From Lama glama (taxonomy: Eukaryota), in NCBI GenBank assembly GCA_028534125.1, contig CM052816.1, positions 75,642,001 to 75,706,000 on the forward strand: a DNA stretch of 64,000 nucleotides, read 5' to 3'. Shown here piece after piece: positions 1 through 64,000 of the stretch. Every line of letters starts with the position of its first letter. Positions within the stretch are counted from its first letter, which is position 1. The notes beneath the pieces are model-generated. The model made no database searches. It was not told where the DNA came from and saw only the letters and a list, made by a program, of their open reading frames with translations. Both the position numbers and the translations under genes were made by a program.

Positions 1-1000
1 GAATGAGACAGCAATATTTGAGGACAAAGGTCAAGAATTTTCTAAATTTGACAAAAGACATTAAAGCACAGGGTCAAGAGTGCCTTGACTATCAACTATG
101 ATAAAGACCAAAAAAATCACCTCTAGGCACACCAGAGCAGAGCTGCTTCTGAAAAACAAAGACAAACAACAAATTGACAAAAGCAGCCACACAGAAAAGA
201 TATGGCTTCCAAAGGAGAAACAGTAAACCTGAGAGCTGACTTCTCACCAGAAAACAATGAAGTAAGAAGGCAGTGCGATAAAATCTTTACAGGGTTTAAA
301 GAAATCAACTGCTAACCTAGAATTTCTATTCCTGTAAAAAATATCCTTCAAAAGTAAAGATAAAGTAAGAATATTTTTAGATGAACAAAAACTGGAACAA
401 TTTTTCACCACTAGGTTCACAAGAAAGGAAAACAAGTTCTTCAAGCAGAAGTATCTTTGAAAGCAATCTTTTCAAAGAACCAACTTTTGGCTTTATTACT
501 CCCAGCTAGGGAATATTTATATTCTATTTCAGCAATTTCTTCTCAAGGACTCCAGGGCCGAGAGGCAGAGAGACAGAGAGACAGACAGAGACAGAACAAG
601 AAAAGGCCTTACAAATCAATAAGAAAAAAGACAGACAAACCAACAGAAAAAATGCCTCCAAAATTGGATAGCCACTTCACATACACAGAAAAAAATCCAA
701 ATGACCAGTAAATACAGGGTTAACATCATTAGTCATCAGAGGAAATACAAATTTAAAAATACAGATTAGAAAATAAGATATCACTACACACTCGCCAGTA
801 TATCTAAAAATTTTAAAGATAGATGATATCAAGTATAGGTGAGAATACAGAGCAACTTCGAATTCTCAGATCCTGGTAGGGATGCAAATTGGTACAACCA
901 CTTGGAAGACTGGTGGCATCTATCAAGCCTAATGATTCAGAAATTTCGCTAACAGGTACGTATCTCAGAGAAAAAATGTACATGTGCAGTACGGCTTTCC
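1..1000 (+). mobile_element. Old L1 (L1M) ORF1 and 3' fragments in C7 intron 14
   Basis: agctgacttctcaccagaaaacaatg...aacctagaatttctattcc...atccttcaaaa (ORF1 C-terminal); gggatgcaaattggtacaaccacttggaa (ORF2 end). Confidence 0.7.
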
Positions 1001-1516
1001 TCACAGAGCACAGACCAACTGGCACAGGAAAAATACATCCCTGTAGCTCTGTCTATCCATCTGCTGAACAATCTTACGTTGTAACACCTGGGATGGAAGC
1101 CAGAGAATTGAGTTAGGGTGGAACAACATGCAGAAGCACTTACTCAGATGCCTACATCTGAACAGAAAAGCATCCAAAGCATTTAAGGAAGGAGATTGTG
1201 GTAAATCCCCAGTAATTGAACTCTAAAGACTGTCCTGATGGTCTTAGCCAGAACTCAGCTCCCTGACCTATTCTAAGTTGCAGCAGAAACTTTAAAATTG
1301 CCATAAAATGTGCCTTACCTAACAGAAGCACCATCAACTAGAGAAATCTGAGGGTTTTTTCCAAAGCATTCCTGAAACTTGGACAGGATTGTATGAGCCT
1401 TTCAGGAAAAGGAAATCGAGACATACGGAGAGTGGTTATCTATCCTGATTCATTCGCTTCCACGTTATCTTTTCATCTTTCATCTTAAGTTAGATTCTAT
1501 ATCCAAGGCCACTCAC

Positions 1517-1649
1517 TCTGACAATGCATTTCCCCAACCAGCCACTGTAAATTTTCTCCACATCTGGCAACAGGGTCTCCAACAAGAGAGTATCCTTCAT
1601 TGCAAGTATATACTATGTCTTTCCCAACAGGAAACATGGCACCTTCATC
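1517..1649 (-). CDS. C7: C7 exon 14 (CCP/sushi 1); gene continues past the left edge
   Basis: ttag|GAT GAA...CAG A|gtgag; 133 nt; [44 protein letters not shown]. Confidence 0.97.
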
Positions 1650-3039
1650 CTAAACAGAAATAGAAGATGGAGAGAGGAAGAATATGTCCATTTTGCATTA
1701 ACAAAATGTTTCTTTAGATATACTTGGCCCATAAATTATGACTTATTTCATCATCAGGCAACCTACATTCAAGTAACCCATTTTGAAAATTGTAAAATTA
1801 TTTTTCCCTGTAGAATCCTAGCCAACAACACTGGTACCACCATTAACTGAAATCAAGTTATTAATGCCATTGTACTAGAATTTTTTGATTGCTCCCCAAA
1901 CACCAAGCACTGACCTAAATATTTTATTAAAATTATTTTAGTGGGTACTGTCCAAGTAAATTTTTTCACTGATATTTTCAGGCAAGACTGTTATATTTTG
2001 AAAATATCCTTGTCAGTCAACTCTTCATAGTACTCATAGTAAGATGTTATGGGCTGTTCATTGACAATATTGCCCAATAAATGCTGCTATGAACAGGCAG
2101 ACATATTCGAATTCTTTAATTGTGTTCATGAAAGTTTAAGTTCCTCACTGATGACTTTTAGAGGAAGCACAGTGTTGTTGTTCGCCCCTCACTCTCCCCA
2201 GCCCCATCCTGTAAGGGACGTGCCTCTATAGCTGGGTCAGATTCAAGGACCTGTCACTAGCCTGTAATGCCAGGAGGTAAGACTCACAGTGAAGCAAGGA
2301 AGAATTTGAAGGCTGAGCCTTGGGGGAGTACTCATGCTCATTTGTTGTCTCTTTTGGTTCCTTTCCTTATCCTTCTAGGTCCCTGCGACTTCAGGGCTTG
2401 GTGAAGAAAACTGGCCCAGGAGAGGGCACGGAGCTGGACCAGCTCTGCTCTAGGCATTAGGACAAAATTCTGTGGTGTCTTCTTCTTCTCACAGTCCAGT
2501 CTAGCTCCCCCTGGCCCAGTCTGGCTCTGCCATGGTAGTTGGTAGGAAACAGGAGGTCAAGGGTGGTGTTGAGGTTTGAAGAAAACGGGGAAAGATACTT
2601 GATCTGCTTTGGTTCTAGCCCCTAGCCTTTCCTCTGCTTGCATAGGGACTTCTATATGGGAAAGTCTAACTCAGCAGTGTCTAAACCTGGCCAGCTTTGT
2701 CAGAACTACCAGTAACAACTGAAAAAAAAAAAAGGCTCTACCCCAAACCCACAGAATGAGGGGGAGAAAAAAAGGAGAACAAGGGGCAAGCCACAATCTA
2801 TTAAGTTCCCCAGGTGCCTCTATGCAGCCAGTCCACGAGACAGTGTTTGGAATCCCCAGCTCCTTACAGGACATCACCTGCGCTGGAGTTTAAGACAGCA
2901 GCTCCATGATCTGCTGAAGTATGAGTTTGCTTGGCCTCATTCTACAAGAGTGTTTCCTTGAGGAAGTTCCTGGATTGTGGTGACTGTAGTGGGACAGTGT
3001 GAGTTTTAGCGATGCTAAGTTCATTCTCTCTCTCTCTCC

Positions 3040-3041
<2 letters not shown>

Positions 3042-3077
<36 letters not shown>
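3042..3077. repeat. (AC)n microsatellite preceded by (TC)n
   Basis: Uninterrupted acacac run of about 18 units. Confidence 0.95.
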
Positions 3078-3079
<2 letters not shown>

Positions 3080-3797
3080 CTACATCTTCCAGCTCCCAAC
3101 TGTACCTACATTTGGGGAAACTTTAGCAAATGCTTACTGAGTATATGTTCAAGGGCCTGGAATCTGAAAGGCAAAATCCTTCCTGCAGAAAGCAAGGCTG
3201 GTGGCAACAAGAGAATGACGAAAAATAGCTCCTATGTGAGCCATGAGGGGACTTACTGGGGTTTAGAACCAAAGCCTCATCATAACAGGGAGTGGGAAGA
3301 GTACGAATTAATATGACCCCCAAAGACAAGAAAATTCCCCAGAATTACAAGTGGCAGATGACTTGTGTTCCTTCATGAACAAGAAAATTGCTCAAAGTAC
3401 AATGACCCACATCTCACCAGACACGGACTGAGAGTCTTACTGGCTCCTGGAATAAACCTAATGCTTCACCCAACTCCCATATTTATGAAAAATTTTAAAA
3501 GGTTTCTTTCAGTGGAAAGAATAGGGAACATTCTCTATGAAGAACTTGCTTCTAGATTCTTATTTTAGTGTTCAGGATGGGAATAGTTTAGCAGCCCTCT
3601 GGCATGATAACATTTCTAATTCATTGGGTGATGATATTGATTTCCCTTACCACAGGAGATGTACTGCATTCTGCAGAATTCTAATCACCTCGAGCCAAAG
3701 AGGAAAAGTCACAGACTAAAACCCTTACCACTAAAACTAAGATGCACACATAAAATGTTTTTAGCACCATTTCATCGTGGAACAAGGAAATAGATTA

Positions 3798-4010
<213 letters not shown>

Positions 4011-4384
4011 TTAATAAACATTTTACACCACAGTGACCTTTTCATTTGCCTCTGAAAGGACTTCATTCGTGTAAGTACATTAATGTGCTATTTTTGTCAT
4101 TCTCAGAACCAAATATCTGATCACACCCTGGGATAGAAAGCACAGACATAAACGCAAGCTTCCAAAAACTAACTAATAGATCAGTAGTATGGAAAACAGA
4201 AAGAAAAGAAAGAGAAAAAGAAGACACTGGACAACACACGTGCTTTATGTGATATCTAGACATCACCTATTTCACACCTACTTTATCTCCTGTTGTTTGG
4301 CTCTTAAATACCTTTAACACAGAATTCATTCTGTACTGAAAATAAGGTTGAGATCGTGATCCTGCAAGAGAGGTAACAAAATGA

Positions 4385-4590
4385 TAACTACTTTTGACCG
4401 AGCGCTCACTGTGTGCTAGGCTCCGTGGCAGTTGGTCTACTAATGTGCTCAGTTCACACTCACAGTACACTGTGAGGTATGTGGAGAAAGGCTCGGAAAG
4501 TTTCAATAACTAGCCCGAAGTTACAGAGTAAAAACTATCAGGGCTGGATTCACATCTAGTCAGTTAGGCTCCTAAAATCACGCTCTTTCT
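4385..4590 (-). mobile_element. MIR (others at about 5785-5985, 13320-13520, 21380-21600, 40550-40740)
   Basis: gagcgctcactgtgtgctagg...taactagcccgaagttacag; MIR core motifs in the other copies. Confidence 0.65.
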
Positions 4591-5129
4591 GCCTCTCACA
4601 CGGCAGTCCCTGGGGGCGCTCACAATAGTCACAGTGATGACTTCCTTCGTTAAACAGTGGTTTTCAATAGTCCCTCTGAGGTCAGTGTACCACCGGTAGT
4701 ATCTCTACTCCAGAGACTCGAAATCTGAGGGAGAGAATCACAAATAGCCTGTGACTGTTGCCTTCTTCTGAGCTGGGCTCCTCCTAGTCTTGACACACTG
4801 AGGAAACTCAGAAATGTGAAGTATTAAGCGTAATTGTCCTTTTTGTACTCAGGGAGAAGTGGATATTTCCTCTCTTTGGAACACCAAGAAGGATGAGAAT
4901 TGGTTCAATGCTTTCCTTAGGATGCTCCTGTCCTTCTCCTTCCAGCTTTATGTGTAAAGGAAAAGGAAATATGCCCACATGGGCAGAGGTCTCCTCAGGG
5001 ACCCTCATCTTCCAACAGATTCGTCCCTGAAGGCAGCATTCTCCACCCACCATAATCTCATGTTTGCCAGCTTCCTCAGTTAAGAAACAGTTTATTCAAT
5101 TTCTTACAATGAGCTGTAATTGAAAAAAA

Positions 5130-5280
5130 TCGGAAAATACGTGTATTTATATATATATGTATACATATATACGTATATATGTATGTCTGTATATGTATAA
5201 CTGAATCACTTTGCTATACACCTGAAACTAACATTATAAATCAACTACATTTCAATAAAAAATAAGAATTTAAAAAGAAC
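5130..5280 (+). mobile_element. Young L1 3' end
   Basis: tatgtataactgaatcactttgctatacacctgaaactaac...aactacatttcaataaaa; near-identical motif at 44910-44980. Confidence 0.75.
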
Positions 5281-6230
5281 CCTATTAATCGGAAAGAAAA
5301 CAATAAACATATTAAAAGAAAAGAATTATTAAAAACAAAACAGCCTATCAATAAAATCACACTACATGAATTGTAAAAAAGAGAGAGGGAGAGAGATACT
5401 GTTTATTGTTGGATTATGAGGCACCAAAGACCTAGGAATAAGGCATCCCACCTCCCTAGACCAGACACCCAACCATCTTACATCTCTCTTCAACTCACAT
5501 GACCTTCAAGTTATCTTCCCAGAGTTTGTGACAACCCGTAAATCAGAGAGGGTTACAAGGACAACGTAAGACAGTGGGGTGTGGATTAAGAACTCTTACT
5601 CAGGGGTATGGTTCAGCAATTAAGCATTTTTGAAGATAGCTTTTACAAGATCCTGATGAATGGGAAGGCGGTGTCAGCCAGCTGGGCTAAGCAGTGAAGA
5701 TGTTAGCCTCTCAAATTTGCACTTTATGCTTAGTCCAAAATAAATAAATAAGAGGGAATGGTGTGTCTGAAGTCACACAACCACAACTGAACGCCTGCTA
5801 CGTGCCAGGCACTGTACTAACCATCTTATACTCTTAACCTCAGACAATATCCTATCATCATTGTGTCTACCATTTTTATCCTTATTTTTGAGGTGTGGCA
5901 AGTAACTTGCCCAAGGTCACGAAGTAAGTAAGTGGCAGATCTGCTTGATGCCAAGGCTGCTGCTCACATCCACTAAGCCAGAAGGCCCTCCCCCCCCCAG
6001 TTCCCCAGCCTTTTGTTAACACCCACATCAGGAAAACTGGAAGCACACAAGTGCAAACTGGCTGCGGCATGTCCGTCCCCTGTAACTGAACCCAGTGCTA
6101 AGGGCAAAGTACTCACTAATAAAACCATGATTAAGGTTTAAATCTTTCAATGGCAGCAGGTGTGTACTCCAAGCTTACTGCAGAGGGCACTGTGTTTGAT
6201 GTAGCTGCCAGGAGGTCTCGTCTCAATTAC

Positions 6231-6402
6231 CGAAAATGCTCCAGCTCCTCATCTTCGCATTGCCTGCTTTCTGATGTTTCTCCAATACAGGATTTCCCTC
6301 CCCTACTGGGAGGTGGGTTATTGCATTCTCGGCGCCTTGTTTTCTTCCCCTGAACACAGGGGCCCCAAGAGGACCAGCAACTCCAACCTCCGTCAACTCC
6401 TC
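6231..6402 (-). CDS. C7: C7 exon 12 (second TSP1)
   Basis: acag|GA GGA GTT...TTT CG|gtaat; 172 nt; [56 protein letters not shown]; WxxWxxW motif. Confidence 0.97.
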
Positions 6403-6697
6403 CTGTGAATAAGGGAGAGGTTGTTCAGAAAGTAAGGAGAGGAAGATTTCAGAGCTTAGTGCTAAGCTTCCTGCCCATGTGGTTGCTGGTGGAGGGGACC
6501 ATCTGGGGTTTATTACCATCCCTCTGTTCACTGAGGTCTTCTACAATGGCCAGAATGTCTCTGCACACCGACTAGGATCGTCAATAGCAAGGCAGGATTA
6601 ATGAACTTCTTGCAGTAATATCTTAAATTTGTTTATTATTTTACAATCAAAGTACTTTCACATGCATTTTTTCATTCATTTACTTCTCACAAGAACT

Positions 6698-6839
6698 GGG
6701 GGGAGGATGTAGCTCAGTGGTAGAGTGAGTGCGTGTGTGCTTAGTATGCACAAGATCCTGGGTTCAATCCCCAGCACCTCCACTAAAACAAACAAACAAA
6801 CCTAATTACCTCCTCCTCCCCCCCACCAAAAAAAAAAAA
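6698..6839 (+). mobile_element. tRNA-derived SINE (camelid Vic-1-like)
   Basis: A box tagctcagtgg, B box ggttcaatccc, (AAAC)n, cctaattacct, poly(A). Confidence 0.88.
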
Positions 6840-8423
6840 TGAATGGAGGTGGGCAAGAGATCTGTTAACATTCTCTTCAGAAAGGCATGGAATCTAAGAC
6901 AAAGTGGTTAAATGCCCAGTGCTGGACGGCCACATCCAGACCACGACTCAGTCTTACGGCTGAGTCCAGGCTCTTCTCATTACCCACTGCCTCTCGATAA
7001 GACAAGTAAGTTCCTATTGGTAAAGCAGTCATTGGGCATGAGAAGAACATAATCTATTGGGTACTCCAGGCTGTCAACCCCAGGGCTGATGCTGCACAAA
7101 GTGAGGAAATGTGTAAGCAGGAGACATGCTTCTACCTCCTGTCAGCATCCTTCTCCAATCTACAGACACCTCTTCAAACCACCCTGGCCAACTTCCTCCT
7201 CAGGGCTGATTCATGATGAACACAGTTGTTTCTTTGAATATTTTACCCATCATATTCCTTGGAGGAGGCAAGAGAGAACTTGCAGCATATTCTAAGAGCT
7301 TTGCATTCCTAGTTAGAAACTTATCTCAGAAACCATTTCCCCAGAGCATTATTTCCTGATAATAGACGGCTGTGTTTACGGCTCCTTAGCTCTTTCGGCT
7401 GTGTGACCTACATCCCTCTTCCCCCCATTCCCTCCACGCCCATTCCTCAGTATCACACACAGCAAAATAAAAATAATGTGTGTAATGTTTTCCCATGATC
7501 TTCCTTAGCCTTTCTTCTGCAATTAGAAACTGAGTTAATAAAGTAGTCCCCTATGAATATTAATAGTACTTAATAACAGCGTTTGATGTATTATGAGTGC
7601 TACTCCATTCCTTACCAGCAGGGGGAGCTTCGCTTTTATCAAAGAGCTGTAAATCCAAACCACAAAGGAATTAAGCAGAGTGGTGGCATTTCAATTTACC
7701 AGTACAGGCCACTTGGGGAGATATTTGGAGGCAGGGATGCCTTTCTGCTTGTCTATAGGCAACCATAGTTTAATCATGTACTTATTCATTTATCAAACAT
7801 TTATTGACTTCTATGAATCAAGCCCTATGCCAGGCTCTGGAAATAAAGGAATCAGTCTTGACCTTAATAAATGAGCTTTCTAGAGGAGAGAGACGTATCA
7901 ATAAATATAAAAATAAATATACATAAATCATCCCCTACTTTGCCTACTCATAAAGTCAACTTCACATGATAAGTACTTAAAGCACCAAGTGCACTGAGCA
8001 CACAGCCGTCATTCAACAAATACTTGTGAACGGTTGGTTGATGGGACATAATACAAAATAGAAATAGAGGTGCTTCCAAGAGCTTGCCACCAGAAAGGTT
8101 AGTGACTGCTAACACAAGCTCCGTAAACCTAAGTTATGACAAAACCTTAAAAAGATGACTAGGGAAGGATGGAGGTCCTTTAGGCATAAATCTATTCTAA
8201 GGGAGAGTGAAGAGTAGAAGGCATGGTGGGTCTGTTAGTTCAGATGGGAAAATAGACAGCAAATCGCCCTGACCCCAGTAGCTATGATCCAGAGGTGGTG
8301 TAGGGAAGGTGATACTAAATTCAAAGCCTGATGATATTCCACCTCTTCATACACAAAGAAGCACAATCTCAGGTGCCCTTTTCAATGTGTCCAGCATAAC
8401 CAGAGGAAATGCAGTACACTGAC

Positions 8424-8652
8424 CTGCGTGATTCCCTGCGAGGGCTCCGTGCTCACACGCCACACCAAATGTGTATGGTTTGCAGTGGCACTGACACTGG
8501 GTCCCCTCCACAGTGGCTATGCCACCGTTTTGACAAGGCCGGCAATGGCAGGGGTCAAATTCATCCAGATACTCCTCCATGGCCCGTTTCAGGTATAGCC
8601 TTTTCACAGAGGCACAGGGAACTTCCTTTACCAGCTCGTATAAAGGTGTCAG
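8424..8652 (-). CDS. C7: C7 exon 11 (MACPF end + EGF-like)
   Basis: gtag|CTG ACA...GCA G|gtcag; 229 nt; [44 protein letters not shown]... Confidence 0.98.
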
Positions 8653-9813
8653 CTACACAGATAAAGACATCACGGTCAGTAATCAGGGTTTTAGGCGAGA
8701 ATACGTTCAGCATTTTGACTCAATCCTCATTTAAAGAAAGCCACTCTTACATTAATTTCAATTATTTCTTGTTCAAATAAAAAAGAGAAAGCAATTCACT
8801 TTCTTTACTAGATAAATCTAGGGTAAATTAAGACCATACAGGGAAGGAATTTTTTTTTTTTTGGTATCTTGTGTGGATCATTAAAATTTTAAAAAACCAA
8901 CAGGACATTCATTTTCATTATTGAAAGATTATTTGCAGGAGAATACATTTCCACCCCTGCAGAGGACAAAAGAAAAGGAAATGCACTTAAATTACAGTGA
9001 AGAAGCAAGAGCAATTGAACTTAAGATTAAATATCTTGACTCTGAGATACTTAACATGTCTCTCCAGTGGACACTACGACTCTTTCTCCCTGAAGAAACT
9101 GAAAACAGGTAGGCGTTATTGCTCCGTGTTGGACAGGTCTGATGAAGATTAACTTCTAGTCCAGAGATGTGCTGGCTAAGCTCTAACAATTTGCTTTCCC
9201 AGGAACCAAAAGGCTCTGATTTGTAGCCTTTTCCAATTCCTGGGCGTAACTACTCTCACCCTAGCCAGTTTCGGGCTCAGTTTCAGACTAGCACCATGCT
9301 AACACCGAGCATGAAGTTGGGAAGAGATGAGCACCATTGGCTGGAGAGACAGTCCGTAGGAGCTGGCTGGAGCACACCATTGCCCTCTGTCTCTGCCCAA
9401 GCTCTTCTGAACTGAAGGGCCTTGTGAGGTCATCCACCTGCAAAATGTCTCTTCTTTCTCCGTCCCTTTCTTGTCCAGCTAGTAAGCCAGCACTGCTATG
9501 ATAGTTACAGTCCTCTGCTGGAAAGCGCATAGTTGAGAATGGAAAAGAACATGTTTCTCAACAGTTTAGGATTTTTGAAGATTTGTATGAGATACAATGA
9601 AAAATAGGTCACTTTGAATATTAATGGATGACACGCTAAGATAAGACTTCCCAGGAAAAACCCCCTCCCACGTTCACCCTTACTGGGAGGCAAATGTGTT
9701 TAATATATTGTTAGGACGGTCCTTGAGGAGCTATCGTGATTTTTGTATTTATAAGTGTGTCCAAGTTTCTTAATCTCAAAAAGCAAGTGTCATCTGGAAC
9801 ATTGCCTGACTTC

Positions 9814-10313
9814 TGTCGACTGAAATAAATGCACAACCTAAAAGTTCAGAATTATGTTTTATTTGGCAAACATTTCTGAGGACTCGAACCCCTTTGAGCC
9901 TGAGATGACAGCCTCTCAGATTGCTCTGAGGGACTGCTCCAAAGAGATAGGGGAGGAGCCAGGATACAAAGGAGCTATACAACAAAGACCAGGTAGTTGG
10001 AACATTACAAGATTACTTGTTAACTGAAGAAAACAAGGCATCTCAAGTTAAGAAGAATTTAGTGCTTTTCTATGTATAGGAGGAAGCAAACATTTGGGCT
10101 CATTGAATTCATTCCTTTGACAAGCACTTAGCTATCTAGGGCCAGTATCCTGCTCTTTCTTATTCTAAGTCCCCTCAGGGTGCACCATTGTGAGTGGCTG
10201 CAGAGGCCTGGCTGCAGGCTTGTCTTCCCTGAGGGGTGGCAGCAGCCGCTGATGACTTGATGGATTCAGTGTTCTTTGTTTACACATACGGTTTGCAGTA
10301 TTTTTCATTCACA
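9814..10313 (-). mobile_element. Solo ERV1 LTR (MER41-like) in C7 intron 10
   Basis: 500 bp, TG...CA ends, flanks cttc/attc, AATAAA on the minus strand near 9857; family name from recall. Confidence 0.75.
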
Positions 10314-10338
10314 ATTCCATGGCAGACAATAAGTCAAA

Positions 10339-10992
10339 GAATCACTTCTGCTCTATCATTTGTTTTGAAACTGTGAGTTTGTTCCATTTAGATTGATATA
10401 TTAGGGAATAAAATAAGCATATCACAAACTTTGTGGGGTTTTATGTACAGTTTTGTCCACAAGGAACACCAGATGAACACAGAAAACTGCATACAACTGA
10501 ACCAAGCTGCAGAGGGATACACAAAACGCGCGCACATATGCACACACCTCAAAAATCCACCTAGCTCGCTGCCTGTATTGTAAATTACACCCATGTACGA
10601 ATGGTTTTACAACCGCCTGTCATTTCTGATACCTCTCCTCCTACTACTTTACAATAATTCACAAGCTTCAGTTCTTTTTCTAGGTAATGTGCCACATTTA
10701 TTGTAGTATATGCATTTCTGAACAACTTAACATACATAAAACTGCTACTGTTTTTATTGGTGCCTTTTCTAACACCTTTATTGTGATATGATCCCCCCAA
10801 TTCTTTTTTTTAATTGAAGTACAGTCAGGTGCCTCTTTTTTTTTTTTTTAATGAGTGTCACAGAACAAGTTTTTGACTGTTGTGTTCCTAACTACATTTT
10901 TCCCGTAAGCTCTGTGGTATTCATTGTGCAATTTTTCTTAGCTCTCTGGTTTTTAGGAACACATATGTTGTGCTATAAAAGAACTAATTGTA
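10339..10992. mobile_element. TcMar-Tigger-like non-autonomous DNA transposon (old)
   Basis: Degenerate terminal inverted repeats (gaatcacttctgctct / ataaaagaactaattg) ending in TA. Confidence 0.5.
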
Positions 10993-11456
10993 CCAATAAA
11001 ACATTCTAAAATTCTGCCAGCCAAATTGGTTCTCTTAATTTGCATGACTCCAGGAGTCTACCAGCTGTGGCCACAGGAAGAAAGGTGATCTGATAAATAT
11101 AACACTGGGCAAACCTAAATACCTTCCTCTTGCAAGAATCTGTAACTCCTCTGAATCTGGGACCAAGGAACACATGATGAAATTTTAGTTAAAAGCTTGA
11201 GATGCAAATTTTATCTTCAATTTCTCTTGGGATTTGCAAGACATTTAACCTTTACAATGGAAATATGGACATACAAGATAACAAACCTTCTGTTTCCTAT
11301 TACGTATGCATTCATTTTACTATACAAAACATAATTGGGATAAGAAAATGCTAATTACAGCCTTCTCTGTTTAACCACCTTGATTTAATCTTGTTTTCCC
11401 AGTGCAAATAAACATGATTGCTTTCTGGTGCTTTCAACAGAGCATCCATCACATAC

Positions 11457-11623
11457 CTTTTGTTTTATGACTTGGGGAAGATCAGTCACTGAGCCTGCCC
11501 AGGAAGAATAGCGCTGTTTATTTCCAGCAGGATTGTCCAGCTCCAGGTAACTAAGGCCAGACACGAGGCCAGACCGTCCCCCAAGGACAAATGGTTTCCC
11601 TCGCAACACATTGCCTTGGGTTT
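11457..11623 (-). CDS. C7: C7 exon 10 (MACPF)
   Basis: gtag|AA ACC...CAA AAG|gtatg; 167 nt; [56 protein letters not shown]. Confidence 0.97.
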
Positions 11624-11719
11624 CTACTCGAGGAGAAATCAGACGAATTAAGTCAGGATGTACAAATGAAATGAAAATGAGAAAATGAAAGTGAAAGTCA
11701 GGCAAGTATTTCAACACAA

Positions 11720-12140
11720 CCCATCAAACTGTACAACATCCTGGAAAAGGCGAAACTATGGAGACAGTAAAAATAACCTGTGGTTACCAGGAAAGAGGAT
11801 GGGAGAAATTTGGGGGATTTTTTAGTGAATTTTTAGAGGATTTTTTTAGGGCAGTGAAATTGTTCCATATAATACTGTAATGGATCATGTCATTAAGCAT
11901 TTGTCCAAACCCACAGAATCTACAACACCAAGAGTGAACCTTCATGTAAACTATGGACTCTGAGTGATTATTATGCGTCAATGTAAGTTCATCAGTTGTA
12001 GCAGATGGACCACTGTGGCACTGGAGGCTAATAGCAGAGGAGGCTGTATGCACAGGGATGGCAGGTATACAGGAACCCTCTGTACCTTTTGCTCAGTTAT
12101 ACTGTGAGCCTAAAACTACTCTAAAAAAATTATCTATTAA
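11720..12140 (+). mobile_element. L1MC 3' UTR fragment
   Basis: aaaaggcgaaactatggagacagtaaaa...aaacccacagaat...aagagtgaacc...cctaaaactactctaaaaa. Confidence 0.75.
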
Positions 12141-12994
12141 AGGAGGAAAGAAAGACACAATAACTACCTGACAGTAAATAATTATTGAGAAATTATTATT
12201 CATATTCTTAATGTTCTTAATGTAATAAGATTATGTTATGTTATACTGTCTTGCTTCTTAGTAGATACATGCATATATTTAGGGATGAAACATCATGATG
12301 CCTGAAATTTATTTCCCAATGGTTCAGCAAATATTATAAATATTTTAAATATATTTTATATAAAGCTAAATAGTCAACATTATAAATATTACATGTAGAT
12401 ACATGCCAAAATGTCAAAATAATAATTGTTACATATAGGAGGTAGATAAATGGGTGTTTATTCCTGTATTCTTTCAATTTTTCTGTATGTTTCAAATTTT
12501 TCACAAGAAAATGTTGGGGGTGGGAGAACTATCAAAAAATATTAAACAGACTGAAAAAAAAAAAGGGAATAGTCAGGGAGGGGGAGTTCACTGTACCTGG
12601 AATACTAACCATAAGCAAAACATGATTAATTAATAGGCATACATTAACACATAAAAAGTGTTCTAAAAGCTCAAATATTAATCAAATCCTTTTTTACATT
12701 AATGTGCCTTATAATTTCAGAAATATTTCATCTCTGTTTGTAGTTGACTTTCATACTGGTCATGATTAGAAATTCCTAGCTTGCTGATCAGATTTGGGGT
12801 GATTTTCATTCCCTTTCTTTTAACCACATTTTGCAATTTCACAAAATTTTGCAAACTCAAATATTATGCTTTTATCATCAGAAACTACTAAAACCTCCTA
12901 TTTTTAATAAATTGCCTGAGTGCTTCCTCATCTTCCTTGCTAGCTATGTTTTTAGTATGCAGACTGTCACTTTTAACTTAGTGAATATCCACGT

Positions 12995-13160
12995 TCAGCC
13001 CCTGAATGACAGGAATCAGAATCACCCAGAGAGACTGCAGATTCCTGAGCCCCTACCAAGACCTAGGAGGAAACAGCTGAGAGAGAAGCCTTGGAATCAG
13101 CATTTGAACAGGCTGCCTCAGGTAGTCCTCATGCATCCCAAAGTCTGAGAATCACCACCT
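12995..13160. mobile_element. MER5-type element
   Basis: atcagaatcaccc...gcagattcctgagccc...tgagaatcacc. Confidence 0.6.
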
Positions 13161-14764
13161 TAACTGACATACTTGTTCACAAACCACAGATATAAGTAAT
13201 ATATAAGAAATCAGTTTTTACATTTATTTTTAAGCCTGTAGCCTCTCTCTCTACACCTCGGTGAGCTCGCTGCTCCAGTGGGCCCCTTCTTCCCCTAGAC
13301 AATCTCCTGGGGCGACAGGGAAGGGCCTAGATTATGAAGCCAGACATCGGAATCTCATGCCTGGTGCTTACCAACTGCCGTCTTGGGCAATCTTTCTGTG
13401 CCTCAGTGTCCCTGTTGGTAAAATGGGAATACGAATAGTAACACCCAACTCTTAGGTAGGAGGAGTACATTGGTTAATTTTGTAAATCGCTTCAAATTGC
13501 GCTGGGCACATAGAAAGCATTATCTGTTTGTTAAACACAAAATAAAACCAATGAGTAGCTTCCAATGGCCAACCCATCTAAAATTGATGTCAATATCTTC
13601 CCAAAGCACTCACTTTCATTTCTATTTCCAGGTCCTTCTATTTCCATCTTGTTCAAAAACTTGTCCACCCCCTTTGTCATGCCAGCTCCAAGAAGACAGG
13701 CACTTTCTCTGGCATAGTCACTGCTGTATCTCCAGTGCCTAGAACAATTTCTGGCACATACTATCAGCTCCATAGTTGATGAATAAAGTAAGTGAATGAA
13801 TAAATAAACTGGGTTTTACTACCCTGTCTCTCTCTTCCTTGTAGTCATCTACTAATATGCCAAGAATCCCCATTTCTTTGATGAAAACTCTAACATCTGA
13901 GTCAGTCTTCACCTTCCCCACAATTTCTCCCATCGCCCCAGGAGAGTTTAAGCTCTAATACTGCTCCGTGGCCTCACACAATGCACCGCAGTCTCATTTC
14001 CATTGCTACCACACTAAGAATCTCTTCATATTAAAGCAAACTAAGTCTTAATCACCAAATCCAATGAAGAGTCTTCAGTTCTTCTCCTACTTAATCACTT
14101 CTCTCTAGCATTACCCTCTGTTGACTTCTCCTTCCCCTTCCATGTTACTGACTTTTTTCTGGTTCTTATCCTATCAGATTATTTCTTCTCAATCCCTCTT
14201 CTTTCACTACAACTTTATCTTTGTCACCTTTGATTTAACCACTCCCTGTATTAAATCCTTTCATGGCATCCCTTGCCATCAGGATGAAACTCAAACTCCT
14301 TGACTTTGTATCTAGAAACAATCTACATCTGTTTACCTTTCCAGTTCCTTCTTCAATCACTCAGACTAATACAGCATCTCCCCCACCCCACCACCATCAC
14401 CACTACCACTGCCCTACACCAAGAACTTCAGCTGCACTGAGCATCCATGTCAGAGTGAAACTGAAGCTTCTCCTCTTGGTGTCATTCTTCTATGTTTGCC
14501 AACCATCCTCATAGGAGACAAGGGTGGTGTACACTGAGGACGTATTTACAGTACACGGGACATCCCCAGTGAACTTTCCACTCTGCATGATGTCTCACTG
14601 CCATGACATATGGGAGAGAGACCAGAGGTAAAAATAACCGAAAGTTTGAAAAACACAAAATAGAACATCTGCTAAAATTTCAAAGGCCCTTGGAGACCAG
14701 GAATTAACCACAGAAAGAGGGTTGGAGGTAAGCTTGTAATGCACATTGCCCCCTTCTCATTTAC

Positions 14765-14875
14765 CTGAAGCCATTTTTAAGGCCTCTTCCATCTCCTTGC
14801 ATTTGTGCTTTGATAATTTAAACAAAAATTTGAAGTGTGAGGAAGCACATTTCTTCTTATCCTCTGAACTAAGAC
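14765..14875 (-). CDS. C7: C7 exon 9 (MACPF, TMH2 region)
   Basis: ccag|GT CTT...TCA G|gtaaa; 111 nt; [37 protein letters not shown]; phases match exons 8 and 10. Confidence 0.94.
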
Positions 14876-17036
14876 CTGGGGAGGAAAATGTTAAGGGTGC
14901 TTAATTTCTGCATTTGTTGACAATCTCCTCTGAGATGTTGGCCAGGTGTGAGAGCGGGGTAAGAGGTTGTTTTCTACCACTGTGGCCATATAATCAAAAG
15001 TTACATGGTATGTACATTTTCAAGTGCTCTAGAAGGGTCAAGGGTCAGAAAAAGCCACATTTTACTTTTTATTAAGCAAAATAAAATCCATGTATATACT
15101 TAAAGATAAAGCATCCTGTATCTGAAACTTACTTTCAAATGGTCCAGCCAATACTGGCTTTTATTAGCCAGAGGAGTTGGGGTACAGGGATGATTTATAC
15201 AAGAAAAGTGGAGGGAGTAGAAATTGAACACCTCAAAGAGTGTTGTCTTTAACCCAACCACAGCCAGCTTCTCAGTCATAAAGCAAATAAATAAAAGTAG
15301 ACATGCAATGACCTCCAGCCCACCCCTGGAAACCCCAAAATCTGGGTTCTGACTCTCCAGTAATTAATTCCTAAAACGCTAGTTCTAGTGCCCCAGTCTC
15401 TTCATCTGTAACATCTCTGGTTTCTACCTTTTCTTCCTATGACTCAAAATGACTATGACTATGACTTAGACTGTTACAATTTCTACTCATTATCAAATGG
15501 ATTTTTGCCACTACATTTTTTTAAAAGAGGTTAGAAAATAATAAAGAGTAGAAATATATATTTTCTTGTATAATTTTACTGACAATATTGTAACAGTGTC
15601 AATATTTCTTAAAGAACAACTGGGGACATATGTCCCAGGAGCTTTGATTAATTTTAATTAAAACTCCTAGGAAGAACAGAAACTGCTCAAGAGTAAAATT
15701 TGTACTCAAAATTTTTTTTACCAAATTTTACCGACTCAGAAAGCTTTAAAAAAAAAATCCTCTCCATTTCTTTTAAGTGTTAAGGGGGAAAAAATGGTTG
15801 TGAAACTGAGATTAGATAAAGCCACTTTCTGGATTAATTTCTAAAGAAATATTGCCTCTGTCATCACTACAAAAACTTGTGCTTCTGCATTCATTTCCAA
15901 CATGTGAGATTAGAAAAGTTCACATTCTAATTAAATCTTAATTAGTAAAAACTAAGCCCAATGGGGAAAAGGTAGCTAATGGAAACACAAAAAAATATTG
16001 TAGTTCGCCCACAATGGAAGGGAAGGCTACAGGACCTCCTCTGAATCTCATAAGAAGTCTTACTCTCCTTCAAGGTGGAAGAAGACTTGACTGAAGAGTA
16101 AGACCCCAAATGCAGAAACAAGTGTGGACATCCACTTCAGGACAAAGCCAGGAAGGAGCAGGTGTGACTTGGGATATTAATAAGCCAAAGCCAAAAGGCC
16201 TCTGGAGAGGAGGAATGGATACTAAGAGATCTCTCCCCTCCATTTAGGGGCAGGTGGTGAGGAACACCCTCTCACTGTGAAGTCAGCAAAGCATGAACTC
16301 AGTAGTGTGCCCTGATTCTAACAAAAATCAGGCAATTCCGGCAGCAACACAGCATAAGGAAAAAGGTAAGCTGACATTGGAGCCAGTGAGACTTCCTTGC
16401 AATCTATGTGCCCTTGGGTGAGTCTTATCATAGCCCTGAGTCTCCCTTTCTCAGCCTGTGGAACAGGAGTCCTAGTGGCCATCTCCCTGGGTGGTAGGGA
16501 GGATCACTGCTAACAGAGGTTACTTCCCTGTCAAGAGAAAGGCCTCCAATACATGTAAGCTATTGTCACAAGTCTTAGGCAGTAAGCAAACTTGTAATAA
16601 CCAGAGCAGATTTTTTTTTAAAGAATGTGAGTGGTAAAGAACAGAAGTAAATTTAAAAAATACTTTGTTAAAACGTTCTGATTTCTGCAATATCAGTAAA
16701 CTCCTCGTTAGTTTTCCTCAAGGAATATTACTTAATCTGAGAAACGGGGAAGATTAAAAAGTATTCTAAAAATTTAATCAACACTCTCTGGAGAAAGCAA
16801 TAATGATAATGGCTTAATTCTCATTTCAGGGTACTATCCAAAAAAATAGGCAGACTTTTTCTTGAAGCCTGGAAGATTTGGAGTAGAGTATAATGGATTC
16901 TTGCAATTTTGGATTCCTTTGCAATTTAATCTCTATTTTTCATATTTTAAAGCTCTAAAGTTTAAGTTAACTACATATTATTTTCCCCATTAAAACCCTT
17001 GCAATGCTTGTATATAACATTTTTTTAATACTCTAC

Positions 17037-17280
17037 CGAGTTCTTTGGATTTTTCTGAGTCCACATGAAATATAATTTTGTATTCTCCTCCTAAGGACCC
17101 AGACTGCAGATAATGTGTCCCATACTTGTCGATTAATCTTCGGTAGGCACTGTAGTCATACAGAGAGGGAAGGTAGGAGAGTTCCTTCCAGAATGGCTCA
17201 GCAAGTTGTAAAAATTCCGGATTGTTATTGATAAACTGAGCCACTTCAACCGTGTTCTGAACAACCAACAACTGATAACT
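17037..17280 (-). CDS. C7: C7 exon 8 (MACPF core)
   Basis: gtag|AGT TAT...CTC G|gtaga; 244 nt; includes MACPF signature [13 protein letters not shown]. Confidence 0.98.
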
Positions 17281-18534
17281 CTACAGGAAAGAAGAAAGAG
17301 TAAAAGGAGTTTTAGGCTGAAGATGAAAAAGCAATGGAAATAGTTCCCTCTCCAATGTCTCCATCAACAGACACCTCTATCAACACAGACTACATGAATT
17401 TTTATTTTTTGATGCATGATAAGGTCTCTCCTGTGTCCATCTACTTGCAGCAATCTAAGGAATTTTTGGAATCCCAGACAGGAATAACATCTGAGTGATG
17501 ACATGGTAACTTCTTTAAATATGACCTTTAAAATCCCAAGACCTAGTTGTTATGCCCTCCTCAACTAGAAAGAGAATCAACTTCATTAACTGCTAAATAA
17601 TCTCACAAATAAGGATATAATGTCCCTAGAGTGGACATCTTGACAATGACTTATAGGTAGAGTGATCATATAATTTATCTCCCATACGGGGGTATTTACA
17701 AGGTAAGCCACTTTATAATAGGGTCTTTTAAGCCCTTCCTAAGCGTCTTTGCATGATGTCCAAGACAGAGCTGACTTATACCAAATCCTCATTTATGTGA
17801 ACAATACAATATGGATAAGACAAATGTTTTTACAGCTCATATTTCCATAGTAGCCTTCTTAGTTAAGAAACAAACAAAATCTATATTCCTAGTATGATTT
17901 ATTAATCAAGTTACCCATTTTGAGAATGAGATGAAATATTCATATTGTGAATGATGATTAACCTGAAGAGTTCTTCAGTGGTAAGTGTGCATCAATTAGT
18001 ACAATCCACCTCAACCATTCAGATTGCCCATGATGAAAGCTATAGTCTCTCAAAACAACAGAGTATCTAAAATTAAGTCCTTTAACCTGCTCATATGAAA
18101 ATCTTGATATCTCCAAAGTAATAAAGTGTTTTAACATCTTTCAGTTTCATGAACCTTCTAAAAAAGACTCTTGCATTAATGTTTCAGAAGCAGATCTTAA
18201 ATGGATTTTTTAAATTGTATATGACACTTAGAACAGTCAAATCAGTAATCATGAATTAGGAATTTAGGCTACTTTTAACAAGATTTGAAAATAATAAGCT
18301 TTTTTTAAGATTTTTTAAAAAAGACCAAATACTTTAATAAGAAAATTAAAATTGTAAACAGATATATTATCAAAGCAAATTCACAAGACAAAACCATACC
18401 TTTTAAAGAAATGTATTAGATTGTTTCTTTGAAGAAGATACTATGACCTAATTAAAAAATGAAAGCTGACTCTTTTGTTAAAAAATACTTAAACCAGTAA
18501 AATATGGAAAAGCCAACTAATATTTCGTACTAAC

Positions 18535-18705
18535 CTTTGTCTTATGGATTTCATTGGTATCTGAATTGTGACTGGAAGAAAAAGATGATGAAGAAGTAAA
18601 AAGAAAACGTCCTTTACTAGACGATGTATGTTCTGTCGATGTATGTTTTACGTAAGACCAAGTACTGTTGTAAAATTCATAATTAAAATCATTATTTATT
18701 TTCAC
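18535..18705 (-). CDS. C7: C7 exon 7 (MACPF, TMH1 region)
   Basis: ttag|GTG AAA...ACA AAG|gttag; 171 nt; [57 protein letters not shown]. Confidence 0.97.
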
Positions 18706-21700
18706 CTAAAAAGAAAATGAAAAATTTTGCTATGAGCGAATTAAGGCCTTAGATATAACCAAGGATCTCTTGTCATGGCTCCTTAAACGTGAATACATTC
18801 TTCATACAATCTTCTCCAAAAGACAAAGCTCTTCATTGACATAAAACAACTGTGACTCTCCTTAAGACTAGGCCTGGATAAGCATAAGGAATAGAGCTCA
18901 TTATAATAACTACTTAATTCACTATTATAATAACTAGTTCATTATTAAAATTACTCTTCCTTAAGCAGGAGACACGGTATTAATAACAGCAATCCCATGT
19001 GATTCACAAAACACGTTTACATACAAACATCTTCCACTTCAATTTAATGTCAACATTTAGCCAGAGGTGAGCAAATTAACAAAGCTTGACTAACAGAGAC
19101 CTGCAAAGCAGTAAGTTCTTGATTTTTCATCTAACAGAGGGGAAGAGAGATGCAAATTGGGGATATGAAGCAGTTAGATCTATGGGACTTTGTTTTGAAA
19201 TGCTCTATGTGATACAGTAGTAGATTTAAATTTCTAATCCTGTTTGGCTTGAACAAATGCTAAGATTGGAATAGTTTTTTCCTGTGCTAGATGGTAGAAG
19301 AAAAAGCCATCCCAAAAGAATTTTTAAAAACACAACAGGATGGTCATATGTGGCTGAGAAGTGACAGCTCCAGCATCCATGAAGAAGACTACCATTTCTT
19401 TATCCCTTATTTTGTCCTAGATCAAGTGTCCAGATGAAATGCCCACGGAGGGCTGGCAAGTAGTATAAATGTTGGAAGCCTCCAGTGGAAGGTGGGGTAA
19501 TAAGGAAGTGAGTGCACACCCTGTCTAAAATCCATCAGACAGTTGCTATACCTAACTGTAGACTTTGGCATTAACAGGTTATCTGATTTTTCAAGAAAAG
19601 AGATAAATCTGAATCTTTACATAAAAATCTCTATTTTTTTTTGAATGATAGGCAACTAATTTGCTAAAATGTCAATCACCATGAGAATAAAATAAAACAT
19701 GCAATTTGACACTCTCTGTCTGTTCAATGTAAATATTCAAACCAGTAATTCTCATAAGTATTTGTGTTTTTATTAAATAGCCATACGCATCTGTTTGAGT
19801 TCAAAGCCTAAATAAACATGGGGAAAATTTAAATGATGAATATGATCATTTTAAAAACAAAGCTAAAAAGAAAATGACAGAATATTATGCAGTCATCACA
19901 AATGATGCCTATGAGGACAAACTATTCATGTTAAAGCAGAAATGTGGTGTCTATAAATCCTGTTAACTACAAATATGCAAGTATGTGTCCAATCAAAAAA
20001 AAGACTAGAAAGAAATTCAACAAAATGCCAGAAAATATTACATCACTTTAATCACTACCATGTTAAAAAATTAGGCATGCATGATGAAAAAAGCAACAGA
20101 AGATAAGAAAAATAGGTTTGGTCATAACTCTTATTCAAACATTATTTTCATTATATTATTAAATCAGTTTATTTCAAAATCAAATGCAAAAGCTCAGCAT
20201 TATTGACTGCAAAGAAGACATTATTAAAAATCTGTTAAAGATTTCTAGAGTCACTAGATAGTGTCTCAGTCTTAATTTGGTTTTGGAGAAACACAGAATT
20301 TAGTTTTTTCTCCCTCCTGAGAAAAAGAAGTTACCTATCTTCTTTTCAATGCAAAAAACAAATTAGCCTATTTTACCTCATCTTCAGATGCACAGTTCAA
20401 ATACTTGATTCATGATTTCTGCAAATAAGCCTCTTAGGAGCTCCTCACTCCCATGTACTCTACACATGGCCACAGGAATCATTGCTCAAGGTGGTGTGAT
20501 CTCAAATTTTCCTTAACACCCTCTTTCTTTCAGCTAAGATATTGAATTTCTCCAGACTGAATCGACCTCTGAAATCACAAAAATTCATTCATCTTACACT
20601 CTGATATCTCTTATTTTTTTGACTCTCATTCTGTTACTGCCATATCTATTTTTCAACTTCATACAGAGAAGCTCTTCAACTTATTTTCTCTTCTCTTTCC
20701 CTATCAGCATCTTCATTATTTTACTTCCTTCCTGTTGCAGTTGGGCTTCATGGTTCATGACTTCAACCATTCTCTTGCCAACAAACCTAACTTCCTTGCT
20801 GAGGTATGGTCTGCCACGATGTCTGCCAGGCAAAAACCCAACCCTTGTTCAATGCTTGCAGCCAAGCAGCTTAGCGTTCTTACAGAAAAATCACACAACT
20901 GTAGATTGATGTTACTGTAATTCCATTCATAATTTCTAACCTCAGTGGAACCCTCAGTACTTTCCAGCAATCCTCTCTCTAGCCAATTCTCTCTCTCTCC
21001 CATTCCCTACAGTATCCATTTCAAAAGTTCTGCGCCCACCTCCATTCCCCAATCTTACAACCACTTCCTTCACTTTCAGAAGATAATCTTAACCTCTTTC
21101 CTTACAAACACTCCCACTATTAGACAGTGACTTCTTACACTTCCAGCTAACAAATCTACAAACTTATGAAGATTTCTTCTCTTCCTTTCCTCCGCAGGTG
21201 TTCCTCCTCCTGTCTAAGGCTACTTTCTCTGTCTCTTCTCTGGATTGTATTCCCTCTCACCTCTTCAAAGGACTTATCCAATTGATTAATTGTTCCCTCT
21301 CTTACAGCTTCAATTTTTCTTTCTCTGTTGGCTTATTCCTGTCAACACTCTAACCCCTCCAAAAAAAACTGTGCTACACTTGTAGGGTTCAGCTCACATG
21401 GTTGTCATCTGCTACCTCTAGGATTGTGGGTAAATTATTCAGCATTCTTTGTCTCATTTTCCTCATCTGTAAAACAAGATGATGCCACCTACCTATCTAC
21501 TTAGGTTATTATAAAGAAAAAAAGAAGATCCATTTAAAGTACTTGAAACAGTGCTTAGTATATAAAGGGCTCTTAATATATGTGAGCTATTTTCATCATC
21601 ATTCAAAATTTGTTTGGTTAACAAAGTAGATTCAGAAACCTCAGATATCTAGATTCATACCATCAGAGAAAGCACAGGATCAGGTAACTAAGAATTAGTT

Positions 21701-23020
21701 AATACTGCCTTGGGAATACATTTTTGTTTTTCATTGGATATGCATAGAGGCTCTCTCTTCAAAAAATACAATGAAGTACATTCAAGACCAAATACAAGAG
21801 GATCCAGGAAGCTCTTTTCTCCACCCTAATCTTTACTCACTCCCATCTATAATTCATTACATGCTGAGAATAAACATGTTAGTCTTTCAGCGGTCTCACA
21901 GGCTGAACTAAGTGGAGTGGCACCTTTCCAAAGCGACCCTGGAGCGGGAATGTGCTTATGTTTCAAAGGCTTCCTTGTGGTATGAAAAATATGAGAAAAC
22001 AGAATGTGCATGGCATCAAAGTAAGTGTCTTATTCAATAAGAAACCGGGTTTGTCCTGGATAAACTACCCTGCTGACAACCAAAACAGAAATTATAAGAC
22101 AGGCTGACTGAGTCTTCTTTATGTTTATTTACTAATAGTTATGTTCCAACAAGCCATAAGTCACATACCACCTGTAGACAGCTGAATGCCTAGTGGCCAT
22201 CAGTGTATCTGAACTGAGGAGGACATTTACTGCCTCCATACTGACATGTGGGTTCAGCACTTCAGTGATTGACGCTGCCTCTTGCTTCCACCTCACTTCC
22301 CTCCGGCTGGATCCTCAAAACAGCTCTATTCTTCACTCAGTAACAGCCTATAATTTCCCTCTACCTCTGACAAACACCTTCAAATTCAGTGACAGGAAAG
22401 GCATTTCAGATGTCAATCGAAAAACCAAGCCATGCTGAGGAAAACGAATGTCAGGATTACGCTGTTACTAAATTATTTCTCTTCTTCAAAAGCTGCAGAC
22501 TTGCAGCATGTTTACCTTCCAACTATGTCAAAAATCCTCTCCCTTATTATTCCTTCTGCTCTGGAACTTTCTAAATTTGACCCTTGAAAAAAAAATATAT
22601 ATATACATGCAAATCTCCTCCTTATAACTAGCAACACACCCTCCTAGGAATAAAAGGAGAAAAAATTCTCAGCATACGCCTATTTCACATTCTCCTTTCT
22701 GGCCAAAGGTTAAATTATAAAACATATTTTCACAATGTAGAATTTAGAACTGAAAAACAATTTAGTACAATACATTGGCAGAGTAAAATATGGTAGGAAA
22801 GTGAAGGGCTATGAAGTCTGACAGACTAAATCCAAGCTCTCGTGCTTATTATTTCTGATGACTTGGAGCAAGTCAGCTGAAGTCCTCTGAGCCTTGATTT
22901 CTATGTATATAAAATAGTAAAGTATTAAATATTTTAATAATTAAACATTTAATAATTAAAATATTACCTTCTACAGATGTCATGAGATTAAAACTAAATA
23001 AATTGCCTAAAATAGTACAG

Positions 23021-23146
23021 GAGGGGAGGATATAGCTCAGTGATAGAGTGACTAGCATGCACAAGGTCTTGGGTTCAATCCCCAGGACCTCCATTAATTA
23101 ATTAATTAATTAATTAATCTAATTAAAAACAAAACAAAAAACAATT
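23021..23146 (+). mobile_element. tRNA-derived SINE (Vic-1-like), inserted in a MIR remnant
   Basis: A/B boxes, (TTAA)n, A-rich tail; target-site duplication aaaatagtacag/aaaataatacag. Confidence 0.88.
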
Positions 23147-24649
23147 AAAATAATACAGATACCACAGTAGATATTCAAAACTTGGTAGATATGATTATTT
23201 TTCAGATCAGTTTCACTTTCCATTTTCATGATTCAATGGCTCTTAAATGTAACTTATTCTATTGTAAGTCGAAGGATGGTGAATTTGCTCTTTATAATCA
23301 AAACTGCTTTCTGGAAATCATTAATTTTGGTAAGCAAGAGGTCCTTCCATCTGAACATCCTAATAGTTTTGGTTTACAAATTCGAAGGTAGTAAGTCAGA
23401 AGGGCTGAATTGGAAATTTTTAAGTTCTGGAAAGAAGGGAGGAAAGGAATGAGAGACGAGATCTCAGAAGAGAAGAGGAGGAAAGAGGTTAACACAGGAT
23501 GAGACCAGAAACTTCATTTTGCTGAGGTTGCAGAAGGACAGATTTTAAGCTGGAGGATGTCAACTCTTTTCATCAAATGTGTTAGCACTACTGCAACAGA
23601 CAATCTCTCCTCCGTATTCCCTCCAAATCTTCAGGAATGTCTCCTAAAGCCAGTAATGTTTTGTGTGAGTAGATTCTGTGCTGAAATCAAGGAACAGGAT
23701 GAGTTTAGGTATCTATCACAGAAACAGCCTGCGAGAAGCCAAAGCCTGCAGAGGAGACCCTGAGACATAAACAAGATATAAAAGTCTGGCAATACGGATG
23801 CTGGCAAAGATGTGGACCACAGGCCACTCTTCCACACTGCTGGTGGGGTATAGATTGATGATCTATCCCTCGTGGGAACTTCACCTGGTAAAGTGTACCC
23901 TACACATAACCGACAAAGCAGCAGTTCGAGTTCCAGGTGTGTGCCTTAGAGAAACTCTACCTGATTGGCATGGAACTCATGCACAAGAAAGTTCGAGGCA
24001 TTTTCATAAGAAAAAATTGGGAACATCACAAAAAATGCCATCTGCATTGGCGTGAATAAATTTCAAAGTGCTAATTTTGAGTGAAGGAACAAGTCACTGA
24101 TTGATTTATGTAAGTGGCAAAGAACAGGTAAAACTGAATCACAGATTTTTCTTAGGGACAGAGAGGTATGGGATAAACATACACAGAAAAACAAGGAAAT
24201 GACTAATACAAAATATAAGACAGTGGTTGCACAGGCAGCACAGGTGGAGAGGATGTGATCAGAGCAGGGTAGACGGGAGCCTTTAAGTCACTGGTAATAT
24301 TCTGTTTCTTAAGGTAGGTGATAGGCATCCATGGTTCCTGTTGGTTTCATTAGATTTCTCCAAACTGCAACCATAGGCTAGTCACACTCTTCTGTACCTC
24401 TGAAATATTTCATAATTAAAAAATAAAACCATTTTTAAGTGAAGTGACACTAGGGCAGTGATTTGGAGTTTATCACTAGTCGTGACCAGGGCCTTGGGTT
24501 TCAATGCCCATACAGGGACAGACACCATCAGGTTCTGGTCCCACATGGAGCATGGAGTTGAAAGTGAGACAAAGGGACATTTCAGCTTGAATGACACAAA
24601 TTAAAAGTATCATTGTCCTAAACCTCAGAGTTAAAGAACATGTATACTT

Positions 24650-24900
24650 AACAAACTAGTGAATATAACAATAAAAGAAGTAGACTCACAGATATAGAGA
24701 ACAAACTAGTGGTTACCAGTGGGGAGAGTTGTGTGATGAGGGAGCAATACAGTGGAGTGAAGCGGTACTACTGGGTGTCAGATAGGCTCAAGGATATATT
24801 ATATAACATGGGGCATACAGCCAATATTCTGTAATACCTATAAATGGAAAGTAACCTTTAAAAATTGCATAAAAATAAAAATTTTAATAAATAAATATTT
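24650..24900 (+). mobile_element. L1 3' end (laurasiatherian type)
   Basis: gactcacagatatagagaacaaactagtggttaccagtggggagag...A-rich tail. Confidence 0.75.
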
Positions 24901-25082
24901 TTTAGAAAAGAATATGTATTCTTTTAAAACCCATAACCCATATAACATATTTCTAAGAATTGACCACATATGAGGCCATAAGTAAATTCTCAACAAATAC
25001 TAAAAAATCAGTATCATATAAATAATGATCTCTAATAACAATTCACAGATTAGAAATAAATTAAATGATTGTAATTAAGTAC

Positions 25083-25221
25083 CTGGAATGAATAGGAGAG
25101 GATATTTCCACTCAGTCTATAGAAATGTCTGCCATCCCCACTGAATACCTTTCTGCACTGACCACCAAAACTTTTAGTGTTGAGGACTCTGCTCCTAAAC
25201 TGGCCCGTGAGTGCATTATAA
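25083..25221 (-). CDS. C7: C7 exon 6 (MACPF)
   Basis: acag|T TAT...TTC CAG|gtact; 139 nt; [46 protein letters not shown]. Confidence 0.97.
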
Positions 25222-25938
25222 CTGTTTAAAAAAAAAAAAAAGAAAGAAAGAAAGAAGAAAAGGCTGTTAAAAACCAGAAATAGCCTTGCTAAAACAGGCA
25301 TCATTAGAGAACTCTAGATATTCTTGAAATATATTACGGTTAAGCACCACTCTCTGTGAGAGCTTGAATAAAAAACAGCCCCTAAAGCACATCATATATT
25401 GCCTGACCCCCTGCTTGGTATAACAGCTAAAACTAGTAGCTGGGAAAACCCAACATCCTTTCAGCCTGAGAACATATTTGGGAAACACGCAGCCTTTTTG
25501 TATCTATGGCAACAGCTGGTTTTGAATTGAATCTATACATAAAACCAATACAATTAAGATTACTCAAGGAGAGAGGGCTCTCTACCATGAATTTCAACTA
25601 ATTGGCCTCTTAGCATACTCTTTAGAGTAATTTCACCACTTTTCTGTTAATGAATTGTATAATAGTATAGAAAGATCACATCCAACTATCACTGTAAAAT
25701 AGGTTATTTTAAAATCTTGACAATTTTTACCTTGGGTCTGACCCTTAAAAGTTTTTCAGAATTCTTTTTGAAAAGGCAAACACAGGATTGTCCCGACTTC
25801 ACTCAGAAATGGAAGGTCCCAGCTCATTTAGGCCATTACTTTTCAGCCTGAGTATCCAACATACCACGTTCTCTCTTCTCCTGTTCTCACTCTCTGGTCT
25901 CCTCATTTTCTTGAGTAGCCTCACATCATTAACCCACT

Positions 25939-26058
25939 TCTCCATCTCCATCTCCCATAGAGTGACTGACTATCCAGATTTTCCAAGCTCTGATTGGTTT
26001 CCCTGAATGCAGGAATTTCAGTGCTAAAATCAAGACAGTCCAGGGACAATTGGCCCCT
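25939..26058. mobile_element. MER96-like hAT element
   Basis: agagtgactgactatcc...tttcagtgctaaaatc...gggacaattggccc. Confidence 0.45.
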
Positions 26059-26254
26059 CCACATTTTACCACATATATTTACAGGCCCATAGATATAAAT
26101 AAAATGACTGTTTCAGGATGTGGCAAAGAGCTCTGAGCCAAAGCTTTGGCTATTAGGTGATTTGTCCTTAGACTTATCAGACCACAAAATAAAACAAAAC
26201 GAAATGAAAAACTACAGCCCATCGATGTGCACAGGAAGCTGCCCAGCACCTTAC

Positions 26255-26402
26255 CCATTTCCAGTAAGTTCTATGTTGGGAGGAGGTTGATAGAGGTCAC
26301 AGGAAGGTCTGCTTTCTGATTCCTCGCATCTGTCTTCATCAGCACTGTCTTCTTCACAGTCAGAATCCCCATTGCAAACCAAAGATTTGCTAATGCACTG
26401 AC
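26255..26402 (-). CDS. C7: C7 exon 5 (LDL-receptor class A)
   Basis: tcag|GT CAG...AAT GG|gtaag; 148 nt; [48 protein letters not shown]. Confidence 0.97.
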
Positions 26403-28203
26403 CTGAACCCAAGAAAAGCCACCACACAAAAATAAAAGGGTAAAGAAAGGAAATGCTACCTGGGATCTAAAGGTTTTGCCCCAACCCCCAACACTGCACT
26501 GATATTCTACTGTGAATTTGAGATACAACCTCAGTGTCCAGGGAAAGATCTGTTGATTATTTTGGTCCTCATTTTGCAACATGCAGAATTGATTCTGACT
26601 TTGGCTGGACACAAAATTGAAAAGACAACCTAAATTCAAATTCCAGGCTCTCACCCATAATCATCAAGCATCTGAATTCTGAATTCTTTGTTTGCATTCT
26701 CCAAAATCATATAATGCCAACCACTGGGAAGAAAGATTGACCCCCTCCTGCCCTTCAACTTTCCATTTCTTTTCTGTAATCACTGACCAAGATGCCTTTC
26801 TTGGTAATTTAGACACGTGCACATTGAGAGCGTGGGAACTAGATCAAAAGGTTAAAATTCAACATTTCTTTAGAACCTAGTCTGTGCAGGACACTCTTTT
26901 GGGTGTTGGGATGTGAATATAAATTAAAAGGGTGCTCCTCAGGCTTTGCATACACTTTACAATCTAATAGGACAGACTAAGAAGATAGGTAATTACAATT
27001 CAGCAACATAATTGTGATACTTACAAGCTCAGGGTACCAGCAGCACTAGAAGAAGCACTAGAGGAAGCACTAGGTACTAGATGACCTAGCCCCTGCCTAC
27101 CTCCCCAGCATCGTCTCCAGCCATTCCCTTACCAGCCTCCTATGCCTGGTCATGCTGGATAACTTACATAAATCAAAGGCAAGCTCTTTGTCATCTCCAC
27201 TGACCTTGCACCTACAGTTCTCTCAGCCTAGAAAGGTTTTCTCTACCTATTACCTATTTGCCCCTCAAGAATCAAATTATACATTATCTCCTTTCTGAAA
27301 CCATCCTTGCCCCTCAGGCTGCGACGTATGTCCCTCCTCTGTGTCATTATAGTATGGACTGCACAGAGTTACCCTGATAGCATCCCATTATGCTGTGACT
27401 TGACCCAATGCAGCAACTATTTGTTGAGGGTCTACTATGTACCAGACACTAGATGCAAAAATAAAAGAAATATAATTGACATCTTTAAGGAGTTCGCAAT
27501 CTACCAGGGCAACAAATTCAGATTACAAATACAATGCACGTAGAGAACATGGAAAGTGACTTATTAAATAGCTCTATCAGCTGGCGGCTTAGAGAAGTCC
27601 TCCCTGAGGAGGCATCATCTGATTTCGGTTGTGAAAGTAAAACAGGAATTTGACAGGTATTGTTGAGAAGCACATTTAACACAAGAATTATTTATGTACT
27701 GTTCCACCCATAAAATTTTGAGAGTTTTGAGCCTATGTGTGTCATTCTACATTCACAACTCTCATCACTATACCTGGAACATAATAAGAACTGTTATTAA
27801 ATTAATTTAACTGTTGTTGAATTAATTTATCTGCACAAATGCAACATAGACCATAGGTCAAATAACTCTCAATCCAAAAATTACGTTTCAGTCACCACGC
27901 ATAGGGATGATCTATATTGCTCATTCATTAGCTAATTAAAATTGCTTTTCTTGTAAACATAAAAATAATTTGGGCAGTAATATTCTTTTTGCCCAATCTC
28001 AGTGTACATTCCAGGCTCACTCTCCATTTTCACCAAAAATGCAATGTCAAGAACCATGTGGGTCTGTCAATAGCCATATTTCTTTTCAAAGAGGCAAAGT
28101 TTACAATCTAATAGGACAGACTAACTTTTATTACCAGATGCCACTGATGCATTTGAAAGAATAACAGTTGAGTGTGCAATTAAATGCCAATAAAAATCCT
28201 ATT

Positions 28204-28383
28204 GGGGGAAGGGTACAGCTCAGCAGTAGAGCACATGCTTAGCATGCATAAGGTCCTGGGTTCAATCTCCAGTACCTCCATTAGAATAGATAGATGGATA
28301 GACAGATAGATAGATAGATAGATAGATAGATAAACAAATCTAATTACCTCTGCAAAAAAAAAGCAAAACAAAACAAAAAAAAT
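28204..28383 (+). mobile_element. tRNA-derived SINE (Vic-1-like) containing a (GATA)n microsatellite
   Basis: A/B boxes; (GATA)n about 28286-28332; TSD aaatcctatt/aaatcctact. Confidence 0.9.
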
Positions 28384-28519
28384 TTTTAAATCCTACTGAT
28401 TTGGGGAGAAATTAATTTATAGTTGAATTCAGTATAATTCAACAAATACATACTGTGCAAGTTAAACAAATAGTATTTGAATTTACACTGTGCATGCCAA
28501 GCCTATGGAAAACAAATAC

Positions 28520-28661
28520 CTGAAGAACACCTGAAACGCTCTCCACATCCTTCTTCTATTGGACATCCTCTTGTAGGTTCACATGACTGTGTTTCAAAAG
28601 CACTTCCTACACAAGGTTGGCCGCCATACTGCCCATAAACAGCAATTGACCGTCTGCGAGT
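28520..28661 (-). CDS. C7: C7 exon 4 (TSP1 end / LDLRA start)
   Basis: ttag|ACT...TCA G|gtatt; 142 nt; [47 protein letters not shown]. Confidence 0.97.
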
Positions 28662-31484
28662 CTAAACACAAAACAGATAGTACTTTTCAATATCTCCAGT
28701 TTCCTTTACCTGAGAAATAAAATCTGAGAGAAAGTAACACAATTGGAGAAATAATGTTCATGAAACAGTTCTGGTATCCTACAGAAGTAAAACCTCCCAA
28801 ATCAGTGAACCTAGAGACCCCCTTGTCTTTGAGTCTGGTGACACTTAGATTATTATTTATAGAGCATTGTCAACTATATATTTACTCTCAGGGTTGAGTG
28901 AAAAAAAATAGGGAATCTTTAAGAGAATATGCTGGATAGACCTATAAGCAAATAGATCACAGTACAGAATGATTACTGTTTTTGCCAAAGCAAGGTACCA
29001 AGAGCTAATTAGAAAAAGTGAAGTGAATTTTTTTTTGGAGGGAGAGTCAGGGTATCGGGAAGGGGAGCTGAGATGATGTGGCATTAAGGAAATCTTTAAA
29101 AAAGTGGTGGTAATTGATTTGAGCTGAACCTTAAGTTTTCTTCAGGAAGAGAAGGCAAGGCAAAAAGGAAAAGAATTTAGAGAGAGAGATGTACTAACAT
29201 GGAAGCCTAACTGACAAAACAGAAGCCTAAGTAGTCCACAGATGAAGCTATAACTACAATGAAACTTTACTCGACAATCAAAATCATTGACCTCTGAAAT
29301 GGGAAGTATGTCAAAGGCATATCCTTGGGCAACGGAGAGGGGTGTGTATGAAAAAAACTGAGGAAATCTCTAAGCCAAATGAAAAAATTAATTCATCCTA
29401 AAATTATTTTACACAATATAAAGACATGTATCTAATGTTTAAAGAAAAAGAAAGATCTACAAAATCCTTTTCCTCCTCAAAGTCAAGCAAAGGTGCATGT
29501 TTTAAGCCTCTTCCTATACTCATATCTTACCCATTAATAAAGCTGGACAAAACCTGAGATTCCAGAGATTGTAAAACTTGAGCGAAGACCAACAGGGAAG
29601 ACTAAATATACAAATCAATGTTGAACGTATTCGTTCAACCTAACTGGGACAAGGATCACAGATGTGTAATCTAAACCCAGAGGAGTTTTACATCAGCCTG
29701 GACTTGGCGCTGGCACTCTTCACTGCATTTAAGCAGAAGGGTCATGGAGGGATATGAGTGGGGATGGAACTCAGTACAGTTTCTTAGTAAGCTTTTGGTT
29801 TCTGCATTTAATTAATGAAGACACCTCTTGCATATGGCTCAGTAATGTGTGCTTTTCTGAAGCTCCAAAGCACAGACTGTGGTGTTGCATTAGTAACATT
29901 TTCCCTCTCCATAGGTGCCAGGATGACCTTGATGACTGTCTACTCTCAATAGTCTCATTCTCACCTGTCAAGTTCTGATCTTATGACCCCCTTTTCATTT
30001 TCACTTGTCTCTTTCTGGATGAAAATTTTGTTTTTATAATCTAGGCATGATGACCCTCACTCAAAAAAAATTACTCATGTGAAAAATATCTTCTATCTAC
30101 TTCTATTTAGTGTTCTTATTTAACTTGTTTTTAAATTATAAAAATGTTTTCTGAGTTTGATGTTTGTTTGACCTTTGTCTTGTTTTTCATGTACCTGTTT
30201 GCCTATAATCAGAGTTGTCACTGATTATATTTGCCAGAAGCCAAATTCTACACTTGTGTAACTTGTTCTGTAAATACCCCTCAGGTAGGTACTAAATAGA
30301 TATTCAATGAAATGATGATAATGATGATGCTTCAAAATAGAAGTTATCTCCTGTAATACGGTTCTGTTATTTTAAAAATTAAAATGATTTTAAATATACA
30401 GTTTTATCTAAACTGAACCACCTTTAAAATACTTTACAAATATCAAGTCATGTTGTACACCTGAAACCAATATAATGTTATATGTGAACTGTATCTCAAT
30501 AAAAAAAATTTCATCAATCAAACATTTAGAACCTTTGAAACAAACATTATATTTTTGGAATTTATCCTAAGACAATTATCAGAAAAAAAGATAGATATCT
30601 ATGTACAAAATGTTCATTACAGTTTTATTCATAATAACAAAAAATGTAAATAACCCAAATCTCAAACAATAGGAAAGAGAATAAATAAGATTGGTATATT
30701 CATATAATGGAAAATAATACAGTTGTTAAAATTCATGCTGATAGCATAATGTTAGGTTAAAATAGTAGAATACAAAACTATAATCAAATAATCCTATTTT
30801 TAAAAATCATAAGCACACAGAGAAAATAAACTGAAAGGATATATATTAAAGTGCTGATACATTGGTTTCTTCTAAATGGTGGAATCATTAAGTAGTGTTT
30901 TCTTTATTTATACTCTTCTATGTTATCTCCAATGAACAATTTATAATGAGGAAAAAAAGACATTTTTAGAAGCACTCTATAATCTCCAAGTAAAGTCTGG
31001 TATTTTATTTATAATACTTTTGCATTAAACTTTAAAGCATTGAAAAATGTTTGACTTTCCATGGTCATTCACTATCTGCTGGGTAAAACAGAGCAACTAT
31101 TTCACTACTTGTTAGTGTTAGTTTCAAACGAAAAGAAAAGTTGAATCCAGTAACTATGAAACAGATTTTGAATTATCTACTAACTTCACTTCGTGCTATT
31201 CTTATTTCTCTAATAGTTAAAGAGCGAGTTGCTTTTAACTTTTCTCCTATGCATATTTCTAGGTTCAAATGTAAGATTTAGAAAAATCCTACAAGAAAAA
31301 TGAGAATGCATAAATTATTTTATTATAATATTAATTATTAAGTGTTATACTTTTTCCCTTCAAAATTACCAATTACATTTTCAAGAAACATAAAAAATAA
31401 CATTCAAAAGTTAATGCCATGTTGTCCATACCTAAGCTATTTCTGCACATGGATAATAAACGCGAAGTTTTCATACAGTCCTAC

Positions 31485-31560
31485 CTGAGTCTTGATACAA
31501 CCATTGCATTCTGACCAAGGGGCATAGGAATTCCACTGGCAATTGACTGGAGAGGAGGCG
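31485..31560 (-). CDS. C7: C7 exon 3 (TSP1 domain start)
   Basis: acag|C GCC...ACT CAG|gtagg; 76 nt; [25 protein letters not shown]. Confidence 0.97.
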
Positions 31561-33149
31561 CTGTCAGAGTGTCAAATTACCCATCATAAAACCGATAGAA
31601 AGGTAAGAAAGAAGACAAAGAATAGTCAAAAAGAGTCAAAAAATTGCTTCATCTTTTTTTTCCTAAGAGGCACTCAAACTATCCCAAAAATATATAAAAA
31701 TATATGTGGGAAGGGCTCACTTTTTCAGAGATTTGTTAAATATCTAGAATGTACCACACACTATTTAGACAGTAGAGTTGTAGACACAAAAGAGACAGGT
31801 CATTGACCACTGCTGGAAGGGAGGATGAAGACACAGATGTGTGAACAAATAATCATAACACAGTATACAATCACTAGCCATTATACAATATACCTAATTG
31901 GATATATTTCCTAACAGAAATGTGTATAGTATGATATATTATGGAAATACAGATAAGAGAGTGTTCAGAGTTTGGAGGATAAGTGAAAACATAGAAGAGG
32001 AGGGCATTCTGGCCTTTGAAGGGATTCTGGATGATGAATTGAAGTTACATAGAAATTTAACTGAGAGACAAGAAGCTTTAAGAAGACTGCATGAGAAGTA
32101 GGCAAGTCAAATCTGGCAAAGGTTAAATGGACAGAAATTTACTTGTACCTGATCCCCCTGTTGATGTAGGCCACTTCTCAAGCACATACATAAGTAGGGG
32201 CAAGTTGAGCTCAAACAATTTCACTCAAATAAAATACATGTGGAAAATGGCGAGTTGACTCACACCGTGCTTAATTCTGGCTGTGTCAAAGAGGGCACAT
32301 TGCTTAGTCCTAAGAGTTTAAGGAAGCCTTACCTAAAACCACATTTTACAAGGGGTAAAGGAAACAGGACTCCCAATTTCTGGATTTCAAGTACATTCCT
32401 AACCTGGGAGGCATCTCAGGGCAAGCTGATTCCTACTTACGTTCAGCATTGTCAGGTAGCCCTGCAGATAAGAAGTCCCATTTGTGCCTCAGGTTCTTTG
32501 ATGGGACCAATCTTGCTAATTTGTAGTCTTGATATGGCATCAATAATCCAAATGCTTTAGTGTCTTTGACACTTAAACAATCTGAATTTAATGTTATTTG
32601 TCTATTTTGTGTCCCAGGGACAGGTGGAGGCTTAGGATGGGAAGCTAGCTTGGCCTCACCTTCTCTGGGCACCACCAGCAGCCTGTGCAGTCCCCTCTCA
32701 GAGCCTTGATCATACTTGTATTGAATCAGCTGTTTCAAGATCTGAATCATTCCCGTGATTCTCAGTACCGTCTTGCTCCTCTGTGTCCCCCGTCACTAGC
32801 ACAGCTCCTGATACATGTCCTGACAATTCGATAAGGTGAACCGACCTGGTCCTGTCTCATTAAACTGACAGTGAAAGCACAACAAGGCTGTGGGTAAATG
32901 ATGCTGGTTTCTTCCAGGTCCCAAGAGCCGATAAAGCTATTTCCTTAAAAAAAACTCTCAACTTTCAAAATCCTAAGACTGTTTTGCAAGAATTACATTT
33001 AAAGACCAAATTCTAGCATATATAAGTCGGCTGTGATCTCTGAACTGCAGGTAAAACTGTGGTACTGGGACAAGCAGAAAACCTTGAGGTGTTTTTAGTC
33101 TTCAGGTTTCTTCCTTACAGGAATAAAACAAAGTAAAAAAGCCAGAGCA

Positions 33150-33260
33150 GGTGAAGGGTAGTCTAGTCCAAGAATTAGAGCGCATGCTTAGCATGCATGA
33201 GGCCCTGGGTTCAATGCCCAGTACCTCTATCAAAAAAAAAAACTAAAAAGTAAAATAAAA
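33150..33260 (+). mobile_element. tRNA-derived SINE (Vic-1-like) with altered A box
   Basis: agagcgcatgcttagcatgcatgaggccctgggttcaatgcccagtacctc followed by poly(A). Confidence 0.85.
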
Positions 33261-33427
33261 CTTCCTTTCGCTATCATTGTCTTTTCTAAAAACGTGGAAA
33301 GAAAAAAGTTTTGAAGGGATAAACATGCTCAGGCTGTAATGTAAAAATCAGACCATTCTTAAGAATTTCCTAAAATTAACAGAAATAATTTTTAATGATT
33401 TCCACACCCAATCCAAAAAATTCTCAC

Positions 33428-33483
33428 CTTAAAAAAACTTGGAACTCTCCTATAAATCCCACCAAGAAGAATAAACTTATTGC
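33428..33483 (-). CDS. C7: C7 exon 2 (signal peptide)
   Basis: ctag|GCAATAAGT...TTAAG|gtgag; 56 nt; AISLFFLVGFIGEFQVFL(S). Confidence 0.96.
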
Positions 33484-35353
33484 CTAGGAGGGAAAAAAAA
33501 AAACAATAAATCAGTATCTTCGTTTGCATTGCTTCAGTGAGTTAAAAGTGAATACATTTGTGCAAGTCAAGATTTGTGAACTGAGACTATTAGGAGTAGA
33601 AGAATCACGGAGAAGCCTCTAAGATTCTGCTTGTCTTTTACGTTTCCGCTTTAAATAAAAGTTTAATACAATTCTCTCGAGCTGACTTCCCACTGTTCAT
33701 TTCTGGAAAGACAAGTAGGGCAGAAGCGAAGTCATGGACAAACTATCAAATGCATTCAATTCATAACCCAGAACAAAAGTCCTTAAATCATATCACCCCA
33801 CATTCTAGTGGGCCAATATTATTTCTCCTCTGACCTCCCCATGCCTCTCTTCTCTCAGTGTAACTATGGAATGTTTCCAACATTTTTGCAGACCCTTCTA
33901 CTCACCTTCCTAGATTACCTATCTTCTTATTAGATATCTCCCTTTCAGTTGTAAAATCCTAGCTGCCTACCTCTGTCTTTCATACGTCTACAAATCTTTC
34001 AGCCTATAATCTGATCAGCATAATCAAAAGGACAGAGAGGTACCAACAGCTGTGGGTATCCCAGAAATGAGTAAACAATGGTGGGAAAGGCTATGAATAT
34101 TTTTCTGACTTTTCGACAAACGTGTGAAGCACATAGTGTAAAGCAACACCTTTTAAAGTGTTTGTTTGTTTGTTTGTTTAATCCTAAACTACACAGGGTT
34201 TTTTTTTTCAGCAGTACGTCTTTACTTGTGCTACGTCAACTCATTTTTCCTGCCCTTGGGCAGGCCTATCTCATAGCTTTATTAGTCATTCCCAGGCATT
34301 AATTTCAAAAATAAAAATTCTGGAACCATCTAATCGTCTGATTTAAATTTATCATCTAGTTTTAAATTTCTCTCCCACGCCCAGTTCCTGCAGGAAGGAG
34401 TCCACTTCAAAATTCTTCTTCCTCGTTCTCCTGGTTTTCTTCCCCATCTCCACAAGAAGCCTCTCTATCTTCAACTTCAGCAGGAGTGAGTGGAGCAAGA
34501 GCTAAAAAGGATCTTGCTTGACCGATGTAGCTGGAAACTGGTGATGGTAAGTCAGGGTGTGTAGGATGTTTGAATGCCATTTCTTTGACCCTCACAGTGT
34601 TAGGGCTTTTGTTTTAAAGGCACAACCACCACCACAGTATAACTGGTAGAAGACAGTGGATACCATCAGATCAGCTCTGGGTGTGGAGAGGAGGCAGAGA
34701 GGATCCTCCCCTGAGACATCACGGTGCCTGACCTCACCCCAGCCCCATGTGAATCATGCCTTAGGTTGACAACCCCTTCTCTTCAGTCCTGTATTTTTTT
34801 TTTAACATTTGGCCAATATGTGTTTTTGGTAAAACGTTAGTTAATTCCGTCTATCTGTATCTTCCACTCTCACAATCCTGATCTCATCCAGATTCCAAAT
34901 TCTAAAATTCCAACTCTCCAAATACACTTTTCTATAAACCTCTTAGATAAGTCAGATCATGGGGGATCACTGCATGATTCCAAATCAACAAACAAACAGA
35001 TGAATACACTGGAATTCTTCCCTAAGAAATACAACAGAAATAACAACAGTTTGGTGAATTTCTTAGCAGCTTTCTTGGGATTTTCACAAACATTGTCTTC
35101 AATCTCTGATTCCCAGACCTCTAAACTAATAAATTAACTGCAAGATGAAAAAAAAAAAAAAAAAGGAAACTCACTTTGGCTGAACTGCTAAATAAATATA
35201 TTTAATTAAGATTTTTAAAAAGTCACCCTCAAATCTTTCTCTTTCCTATCTTCCCATGTCTTCTTTTTTTTTTTTTTTTTGAGCTATTTCAGTTAAGCCC
35301 TATTCCCTTTTAAGATAGCTTTGTTCACAAAAGTAACAAAATGACGATCTTAC

Positions 35354-35359
35354 CTTCAT
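35354..35359 (-). CDS. C7: Complement C7 exon 1 coding part (Met-Lys)
   Basis: Minus strand ttttcctaaacATGAAG|gtaaga; about 110 nt of upstream 5'UTR resembles C7 mRNA; phase 0 joins exon 2. Confidence 0.93.
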
Positions 35360-35459
35360 GTTTAGGAAAACATTTGGGGGGAAGAGAAGAGGAAAATGTC
35401 CTCCTTCAGTGCCCAGTGAATTTTCAACAGGAGGAAGAGTCCAGCAGTCAGCTGCCTGT

Positions 35460-35745
35460 CTGCCTCTCCCTGCTAGGGATTAACTTGGCACTCATATATA
35501 GAGCAAGTGGTTCCGAGACCTACTCCTACCCCAACCCTATCCTCCGGGACAGAGGGCCTGCCCATCCTCAGTCTGTGTCCTGAAGCCAGATGCATCCTAT
35601 CAATTTACAGAGGTCTTAGCTACAGCCAACTGGGACTGTTTGGAAGTGTAGTTCTGAGAAAACATCTGTAAATAAAGAAAGGCAGCCAGTGTTCTCAGTT
35701 CAATGTTTAAGTGATTTTCCACCAAAGGAGATTCTGCGTAAGGCA
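35460..35745 (-). promoter_or_regulatory. C7: C7 proximal promoter: TATA-like box with candidate STAT and C/EBP sites
   Basis: TATATAT at 35494-35500, about 25-30 nt upstream of the likely start (about 35470); TTCTGAGAA at 35652-35660; C/EBP-like TTACGCAG near 35733-35742. Confidence 0.6.
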
Positions 35746-35954
35746 AGGGATAAGACTTTTCCGGTTTCAGTCTGTTACACTAAGCAGATGTTTTCATGAT
35801 TCTCTAAAAGGGTGCTGTACAACAGATTTTGAGATTAAACACTTTGTGGGAGAAAAATTATAAATGCAGTTCTGTCCCTCAAAATGTAAATGGAGCATTC
35901 TGGAGTGGAATCCCCCAAATATACATACGTCTCCTAACACAATATACTATAGAG

Positions 35955-36250
35955 TCCTTCATGCTTGACTTTTGCAGAATGATCAAAAAGAGCATCATGT
36001 TTTGCAAACATATTTCAAGGCATCGCTGATTTCCCCAAGAACTTCCCTTGATGCTGTAATGTTCAGATCACTCTGTTGGAAAGTTCTTGTCACAGTCATC
36101 ACCCATGTCCATTTTCTCTTCTTCGATTGCCTTGTCTTATTCTGTCAGACTCTCATTTTCCATGGCTTTGCATTGATTCTAGCAGTTCTCCAACATCACT
36201 TTGGAGATTTCATGAAAGGCTGCATTTTTGCAAGATTTCAGATTATCTAT
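35955..36250 (-). mobile_element. Tigger transposase C-terminal coding remnant
   Basis: Frameshifted translation AFHEIS/SDVGELLES...EEEKMD...DLNITASREVLGEISDALKYVCK/HDALFDHSAKVKH resembles Tigger/pogo C-termini. Confidence 0.6.
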
Positions 36251-36684
36251 TAAAGTTGAGCTACAGTTTCATATGCATGGTTCGCCTTAATATTAAGATT
36301 CTTGCTGCTAGGGCACTACAGGTAGGAGAAACAGAAGTGGGAAGTGGGAAAAGAAATTTGAGTTGAGAGTAATCTTGTAACTAATCTTATAACTAAACAT
36401 TCCATTAGTGACTATTCTTCAATTTTAATAATTTTTTTTCTTTCTATAGCCAAAAAATTTTTTGAATAATAGAGAAAAACCCCCACCCTATCTTCTTAAT
36501 TTAATGGTGGTCTTCCAGAGACAAAGCATCCACATCTTTTGTTCAAACCATAGTGATTTCTGTGGGAAAAATTTTGCCACAGAGAAGATGATGTCTGATG
36601 CTTAAAAGGTAATTTTTTAATTCAAGTCCAACTGCATGAATTCCGGATATCATGGACTCTTCTTAATGTACAATTCCACAGTCA

Positions 36685-37215
36685 GTGGCTGTCTTATTTT
36701 GGGGTTCACCAGAAGCAGATTCTGAAACAAGAATTCAATTGCAAGCAGTTTTTTTGTTTTTCAGGTTTGGGGTTCTTGTTGTGTTTGGGGGGTTTTGTTT
36801 TGTTTTGAGACGTGATCTTGCTGAGGGATGGCAAAGTGAGTCTGGGAAGGAAAGGAAGCCAATGAAAGGTACTTTAGCATGCCAGATACTGAGGCAATTA
36901 GAGTGCAGCCCCAGTGAGGAAATCTGGGAGACACTGAGGAGCACACCTCAGAGTCACTCTAGCTAAGAGGTAAGGAAACTGGGGATATATTTACCAACAC
37001 CCTGTTTATCGTTGGTTGAGGGTGGTTTCTGTACTCATCAACTCTCTGACACTTCCAGCCTGAACTGAGGGTAGGTTGAGCACACACTTGTGGCCAGGGA
37101 GGGAAGAAAAAAAAAAAAAACCACAGAAAAAAGATTTCAAGTAGAGAATTGCAGGTATTTTCAGTATTGGAAGGTGTGTGCAGGCTATAGGCAGGACACC
37201 AACAGCCCCCAGTAC
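36685..37215. mobile_element. Old ERVL-type LTR remnant
   Basis: gggttcaccagaagcagattctgaaacaagaatt...; similar opening motif at 51085. Confidence 0.45.
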
Positions 37216-38484
37216 AGTACTTTTCCATTCATTCATGCATGCATTTATTAATTTGTTCATTCTAAATTCAACAAATACTTACTGAAGATGTATAATATAG
37301 GCTAGGGGCTTTGACAGATAGAAACCTTGAGCAATATTCTTTTTATTTTCATTCTTTACATGTTCTAAGGATCATATTAGCCCATTTATAGAATATCCTT
37401 AGTCTAAAGAATGTCATATGCATACAGGTGTTATCTGCAGTAGTTTAGACCTTAAATTTTTCATCTACCAGAGAATATGCCAGAAATTAAATCTAGAACG
37501 TTTATAAAAACTTCCTTTCCCCAAGTGCTTTGCACAAGCCCCTCTCCACAGCTTTGCTCTCATATGAACAGTATTTTTTCTTTCTGAAATTTCAATGGAG
37601 GAGCCATTTGGACAAAGGTTTCAAGTACAGGTGGGAGCCACACTGCGGGAAATTTCCCTGTCAATGTACGTGGTGTGGATTTTATTCAAAGGACAATGGG
37701 AACTCACTCACTGGAATTTTTTAGGAAAGAATCAAAGTGATACTTTAGGATGGTTGGAACAGTGGTAGCATGCAGTCTACATGGAAAGTACAAGAAGGGG
37801 AAGCAGGAAGTGTGTGATTTGGAATTTATTTCCATAGTCAGACAAGGGGCAATCACGGTCTCATCTGAGAAGAGAGAGAAAGGACCAGAGAATTCCCAAG
37901 TCTTCATGATTAAACATGGCTTCACATCTGATTGAGAAAATTGGAAGAATTTAAGAACAAATTAATAAAGGAGAGTAGTAGGAAGTTTAAGAAAAAGAGA
38001 TAGTTTTAGAAAAGGGACATTTTTATTTTGCAGAAACTATCCACTACACAGCTGGACATGTAGATCTCTTTGGGAAGAAACATCTTGGCATGAGGGTACA
38101 TATCTAAAGCCATGGGAAACTAATCACAATGAAGTATAAAACCACAAGAAGTGCCCCTATTCTGGAGCAGGAAGAGGGAGAGAAGACAAAAAAGGAGACA
38201 GAGAGGTCACAGATGGAGAAAGAAAACCAAAACAATTCAGTGTCAAGCCAACTGAGGGGAATTTCAAGGAAAGGCCAGCCAACAAAGACAAGTGCCATAT
38301 GGAGGTCAAAGAGAAGGAGTATTAAGGGAAGACCACACCACTCGGCAATTAAAACATAATGAAAACATTGTGGATAAACTGAAGGCAGAGTTCCCACACA
38401 TTTTCCACTCTGTTGCCACAAGACACTTCAAGGAAAAATAATTAATTTGTGGGTTCAATGAGTGTAACAAGCTGTGTATATTAT

Positions 38485-38691
38485 AGAGCAGAGTTCCTCA
38501 ACCTCTCAATTGCTGACCTTTTGAACTTAATTATTCTTTGTTGGGGTGGCGGGGTATGGGGAGCTGTCCTGTGCGTTGGAAGATGTTCAACAGCATCCCT
38601 GGCCTCTACTTGCATGACAATCAAAAATGTCTCCAGACGCTGCCAGACGTGCCCCAGAGGCAAAATCACCACCCTCCAATGAGAACCCCTG
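38485..38691. mobile_element. MER20 (hAT-Charlie) DNA transposon
   Basis: cagagttcctcaacct...cagcatccctggcctctac...aaaaatgtctccagac...gagaacccctg. Confidence 0.8.
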
Positions 38692-39319
38692 TCAGAGTGT
38701 CTACCTCTAGCAAATGCCCAGCCTTAGATTCACAAATAGAGTACACAGTGCAGTGTGAATTCAATGTTCTGAAAGTTCTACACCAAGTAAAACTTTAAAA
38801 AACTTTTTCAGACCAGAATTTACCAAATTCATATGACCATATAATCTGTATTTCTAACAACCCCTCAAACTGGTACATATGACAGGCCAATGGTGTCTGA
38901 ACCAGTTCTGAATCAGTAGAGGCCGGAGTAGTAGACTTCTGCCAGACTGCGGAAGGGTCTGCAAGGACCCAGCCCTCTCTCTTCCTGCTAGACACGCCCC
39001 ATGTTCCCCATTAGTCCTCACTTCCCGAGGTAGTACTTTAAAAACGGTTACTATCCCCAGACAGTAATGAAACTATTAGGCACTGATGATGTCAAGAAGC
39101 TGTTCTGGTCCACCTCGGGGAGACACTGGAAAACATTTTAACAAGCCTATTTCATTTACTAGCCGCTTTGTTTTATTCTGAATTGTTCCAACAAATTCCA
39201 TTTTACTCTGAGGGTATAGGAGGAATGAACCCACCGGGTATGGATAAAGCCTCCTTTTCTTTCTATCGCTGAGTCTGAGGTCAGAATTGAAACTCCCAAA
39301 GGTTGGAGTAAAGAGGCAA

Positions 39320-39336
39320 CAGCACCCCCTAGTGGT
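39320..39336 (-). promoter_or_regulatory. Candidate CTCF site
   Basis: Minus strand ACCACTAGGGGGTGCTG, one mismatch from the CCASYAGRKGGCRS core. Confidence 0.6.
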
Positions 39337-41104
39337 AAGCTGGCTCCAGTCCCTTGAGTTGAAGAATAATACTAGGCTCTGAAGTTGAGCTACTCCAGAG
39401 GGAATGAGAAATACTGAATCTTCTTAGGCTATCAGTCAAGGGCTTGTTAAGCTAACAAGCACTCCAGATGGTATCTCTTTTACCATTAAAGTGTCACTGT
39501 GTGAATAGTTTAAGCATGAAAAATGGCTGCTAGGCAATGCTTTATCTAAAGGAAGATTCCAGCAAAATAATTTTTGTTAAATGCTTTATCATGACACCTA
39601 AGAAACTGCTGTCCATCTCTGCTGGTAATACTGCATTAAATACTGTGATTTGTGCATTAACTTAAAATGAGGTCACTAGATGAGTATTCTCTGTTGGCAT
39701 CCAGTCCTTCATAAGAATGTTGTTTAAGGTTTAAATAGATGAAGAAACATGTACAGGGCTTCACACTTCCTGTTTAGACAAGATGTCCTTGCCCTTTACT
39801 GCACTGGACATGCCTTTGCCCTGGTGGTTCTGATGGCTACAGATGGCAAGGACCAGAGGACAATAAGGAAGTGAGAAGACGTTTTGTCGTGATGATTTTC
39901 AATAGTGACAGGGGCTTGCTAAATTTAGGAGGGGGCCTGGATTTGTCTGGGTTTCTGTCATCTGAGCTTTTCAGTTATCTGCAATACATAACAGGAGCCT
40001 GCAAGTCCAAGATACATTTCATTTGGTTTACATTTGAATTACGTCAAAGAGCTCTGAGAAAGAAATGCAAAGATTTCTGTGGTTCTATAACTGCATTGTG
40101 TAAAATCCTGCAGAGAAAGGATGAATATCAAAAGGCAAGGTCAGTTATTTGACCTTCACTTTAAACTTGTGCTGCCCAAGTTAAAAAAAAAAGGTGGATT
40201 TTTTCCCTCAGACCAAGATTTTAGCATATTATAGCCCTAAAATTAAAATCAATCACTTTCAGAAAATGTCAATCTTCCCCATAATTTTAAACTTTATTTA
40301 CCTCCTTAAACTGTCTTTATATTTTGATGTCAGATTCATCATTACATGTTCCACAGGTCAAGAAAAAATAAAGAATGAGTGGTGGAAAGGAGTAACATCC
40401 TGAACTGTACAAATTTTTCAAATGTTTGTGATAAAATCTTAGAAACCAATGGGAAATCAACACATTACTAGAAACTTCTCCTTAAAAGTAGGAATTTTCC
40501 TGAAAGCAATAAAGGGCATTAATTTGTATTTCACTAGTACAAATATGTACTCTAAAGGCAAACAGCCTGGGTTCAGATCTTGAACAAGTTGCTTAGCCTC
40601 TTTGATTCTCTTGCTTCCTTATCTGAAAAGTGTAAACAGTATTATTTAACACATAGGGTTGTTATATGAAATGAATCCAAGTAAAACAATTAGCACTGCA
40701 CCTGGAACATAGTAAGTTTAGTCCACTACATGTGAGCTAGCATGCAAAAGGTTAGGAACAACCCAAATATTCACCAGTTGTGAATTGGTTAAGTAAACTA
40801 TAGTATACACGTTAAATGAAATATTATGCAGCTATAAAAAAAGAAGTTCTCTATGCATTGGTATGGAAAGATCTACATGATACACTGTTATGGAGAAAAA
40901 GAAAGATACAGAATAATGAGTTAACTTTTGGGTTAAAAGGAGGAAAGAGAATAAGAATGTACTTTCATACTTGTTTGTATTTGCATGAAGAAACTCTGGA
41001 AGGATACACAAGAAACTAAAAAAAATATATATTATCTGATGTGGGATGCATATGAGAAGGAGACTAGCTGAAAAGATGGAAATAGGTTAGATTGAAAAAG
41101 AGAC

Positions 41105-41283
41105 GGGACTAGATAAACAACAAGGTCCTACTGTACAGCACAGGCAACTATATTCAATATCTTGTAATGGCCTATAATGAAAAAGAATATGCAAAGGAAT
41201 ACATATGTGTGTATATGAATCACTGTGCTGTACACCAGATATTAACACAGCCTTGTAAGTTAACTATACTCAATTTAAAAAAC
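41105..41283 (+). mobile_element. L1 3' end
   Basis: gataaacaacaaggtcctactgtacagcacaggcaactatattcaatatcttg. Confidence 0.75.
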
Positions 41284-43104
41284 AGAGATAGGACTAAGAC
41301 TCCGTGCCTTATACTAGTTTATAATTTCAATGAACGTATTACCTATTCAAAAAAGAAATTTAGAATTATTTAATTTTATTTTGTTAGGTATTATAACTAT
41401 CTTATTCATAGTGCCATAAAATAAGCATCCTAAAGATTCTCTGTCCTTTATCTGTCTGCTTGTTTGTTCATTCATTTGTTTGAAGGAACCAGGGTATATT
41501 GTAGGGACACATGTAGCCATAATAGAAACAGGAATCTTACAGAAATGCTTCGTGGGCACCAGAGCCAAAAGGATGATCTGGATGCCGCGTAGATCTAGTG
41601 ATGCATAGCTCTCTGCTTTAGTGCACTGCCGATGTATTTCCTTGATATTTATATGACCATGTTTCCAAGGTACACATAAGAGTGAAGTGTACTGATCATG
41701 TGTATTTAAATACACAAATACATTTAATAAGTTATCCATACTCATAAAGAAATTACTTTCACTCTCTTGTTCTTTCTTCAGCTTCTTACTGGTATGGGCC
41801 TGCTTTGAGGGAGAAAATGTGGCTTGCCAGAAAAAGCATCAGACAAATCTTGTCTCAAAAGTAAGTTTTACCATTTGCTATCTGGGTTATCCTCTTAAGC
41901 CTCAATTTTCTTACTTAAAGGATAATGAAACCTTCTTCATAGGGTGGATGAAATTCAGGATATATAAACTACATATTGCAGCATGTTGAACACGTATAGG
42001 CTTCCACATGCTCCCCATCCATGAGTAATAAGTGAGTTTTTAAAACATACGCATAAGCAAATGTGAGCCAAAGGAAATTTTTGCAAAATGGCTTATCCAA
42101 AGATATTCCTCCAATGATACACAGTTTGGATGTCAAACTTCCTGAGGACAATCAAATCAACTTACCGACACTCAGTCAGAAGGAACCTGGTTGATAATGA
42201 CCAGGGAGACTACCAACTATGTGACACTAGATTCTGATAGGTCTGTGAGGAGAGCCATTGTGGGTTCTAGTGCTGCTTTACTGATCTAAGTTTACACAGT
42301 CTAAAATGAAAATATACAGGCTTATCAAAGTACTGAGATCATTTTCTTTAGGTTGAAATAGTATCAAATAACATCGTGGTAATGATTGTACAACTCACAT
42401 CGATGAGATGGTTCCAGTTGAAAGTAGAATTATTATAACTTCAATTAGGCAAAAAGTGAAACCAATTATGTTACTAAATGCTCCTAGTATCAAAAAAAAA
42501 AAAATCCTTCAAAATATGTAGCCCAATGCAGGGTGAAATGAGGGCATCTCATTTGTGAAACAGTCAGGAAGAACCCTGCAGAACATTTAGCACTTAATAG
42601 AGTGTCAGTAGAGGTTAGTGGGTTCTCTCATCAAGACTCAAGTGGGGAAACCTCAAAACGGGAAGCAGACTTTTAACACTGTCCAAACACAGGAAATAAC
42701 CGCTTAGCTCACAAGGGCAGTTGAGCAACAGTCTTGAACTGTATGAAACAGACCCATGAAAACGGACATACTGTTAGTATTTTACCTAAAGTGTGTCTAA
42801 AAACTGGCACTTACTTCTCCCCTGCTTAGAATAGACCCTATGTTTTTAGCCAGGGTAGGCTGAGAAACATAAATTCTAAAGCGATGGGCAAATACAGAAA
42901 CAAATCAATGCAATATAAGGTGATAAGGCACCTCTGAATCATTCTTGACTTTTCCCTTCTTCTCACTGCCTCCCACACCCAATTAGTCAACAAGTCCTGA
43001 GAACATACTCCTCAATTATACCCCCCTTCATTCAGTCCTGCTGCCAGTGTACGGCCAAGCCCTCCATATCTGTTACTCCCCGTCTCCTGTCTGGTGTGTG
43101 TGTT

Positions 43105-43630
43105 TGTTGGGATATAATTCACATACCATAAAACTCACCCTTTTAAAATGTATAACTCAGTGGTTTAAAAAATATTCACATGAGTGTGAAGCCATCACCC
43201 TTATCTAATTCCAGAATAGTTTCATTATCCACAGGAGAAATCCTGTAAGCATTAGCACACAACCTTCTAACTCCTGGAAACCACTAATCTACTTTCTGTC
43301 TCTGTGGATTTGCCTCTTCTAGACATTTTATATAAATAGAATTATACGATATGTGGCTTTTTGTGTCTGACTTCTTAGCATAATATCTTCAAGGTTCACC
43401 CATGTTGTGTCAGTGTTTTATTCCTATTCTATGGCTGAATAATATTCTAATATTCTATACCACATTTTATTTATCCATTCATCAGCTGGTGGACATTTGA
43501 GCTGTTTCACTTCTTGACTGTTATAAATAATGCTGCTATAAACATTCATATACATGCTTTTATGTGGACATATGTCTCCAAGTCTTTTGAGAATATACCT
43601 AAGAGTAGGATTACTGGGTTATATGGTAAT
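43105..43630 (-). mobile_element. L1MB 3' fragment
   Basis: gatataattcacataccataaaactcaccc...accactaatctactttctgtctct...aataatgctgctataaacatt. Confidence 0.75.
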
Positions 43631-43728
43631 ATCCTCAAGTCTTCCAGCATAAGAATTCTTGGAGCCCTACAGTCGAAACTACCCTCACCAATTCTCCCCA
43701 TTTCACCCCATCACTTGGCCCTAATTTT

Positions 43729-43815
43729 TATATATATATATATATATACACACACATACACACACACACACACATATATATACACACACACACACATACA
43801 CACACACACACACAC
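43729..43815. repeat. Compound (TA)n/(CA)n microsatellite
   Basis: Directly visible. Confidence 0.95.
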
Positions 43816-44714
43816 ATCAAAATCACAACCCTCATTCAACTCAGTTCACCTGTTCTTTTCCTGTACCCTGTGATTGGGTCTTCCTTTAAGTTCACGACCA
43901 TGAACCTCAAGTGGGCCTGTAAATATTAATCACCCTACTTTTCCTAGTCCATTTGATAGTTCACTCTTTTCTAAACCTCTTTCCACAGACTCACTCTCCA
44001 GTAACAACCTCATTCTCTACTTCACTGAGAAAACTGAACCTAGAGCAAGAGCTTCCCCACACCTACACTGAACCAGTGTACTCTGCTTTCTCTCTGGTCG
44101 TAGTGTATTGCTTCTTTACGCCCCTAACTCGGCAGCTAGAAATTCTACCTCACGTTTCTCTACTAGAAGCCACTTTGGACTCATGCTTTTTGAGCTCCAG
44201 AATCCTTGAGACGCCTATCAGAGCAAATTGGTTCAGAATGCTCTCAAGTAGGCATTCTAGACAGGGAAGGAGCCTCTGCCCCAACCCTCAGCCCTGGTGT
44301 CTTATGGGGCACCGGGATGGACATAAAGTTGAGTGATAACAAGACTTTAAATGGCAGGAACAGAGCCCCCCCCTCCCCAGCCCCGTAGCGCTTAGTAGAA
44401 TTGGTAATGGGCTTAACCAGTATTTGTCTTGCATGTCTACCCCCTGTGACATTCCTCTCTTGTTAATCCTGTCATGAATCTTACTGGCTTCTACTTAATA
44501 TTGATAACTGGGATGCTAGGGATAGGTAGGGGGTGCAGTGGGGAAAGTTGGTGAGTATAACAAAGGCTGAAAAAATTCAAGAATTCTTACACTGAAAGAC
44601 TTGTGGATAACTACTTCATACTTACTTTTCCTCTCCTACTTCCAATATTTACTATTTCACAATCATTCTTAACCAATGACTTTCTATTTCATTGAAAAAA
44701 TAGAGTCCATTACA

Positions 44715-44990
44715 TAGAAAACCAACTATGATTACCAAAGGGGAAAGCTCAGGGAAGGGACAAATTAGGAGTATGGGATTAAAAGATACTAACTACTACA
44801 TATAAAATAGATAAACAACAAGCACCTACTGTATAGCACAGGGAACTATATTCAAGTTCTTGTAATAACATATAATAAAAAAGAATCTGAAAAAAATATA
44901 TATATACACGTGTGTATAACTGAATCATTTTGCTATACACCTGAAACTAACATGGTAAATCAACTACATTTCAATAAAAAACAAAATTTT
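44715..44990 (+). mobile_element. Young L1 3' end
   Basis: gattaccaaaggggaaag...aaattaggagtatgggatt...ctactgtatagcacagggaactatattcaa. Confidence 0.8.
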
Positions 44991-47900
44991 TTAAATCATT
45001 AATACTCTTTTAAAAAGTAAGTATTTGCCTATTAAAAAAAATGGAGTCCGTTATAAAAGGACTTCCACACACTCCCACTGTGCATCCACGCACCTACTGA
45101 CATCTGTGCCCAAGCACTCTGCCTTACCCTTTGTTACCACGAGTGAACTCTGCATGTTCCTGAGGCCAACTCTTCCAATTGTTGCCCAGACTCTACCTTG
45201 TCCACTCACAGTTAGAGCCTGAGGAACCAGCCTTCTTCATCCTTAAACACTCTGCTTAGAAACACCCTGCACTCAGTGAGATCACATCCCCACTCCCTTT
45301 ACAATTAAGCATTGCATGACAGGGTGATTATGTGACCCTTGTTCCAGCAGACATATTTAAGTGTTTCCCCTAACAAGTAAATTTCCAAGACCCAATATGC
45401 CCTGCATTTGGGCCTGTGCTTAGAGCATTTTGCAGAATGAGTGACGTTCAAAGACAACCCCAGATCCCAGGGTTCATCTCCAGCCAGACAGTTTCTAACT
45501 CTCTCAGGGAAAGCTTTACCTAGTGTTTGATTCATTATTGATGAATGACCCCAATAAAGTATATTGATTAGGCCTATTTCAAGAAGAAAGCTTATCATCC
45601 TTTCTAATCCAATAGGTTCCCCACACCTTCATGCTGGAGGAACTTTTTTTTCACTTTCACAACAACCAAGCACTCTGATGAGTGATGTGCCCTTTTGGTT
45701 TACAAAAAAATAAATAAATAAAATAAAATTGACCTTCCATTCACACTAAATTTCTTCAGCAAGAATATAAAATATATGATGCTGCCTATAAATAAAATTG
45801 AATTTCTAAAGCATTTTATATTCCATATGAAAGCAGCTTTCAAAAATGTCTGGAAAAAGATGCCACTGATGATTTAAGCTCCCAGGTAATGAAAGGAGAT
45901 ATTGAGCCCGATTTTCTAGGATAGATTCAATACATTAAAGCAGCATTTCTCATGAATTAGTGGCAACACTAGGTCATTGCAAATACTTTTCCATGTGCCC
46001 TGGTCTCTGTCATCTGCCCTCTCTTTTTTCAGTTTTCTTTCAACCAAAAAACGTTCCCTCATGTCAATTTTCAGGCATGTTTTCCAGATACCCTAAATAA
46101 ACTCCAATGTTTATCACTCATGAGGCCTGAAATTATAGCTTTAACAATTTATTCTTTGCTTCAAACCATCCTCCTCCAGGCTGGGCAACTTAAAAATCCT
46201 ACTTGAAAAGGGTACTGACTCTGTGGACAGAGAAAAGAAGGGTAAGGAAAAGATATTAGAAAGAAATTAAGCAGGATATTAGCTACCCCCCTGATGTGTG
46301 TATAACATCACCAGTTCTGATGTCCAAACCAAATCTGAGGTGGAGGTCCATGCATGAGGGTATAAAAATACACAATGGGGCTTTTTGACAAGCTACTGTT
46401 TTCCAAATATCTATATGTTTAACAAGATCCCATGAAGTTTCCTAACCACTAAAGCATACAAATTATCCGGAAGAGCAGAATAACAGTAGGCTAACATGTC
46501 ACAGTCAAAAAGGAGAAAAAAGGAACAAGAAAAACTTCTGGTTTCTCAATCTAGTTTGCCAAATGTTTGCTGAGCACTTAATATGAACCCTCATATAGGC
46601 CTCTGGATAGAGCAACGAACAGGACAGACAGAACTCCGGCCCTTGTGGGGCTTATGCTTTATACTAGTGGGAAGATATTACAACGCAATTGAGAATTTTC
46701 AGTGGGAGAATGAGTGGGAAGGATGCTCACCCGTGTCACTCAGACAGAGACCTACCTTTATTACCCCTTCAACATAATAAAAATAACAAAAGTTAAGGTC
46801 AACATCTTTGAGTACTTACAACGTGCCAGGCAGTGTAGTTGGCACTTCGTATATACTACCAAGGATTCTAATACAGACATTTGCACCAATATAGTTTTCC
46901 CTTTTGACACCACTTCAGTGTAATAAAAAGAGCACTGCATCTGAATTCAGAATATTTGGACTCATTTCCCAATTTGACCATGTGCTGAACTTAACTCACT
47001 TAACTTTCCTCACTCTCAATTCCATTAAATAGAAATACTGCCTTTACACTGTCTTTCCAGAGTTATGGAGAAGACAACTGACTTTTCATCTGCTAAGTAC
47101 TTAGGACATAGAAAAGACTTGATAAGTACCTGTGATTACTGCGACTCTTCAATATTTTATTATTAAATTACAAAGTAAGTAAAAAGACATTGCACTCTAA
47201 ATTTAGCCTCATGGTATAGATTTCACAGAGCATTAAGTTTTTCTTTCCATTACTTTAAGTTTTTCTTGAGTAGAAACCACACAATATAACTTGAACTCAA
47301 ATCATTTCTTTTATTGTACCATAGATTATTAATCTAAGATTATACTTTGTTTCATGTTCTAGTTTTTAAAGCCACTCTTCTAATGGCAGAAATCCAAAGG
47401 TAGCTTTTTTCTTTCTTTTTTTTTTAATTGAAGTATAGTTGATTTACAATGTTGCATTAGGAAATGTAATTTTTGCTATATAAATATATCTGCTAGTAAA
47501 AAATATGAAGGAGTACTTATTTTGCATAGAATCTTCCAGTTCTAGGTCAAAATATTTTAAACAAACCTCTGATTATATCAGTTATTATTAGTTATTATTA
47601 CCAGCATATTAGAACTACACCATTGTTCTTAGACACCTACATAGAACCACACTGCACAGGTGTAGTTTATTTATTTATTTATGCATCATTTATTTAAGCA
47701 TCCTGGGTTTTTCTAGTCCTTTATAAACAATGGAAGATTATGCATCTTATACAAAGATATTTACGTCTTTGCATACATTAACAGGAATACACATATATGA
47801 CAAATTCATAAAGTAAATTTACTGGGTCAAAGTTACAGTTGCAGTTTATTTTTATTTTTTAAATATACAATCAAATTACCTTCCCAGAGGACTGTGATAA

Positions 47901-48919
47901 TTTATGCTCTCATCAGCAATGGAAATGCTCTTCTTAACATTGGAGGAGGTTGAAATTAATGGCCAAAGGTGGAGGTTGAATTACTTATAAATTTTAACTA
48001 TGTGTGTTTGCTTCCATCCCCTACAAACAAAAATAACTGACCTCTTTAAATCAACTAGACTTCAATTTTTTTAAAAAGGAAAAAAGTTGACCTCTGAATA
48101 CATCTACCTTTTAGCCTTAATATTCGACATGTATTAAGTTGTTAAAGAACTTTTCCAATTAACTAAGGAAATAATTTTAATTATGCAAAGTTTAATATGT
48201 CAGCCTCAGATTAGAAAGAGTTGAACAGACCTGGTTTTAAATACCTATGTTGGCATTGATCTGTTAGCCTTCAAAAGATCCAGAAGATGGCAGTATAATG
48301 ATGTTTTTCCTAAATTTTAAAGAAAAAAATTTAAGTGGGAAAATCTGAAAGTACAGATTATTCCCACTTTTATTTTCTCTTTTCTTAAAATGATGCAAGA
48401 TCACGAGATGCAAGACATTAAGGAATGAGCAAAGGAGATCTCACACTTACAGGAAAGAGAAGTCCTGACGCGTGGAACGCGCACCAGGCAAGGAATTTGA
48501 CTCCCGCTTCAAAGTTGAGCCCCTTTGGGCAAGTACACTCTAAACCTACGTTTTCTTGTAGGTGAAATCATCTAGCACTGCCTTCTCTGCAAGACCACTA
48601 TGAAGACTAAATGAGATAAAATATATGAATATGTACAGCACATAGGGGTACTGAGAATATAATGAGCATTCTGATTTTAACTTTTAAAGTCCTCCTCTGT
48701 TAGCAATATCTCCTGAAATATTCATGGCTGAAATAATATGGCATCTTAAATTTGCTTTTAAATGATTTTGAAAAAGAAAAAAAGAAAAACGTTGAGGTCT
48801 GGAGATAGATAAAACAAGACTGACAACTGATAATTTTGGGAGTTGCTGGGATGAAATTAAGGGGGTTTGTGATACTATTCTGTGTATATGTTTTAAAATC
48901 GCCGTGTGTATACATACAC

Positions 48920-49520
48920 CTCACTCTGGCTGAAACGCAGAAACAGGGCTGCAGGGGGCAGTAGTGGAAGCAGAGAGGACAGGTAGAAGGCTATTGCAGC
49001 GGTCCACACAGGAGGTGATGGCGGCTTAGATTGGACTGGTAATAGTGGAGATCTTAGAGAAGTGGGTGGACTCAAAATACTATGGAGATCCAATTGACAA
49101 GACTTCTTGGTGATTTGGAAGGGGAAGGAATGATTTGGGATTAGGGGAGATGGAGGGAAAGACGCACTGCCAGAAGTCCTGGGTTTGGGCATTATTACGA
49201 CTGGAGAGGGGAAGAGAGTATGGAGGAAAGGCTACAAGTTTGGGAAGAGTTCTCTTTTGTCCATGATAAGTTTGAGATTTCTATCGGGCATGTTATGGAA
49301 ATGTTGATCAGACAATTGAATGGAGTTCACAACACAGGTCAGGACTAGAAAAGTAGATGGGGGGAGGGTGTGTGGGCAGAGTCATGTAGAGAACATTTAC
49401 TGTCAGGGGACCGAGTGATGCCACCAAAGGAGTGAAGAAATAGAGAGGGAACCCCAGGATAGATGTGTAGAGACAGCAAAGGAGAAGCCAGCCGAGCACT
49501 GAAGTCTCCGTCTGTATAAC
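48920..49520 (-). mobile_element. L2 fragment
   Basis: aggctattgcagcggtcca...gatggcggcttagattgg...taagtttgagattt. Confidence 0.6.
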
Positions 49521-49987
49521 AGAATGGTGTAGGGCTATTGGAAGGACTGTGTGTGGTTTTTGTACGTAAAGCCCTTTGGGACACATAGTACACATCAAAA
49601 GCCATTATTCGTCTTTGTTCACTTGTTTTGAAGTTTGCCTCCTCCTTTACTCCCCTGAGGAAAGCAGAAAACAGAGGAGGCCACACCATCAACTTCTTGC
49701 TTCCCCTCAACCATGCAAACCACTTGTAGGTCTACCATCCATTCCCTCTTCCTTTCAATGTCAGAAGAAGACAAATTCTCTTACCTCTTCAAAGTTCTTT
49801 TTCCCAACAGGCTGTCAATTCTATTCCTCCCACCCCTTTTGGAATGTTGCCCTGCCAAGTATGACACTCTGTCTTATACTTTCTGTTCTTTCCCCTTTAC
49901 AGATTCTTCCTCTCAGTCTCTAAGCACGAATTCATTCCATTAAAAAAAAAAGTCTTTCTTATTTATTTTAGAGATTTTTCTCTAGAA

Positions 49988-50310
49988 AGTGCTGCTCAAT
50001 TTTGATTGTGCATATGAAACACCGAGGGATGTTAGAATGCAGACTGTGATTCAGTAGGTGGAGGGGTTGTGGAGCTCATATTCTGCTGAGCGCTGATGCT
50101 GATGCCACTGGTCCACAGACCACACGCTAAGCAGTGGTTCTCAGCCTTGAATGCATGTCAGAATCACCAAGAGCTTTAAAGAATGCTGATATCTGGGTCC
50201 CACTCCCAGAGATCTTGGTCTCTTTGACACAGGCTGTGGGCTCAGCATCAGGATTTTTTTAAAGCTCGCCTTCTAATTCTAACACACAGCTAATATTGAG
50301 AACTCCTGCT
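49988..50310. mobile_element. Two adjacent MER5-type hAT elements
   Basis: cagtggttctca...tcagaatcacc...gagaactcctg hallmark motifs, present twice. Confidence 0.7.
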
Positions 50311-51083
50311 ATCCAGATGGTAGAATTATGAGGGACTTTCTACACCATATATTTCTACAGTGTTTGAAATTTTTTCCAAAGATTATGTTACCTTCTATTT
50401 AAAAAAAAAAGAGATGAATTAGAAGAAGAATGAGGAGGGAAAGGAAGGGAGTAAGGGGATTTGGGAAAAGAAGAGAGGAAGAAACAATTTTCTTGACCCA
50501 GTAGGCACAGCACTTTCTTTTCAATCAAATTTCTTTAAGTGTCTGCTTCCTCACTTTCCATTCACATCTTCACCCTCCCCAGCCTGGCTTCTGTGCCCTT
50601 TTCTCCCTAAAGCTATACTGACAATCAAACAACACAAGGGAGCATGTCTCAGTTCTTACCTTAATGATCTATCTGAGATATTTGACACCATTTGCCAAAA
50701 TTCCAAGAGATTCCCACGAACCTAAAGCAATATTCTGGCATACATCACATGATTAATGATCTTTTTCTTCTTTCTTGTGGGCTACAAATGAGAATAGTAA
50801 ATTATGAGTGGTCTTGTATTGTCATTAAGCAAGGAACAGTGCTTATGCAGATGAAACATGCATGCATGCAAGGCTCCTGTTAAAAAAACCTCTCCATATC
50901 CAAAATTAATGTCCATCCTAAAGGAGATAATTAAAAAGATTAAAGCATTGCTTCCTTTTTGAACCAGACTCTAGGAGCTGTAGAGAAGAGCCCCAGGGTC
51001 TGCTTTCTCACAAAGTGGGAGGGGAAGAAGAAGGTGTGTCCACAACTGCTCATTGAAAGAAGAAATATTTTTTGCAAATAACT

Positions 51084-51510
51084 TGTGCCAGTTCAGGTCC
51101 ACCAGGAAGCAGATGCTAAGATGTTATTCAAGTGCATGAAAAGTCTGTGGTGCAGAAAGGGAGGAGGGGGCAGGAATTGGTGGGAAAAGCCTCACACTGC
51201 CTGCAGGTCTGACACCTGCAGAGGGAAAGAGAAAAGGGACGGGGGACTGGGGAGAAGAGCATCAGACTACAGTGCAGCTCAGAGAAAGTCTCAGCCAGGC
51301 CAACACGGGGACCCAGAGCAAAGACTGCCTGATGGGGTCCCTGCACATGGGAAGGACTGGCCCAGCTCCAGCACCGCCACCATGCTGAGTCACTGGCTCA
51401 CAGCAGCCTGACCAGAGTGTGGTTTCTGGAACGCTGCAGTGGATCCCCAAGGCAGTGCAGCAAAGGGCTTCTCACAGCAGGATGCCCAGGCAGCATCCTC
51501 CAATTGCCAC
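51084..51510. mobile_element. Old ERVL-type LTR remnant
   Basis: tgtgccagttcaggtccaccaggaagcagatgctaagatg...gactacagtgcagctc. Confidence 0.5.
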
Positions 51511-52740
51511 CCAAATCTGAATCTATATGGTTAGTATTTGAATAATTTTAATATGGTTTAGGAAGAATAAAGAGGCAACAGAGTAATCCTTTGGCAGTTC
51601 TATCTGCTAGTTTCTGAAGCTTTCATCTCATTCTTTATCTTAAGTGCATCAAAAGTAGCTCTAGTCTACAAGTATGGAAATTGGCCTTAATTTGATAAAA
51701 TGCCCAAGACAGTCTCTGTCTTCTTGAAACACCCCATCCAGGGCTTCCAGGCACCCCTCTTGGCTCTTCCCCATCCAGTCCTCCTCCATATATCTTACTG
51801 ATCCTCTGCCTGTCCCTTAAATTTTGCCCTTCCTCAAGCTGCTCTGTCACTCTGTCCCCAGTACCCAGGCTTCTGTTGTGATGGAATGATACTTGAAGTA
51901 TTACCTGATACACATTTTTATTAATAGCATTTCCTCCTCTATCTCATCCCTTCACCCAATCCAGTTCATGAGAAGTGGGACAGATATTAAAGGCATGCAG
52001 TATTCAAACCTCTCTTTGTGTATTTATTGCTCACCCTGGGAACTAGCGGTAGCTGTAGGGGTTTACCCAGGATTGGGGGTAGAGAGCAGGGTCCCTTCTG
52101 GAGGACATGCACAACATCTCAGTATCCTCACCTATTCTCCTTTCTCTCTGCCTCTGCATCCCAGAGAAACTGATCTAATCTGCAAGGCTTAGAGTTGTAG
52201 GGATATCAAATCAAGACCCAAGCCAAAAATTATAGTGCATTTAGCATTAATAAAGTTGTCTCCCATTAGTGAAAGAATAATATCATATATACCAGTGATA
52301 TTGGACAATAGGAAGGAAGGATTGAGGTCTAAGGAAAAAAAGTCAAATCTTAAGCTGTGAAAGAGAGAAAGGAGCATACTTTGAAAAATAAAAGGATGTC
52401 TTTTAATCAGATACAAAATTTTCAGGCAAAATGAAAAGTGTTAAATATAGAAGCCTATAGGTAGAACAGCCCCAATCTTAAGTGGCTAGAAGTTTCTACC
52501 TCATTATCAAATTACAGGAGCTTTTAAGTGCCCAATTTTCCAGCAGGGGAGGAATAATGAGTTTAATAAGAATGATAATGAACAGAAATTATCCCAACCT
52601 GGATTCCTGGCCCAGATGAAAATATCTTTCTCTGAGCACCAGAAAACAGGTTTGCAGCCCAGGCTATATCTGAATTTTTTGGAATATGGCCCCAGGGTCT
52701 TTTGCTTCAATGAGAGTTCCTGTTAAGAGGCTATTCCTGT

Positions 52741-52881
52741 GGGGAGGGTACAGCTCAGTGGTAGAGTGCATGCTTAGCATGCATGAGGTCCTAGGTTCAA
52801 ATCCCAGTCTCTCCATCAAGAAAAATTTAAATAAATAAACCTAATTACCTACCCACCTCAAAAAAAAAAAAAAAAAAAAAA
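52741..52881 (+). mobile_element. tRNA-derived SINE (Vic-1-like), inserted in a MER5-like element
   Basis: Near-consensus body, long poly(A), flanking repeat aagaggct; MER5-like sequence continues to about 53005. Confidence 0.9.
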
Positions 52882-53489
52882 GAGGCTCTCTCTCAGACCT
52901 ACCCCAGACATACTGAGTCAGAATCTCTGTGGGGAGCCCCAAAAGTTTTAACAGCCACCTCAGGTGATTTTTCACACACGTTCAAATTATAGAAACACTG
53001 CTTTAAAATTAAAGGAAATTTGACAAAAGGGTATGAAGAATGTTAACACCTTGGATTAAAGAGACAGTTATTTTATATTTCCATTATAGAATAATAAAAA
53101 ACTTTATGGCCCTCGTGTATAATTTAGGGTTAGAACAGGCAATACCCAGATCACAATAGCAGCCTCATCTTATTTAAAAGAGTGAATAATCTAAAATCCT
53201 GTCTTTACTGCAAAACAATTCAAAATCTTCTCTTCAATTCAGGCAATTACCACACCTCACCATCACTAAAATAATTTATATCCTATAAGTAGCCAAAAAT
53301 TATGATTAAGGTGACAGGGATAAACGTTTGATGTTGGTTTGGGGGTGCCATCTGGTGACTTCCTCTTCTGGGTCTCTGATATTCTTGGTATTTCATGATG
53401 TGGTGGTAAAGTGCTACTTTTCCTTTTCTTCCTGGAGGAACAGGCCCTCAGCTGGTGAAATTTCCCATCCTCATTTGCAGCTATATGTG

Positions 53490-53522
53490 GCATGCGCTCT
53501 ACCACTGAGCTATACCCTCCCC
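53490..53522 (-). mobile_element. 5' head only of a Vic-1-like SINE
   Basis: Minus strand ggggagggtatagctcagtggtagagcgcatgc, then homology stops. Confidence 0.8.
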
Positions 53523-53876
53523 CTCCACTTAAATATTTTAAATTTAATATTCCTTCTACTTAATGCTTCTCACTAGCAGAACTTAACCAAATGGTTAGAA
53601 CAATAATAAATCTAATAAATTAAAATTTTTAATTGTGTGACTCAAGTCTTCTTAAATATTTCAATGCTTTTTACAAACTTTGTAAACCTATCCTAATCTT
53701 TTCAATTGAAAAAAAATCACAACTCTAAAATTAAAAAATCAATTATATATTTTAAGTTGGAGTCATGAGGCTAATATAGCAGATCCTCTAATTAGCCAAA
53801 TTATCTTAACTGCTACAAATATTTAAAATATGAAACATACACAGATCATTTCTCAAGTTAATGCAAAATAATTAAT

Positions 53877-53882
53877 TTTATT
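53877..53882 (-). terminator. Candidate polyadenylation signal of the former CARD6 transcript
   Basis: AATAAA on the minus strand about 540 nt past the ancestral stop codon. Confidence 0.45.
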
Positions 53883-54419
53883 GTTAGTTCATTATTTCTA
53901 TACGTAAAGGTCAAATGAGTGCGATTTGGTGCTATTATCACAAACAAGTTTATCTGCTTAGCAGCTGATATAGAACTAAAAAATTTTTAACCAAGACACC
54001 TCTAGAGCAGCCAACATCTAGGGCAAGTTTTCCTGCAACACTGACGTAATGTGCACCCTACTTTATGTTCACTTTGCAATTAGAGGCTTCATCCCTACTC
54101 TTTCCAAGTGATACTGTCTTACAGCCCCCATTCCCAGGGTTCAGGGTATATATTACCTAATATTCAAGGTTGGATTCAATTCATTTATTTACTGCTTGAT
54201 TGTACTCTTTATTCTTTTCATAGCTTTCCTCTTTTGTAGGGACACAATTCTTACAGATACTTTTGTGATATCCAATCAGGCTGTGCAGATCTTGTTTTCT
54301 GTGTCAAGCTAATGATAGTACTCTCTTACCATCGCTGCCACTCTTCTTCAAGTGACTATATATATGACAGGCAAGGACTGGGCAACGGATACACTTCATA
54401 GGTCTCTAGAGTAAGCACT

Positions 54420-56684
54420 TTAATGCTTCCCTACCCTCTTGGGCCCTGCTCTTGGGTAGTAAGCCTGAGCCGGTGAGGGACTGGTCTTAGATGACTTGCG
54501 TTGAGTGGGTCTGGGCTGAGAAGTCTCACCTGGGGAGGACTGCGACTTGGATGGCTTGGGCTGAGTGGATGGAGAACATTCAGTTTGGGTTGGCCGGGGC
54601 TGAGGGGGTCTTGTCTGAGTGGGTTTGGGTTGAGAGAACACAGATTGGTAGGGGTTTTGCTGGGAGTGCTTGACCTGGGATAACCTGGGTTGATTGGATT
54701 TGAACTGAGAGCTGGGCAAAAATGCGCTTTTGGACATGGGATGGAATCCCATTTGGAAAGATGGATTTGAAGGCCCACCTTATGTCTTCAGCTTGGCTCC
54801 TTGCTGAGAGGCAGTTATGGGTTTTTGTTTGGCTCCTGCTGGTCGAAAGGCTTGAGGGTGAGGATTTTTAATATGGGATGTTGTTCTTATAAATTTTCCA
54901 GTTGCCTCAGTTGGCTGTGTTCCCCAGGCACAGGCTTGCCTAGGCTGTGACTTTCCAACTGCTCCTGCTGGCTGCAAACCCAGAGAATGGAGGTGACCTA
55001 CCTGGGAGACCAATGCCCCAGACCTTTCAAGGGCTCCCATTGTCTGTGGTCTCTTGGGCCAGGCCTGTACATGTTGAGAAATGGGTCTTGGTGTCTCCCA
55101 AAAGTCCTATTCACATGACGTCCCTGTGCAGTTCTCAAAAATTTCATAAATCTTTCACCAGAATAAAATCTCTGCGGTTGGAAGTATTAAATCCCCAAAC
55201 TTTTCCTTGGACTGTGGGCCCCTGTATTCTGAAAGGGCAAAGGATGGAACCACTTAGATCTCTGCTCTGACCAAAAGTGGGAGCCCATAGTCCAGGGGGC
55301 TTTCAAAGAAGCATGGTTAAAGTAACCTCCAATTCTGGTTGGTAAAGGGTGGGAGTTTTTCAGATAAGGCATGAATACTGAGGTAAGATGGAAATTCTGA
55401 ATATTCTGGCTGATCTCACATATAGCCCCAGGCTCTCTTACAGACATCTCATTGGGGCTTTCAGATGAGTGTTTGGCTGACTGTGTCTTTGTTGTCCCTC
55501 ATCTTCAGCTGTTCCAGCCAAGTTTTCACCAGGGGAAACTTGATTTCCCGGAATGTTCTCAAAGTCTTGGTCTACCTGTATTCCCAACTCCCGGGCCAGG
55601 AAGGCCATATCCTCCACAGACACATATCTGAGTAAACAGGACATCACTTCCTGGAGGGCAGCGTGAAGGCCCTCCATGTTCTCCCCTCTCTCCCCAGCTT
55701 CCTCCTCCTCCCAAAACAGTAGCTGTGATGGCTTCAACTTCAGGATCCTGTGGAAAATCTGAGCCTCTTCACTAGCCCGATTTGGGGACTGAGGACAAAA
55801 TATAATCTTTCAATCGCAGCTTCTCCTAAAAACATTAGCAAGTCCCATTCCTTCTCATCTAGGCAGTCAGTGAAAAAAAAAAAACACAGCTGAGGAAACT
55901 TCCATCAAGAAACCAAACTGTGTCCAAAAACTTTCTAGATCTCCAAGAAGGTTGGCCGCAGCAACAGGCTTCTGGAAGAAACTGGGGTTTTCCTTCAGAC
56001 TGTCGCTATCAGGAAAACACCAGGTTATCCCAACCAGGCCATCAGAGATCTGCCGGGGAAGCACCAGAACAGGCAAATCCTGATGGAGAAAGATTTCGTG
56101 TGATTTCAAGTGGGCAGGGCTGAGCAGTGTGTTGAGGATTTTGGACTTGGAGAAGCTACAGTATCCTAGATGCACAAAAGAGATGACAGGCAACTTCATG
56201 ACAGTCAGAAACTTTTCTGTATCCCTTGCTGACTGCTCCTTCACAATGTCCTTCATGGCACCCAGCATGAAAATGGTTCTGTTGTTTTCTGCATCTGGCA
56301 GTAGCAGGGGAAGAGCAAACTAGCATTGATACATGTTTGACATGATCTCGCACTGCAAAGAGCTGTCTGAACACAGCAGAGAGGCACAGAGGACATCAAG
56401 GGGATTAATGGTTTCCATTTCTCTAATTTCCAAATCCTCTGATCCAGTCAGCAATTCCCCTTTGCCATTCTCACCCAGAACCTTCTGCCTGAGGATTGAA
56501 TCTCAGGCTGTCACATCCAGTGCTTGAACTTTCATCAGGAAATTCCAGGCTAAGTCACCTGGAGTTTCAGGCATCCACCCACATCCTCAGTCTAAGGAGA
56601 ACTGCTTAATGAAATCTGGCAGAAGCTTTCTGCTCCTAACCAGGTTCAAACAGGACAGGACATCTTTAAACACTTTTTTCCTTT
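54420..56684 (-). pseudogene. CARD6: CARD6 pseudogene, exon 3 (URG4/VLIG-like region and Pro/Gln/Ser-rich tail)
   Basis: Starts ERKKVFKDVL and ends GPKRVGKH* as in CARD6; stops at 56587-89, 56503-05, 56320-22, 55187-89, 54780-82; frameshifts at about 55873-84, 55780, 55470, 55093. Confidence 0.95.
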
Positions 56685-57602
56685 CTGTAGGAAAGAAGAT
56701 AGTCAGTGAATGTTATGTTCAGCATCCAAGCTTCCTTCATTGGCTTTTAAAATTAAATAAGTAATTGACATTTTCATTGGGGAAAAAAAGGTGAAATGAT
56801 ACAAGTGAAAGTTCCCTTTCACCACTCTGCCAACTCTAAGAGATAACATCAATTTCCTTCTAAGAGATATGTCAATATGGTATGGTATGTTTCCTTCCCA
56901 TCCTTTCTCTATGCAAGTAATAAGTATGCTTGCATATATAGAAATACACAGTTTGGTTTAATGGATGCCATTTTAGTTTCTAAATGGTATTATTCCAAAT
57001 GACCCTTTAACTTCTTTTCACTCAATTGTATTCCTTGCAAATTCTTCCAAGTCAGTATATACAGAGACCTACTTAATTCATTTTAGCTAATCTATTGTAT
57101 TTCCTGGTTTGGAAGAACCATTATTTATTTAAACATTGTCTAGTGATGATCATTTAGGTTTTCCAAGTTTTGGGCTAATGTTTGTATGCAGCAATGAAAA
57201 GCCTTGTTGATGCTTCATTATACATAAGTATGAGGAATTCTCTAGGTTGATACTGATTTCTTTCTTAAATTCTATTTCTTGCTAACGTTTGGAGAAATGG
57301 AAGATTTTATTTTCATTAAAGTTTTCTCAAAATTTACATGTTGTACCTAATTTCTCTTGATTTCCCATTTTATAATTTATCTTCTAGCCACTTCTTGGGA
57401 ATACAGAGATAGTTCTTAGTAGAGAAAGGAAATCAGAGAGCATTTTCTGTTCCTGATGGATAGTAAGTTAGCACAAGCTTCTTGGATCTCCTATAAAAAT
57501 AACCTAGAAGATACAACAAACATAAGAGACAGTATGGATTTCAAGAATTGACAAAAGTAACTCTAAGAAATCCTTGGATGGTCTGAAACTGGTATATAGA
57601 GC

Positions 57603-57906
57603 TATCCTTATAAAAAGGGGAAATTTTAGCAGAGAGATAAGCACCGAGGAAGACAATCACGTGAAGATGAAGGCAGACTCGGGGGATGGTTCTACAAGCC
57701 AAAGAAGGCCAAAGATTTCCAGCAAACTACCAGAAGCTAGGAACAGATTCTTCTTCACAGCCTTCAAAAGGAACCAACCCTTCAGACACCTTGATTTCAA
57801 ACTTCTGGTCTCCAAACTGTAAGACAATACATTTATTTCTATTGCTTACTGTTTAAGCTACCAAGTTTGTGGTATGACTTTGTTACAGCAATCCTAGTAA
57901 CTACTT
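57603..57906 (+). mobile_element. MaLR LTR (MLT1B/C-like) in CARD6 intron 2
   Basis: gtgaagatgaaggcag...ctacaagccaa...gacaccttgatttc...ttgttacagcaatcctag. Confidence 0.75.
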
Positions 57907-58591
57907 CCAGGTGTGCTGAGCAGGAAATTACTCTTTTCTGATCCATAACTATTATGAATCCCCAGAATTTGGACTCAATGTGAGTCAGTAGTTACCTTCC
58001 CCCTCTCTACTCAGAACTTGATGTTTACTTTCCATGACAATATGTCTCCAAATTAAACATTTCTCATATTTTGAATTTTCATTAAGAAATATTCACACTC
58101 AACATATCAGTTTAATTTTCTTCATCAAGATGGTAATATTGGGACTGGATCCAACCAAGCAGCAATATTTTGGGATCTTATCCATTCAGCACAAACTCCT
58201 CCCCTGTTTCCATTTCCACAGTCAGGCCGAAAATCCCTATTTTCTATTGGTCACAACAATGCAAAAATGTCTAAAAAGGCTTAATCTGAGGAACAGAGGT
58301 AACAGCTAAAATTAGTGCTTAGCAACTTCTTATACGTCTGATGGAAGTGACTGCAAAAACCGATAAGCTGATAATCAATATTTACTTTTGCTTATCTGAC
58401 CACCACTTTTAGGTTCAGGCTCTTCTGTCACCACCTACTCCTGAGAAAATCCCCAGTTAGAGAGGGACAAGTAATTTCTCAGTAGCTCCTTTTCTGCTGA
58501 CATCTGGTGCCCATCCTCAGCCCCTCACCTTTATGTCATGGCAACCTAGAGATAAGTCGCCTGAGTAACTACACACACATCACTCCCATAC

Positions 58592-59128
58592 CTTCCAGTC
58601 TTTTCTCCTCTTCCTCCTCCAATGACATGCCAGCTTCTGAATCCTCATCATTCTGTTCTTCATCAGAGAACTCCGTGGTTTCTGAATACACAGAGTCCTC
58701 TTTGCCATCATACATAACGCACTCTGGGTCATCAGAATCCTCCTCTTCCACAGTGGTTTCTGCATCTTCAGAGTATCCAACAGATTCCAGATAGTCCTCT
58801 TTTCCTAAGTATAAAGAATCATCTGGCTGCTCGTATCTCTGTCCATCCTGTAAATACTCAATAGTTGTTGGAAATTCATATTCAACATTCTCAACTGATT
58901 GTGGCGATGTGAACTTTGGTGTGTTGCATTCCTTCTTGTCTTCCTTTGAGGAACAAGCAGTTTCCCGATAACTAACTTTCTTGTCTGTGAAAGACTCAAG
59001 AGTTCTTTCTCTTTGAAGGACTTGGTGATCTCAGGATTTTCAGGCTGTTTCTCTCCAGGAAAAAAAAAAATCTTCCTTGTTTACTCCCATAGATTGAGGT
59101 GGTTCTATATTCCCATGTTTTAAAAATT
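58592..59128 (-). pseudogene. CARD6: CARD6 pseudogene, exon 2 (acidic region)
   Basis: Intact ag/gt ends; translates EFLKHGNIEPPQSMG...PGEKQPENPEIT...DGQRYEQPDDSLYLGKEDYLESV...SETTEFSDEE...EEEEEKRLE, collinear with CARD6; frameshifts at about 59060-59070 and 58998. Confidence 0.92.
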
Positions 59129-60726
59129 CTGAAAAGAACAAGAAAGTTTTGGGGAGTTTTCTTTTCTTTTTTTAAATTAACAAATGTTATAATAACTTGA
59201 GTTTCCATGGCCTGAAAGCATCACCTCTCTTCTTTATTTCACTGGATGATAGGAATACCTACCACCTCCCACAGAAATGGCAACAAGTCAGCTGTAAGAG
59301 CTTTCTCCCAGCAAAAAAAAATCAGATTACACCCCTGCCTTGTTCAAAAGTTCAAAATAATGTCAATAGACAAAAACATACACATTTTAGGAATATACAT
59401 GGCATCAATATATTACGTAAAATGAAAAGTTAGGAAATGAAACTCAGAAGGATGGTTACCTTGGTTGGGGGATGCTGGGGATGGGATGGGATTGGGGGAC
59501 AGGAAGATCATGGAGTAAGACATAGGATATCATCTGGGGATAAGTTTATAGGCGCTGATTGTATTATAAAAGGTGAACAGTTAAACATGTAAATGACAGA
59601 AGGCCATGCATGGACCAATGCTGAGCATGTATTAGGAACCAAGGGTGATGATTCATTAAATTCTGGTGTCCCTAAGTTTGAAAAAGAGTAAGAAAATCCT
59701 AATATGACATTAAAAATTAACTTCAGGTTAAGAGTTTTAGTATGTCACAAAGGTACGGGTTTCAAGAGATGCATCCTATCTAATACTAACATTTTGATTT
59801 GCAATGTTAGTAAGTTTGCCATTTTTTTTTTTTGTATTCAGCTTGGTTGGTAAGGTATTCTAATAACCAGCTTCTCAAACCCCGTCTCCTCCCCGCTGCT
59901 CCCCTCTAAATACTCTCCTTTCCCATAATAACCTGCTCAAGGAGATCTCACAGCTGATGGGAAGAAAAGTGTTTATCTGAACTGGATATTTCATAGCAAG
60001 ATTAAATTTAGGGAAGGAAGTTTAAATTCAGCTCCTTGGTAACAGGAAATCTGCACTGCACAGGCTTAGAATGCAAATGAAAGTGAGATAGGGGAGGGTG
60101 ACCAGGAGATGCAGATTTGAAAATAGATCCCTCAAATCAAATCCAATAAAACAGGAGTAAACACTTTATTTGCATCTAGAAATTTAAGTTAGATGATGTT
60201 TTTAAGAGAAAATTCAGCAGCAATTTTGTTTCATCTATCATAGGGGAAAAAAAGGCAGGTCTATTGCAGTACCAGTGATTGAGACTTGAACTGTATCAGA
60301 GATGCAGGATTTATGAAGTCTTAATCACTCTCTGCCAAAAGGCAAAATGCCATAGGGCCAATACCTAGGAAACAGCATAGATCATCTGTTTCAGAAGTCA
60401 ATCTACTTCTGAGCTAAACTTGGCATTTGAATAGAAACTTGGAGGTTCTAAACTGGTTTCATAGGCCTCTGCAGAGCCACAGGCCTACTTGACCCGGGCC
60501 AGAATGGTGTGATTTTAAGCACACCAAAAAGGGAGAGGAGGCAAAATATTTCACTCTGATGTTTACAAATTTGGGGAATGTCTGGGGCAAAAGAGACTCT
60601 CACACAGTGCCTGCCACACAGTTTGGCTCCTTGATGGTTGCTACCTGTCCTACCCTTTCTGAAACCCAGCAGGACCGTGTGGGGCCCTCCTGGGTACAAG
60701 TATTTCCATGTCCCTCTTTTCTTGTT

Positions 60727-61177
60727 TGTAGGAAACGCTTCGGCCTCCTAGACCTTCCCTGAGCTCCACAGGACAAAGTCACTAATTAGGGAAGTGGAGG
60801 AAGGCAGAAACAAAGAAAAAGCAGTTAAGTGTGGCAATAATGCAGGGTCCTGGTTCCTTGGTTCCTCCTCAATAGAGACACATTACAATCTGATATGTAC
60901 TTTTGAGTTCTTCTAAAGGAAATAAGGAAGCTTTAGGCTGAGCACATAATCCCTGGAACACCACTGTTACCTCACCACCAACCAATCAGAAGAAAGTCAC
61001 ACCCTACAGCCCTCACCTCAAATTTTGCCTTTAAATATCAGAGTTCCTGTCTTTTGAGCATAAGCCACCCCATTCTCCTAGGTTGGCCCTTGCAATAAAC
61101 CTTTCTCTGCTCCAAATGCCTATGTTTCGGTTTATGTGGCCTCACTGTGCACCAGGCACACAAACTTGTGTTCAACA
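60727..61177 (+). mobile_element. Solo ERV1-type LTR
   Basis: TG...CA ends, flanks tgtt/tgtc, CCAAT at about 60982, AATAAA 61094-61099. Confidence 0.75.
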
Positions 61178-61357
61178 TGTCTATACTGATCTCATTTCTC
61201 ACAATACTGTGCTAGGCAGAATAATGATCCTCCCTAAAGATGACTATGTCCTAATCCCCATACCTGTGAATCTGTTAGGTTACAAGGCAAAGGACAATTA
61301 AGGTTGCTAATCAGCTGACCTTGAGATAAAAAAATTGTCTGGGTGAGGCCAAGGGGC

Positions 61358-61669
61358 TGTTAAAAGACAAACTGAGACATATTACAAATGTGAAGTTTAT
61401 TTGAGCAAAAATTGATTCAAAAAGGGCAGTAGCAAACCAGAAGTGGTTAGTAGCATTCCACCTCTATAAGTCACACTTTCTATTATAAAGTGTGGCAGCA
61501 AAGAAAAGAAATTACTTGATTGGCTTAAAGATTAGTTGGCTGTGATCATTGTCCTTAGCGCTTCATAACCTGGAGGCATTTACGTGCCTAAACGTTGGTT
61601 TGCTTACTAGGCCACTAAAGCATTAGAGCCACCTCCATCTAATGGCTTTCTTGTTGAATTAATTCAACA
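61358..61669 (-). mobile_element. Short ERV-type solo LTR nested in the MLT1
   Basis: tgttaa...ttcaaca ends; AATAAA on the minus strand near 61397-61402; MLT1 resumes after it. Confidence 0.65.
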
Positions 61670-61929
61670 AGACCTTAAAAGTAGAAGAGGGGGACAGAAG
61701 AGAGTCAGAGCAATGTGATGTGAAAAACTCTTACTGTCTTTGAAAGTGGAAAAGGGCTAGAGGCCAAGGAGTATCAGCAGCCTCTACAAGCTGAAAAAGG
61801 CAAGAAAATATATTCTCTCTGTACAGCCTTGAAGAAAGGAATGCAGCCCTGCCCACACTTTCTTAGTCCAGGGACACCTACATCATGCTTGACTAAAACT
61901 GTAAGATAATAAATGTGTTCTGTGTTAAG

Positions 61930-62062
61930 AACGTTTAACATGAGACCCACCTCTTGACAGATTTTAAGTGTACAACACAGTATTGTCAACTGTAGGCACA
62001 ATATTGTACCACAGATCTCTATCTAAACTCATCGTGCATAACTGAAACTTTATACTAGTTGA
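61930..62062 (-). mobile_element. L1MA/MB 3'-end fragment nested in the MLT1
   Basis: ttttaagtgtacaacacagtattg...tgtaccacagatctct, typical L1M 3'UTR in reverse. Confidence 0.65.
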
Positions 62063-63269
62063 TTAAATTTATTTTGAGCCACCGAGTTTGTGGTTAATTG
62101 TTAGAATGGTAATGGGGAACTAACACAACGCCTAATCCAGAAAGTCTCCCCTGAATTGCAGTTTGGTCCAAGCACTCATATTGGCCTTCCTTCTCCCAGG
62201 CTGCACTCCCCCTCAATCCCCTACTCTCCATCTACCACTTCCATGAGGAGGGGGACTATGAGGACATAGTCATGTTTCTATTCTCAGCTCCTGGAAGAGT
62301 CTAGTACTGATTAAGCACCAATCAACTGTCAAAATTAAACCTCTAATTCCCAGACTCGATCTTGTTCCCTTAGTGGTTAGTCAACTACCTTTTCTAATAT
62401 TTCACAAGTGACAGGTTATGAATTCTGTTTCCTTTAAAAGCACGCACACTTAGGGTAGTTTTTCCCTATTAACTCTTAAATGATTGGGTTTTTTAAAAAT
62501 CATTTTGCGAGGGTAGGGGCTTTCCCAGGTAAGAAGGTTACAATTGGATCAGCGTTTATCAAGGTCTGGGAACCGCCAACACTAAGACTATTAACTGTTT
62601 TTTAAAAAGCACAGATTTCCACGTCCTACCCAAAGCAGCTGAAACAGATTTCCTCACGCTGGAGTTCAGAAAACTGTATTTAACAAATTCCACGTGTGAT
62701 TCCTTGGCATAATGAGATTTGGGGTCAAGCGATTTGCCTCTAAATTACTATAGTCTGAAAAAAAACATTATTTGCCTTTCTCTCAATATTCTGAGCCCAG
62801 TTCCTTAAAGGCCGGTCGTGCCTCCATTCTCCTAGTGAGCATCAACGTGAGCCAAAAAGCTTCCGGCCGGAGTGAGGAGGAACCTGGAGAAGCAAATTGG
62901 TTTCTCTCGGATTAGGACTCCAGTCCCATCCCGACCCCGACACAGACGGCGGGACCGATGAAACCGCGCGGGAACCCCAAGGCAGAGTAGCCACACTCTC
63001 CATGCTCTCCATCCGCTCCGGGACCGGATGTGGCCCAGCTCTGACTGAGAAAGCACGAAAGCCGGAGGGAAACAACTGCAGGACAGGGAGTCGAGTTCCG
63101 GCCTAAAGGAGGCTGCAGTGCGAGTCCGGCGGGGATACGCCCACCTTGGTCCCAGGGAGCTGTTAGCTCCGCCCTGCTGAACCCTCTATTGGCCCCACCT
63201 GCCTCCGGCTCCTCCTCTTGCCCCACCCACACTGCGACGACGGACGCTTGAGAACGGTGCACCGCGCTC

Positions 63270-63335
63270 CGCCGGAAGTACTTTCCTGGACGGAAGCTTT
63301 TGGGCGCGATATAGCGGAAGTACCTTCTCTTCCGG
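63270..63335 (+). promoter_or_regulatory. RPL37: RPL37 core promoter: three CGGAAG (ETS/GABP) sites and TCT/5'TOP initiator
   Basis: ccggaagt at about 63272, cggaagc at about 63291, cggaagt at about 63315; pyrimidine tract ccttctcttcc 63323-63333, typical of ribosomal-protein genes. Confidence 0.85.
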
Positions 63336-63363
63336 CCTCTTTGCACTCGGCTGCAGAATCGCG

Positions 63364-63366
63364 ATG
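63364..63366 (+). CDS. RPL37: RPL37 exon 1 coding part (ATG only)
   Basis: gcgATG|gtgagt consensus donor immediately after the start codon. Confidence 0.93.
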
Positions 63367-63961
63367 GTGAGTTGTGTGCAGGGGCTCTTGGAATCGGCTT
63401 CCATCCTCGCCCCCTGCGCCCCGCTCTTTGCTCTCCGTGGGCGCCCCGCGTAGTTTTCAATAAGGGGAGCCGGAGGACAGGAAAGGGATGTGTGATTGAC
63501 CTCAAGAGCCAAAAGAATGGCTCCTAATTATCTGGGGGTGCACAGTTAGGACTCGTGGAGCTCCAGCTCTTCTAGGCCCTTTGCTTTTGTCTGGCCTTTG
63601 GAGGGTCCCGCACAGTCATGCCCTCGAATGAGAACTGACGGAAGAAATACGGTTTGACAGTGTTTGGCTGTGAAAGCAAGGGTATCAGGGGTATCAGTTC
63701 GCGGTGGTCCTTGGCAGGAGCTCTTGGGTTTTGAAGTAGGAGAGGGTAGGAAAACCACATTGTCTCGTCTTTCACCTAAGGCTTTTTTTTTTTTTAATAA
63801 TGTAGCAGATTAGAAGACAGCAACTCTTGTGGCAAGCTTCAACATTTAAGAAAACCCCTTGTGATTGTCATTGATTCTTACCAGTAGTTTTTTAAGCTGA
63901 AAACATAAGAATTTGTCTAGAAACTACTAGGTTTTAGAATCGTTTACCCTTTAATTTGTAG

Positions 63962-64000
63962 ACGAAGGGAACGTCATCGTTTGGAAAGCGTCGGAACAAG
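63962..64000 (+). CDS. RPL37: 60S ribosomal protein L37 exon 2 (cut by window edge)
   Basis: tgtag|ACG AAG GGA ACG TCA TCG TTT GGA AAG CGT CGG AAC AAG = TKGTSSFGKRRNK, the eL37 N-terminus. Confidence 0.97.

Follow-up and report, generated by a model that had tools for sequence, protein, structure and literature searches.

The CARD6 locus between RPL37 and C7

The window (the whole stretch of 64,000 nt of the Lama glama genome analysed here) carries RPL37, CARD6 and C7 in that order, which is the ancestral position of CARD6. RPL37 (63364..64000, plus strand) lies head to head with CARD6, and its zinc-ribbon exon starts at 63962 and continues beyond the window end, where it is recognized by a PF01907 match (79.3 bits, C1:75705962-75706099); its exon 1 is presumed to end ATG|GT at 63364-63368. 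The gene for complement C7 (1518..33483, minus strand), with 13 exons encoding residues 3-627 in an intact frame, serves as an internal control. Between them, two exons of CARD6 are found on the minus strand. Exon 2 (58592..59128) aligns to residues 95-278 of the red deer protein (P0003, 1036 aa) and to the orangutan protein (P0013), and its AG acceptor (59130-59129) and GT donor (58591-58590) are both intact. Exon 3 (54420..56684), which encodes the URGCP-like domain and a Pro/Gln-rich tail, reads in the sequence from an AG acceptor at 56686-56685 to a terminal TAA at 54422-54420, and is separated from exon 2 by a 1.9-kb intron with GT-AG borders. The placement of CARD6 between RPL37 and C7, and the limits of both exons, agree with the original prediction, the former through the RPL37 domain match and the C7 exons.

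The longest open piece of the remnant (∼150 aa) is 83-84% identical to CARD6 of pig, deer and hippopotamus, compared with 44% and 35% for other loci in the same genome, which places it nearer to CARD6 than to paralogues of URGCP or GVIN type, and matches PF25496 (URGCP-like; window 55870-56319, E 1.8e-46). Read through its lesions, exon 3 is 72-80% identical to functional CARD6 from deer, hippopotamus (P0004) and orangutan. The remnant shares with these three functional genes the neighbours RPL37 and C7, the exon 2/3 structure, the splice phases and PF25496, and on these sequence features the locus is the orthologous CARD6. Unlike them, it lacks exon 1 with the CARD domain and carries five stops, six frameshifts and a 7-codon deletion. 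The missing CARD domain is read as a loss in a dead gene and not as evidence against CARD6 orthology. A processed (retrotransposed) pseudogene is ruled out by the GT-AG intron between exons 2 and 3 and by the syntenic site.

Lesions in exons 2 and 3

Lesions were called by frameshift-aware protein-to-DNA alignment of deer CARD6 against the minus strand; those in exon 3 are identical with hippopotamus and orangutan CARD6 as references, and those in exon 2 with orangutan. Residue conservation was counted in 82 full-length (≥950 aa) CARD6 orthologues, drawn from 120 listed matches. Two in-frame TGA codons replace arginines, Arg311 (56587..56589; R in 70/82 orthologues) and Arg339 (56503..56505; R in 81/82). 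The other three stops are a TAG at position 400 (56320..56322), where 49/82 orthologues have Q, and TAA codons at positions 780 (55187..55189) and 915 (54780..54782), each Q in 54/82.

Exon 2 carries two of the six frameshifts. One is a +1 shift in a T11 run (59060..59070, ∼59069), after which stops follow in the original frame; taken singly this is the least secure lesion, because it lies in a homopolymer. The other is a 16-nt deletion seen in both the deer and the orangutan alignments (∼58990-59005), which amounts to six missing codons and two extra bases, with a placement that is ambiguous within 58989..59006. In exon 3, a T12 run (55872..55884, ∼55881) is 4 nt longer than in the references, equivalent in phase to +1, and the reading ends ...FFFFH then stop. 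Single-base losses in the Ala586 codon (55780..55782, ∼55781), at 55469..55477 (∼55470) and at 55092..55094 (∼55093) are each found with all three references, as is an in-frame deletion of 21 nt (7 codons) with its junction at 56224..56225, which removes a segment present in nearly all of the 82 orthologues. The five stops and six frameshifts thus make 11 frame-breaking lesions in ∼2,800 nt, in addition to the 21-nt deletion, and no protein longer than ∼150 residues is possible from the locus. The two shifts in the T11 and T12 runs belong to a sequence type that is error-prone and prone to recurrent slippage; the remaining four lie outside homopolymers.

Aligned to narwhal C7, the C7 gene of the window covers residues 3-627 across 13 exons with the frame intact over 625 codons, and the sole stop in the alignment is intron read-through at its edge. 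C7 is free of lesions over ∼1,875 nt, whereas CARD6, ∼20 kb away, has 11 that break the frame, and such a clean frame within the same window argues against assembly noise as the source of the CARD6 lesions. The original prediction had listed the same stops, frameshifts and deletion and had taken C7 as free of lesions; the alignment with deer CARD6 places every lesion where it was predicted, to the base, and the C7 frame bears out the control. The window contains no N, although the assembly is fragmented (1,072,352 contigs). Each of fourteen sequencing runs (4 organisms, 6 studies) contains 94-98% of the 31-mers in a sample of 495 from the stretch; two of these runs are possibly the source of the assembly, and the other 12 contain 94-96% of the sampled words.

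The missing first exon and the search for another copy

The start codon and the CARD domain (PF00619) of CARD6 lie in exon 1. Its expected site on the minus strand, the interval from exon 2 to the start of RPL37 (59129..63363), holds no trace of it. No match to exon 1 was obtained at positions 59001-69000 in window numbering by tblastn with four references (E≤10), and an N-terminal profile built from the 82 orthologues, run at maximum sensitivity over the same positions, matched the first residues of exon 2 only. An old interspersed repeat of ∼520 bp lies between exon 2 and RPL37 (60657-61177).

Across the genome, nothing matches the deer CARD better than a sequence of 44% identity on another scaffold, and there is no CARD6-type CARD in the assembly. 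This best match is NOL3 (it matches PDB 4UZ0, E 1.7e-53); the CARD6 N-terminal profile scores the NOL3 CARD at 66 bits, a positive control showing that the profile works. A genome-wide search with PF00619 gives 35 matches, 0/35 on the scaffold of the window. A candidate stray exon 1 on an unplaced contig (E 1.97) was rejected, as it contains a TGA and reaches 7.5 bits against the same profile (locus L009). By these searches of one assembly, exon 1 is missing at the locus and everywhere else in the assembly.

The search of the genome for an intact paralogue, which the original prediction had named as a check, found no second copy of CARD6 in the assembly, and the other matches, 44% and 35% identical, are URGCP-like. 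The 44% match (locus L002) is URGCP, the nearest paralogue in this genome, and has the URGCP-like domain in common with CARD6. It differs in being 36% identical to CARD6, in its URGCP GTPase domain (Pfam finds none in CARD6), in lying on another scaffold and in having an open frame, and it is no substitute copy of CARD6. Within the limits of one assembly, the CARD6 of the window is single-copy by sequence search.

Shared lesions in Camelus

The best match to the C7 of the window is from Camelus ferus and differs from it at 6/277 exon residues (2.2%). For CARD6, a cluster of six Camelus sequences is available, including 'CARD6 [Camelus dromedarius]' (P0247); these are predicted protein fragments, 5/6 without a name, and not aligned DNA. 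They cover three of the lesions in the window, while the five stops, the shifts at ∼55470 and ∼55093, both exon-2 shifts and exon 1 fall outside their coverage. All three lesions that are covered are shared. The 7-codon deletion has identical borders, reading KEQSTR|DTEKF in P0241 and P0247 and KEQSAR|DTEKF in the window. P0241 ends ...AVFFFH at the T-run frameshift, with the same phase shift as in the window (...FFFH then stop in Camelus); this shared shift could be homoplasy, because such runs are prone to recurrent slippage. P0248 and P0250 read MIFCLQSTSRESEEAQ in the downstream frame past the -1 shift in the Ala586 codon, the same codon as in the window. A further frameshift, near window position 55552, is peculiar to Camelus, and the 314-aa dromedary model P0247 is without a CARD domain and skips the broken parts. 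There is no intact camelid CARD6 protein among the 120 listed matches, nor among the six matches of a second search; exact look-up of seven M-started open pieces of the window in a protein collection found 0/7, and two metagenome scans (with a piece of the window and with a 10-species alignment) found no CARD6-bearing host DNA of relatives.

The lesions shared with Camelus point to a loss before the split between Camelini and Lamini, and agree with the original prediction that the loss is probably camelid. Between Camelus and the window, CARD6 differs at 21/287 aligned residues (7.3%) compared with 2.2% for C7, a difference that serves as a proxy only for relaxed constraint. Under neutral decay, five stops would take ∼0.04 substitutions per site (Poisson range 0.013-0.10), compared with ∼0.016 for the estimated branch since the Camelus split, for which the Camelus-window distance is derived from 287 residues only; the lesion load suggests a decay longer than the post-split branch.

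An apparent transcript of exon 2

A Camelus-like transcript contig (P0251) joins the donor of CARD6 exon 2 to a cryptic exon that corresponds to 50753..50781 on the minus strand of the window (acceptor tttgtag|CC). It skips exon 3 and ends ...EEKRLE|AHKKEEKNH, and the cryptic exon of the window reads AHKKEEKDH and then a stop. Judging from this contig, the CARD6 remnant is apparently still transcribed in Camelus, with exon 2 spliceable to a new downstream exon. The public camel models named 'CARD6' (P0247) and 'C7' (P0121) are artefacts built around dead exons, which matters for annotation.

A unitary pseudogene, probably of the camelid stem lineage

Very probably, as far as sequence comparison can tell, the single-copy CARD6 orthologue became a unitary pseudogene in camelids, inactivated in the stem lineage before the camels and the llama group separated. 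In this scheme the first exon, with the start codon and the CARD domain, would have been lost, and the remaining two exons would have decayed neutrally, gaining the five stops, the six frameshifts and the 21-nt deletion; the neutral decay, the order of these events, their age and the fixation of the loss in all camelids are inferred. The gene is functional in relatives, as seen from the 82 full-length proteins among the 120 listed, where deer, sheep and hippopotamus are named. The original prediction of a true loss of an innate-immune gene is therefore supported by a locus that is syntenic, single-copy and broken, and the loss of exon 1 adds to that account.

That CARD6 is intact and its lesions arise from errors of sequencing, polishing or collapse in the assembly is extremely unlikely. 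Two of the six frameshifts do lie in long T runs and the assembly is in many pieces, but five lesions are stops created by base substitution, four frameshifts are outside homopolymers, C7 is clean over 625 codons, the 12 non-source runs contain nearly all of the sampled words, and three of the lesions are seen independently in Camelus-derived sequences. It is just as unlikely that the window holds a decayed duplicate, with a functional CARD6 elsewhere or in unassembled sequence. An incomplete assembly would allow for this, but the remnant keeps its introns and the ancestral position between RPL37 and C7, only URGCP-like paralogues were found in the genome search, and a CARD6-type CARD is absent from the whole assembly.

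A loss that is young, confined to the llama and alpaca group or segregating as a null allele, with a working CARD6 kept in camels, is also very unlikely. It gains something from the possible recurrent slippage in the T run and from the stops, whose positions the Camelus fragments do not reach; against it stand a 21-nt deletion whose borders coincide in Camelus and the window, a -1 shift that hits the same codon in both, the dromedary model that jumps the broken segments, the extra frameshift of Camelus, the lack of an intact camelid protein among the matches listed, and a lesion load that suggests decay beyond the post-split branch. That the remnant was retained because a transcript of exon 2 and the new exon gained a function, either as non-coding RNA or through a short peptide, is compatible with the loss of the CARD6 protein and seems unlikely, if less so. 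In P0251 the junction runs exactly from the donor of exon 2 to a cryptic exon with an AG border at 50781, an exon that the window conserves; exons 2 and 3 keep intact splice sites; and RNA-labelled runs contain 0.30-0.31 of the sampled words (such runs range over 0.30-0.39), a word share that allows no conclusion on expression or species. Yet the basis is one contig-derived ORF, dead genes are commonly transcribed, and exon 2, with two frameshifts in the window, has no sign of constraint.

CARD6 loss in context

Inactivation in the camelid stem would make camelids a natural CARD6 knockout, a whole mammalian family long without the gene, and would support its dispensability; the absence of CARD6 should be borne in mind when innate immunity is compared between camelids and other livestock. 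The role of CARD6, an interferon-inducible gene, is disputed. It has been reported both to activate and to inhibit NF-κB (PMC6949089), and a knockout study by Dufner et al. cited in the same paper denies in its title a role for CARD6 in NOD signalling. In view of these conflicting accounts within PMC6949089, the functional background is less certain than the original prediction had it. No phenotype can be attached to the camelid loss, given how poorly the function of CARD6 is defined.

Other mammalian lineages have lost innate-immunity genes too, for example the MX genes in toothed whales, or IFIH1 and the cGAS-STING pathway in pangolins. The camelid case resembles these in that a single-copy immune gene is dead in place in one clade, with neutral decay and lesions common to the descendants, and is an ordinary, old, lineage-specific unitary pseudogene, a further case of a well-known phenomenon. 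A search of full-text papers found no published report of the camelid loss, which may already be listed in the supplementary tables of genome-wide gene-loss screens.

Perhaps, although the chances are rather below even, CARD6 was lost at least twice independently in Cetartiodactyla. On the camelid stem the CARD exon would have been deleted and the rest would have decayed over tens of millions of years; another loss would have occurred in cetaceans, with the gene kept in hippopotamuses, ruminants and pigs. Camelid exon 2 would still be expressed from a promoter region in common with RPL37 and be spliced to the new exon. If true, such recurrent loss would suggest that the interferon response can do without CARD6, or that the gene even carries a cost in some settings. 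At the protein level, the models from minke whale (P0068) and orca (P0243) suggest that the same gene is broken in this other cetartiodactyl branch, with lesions that differ from the camelid ones, and since hippopotamus CARD6 is intact, a cetacean loss would be independent of that in camelids. The three cetacean-type CARD6 sequences all terminate at an identical ...SSESPA, and the start of the minke whale model is in the wrong frame.

Identity of the locus and its neighbours

The window is mammalian DNA with zero N, placed on a 102-Mb scaffold of the 2.35-Gb assembly. The minus-strand open pieces between 54420 and 59128 belong to CARD6, which is very probably a real, old unitary pseudogene in camelids. 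In a protein search (590 candidates, 253 matches at E<=0.001, 120 of these listed), the longest of them (~150 codons, in exon 3 at 55870-56319) matches pig, red deer and hippopotamus CARD6 at 83-84% identity; it contains the URGCP-like domain PF25496. Both neighbours are found where the original prediction placed them, with CARD6 at the syntenic position between RPL37 and C7. RPL37 (at the window end; Pfam PF01907, 79.3 bits at 63962-64099) is oriented head to head with CARD6, and domain matches to the C7-type gene run from 33483 down to 1518 on the minus strand, the same strand as CARD6, in the order TSP1, LDLa, MACPF, EGF, TSP1, Sushi. The GC-rich segment at 62850-63450, around what is presumably exon 1 of RPL37 (with a pyrimidine-rich leader and ATG/GT at 63364-63368), is the promoter region once faced head to head by CARD6.

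Lesions in exons 2 and 3

Lesions were called by a purpose-written frameshift-tolerant protein-to-DNA alignment using CARD6 of deer (exons 2 and 3), hippopotamus (exon 3) and orangutan (exon 3 and exon 2), and these alignments all agree. The exon 2 remnant (59128-58592, minus strand) carries two frameshifts, a +1 in a T11 run (~59069) and a 16-nt deletion (~58990-59005). The exon 3 remnant (56684-54420, minus strand) carries five stops (TGA at 56587-89, TGA at 56503-05, TAG at 56320-22, TAA at 55187-89 and TAA at 54780-82), an in-frame deletion of 21 nt (56224/5), four additional nucleotides in a T12 run (~55881) and three -1 frameshifts (~55781, ~55470 and ~55093). Every lesion of the original prediction, namely five stops, six frameshifts and a 7-codon deletion, is thereby recovered in place. 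Canonical splice signals are retained at both exons. Since the two TGA sites are arginine codons (R in 70/82 and 81/82 aligned full-length orthologues) and the other three stops lie at positions that are mostly glutamine in the same alignment, all five can be explained as C-to-T changes.

Loss of exon 1

Loss of the CARD exon is a further lesion, missed by the original prediction. Exon 1 supplies Met1 and the CARD domain (residues 1-94); it was not found in the 4.2-kb interval that separates exon 2 from RPL37. Both tblastn with four references (E<=10) and an N-terminal profile built from 82 orthologues (filters off, six frames, window 59001-69000) gave no match apart from the first exon 2 residues. 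As a positive control, the profile gives the NOL3 CARD 66 bits, and would therefore have detected a CARD6 exon. The assembly has 35 PF00619 matches, all of them on scaffolds other than that of the window. The best genome-wide match to the deer CARD, an exon of 44% identity on a different scaffold, was rejected as CARD6 exon 1 because it is that of NOL3 (PDB 4UZ0, E 1.7e-53). The interval without exon 1 also contains an old interspersed repeat of ~520 bp (60657-61177), with many genome copies at 65-82% identity.

Sequence error and a second copy as alternatives

General sequence noise is not the explanation, because the C7 frame is clean in the same window: C7 can be aligned across 13 exons with residues 3-627 of the narwhal protein, and its one apparent stop falls in intron read-through at an alignment edge, bearing out the earlier argument from an unbroken C7. 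Fourteen sequencing runs (4 organisms, 6 studies), two of them possibly the runs from which the assembly was made, contain 94-98% of 495 sampled window 31-mers. We estimate that words spanning the dozen lesion sites make up ~8% of all words, so that an allele without any lesion would drop below these shares. For the lesion set overall, though not lesion by lesion, this speaks against an artefact of the assembly alone. A spare copy elsewhere was sought in the genome with the 150-aa piece, a check that the original prediction had proposed, and the search returned the locus itself and two paralogues of 44% and 35% identity. The 44% paralogue was rejected as a spare CARD6, having URGCP and URGCP-GTPase domains and 36% identity to CARD6. 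The predicted true loss of CARD6, probably in camelids, stands.

Lesions shared with Camelus and age of the loss

No camelid CARD6 occurs among the 120 long matches listed (of 253), and no intact one among six near-length matches. The near-length search returned P0241, a Camelus-derived predicted fragment of 132 aa that is 93% identical to the 150-aa piece and belongs to a cluster of six sequences including 'CARD6 [Camelus dromedarius]' (P0247). The 7-codon deletion is present in P0241 and P0247 (KEQSTR/DTEKF). The C-terminus of P0241 (...AVFFFH) is the reading given by one extra T in the T run, compared with four extra in the window, in equal phase. Two further Camelus fragments, P0248 and P0250, read MIFCLQSTSRESEEAQ, a frame-shifted stretch upstream of RESEEAQ, as expected when one nucleotide of the Ala586 codon is lost, and matching the window. 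All three window lesions inside these predicted protein fragments are common to Camelus, as the original prediction had suggested checking, and none is missing in the parts covered, which leave out the five stops, the remaining frameshifts and the exon 1 loss. Camelus alone has a frameshift near window position 55552 (ENIRDSSFPW). The dromedary model P0247 (314 aa, without the CARD domain) skips two parts of the locus, the region with the three upstream stops and that lying between the two frameshifts.

CARD6 differs between Camelus and the window at 21/287 aligned residues (7.3%), and C7 (best exon match 'complement component C7 [Camelus ferus]') at 6/277 residues of true exons (2.2%). The C7 comparison places the animal among camelids but outside Camelus, presumably in the llama/alpaca group, as the family has just two living branches. 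The CARD6 value is about the neutral expectation for a nucleotide distance of some 3%. The five stops, in 930 codons, would take ~0.04 substitutions/site of neutral decay (Poisson range 0.013-0.10), more than the ~0.016 substitutions/site we estimate for the branch since the Camelus split, which fits inactivation well before that split, with wide uncertainty.

CARD6 in the literature and in cetaceans

In PMC6949089, CARD6 is described as originally proposed to be an NF-kB activator and RIP2 binder, other work is said to have found inhibition, and a knockout study is cited whose title denies a CARD6 role in NOD signalling. A full-text literature search found, by title or abstract, no report of CARD6 loss in any animal, camelids included; supplementary tables of genome-wide loss screens may list it. 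The loss is a familiar kind of event, of modest interest. To the original account are added the CARD exon loss, the sharing with Camelus and the errors in public camel gene models.

The CARD6 models of cetaceans are short (P0068, minke whale, 321 aa; P0243, orca, 249 aa; P0245, unnamed, 204 aa) and share the end ...SSESPA, at deer residue 696. That of the minke whale starts in the wrong reading frame. Hippopotamus CARD6 is full length. There may have been an independent loss in whales; the literature search found no paper pairing CARD6 with cetaceans.

Apparent transcription and mis-built gene models

In P0251, an ORF of one Camelus-type contig, the exon 2 donor (58592) is joined exactly to a cryptic AG-bounded exon (50781-50753, minus strand; acceptor tttgtag/CC), bypassing exon 3. 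This junction, with its good acceptor, suggests a surviving spliced transcript without exon 3; in Camelus at least, the CARD6 remnant is apparently transcribed, with splicing that passes over exon 3. P0121, the public model named 'complement component C7 [Camelus ferus]', is a chimera (window 58590-59523 and 26227-26403), its first 93 residues comprising a spurious exon (59523-59458) and the CARD6 exon 2 remnant (58805-58590), followed by C7 exons. The dromedary 'CARD6' P0247 begins with the same spurious first exon.
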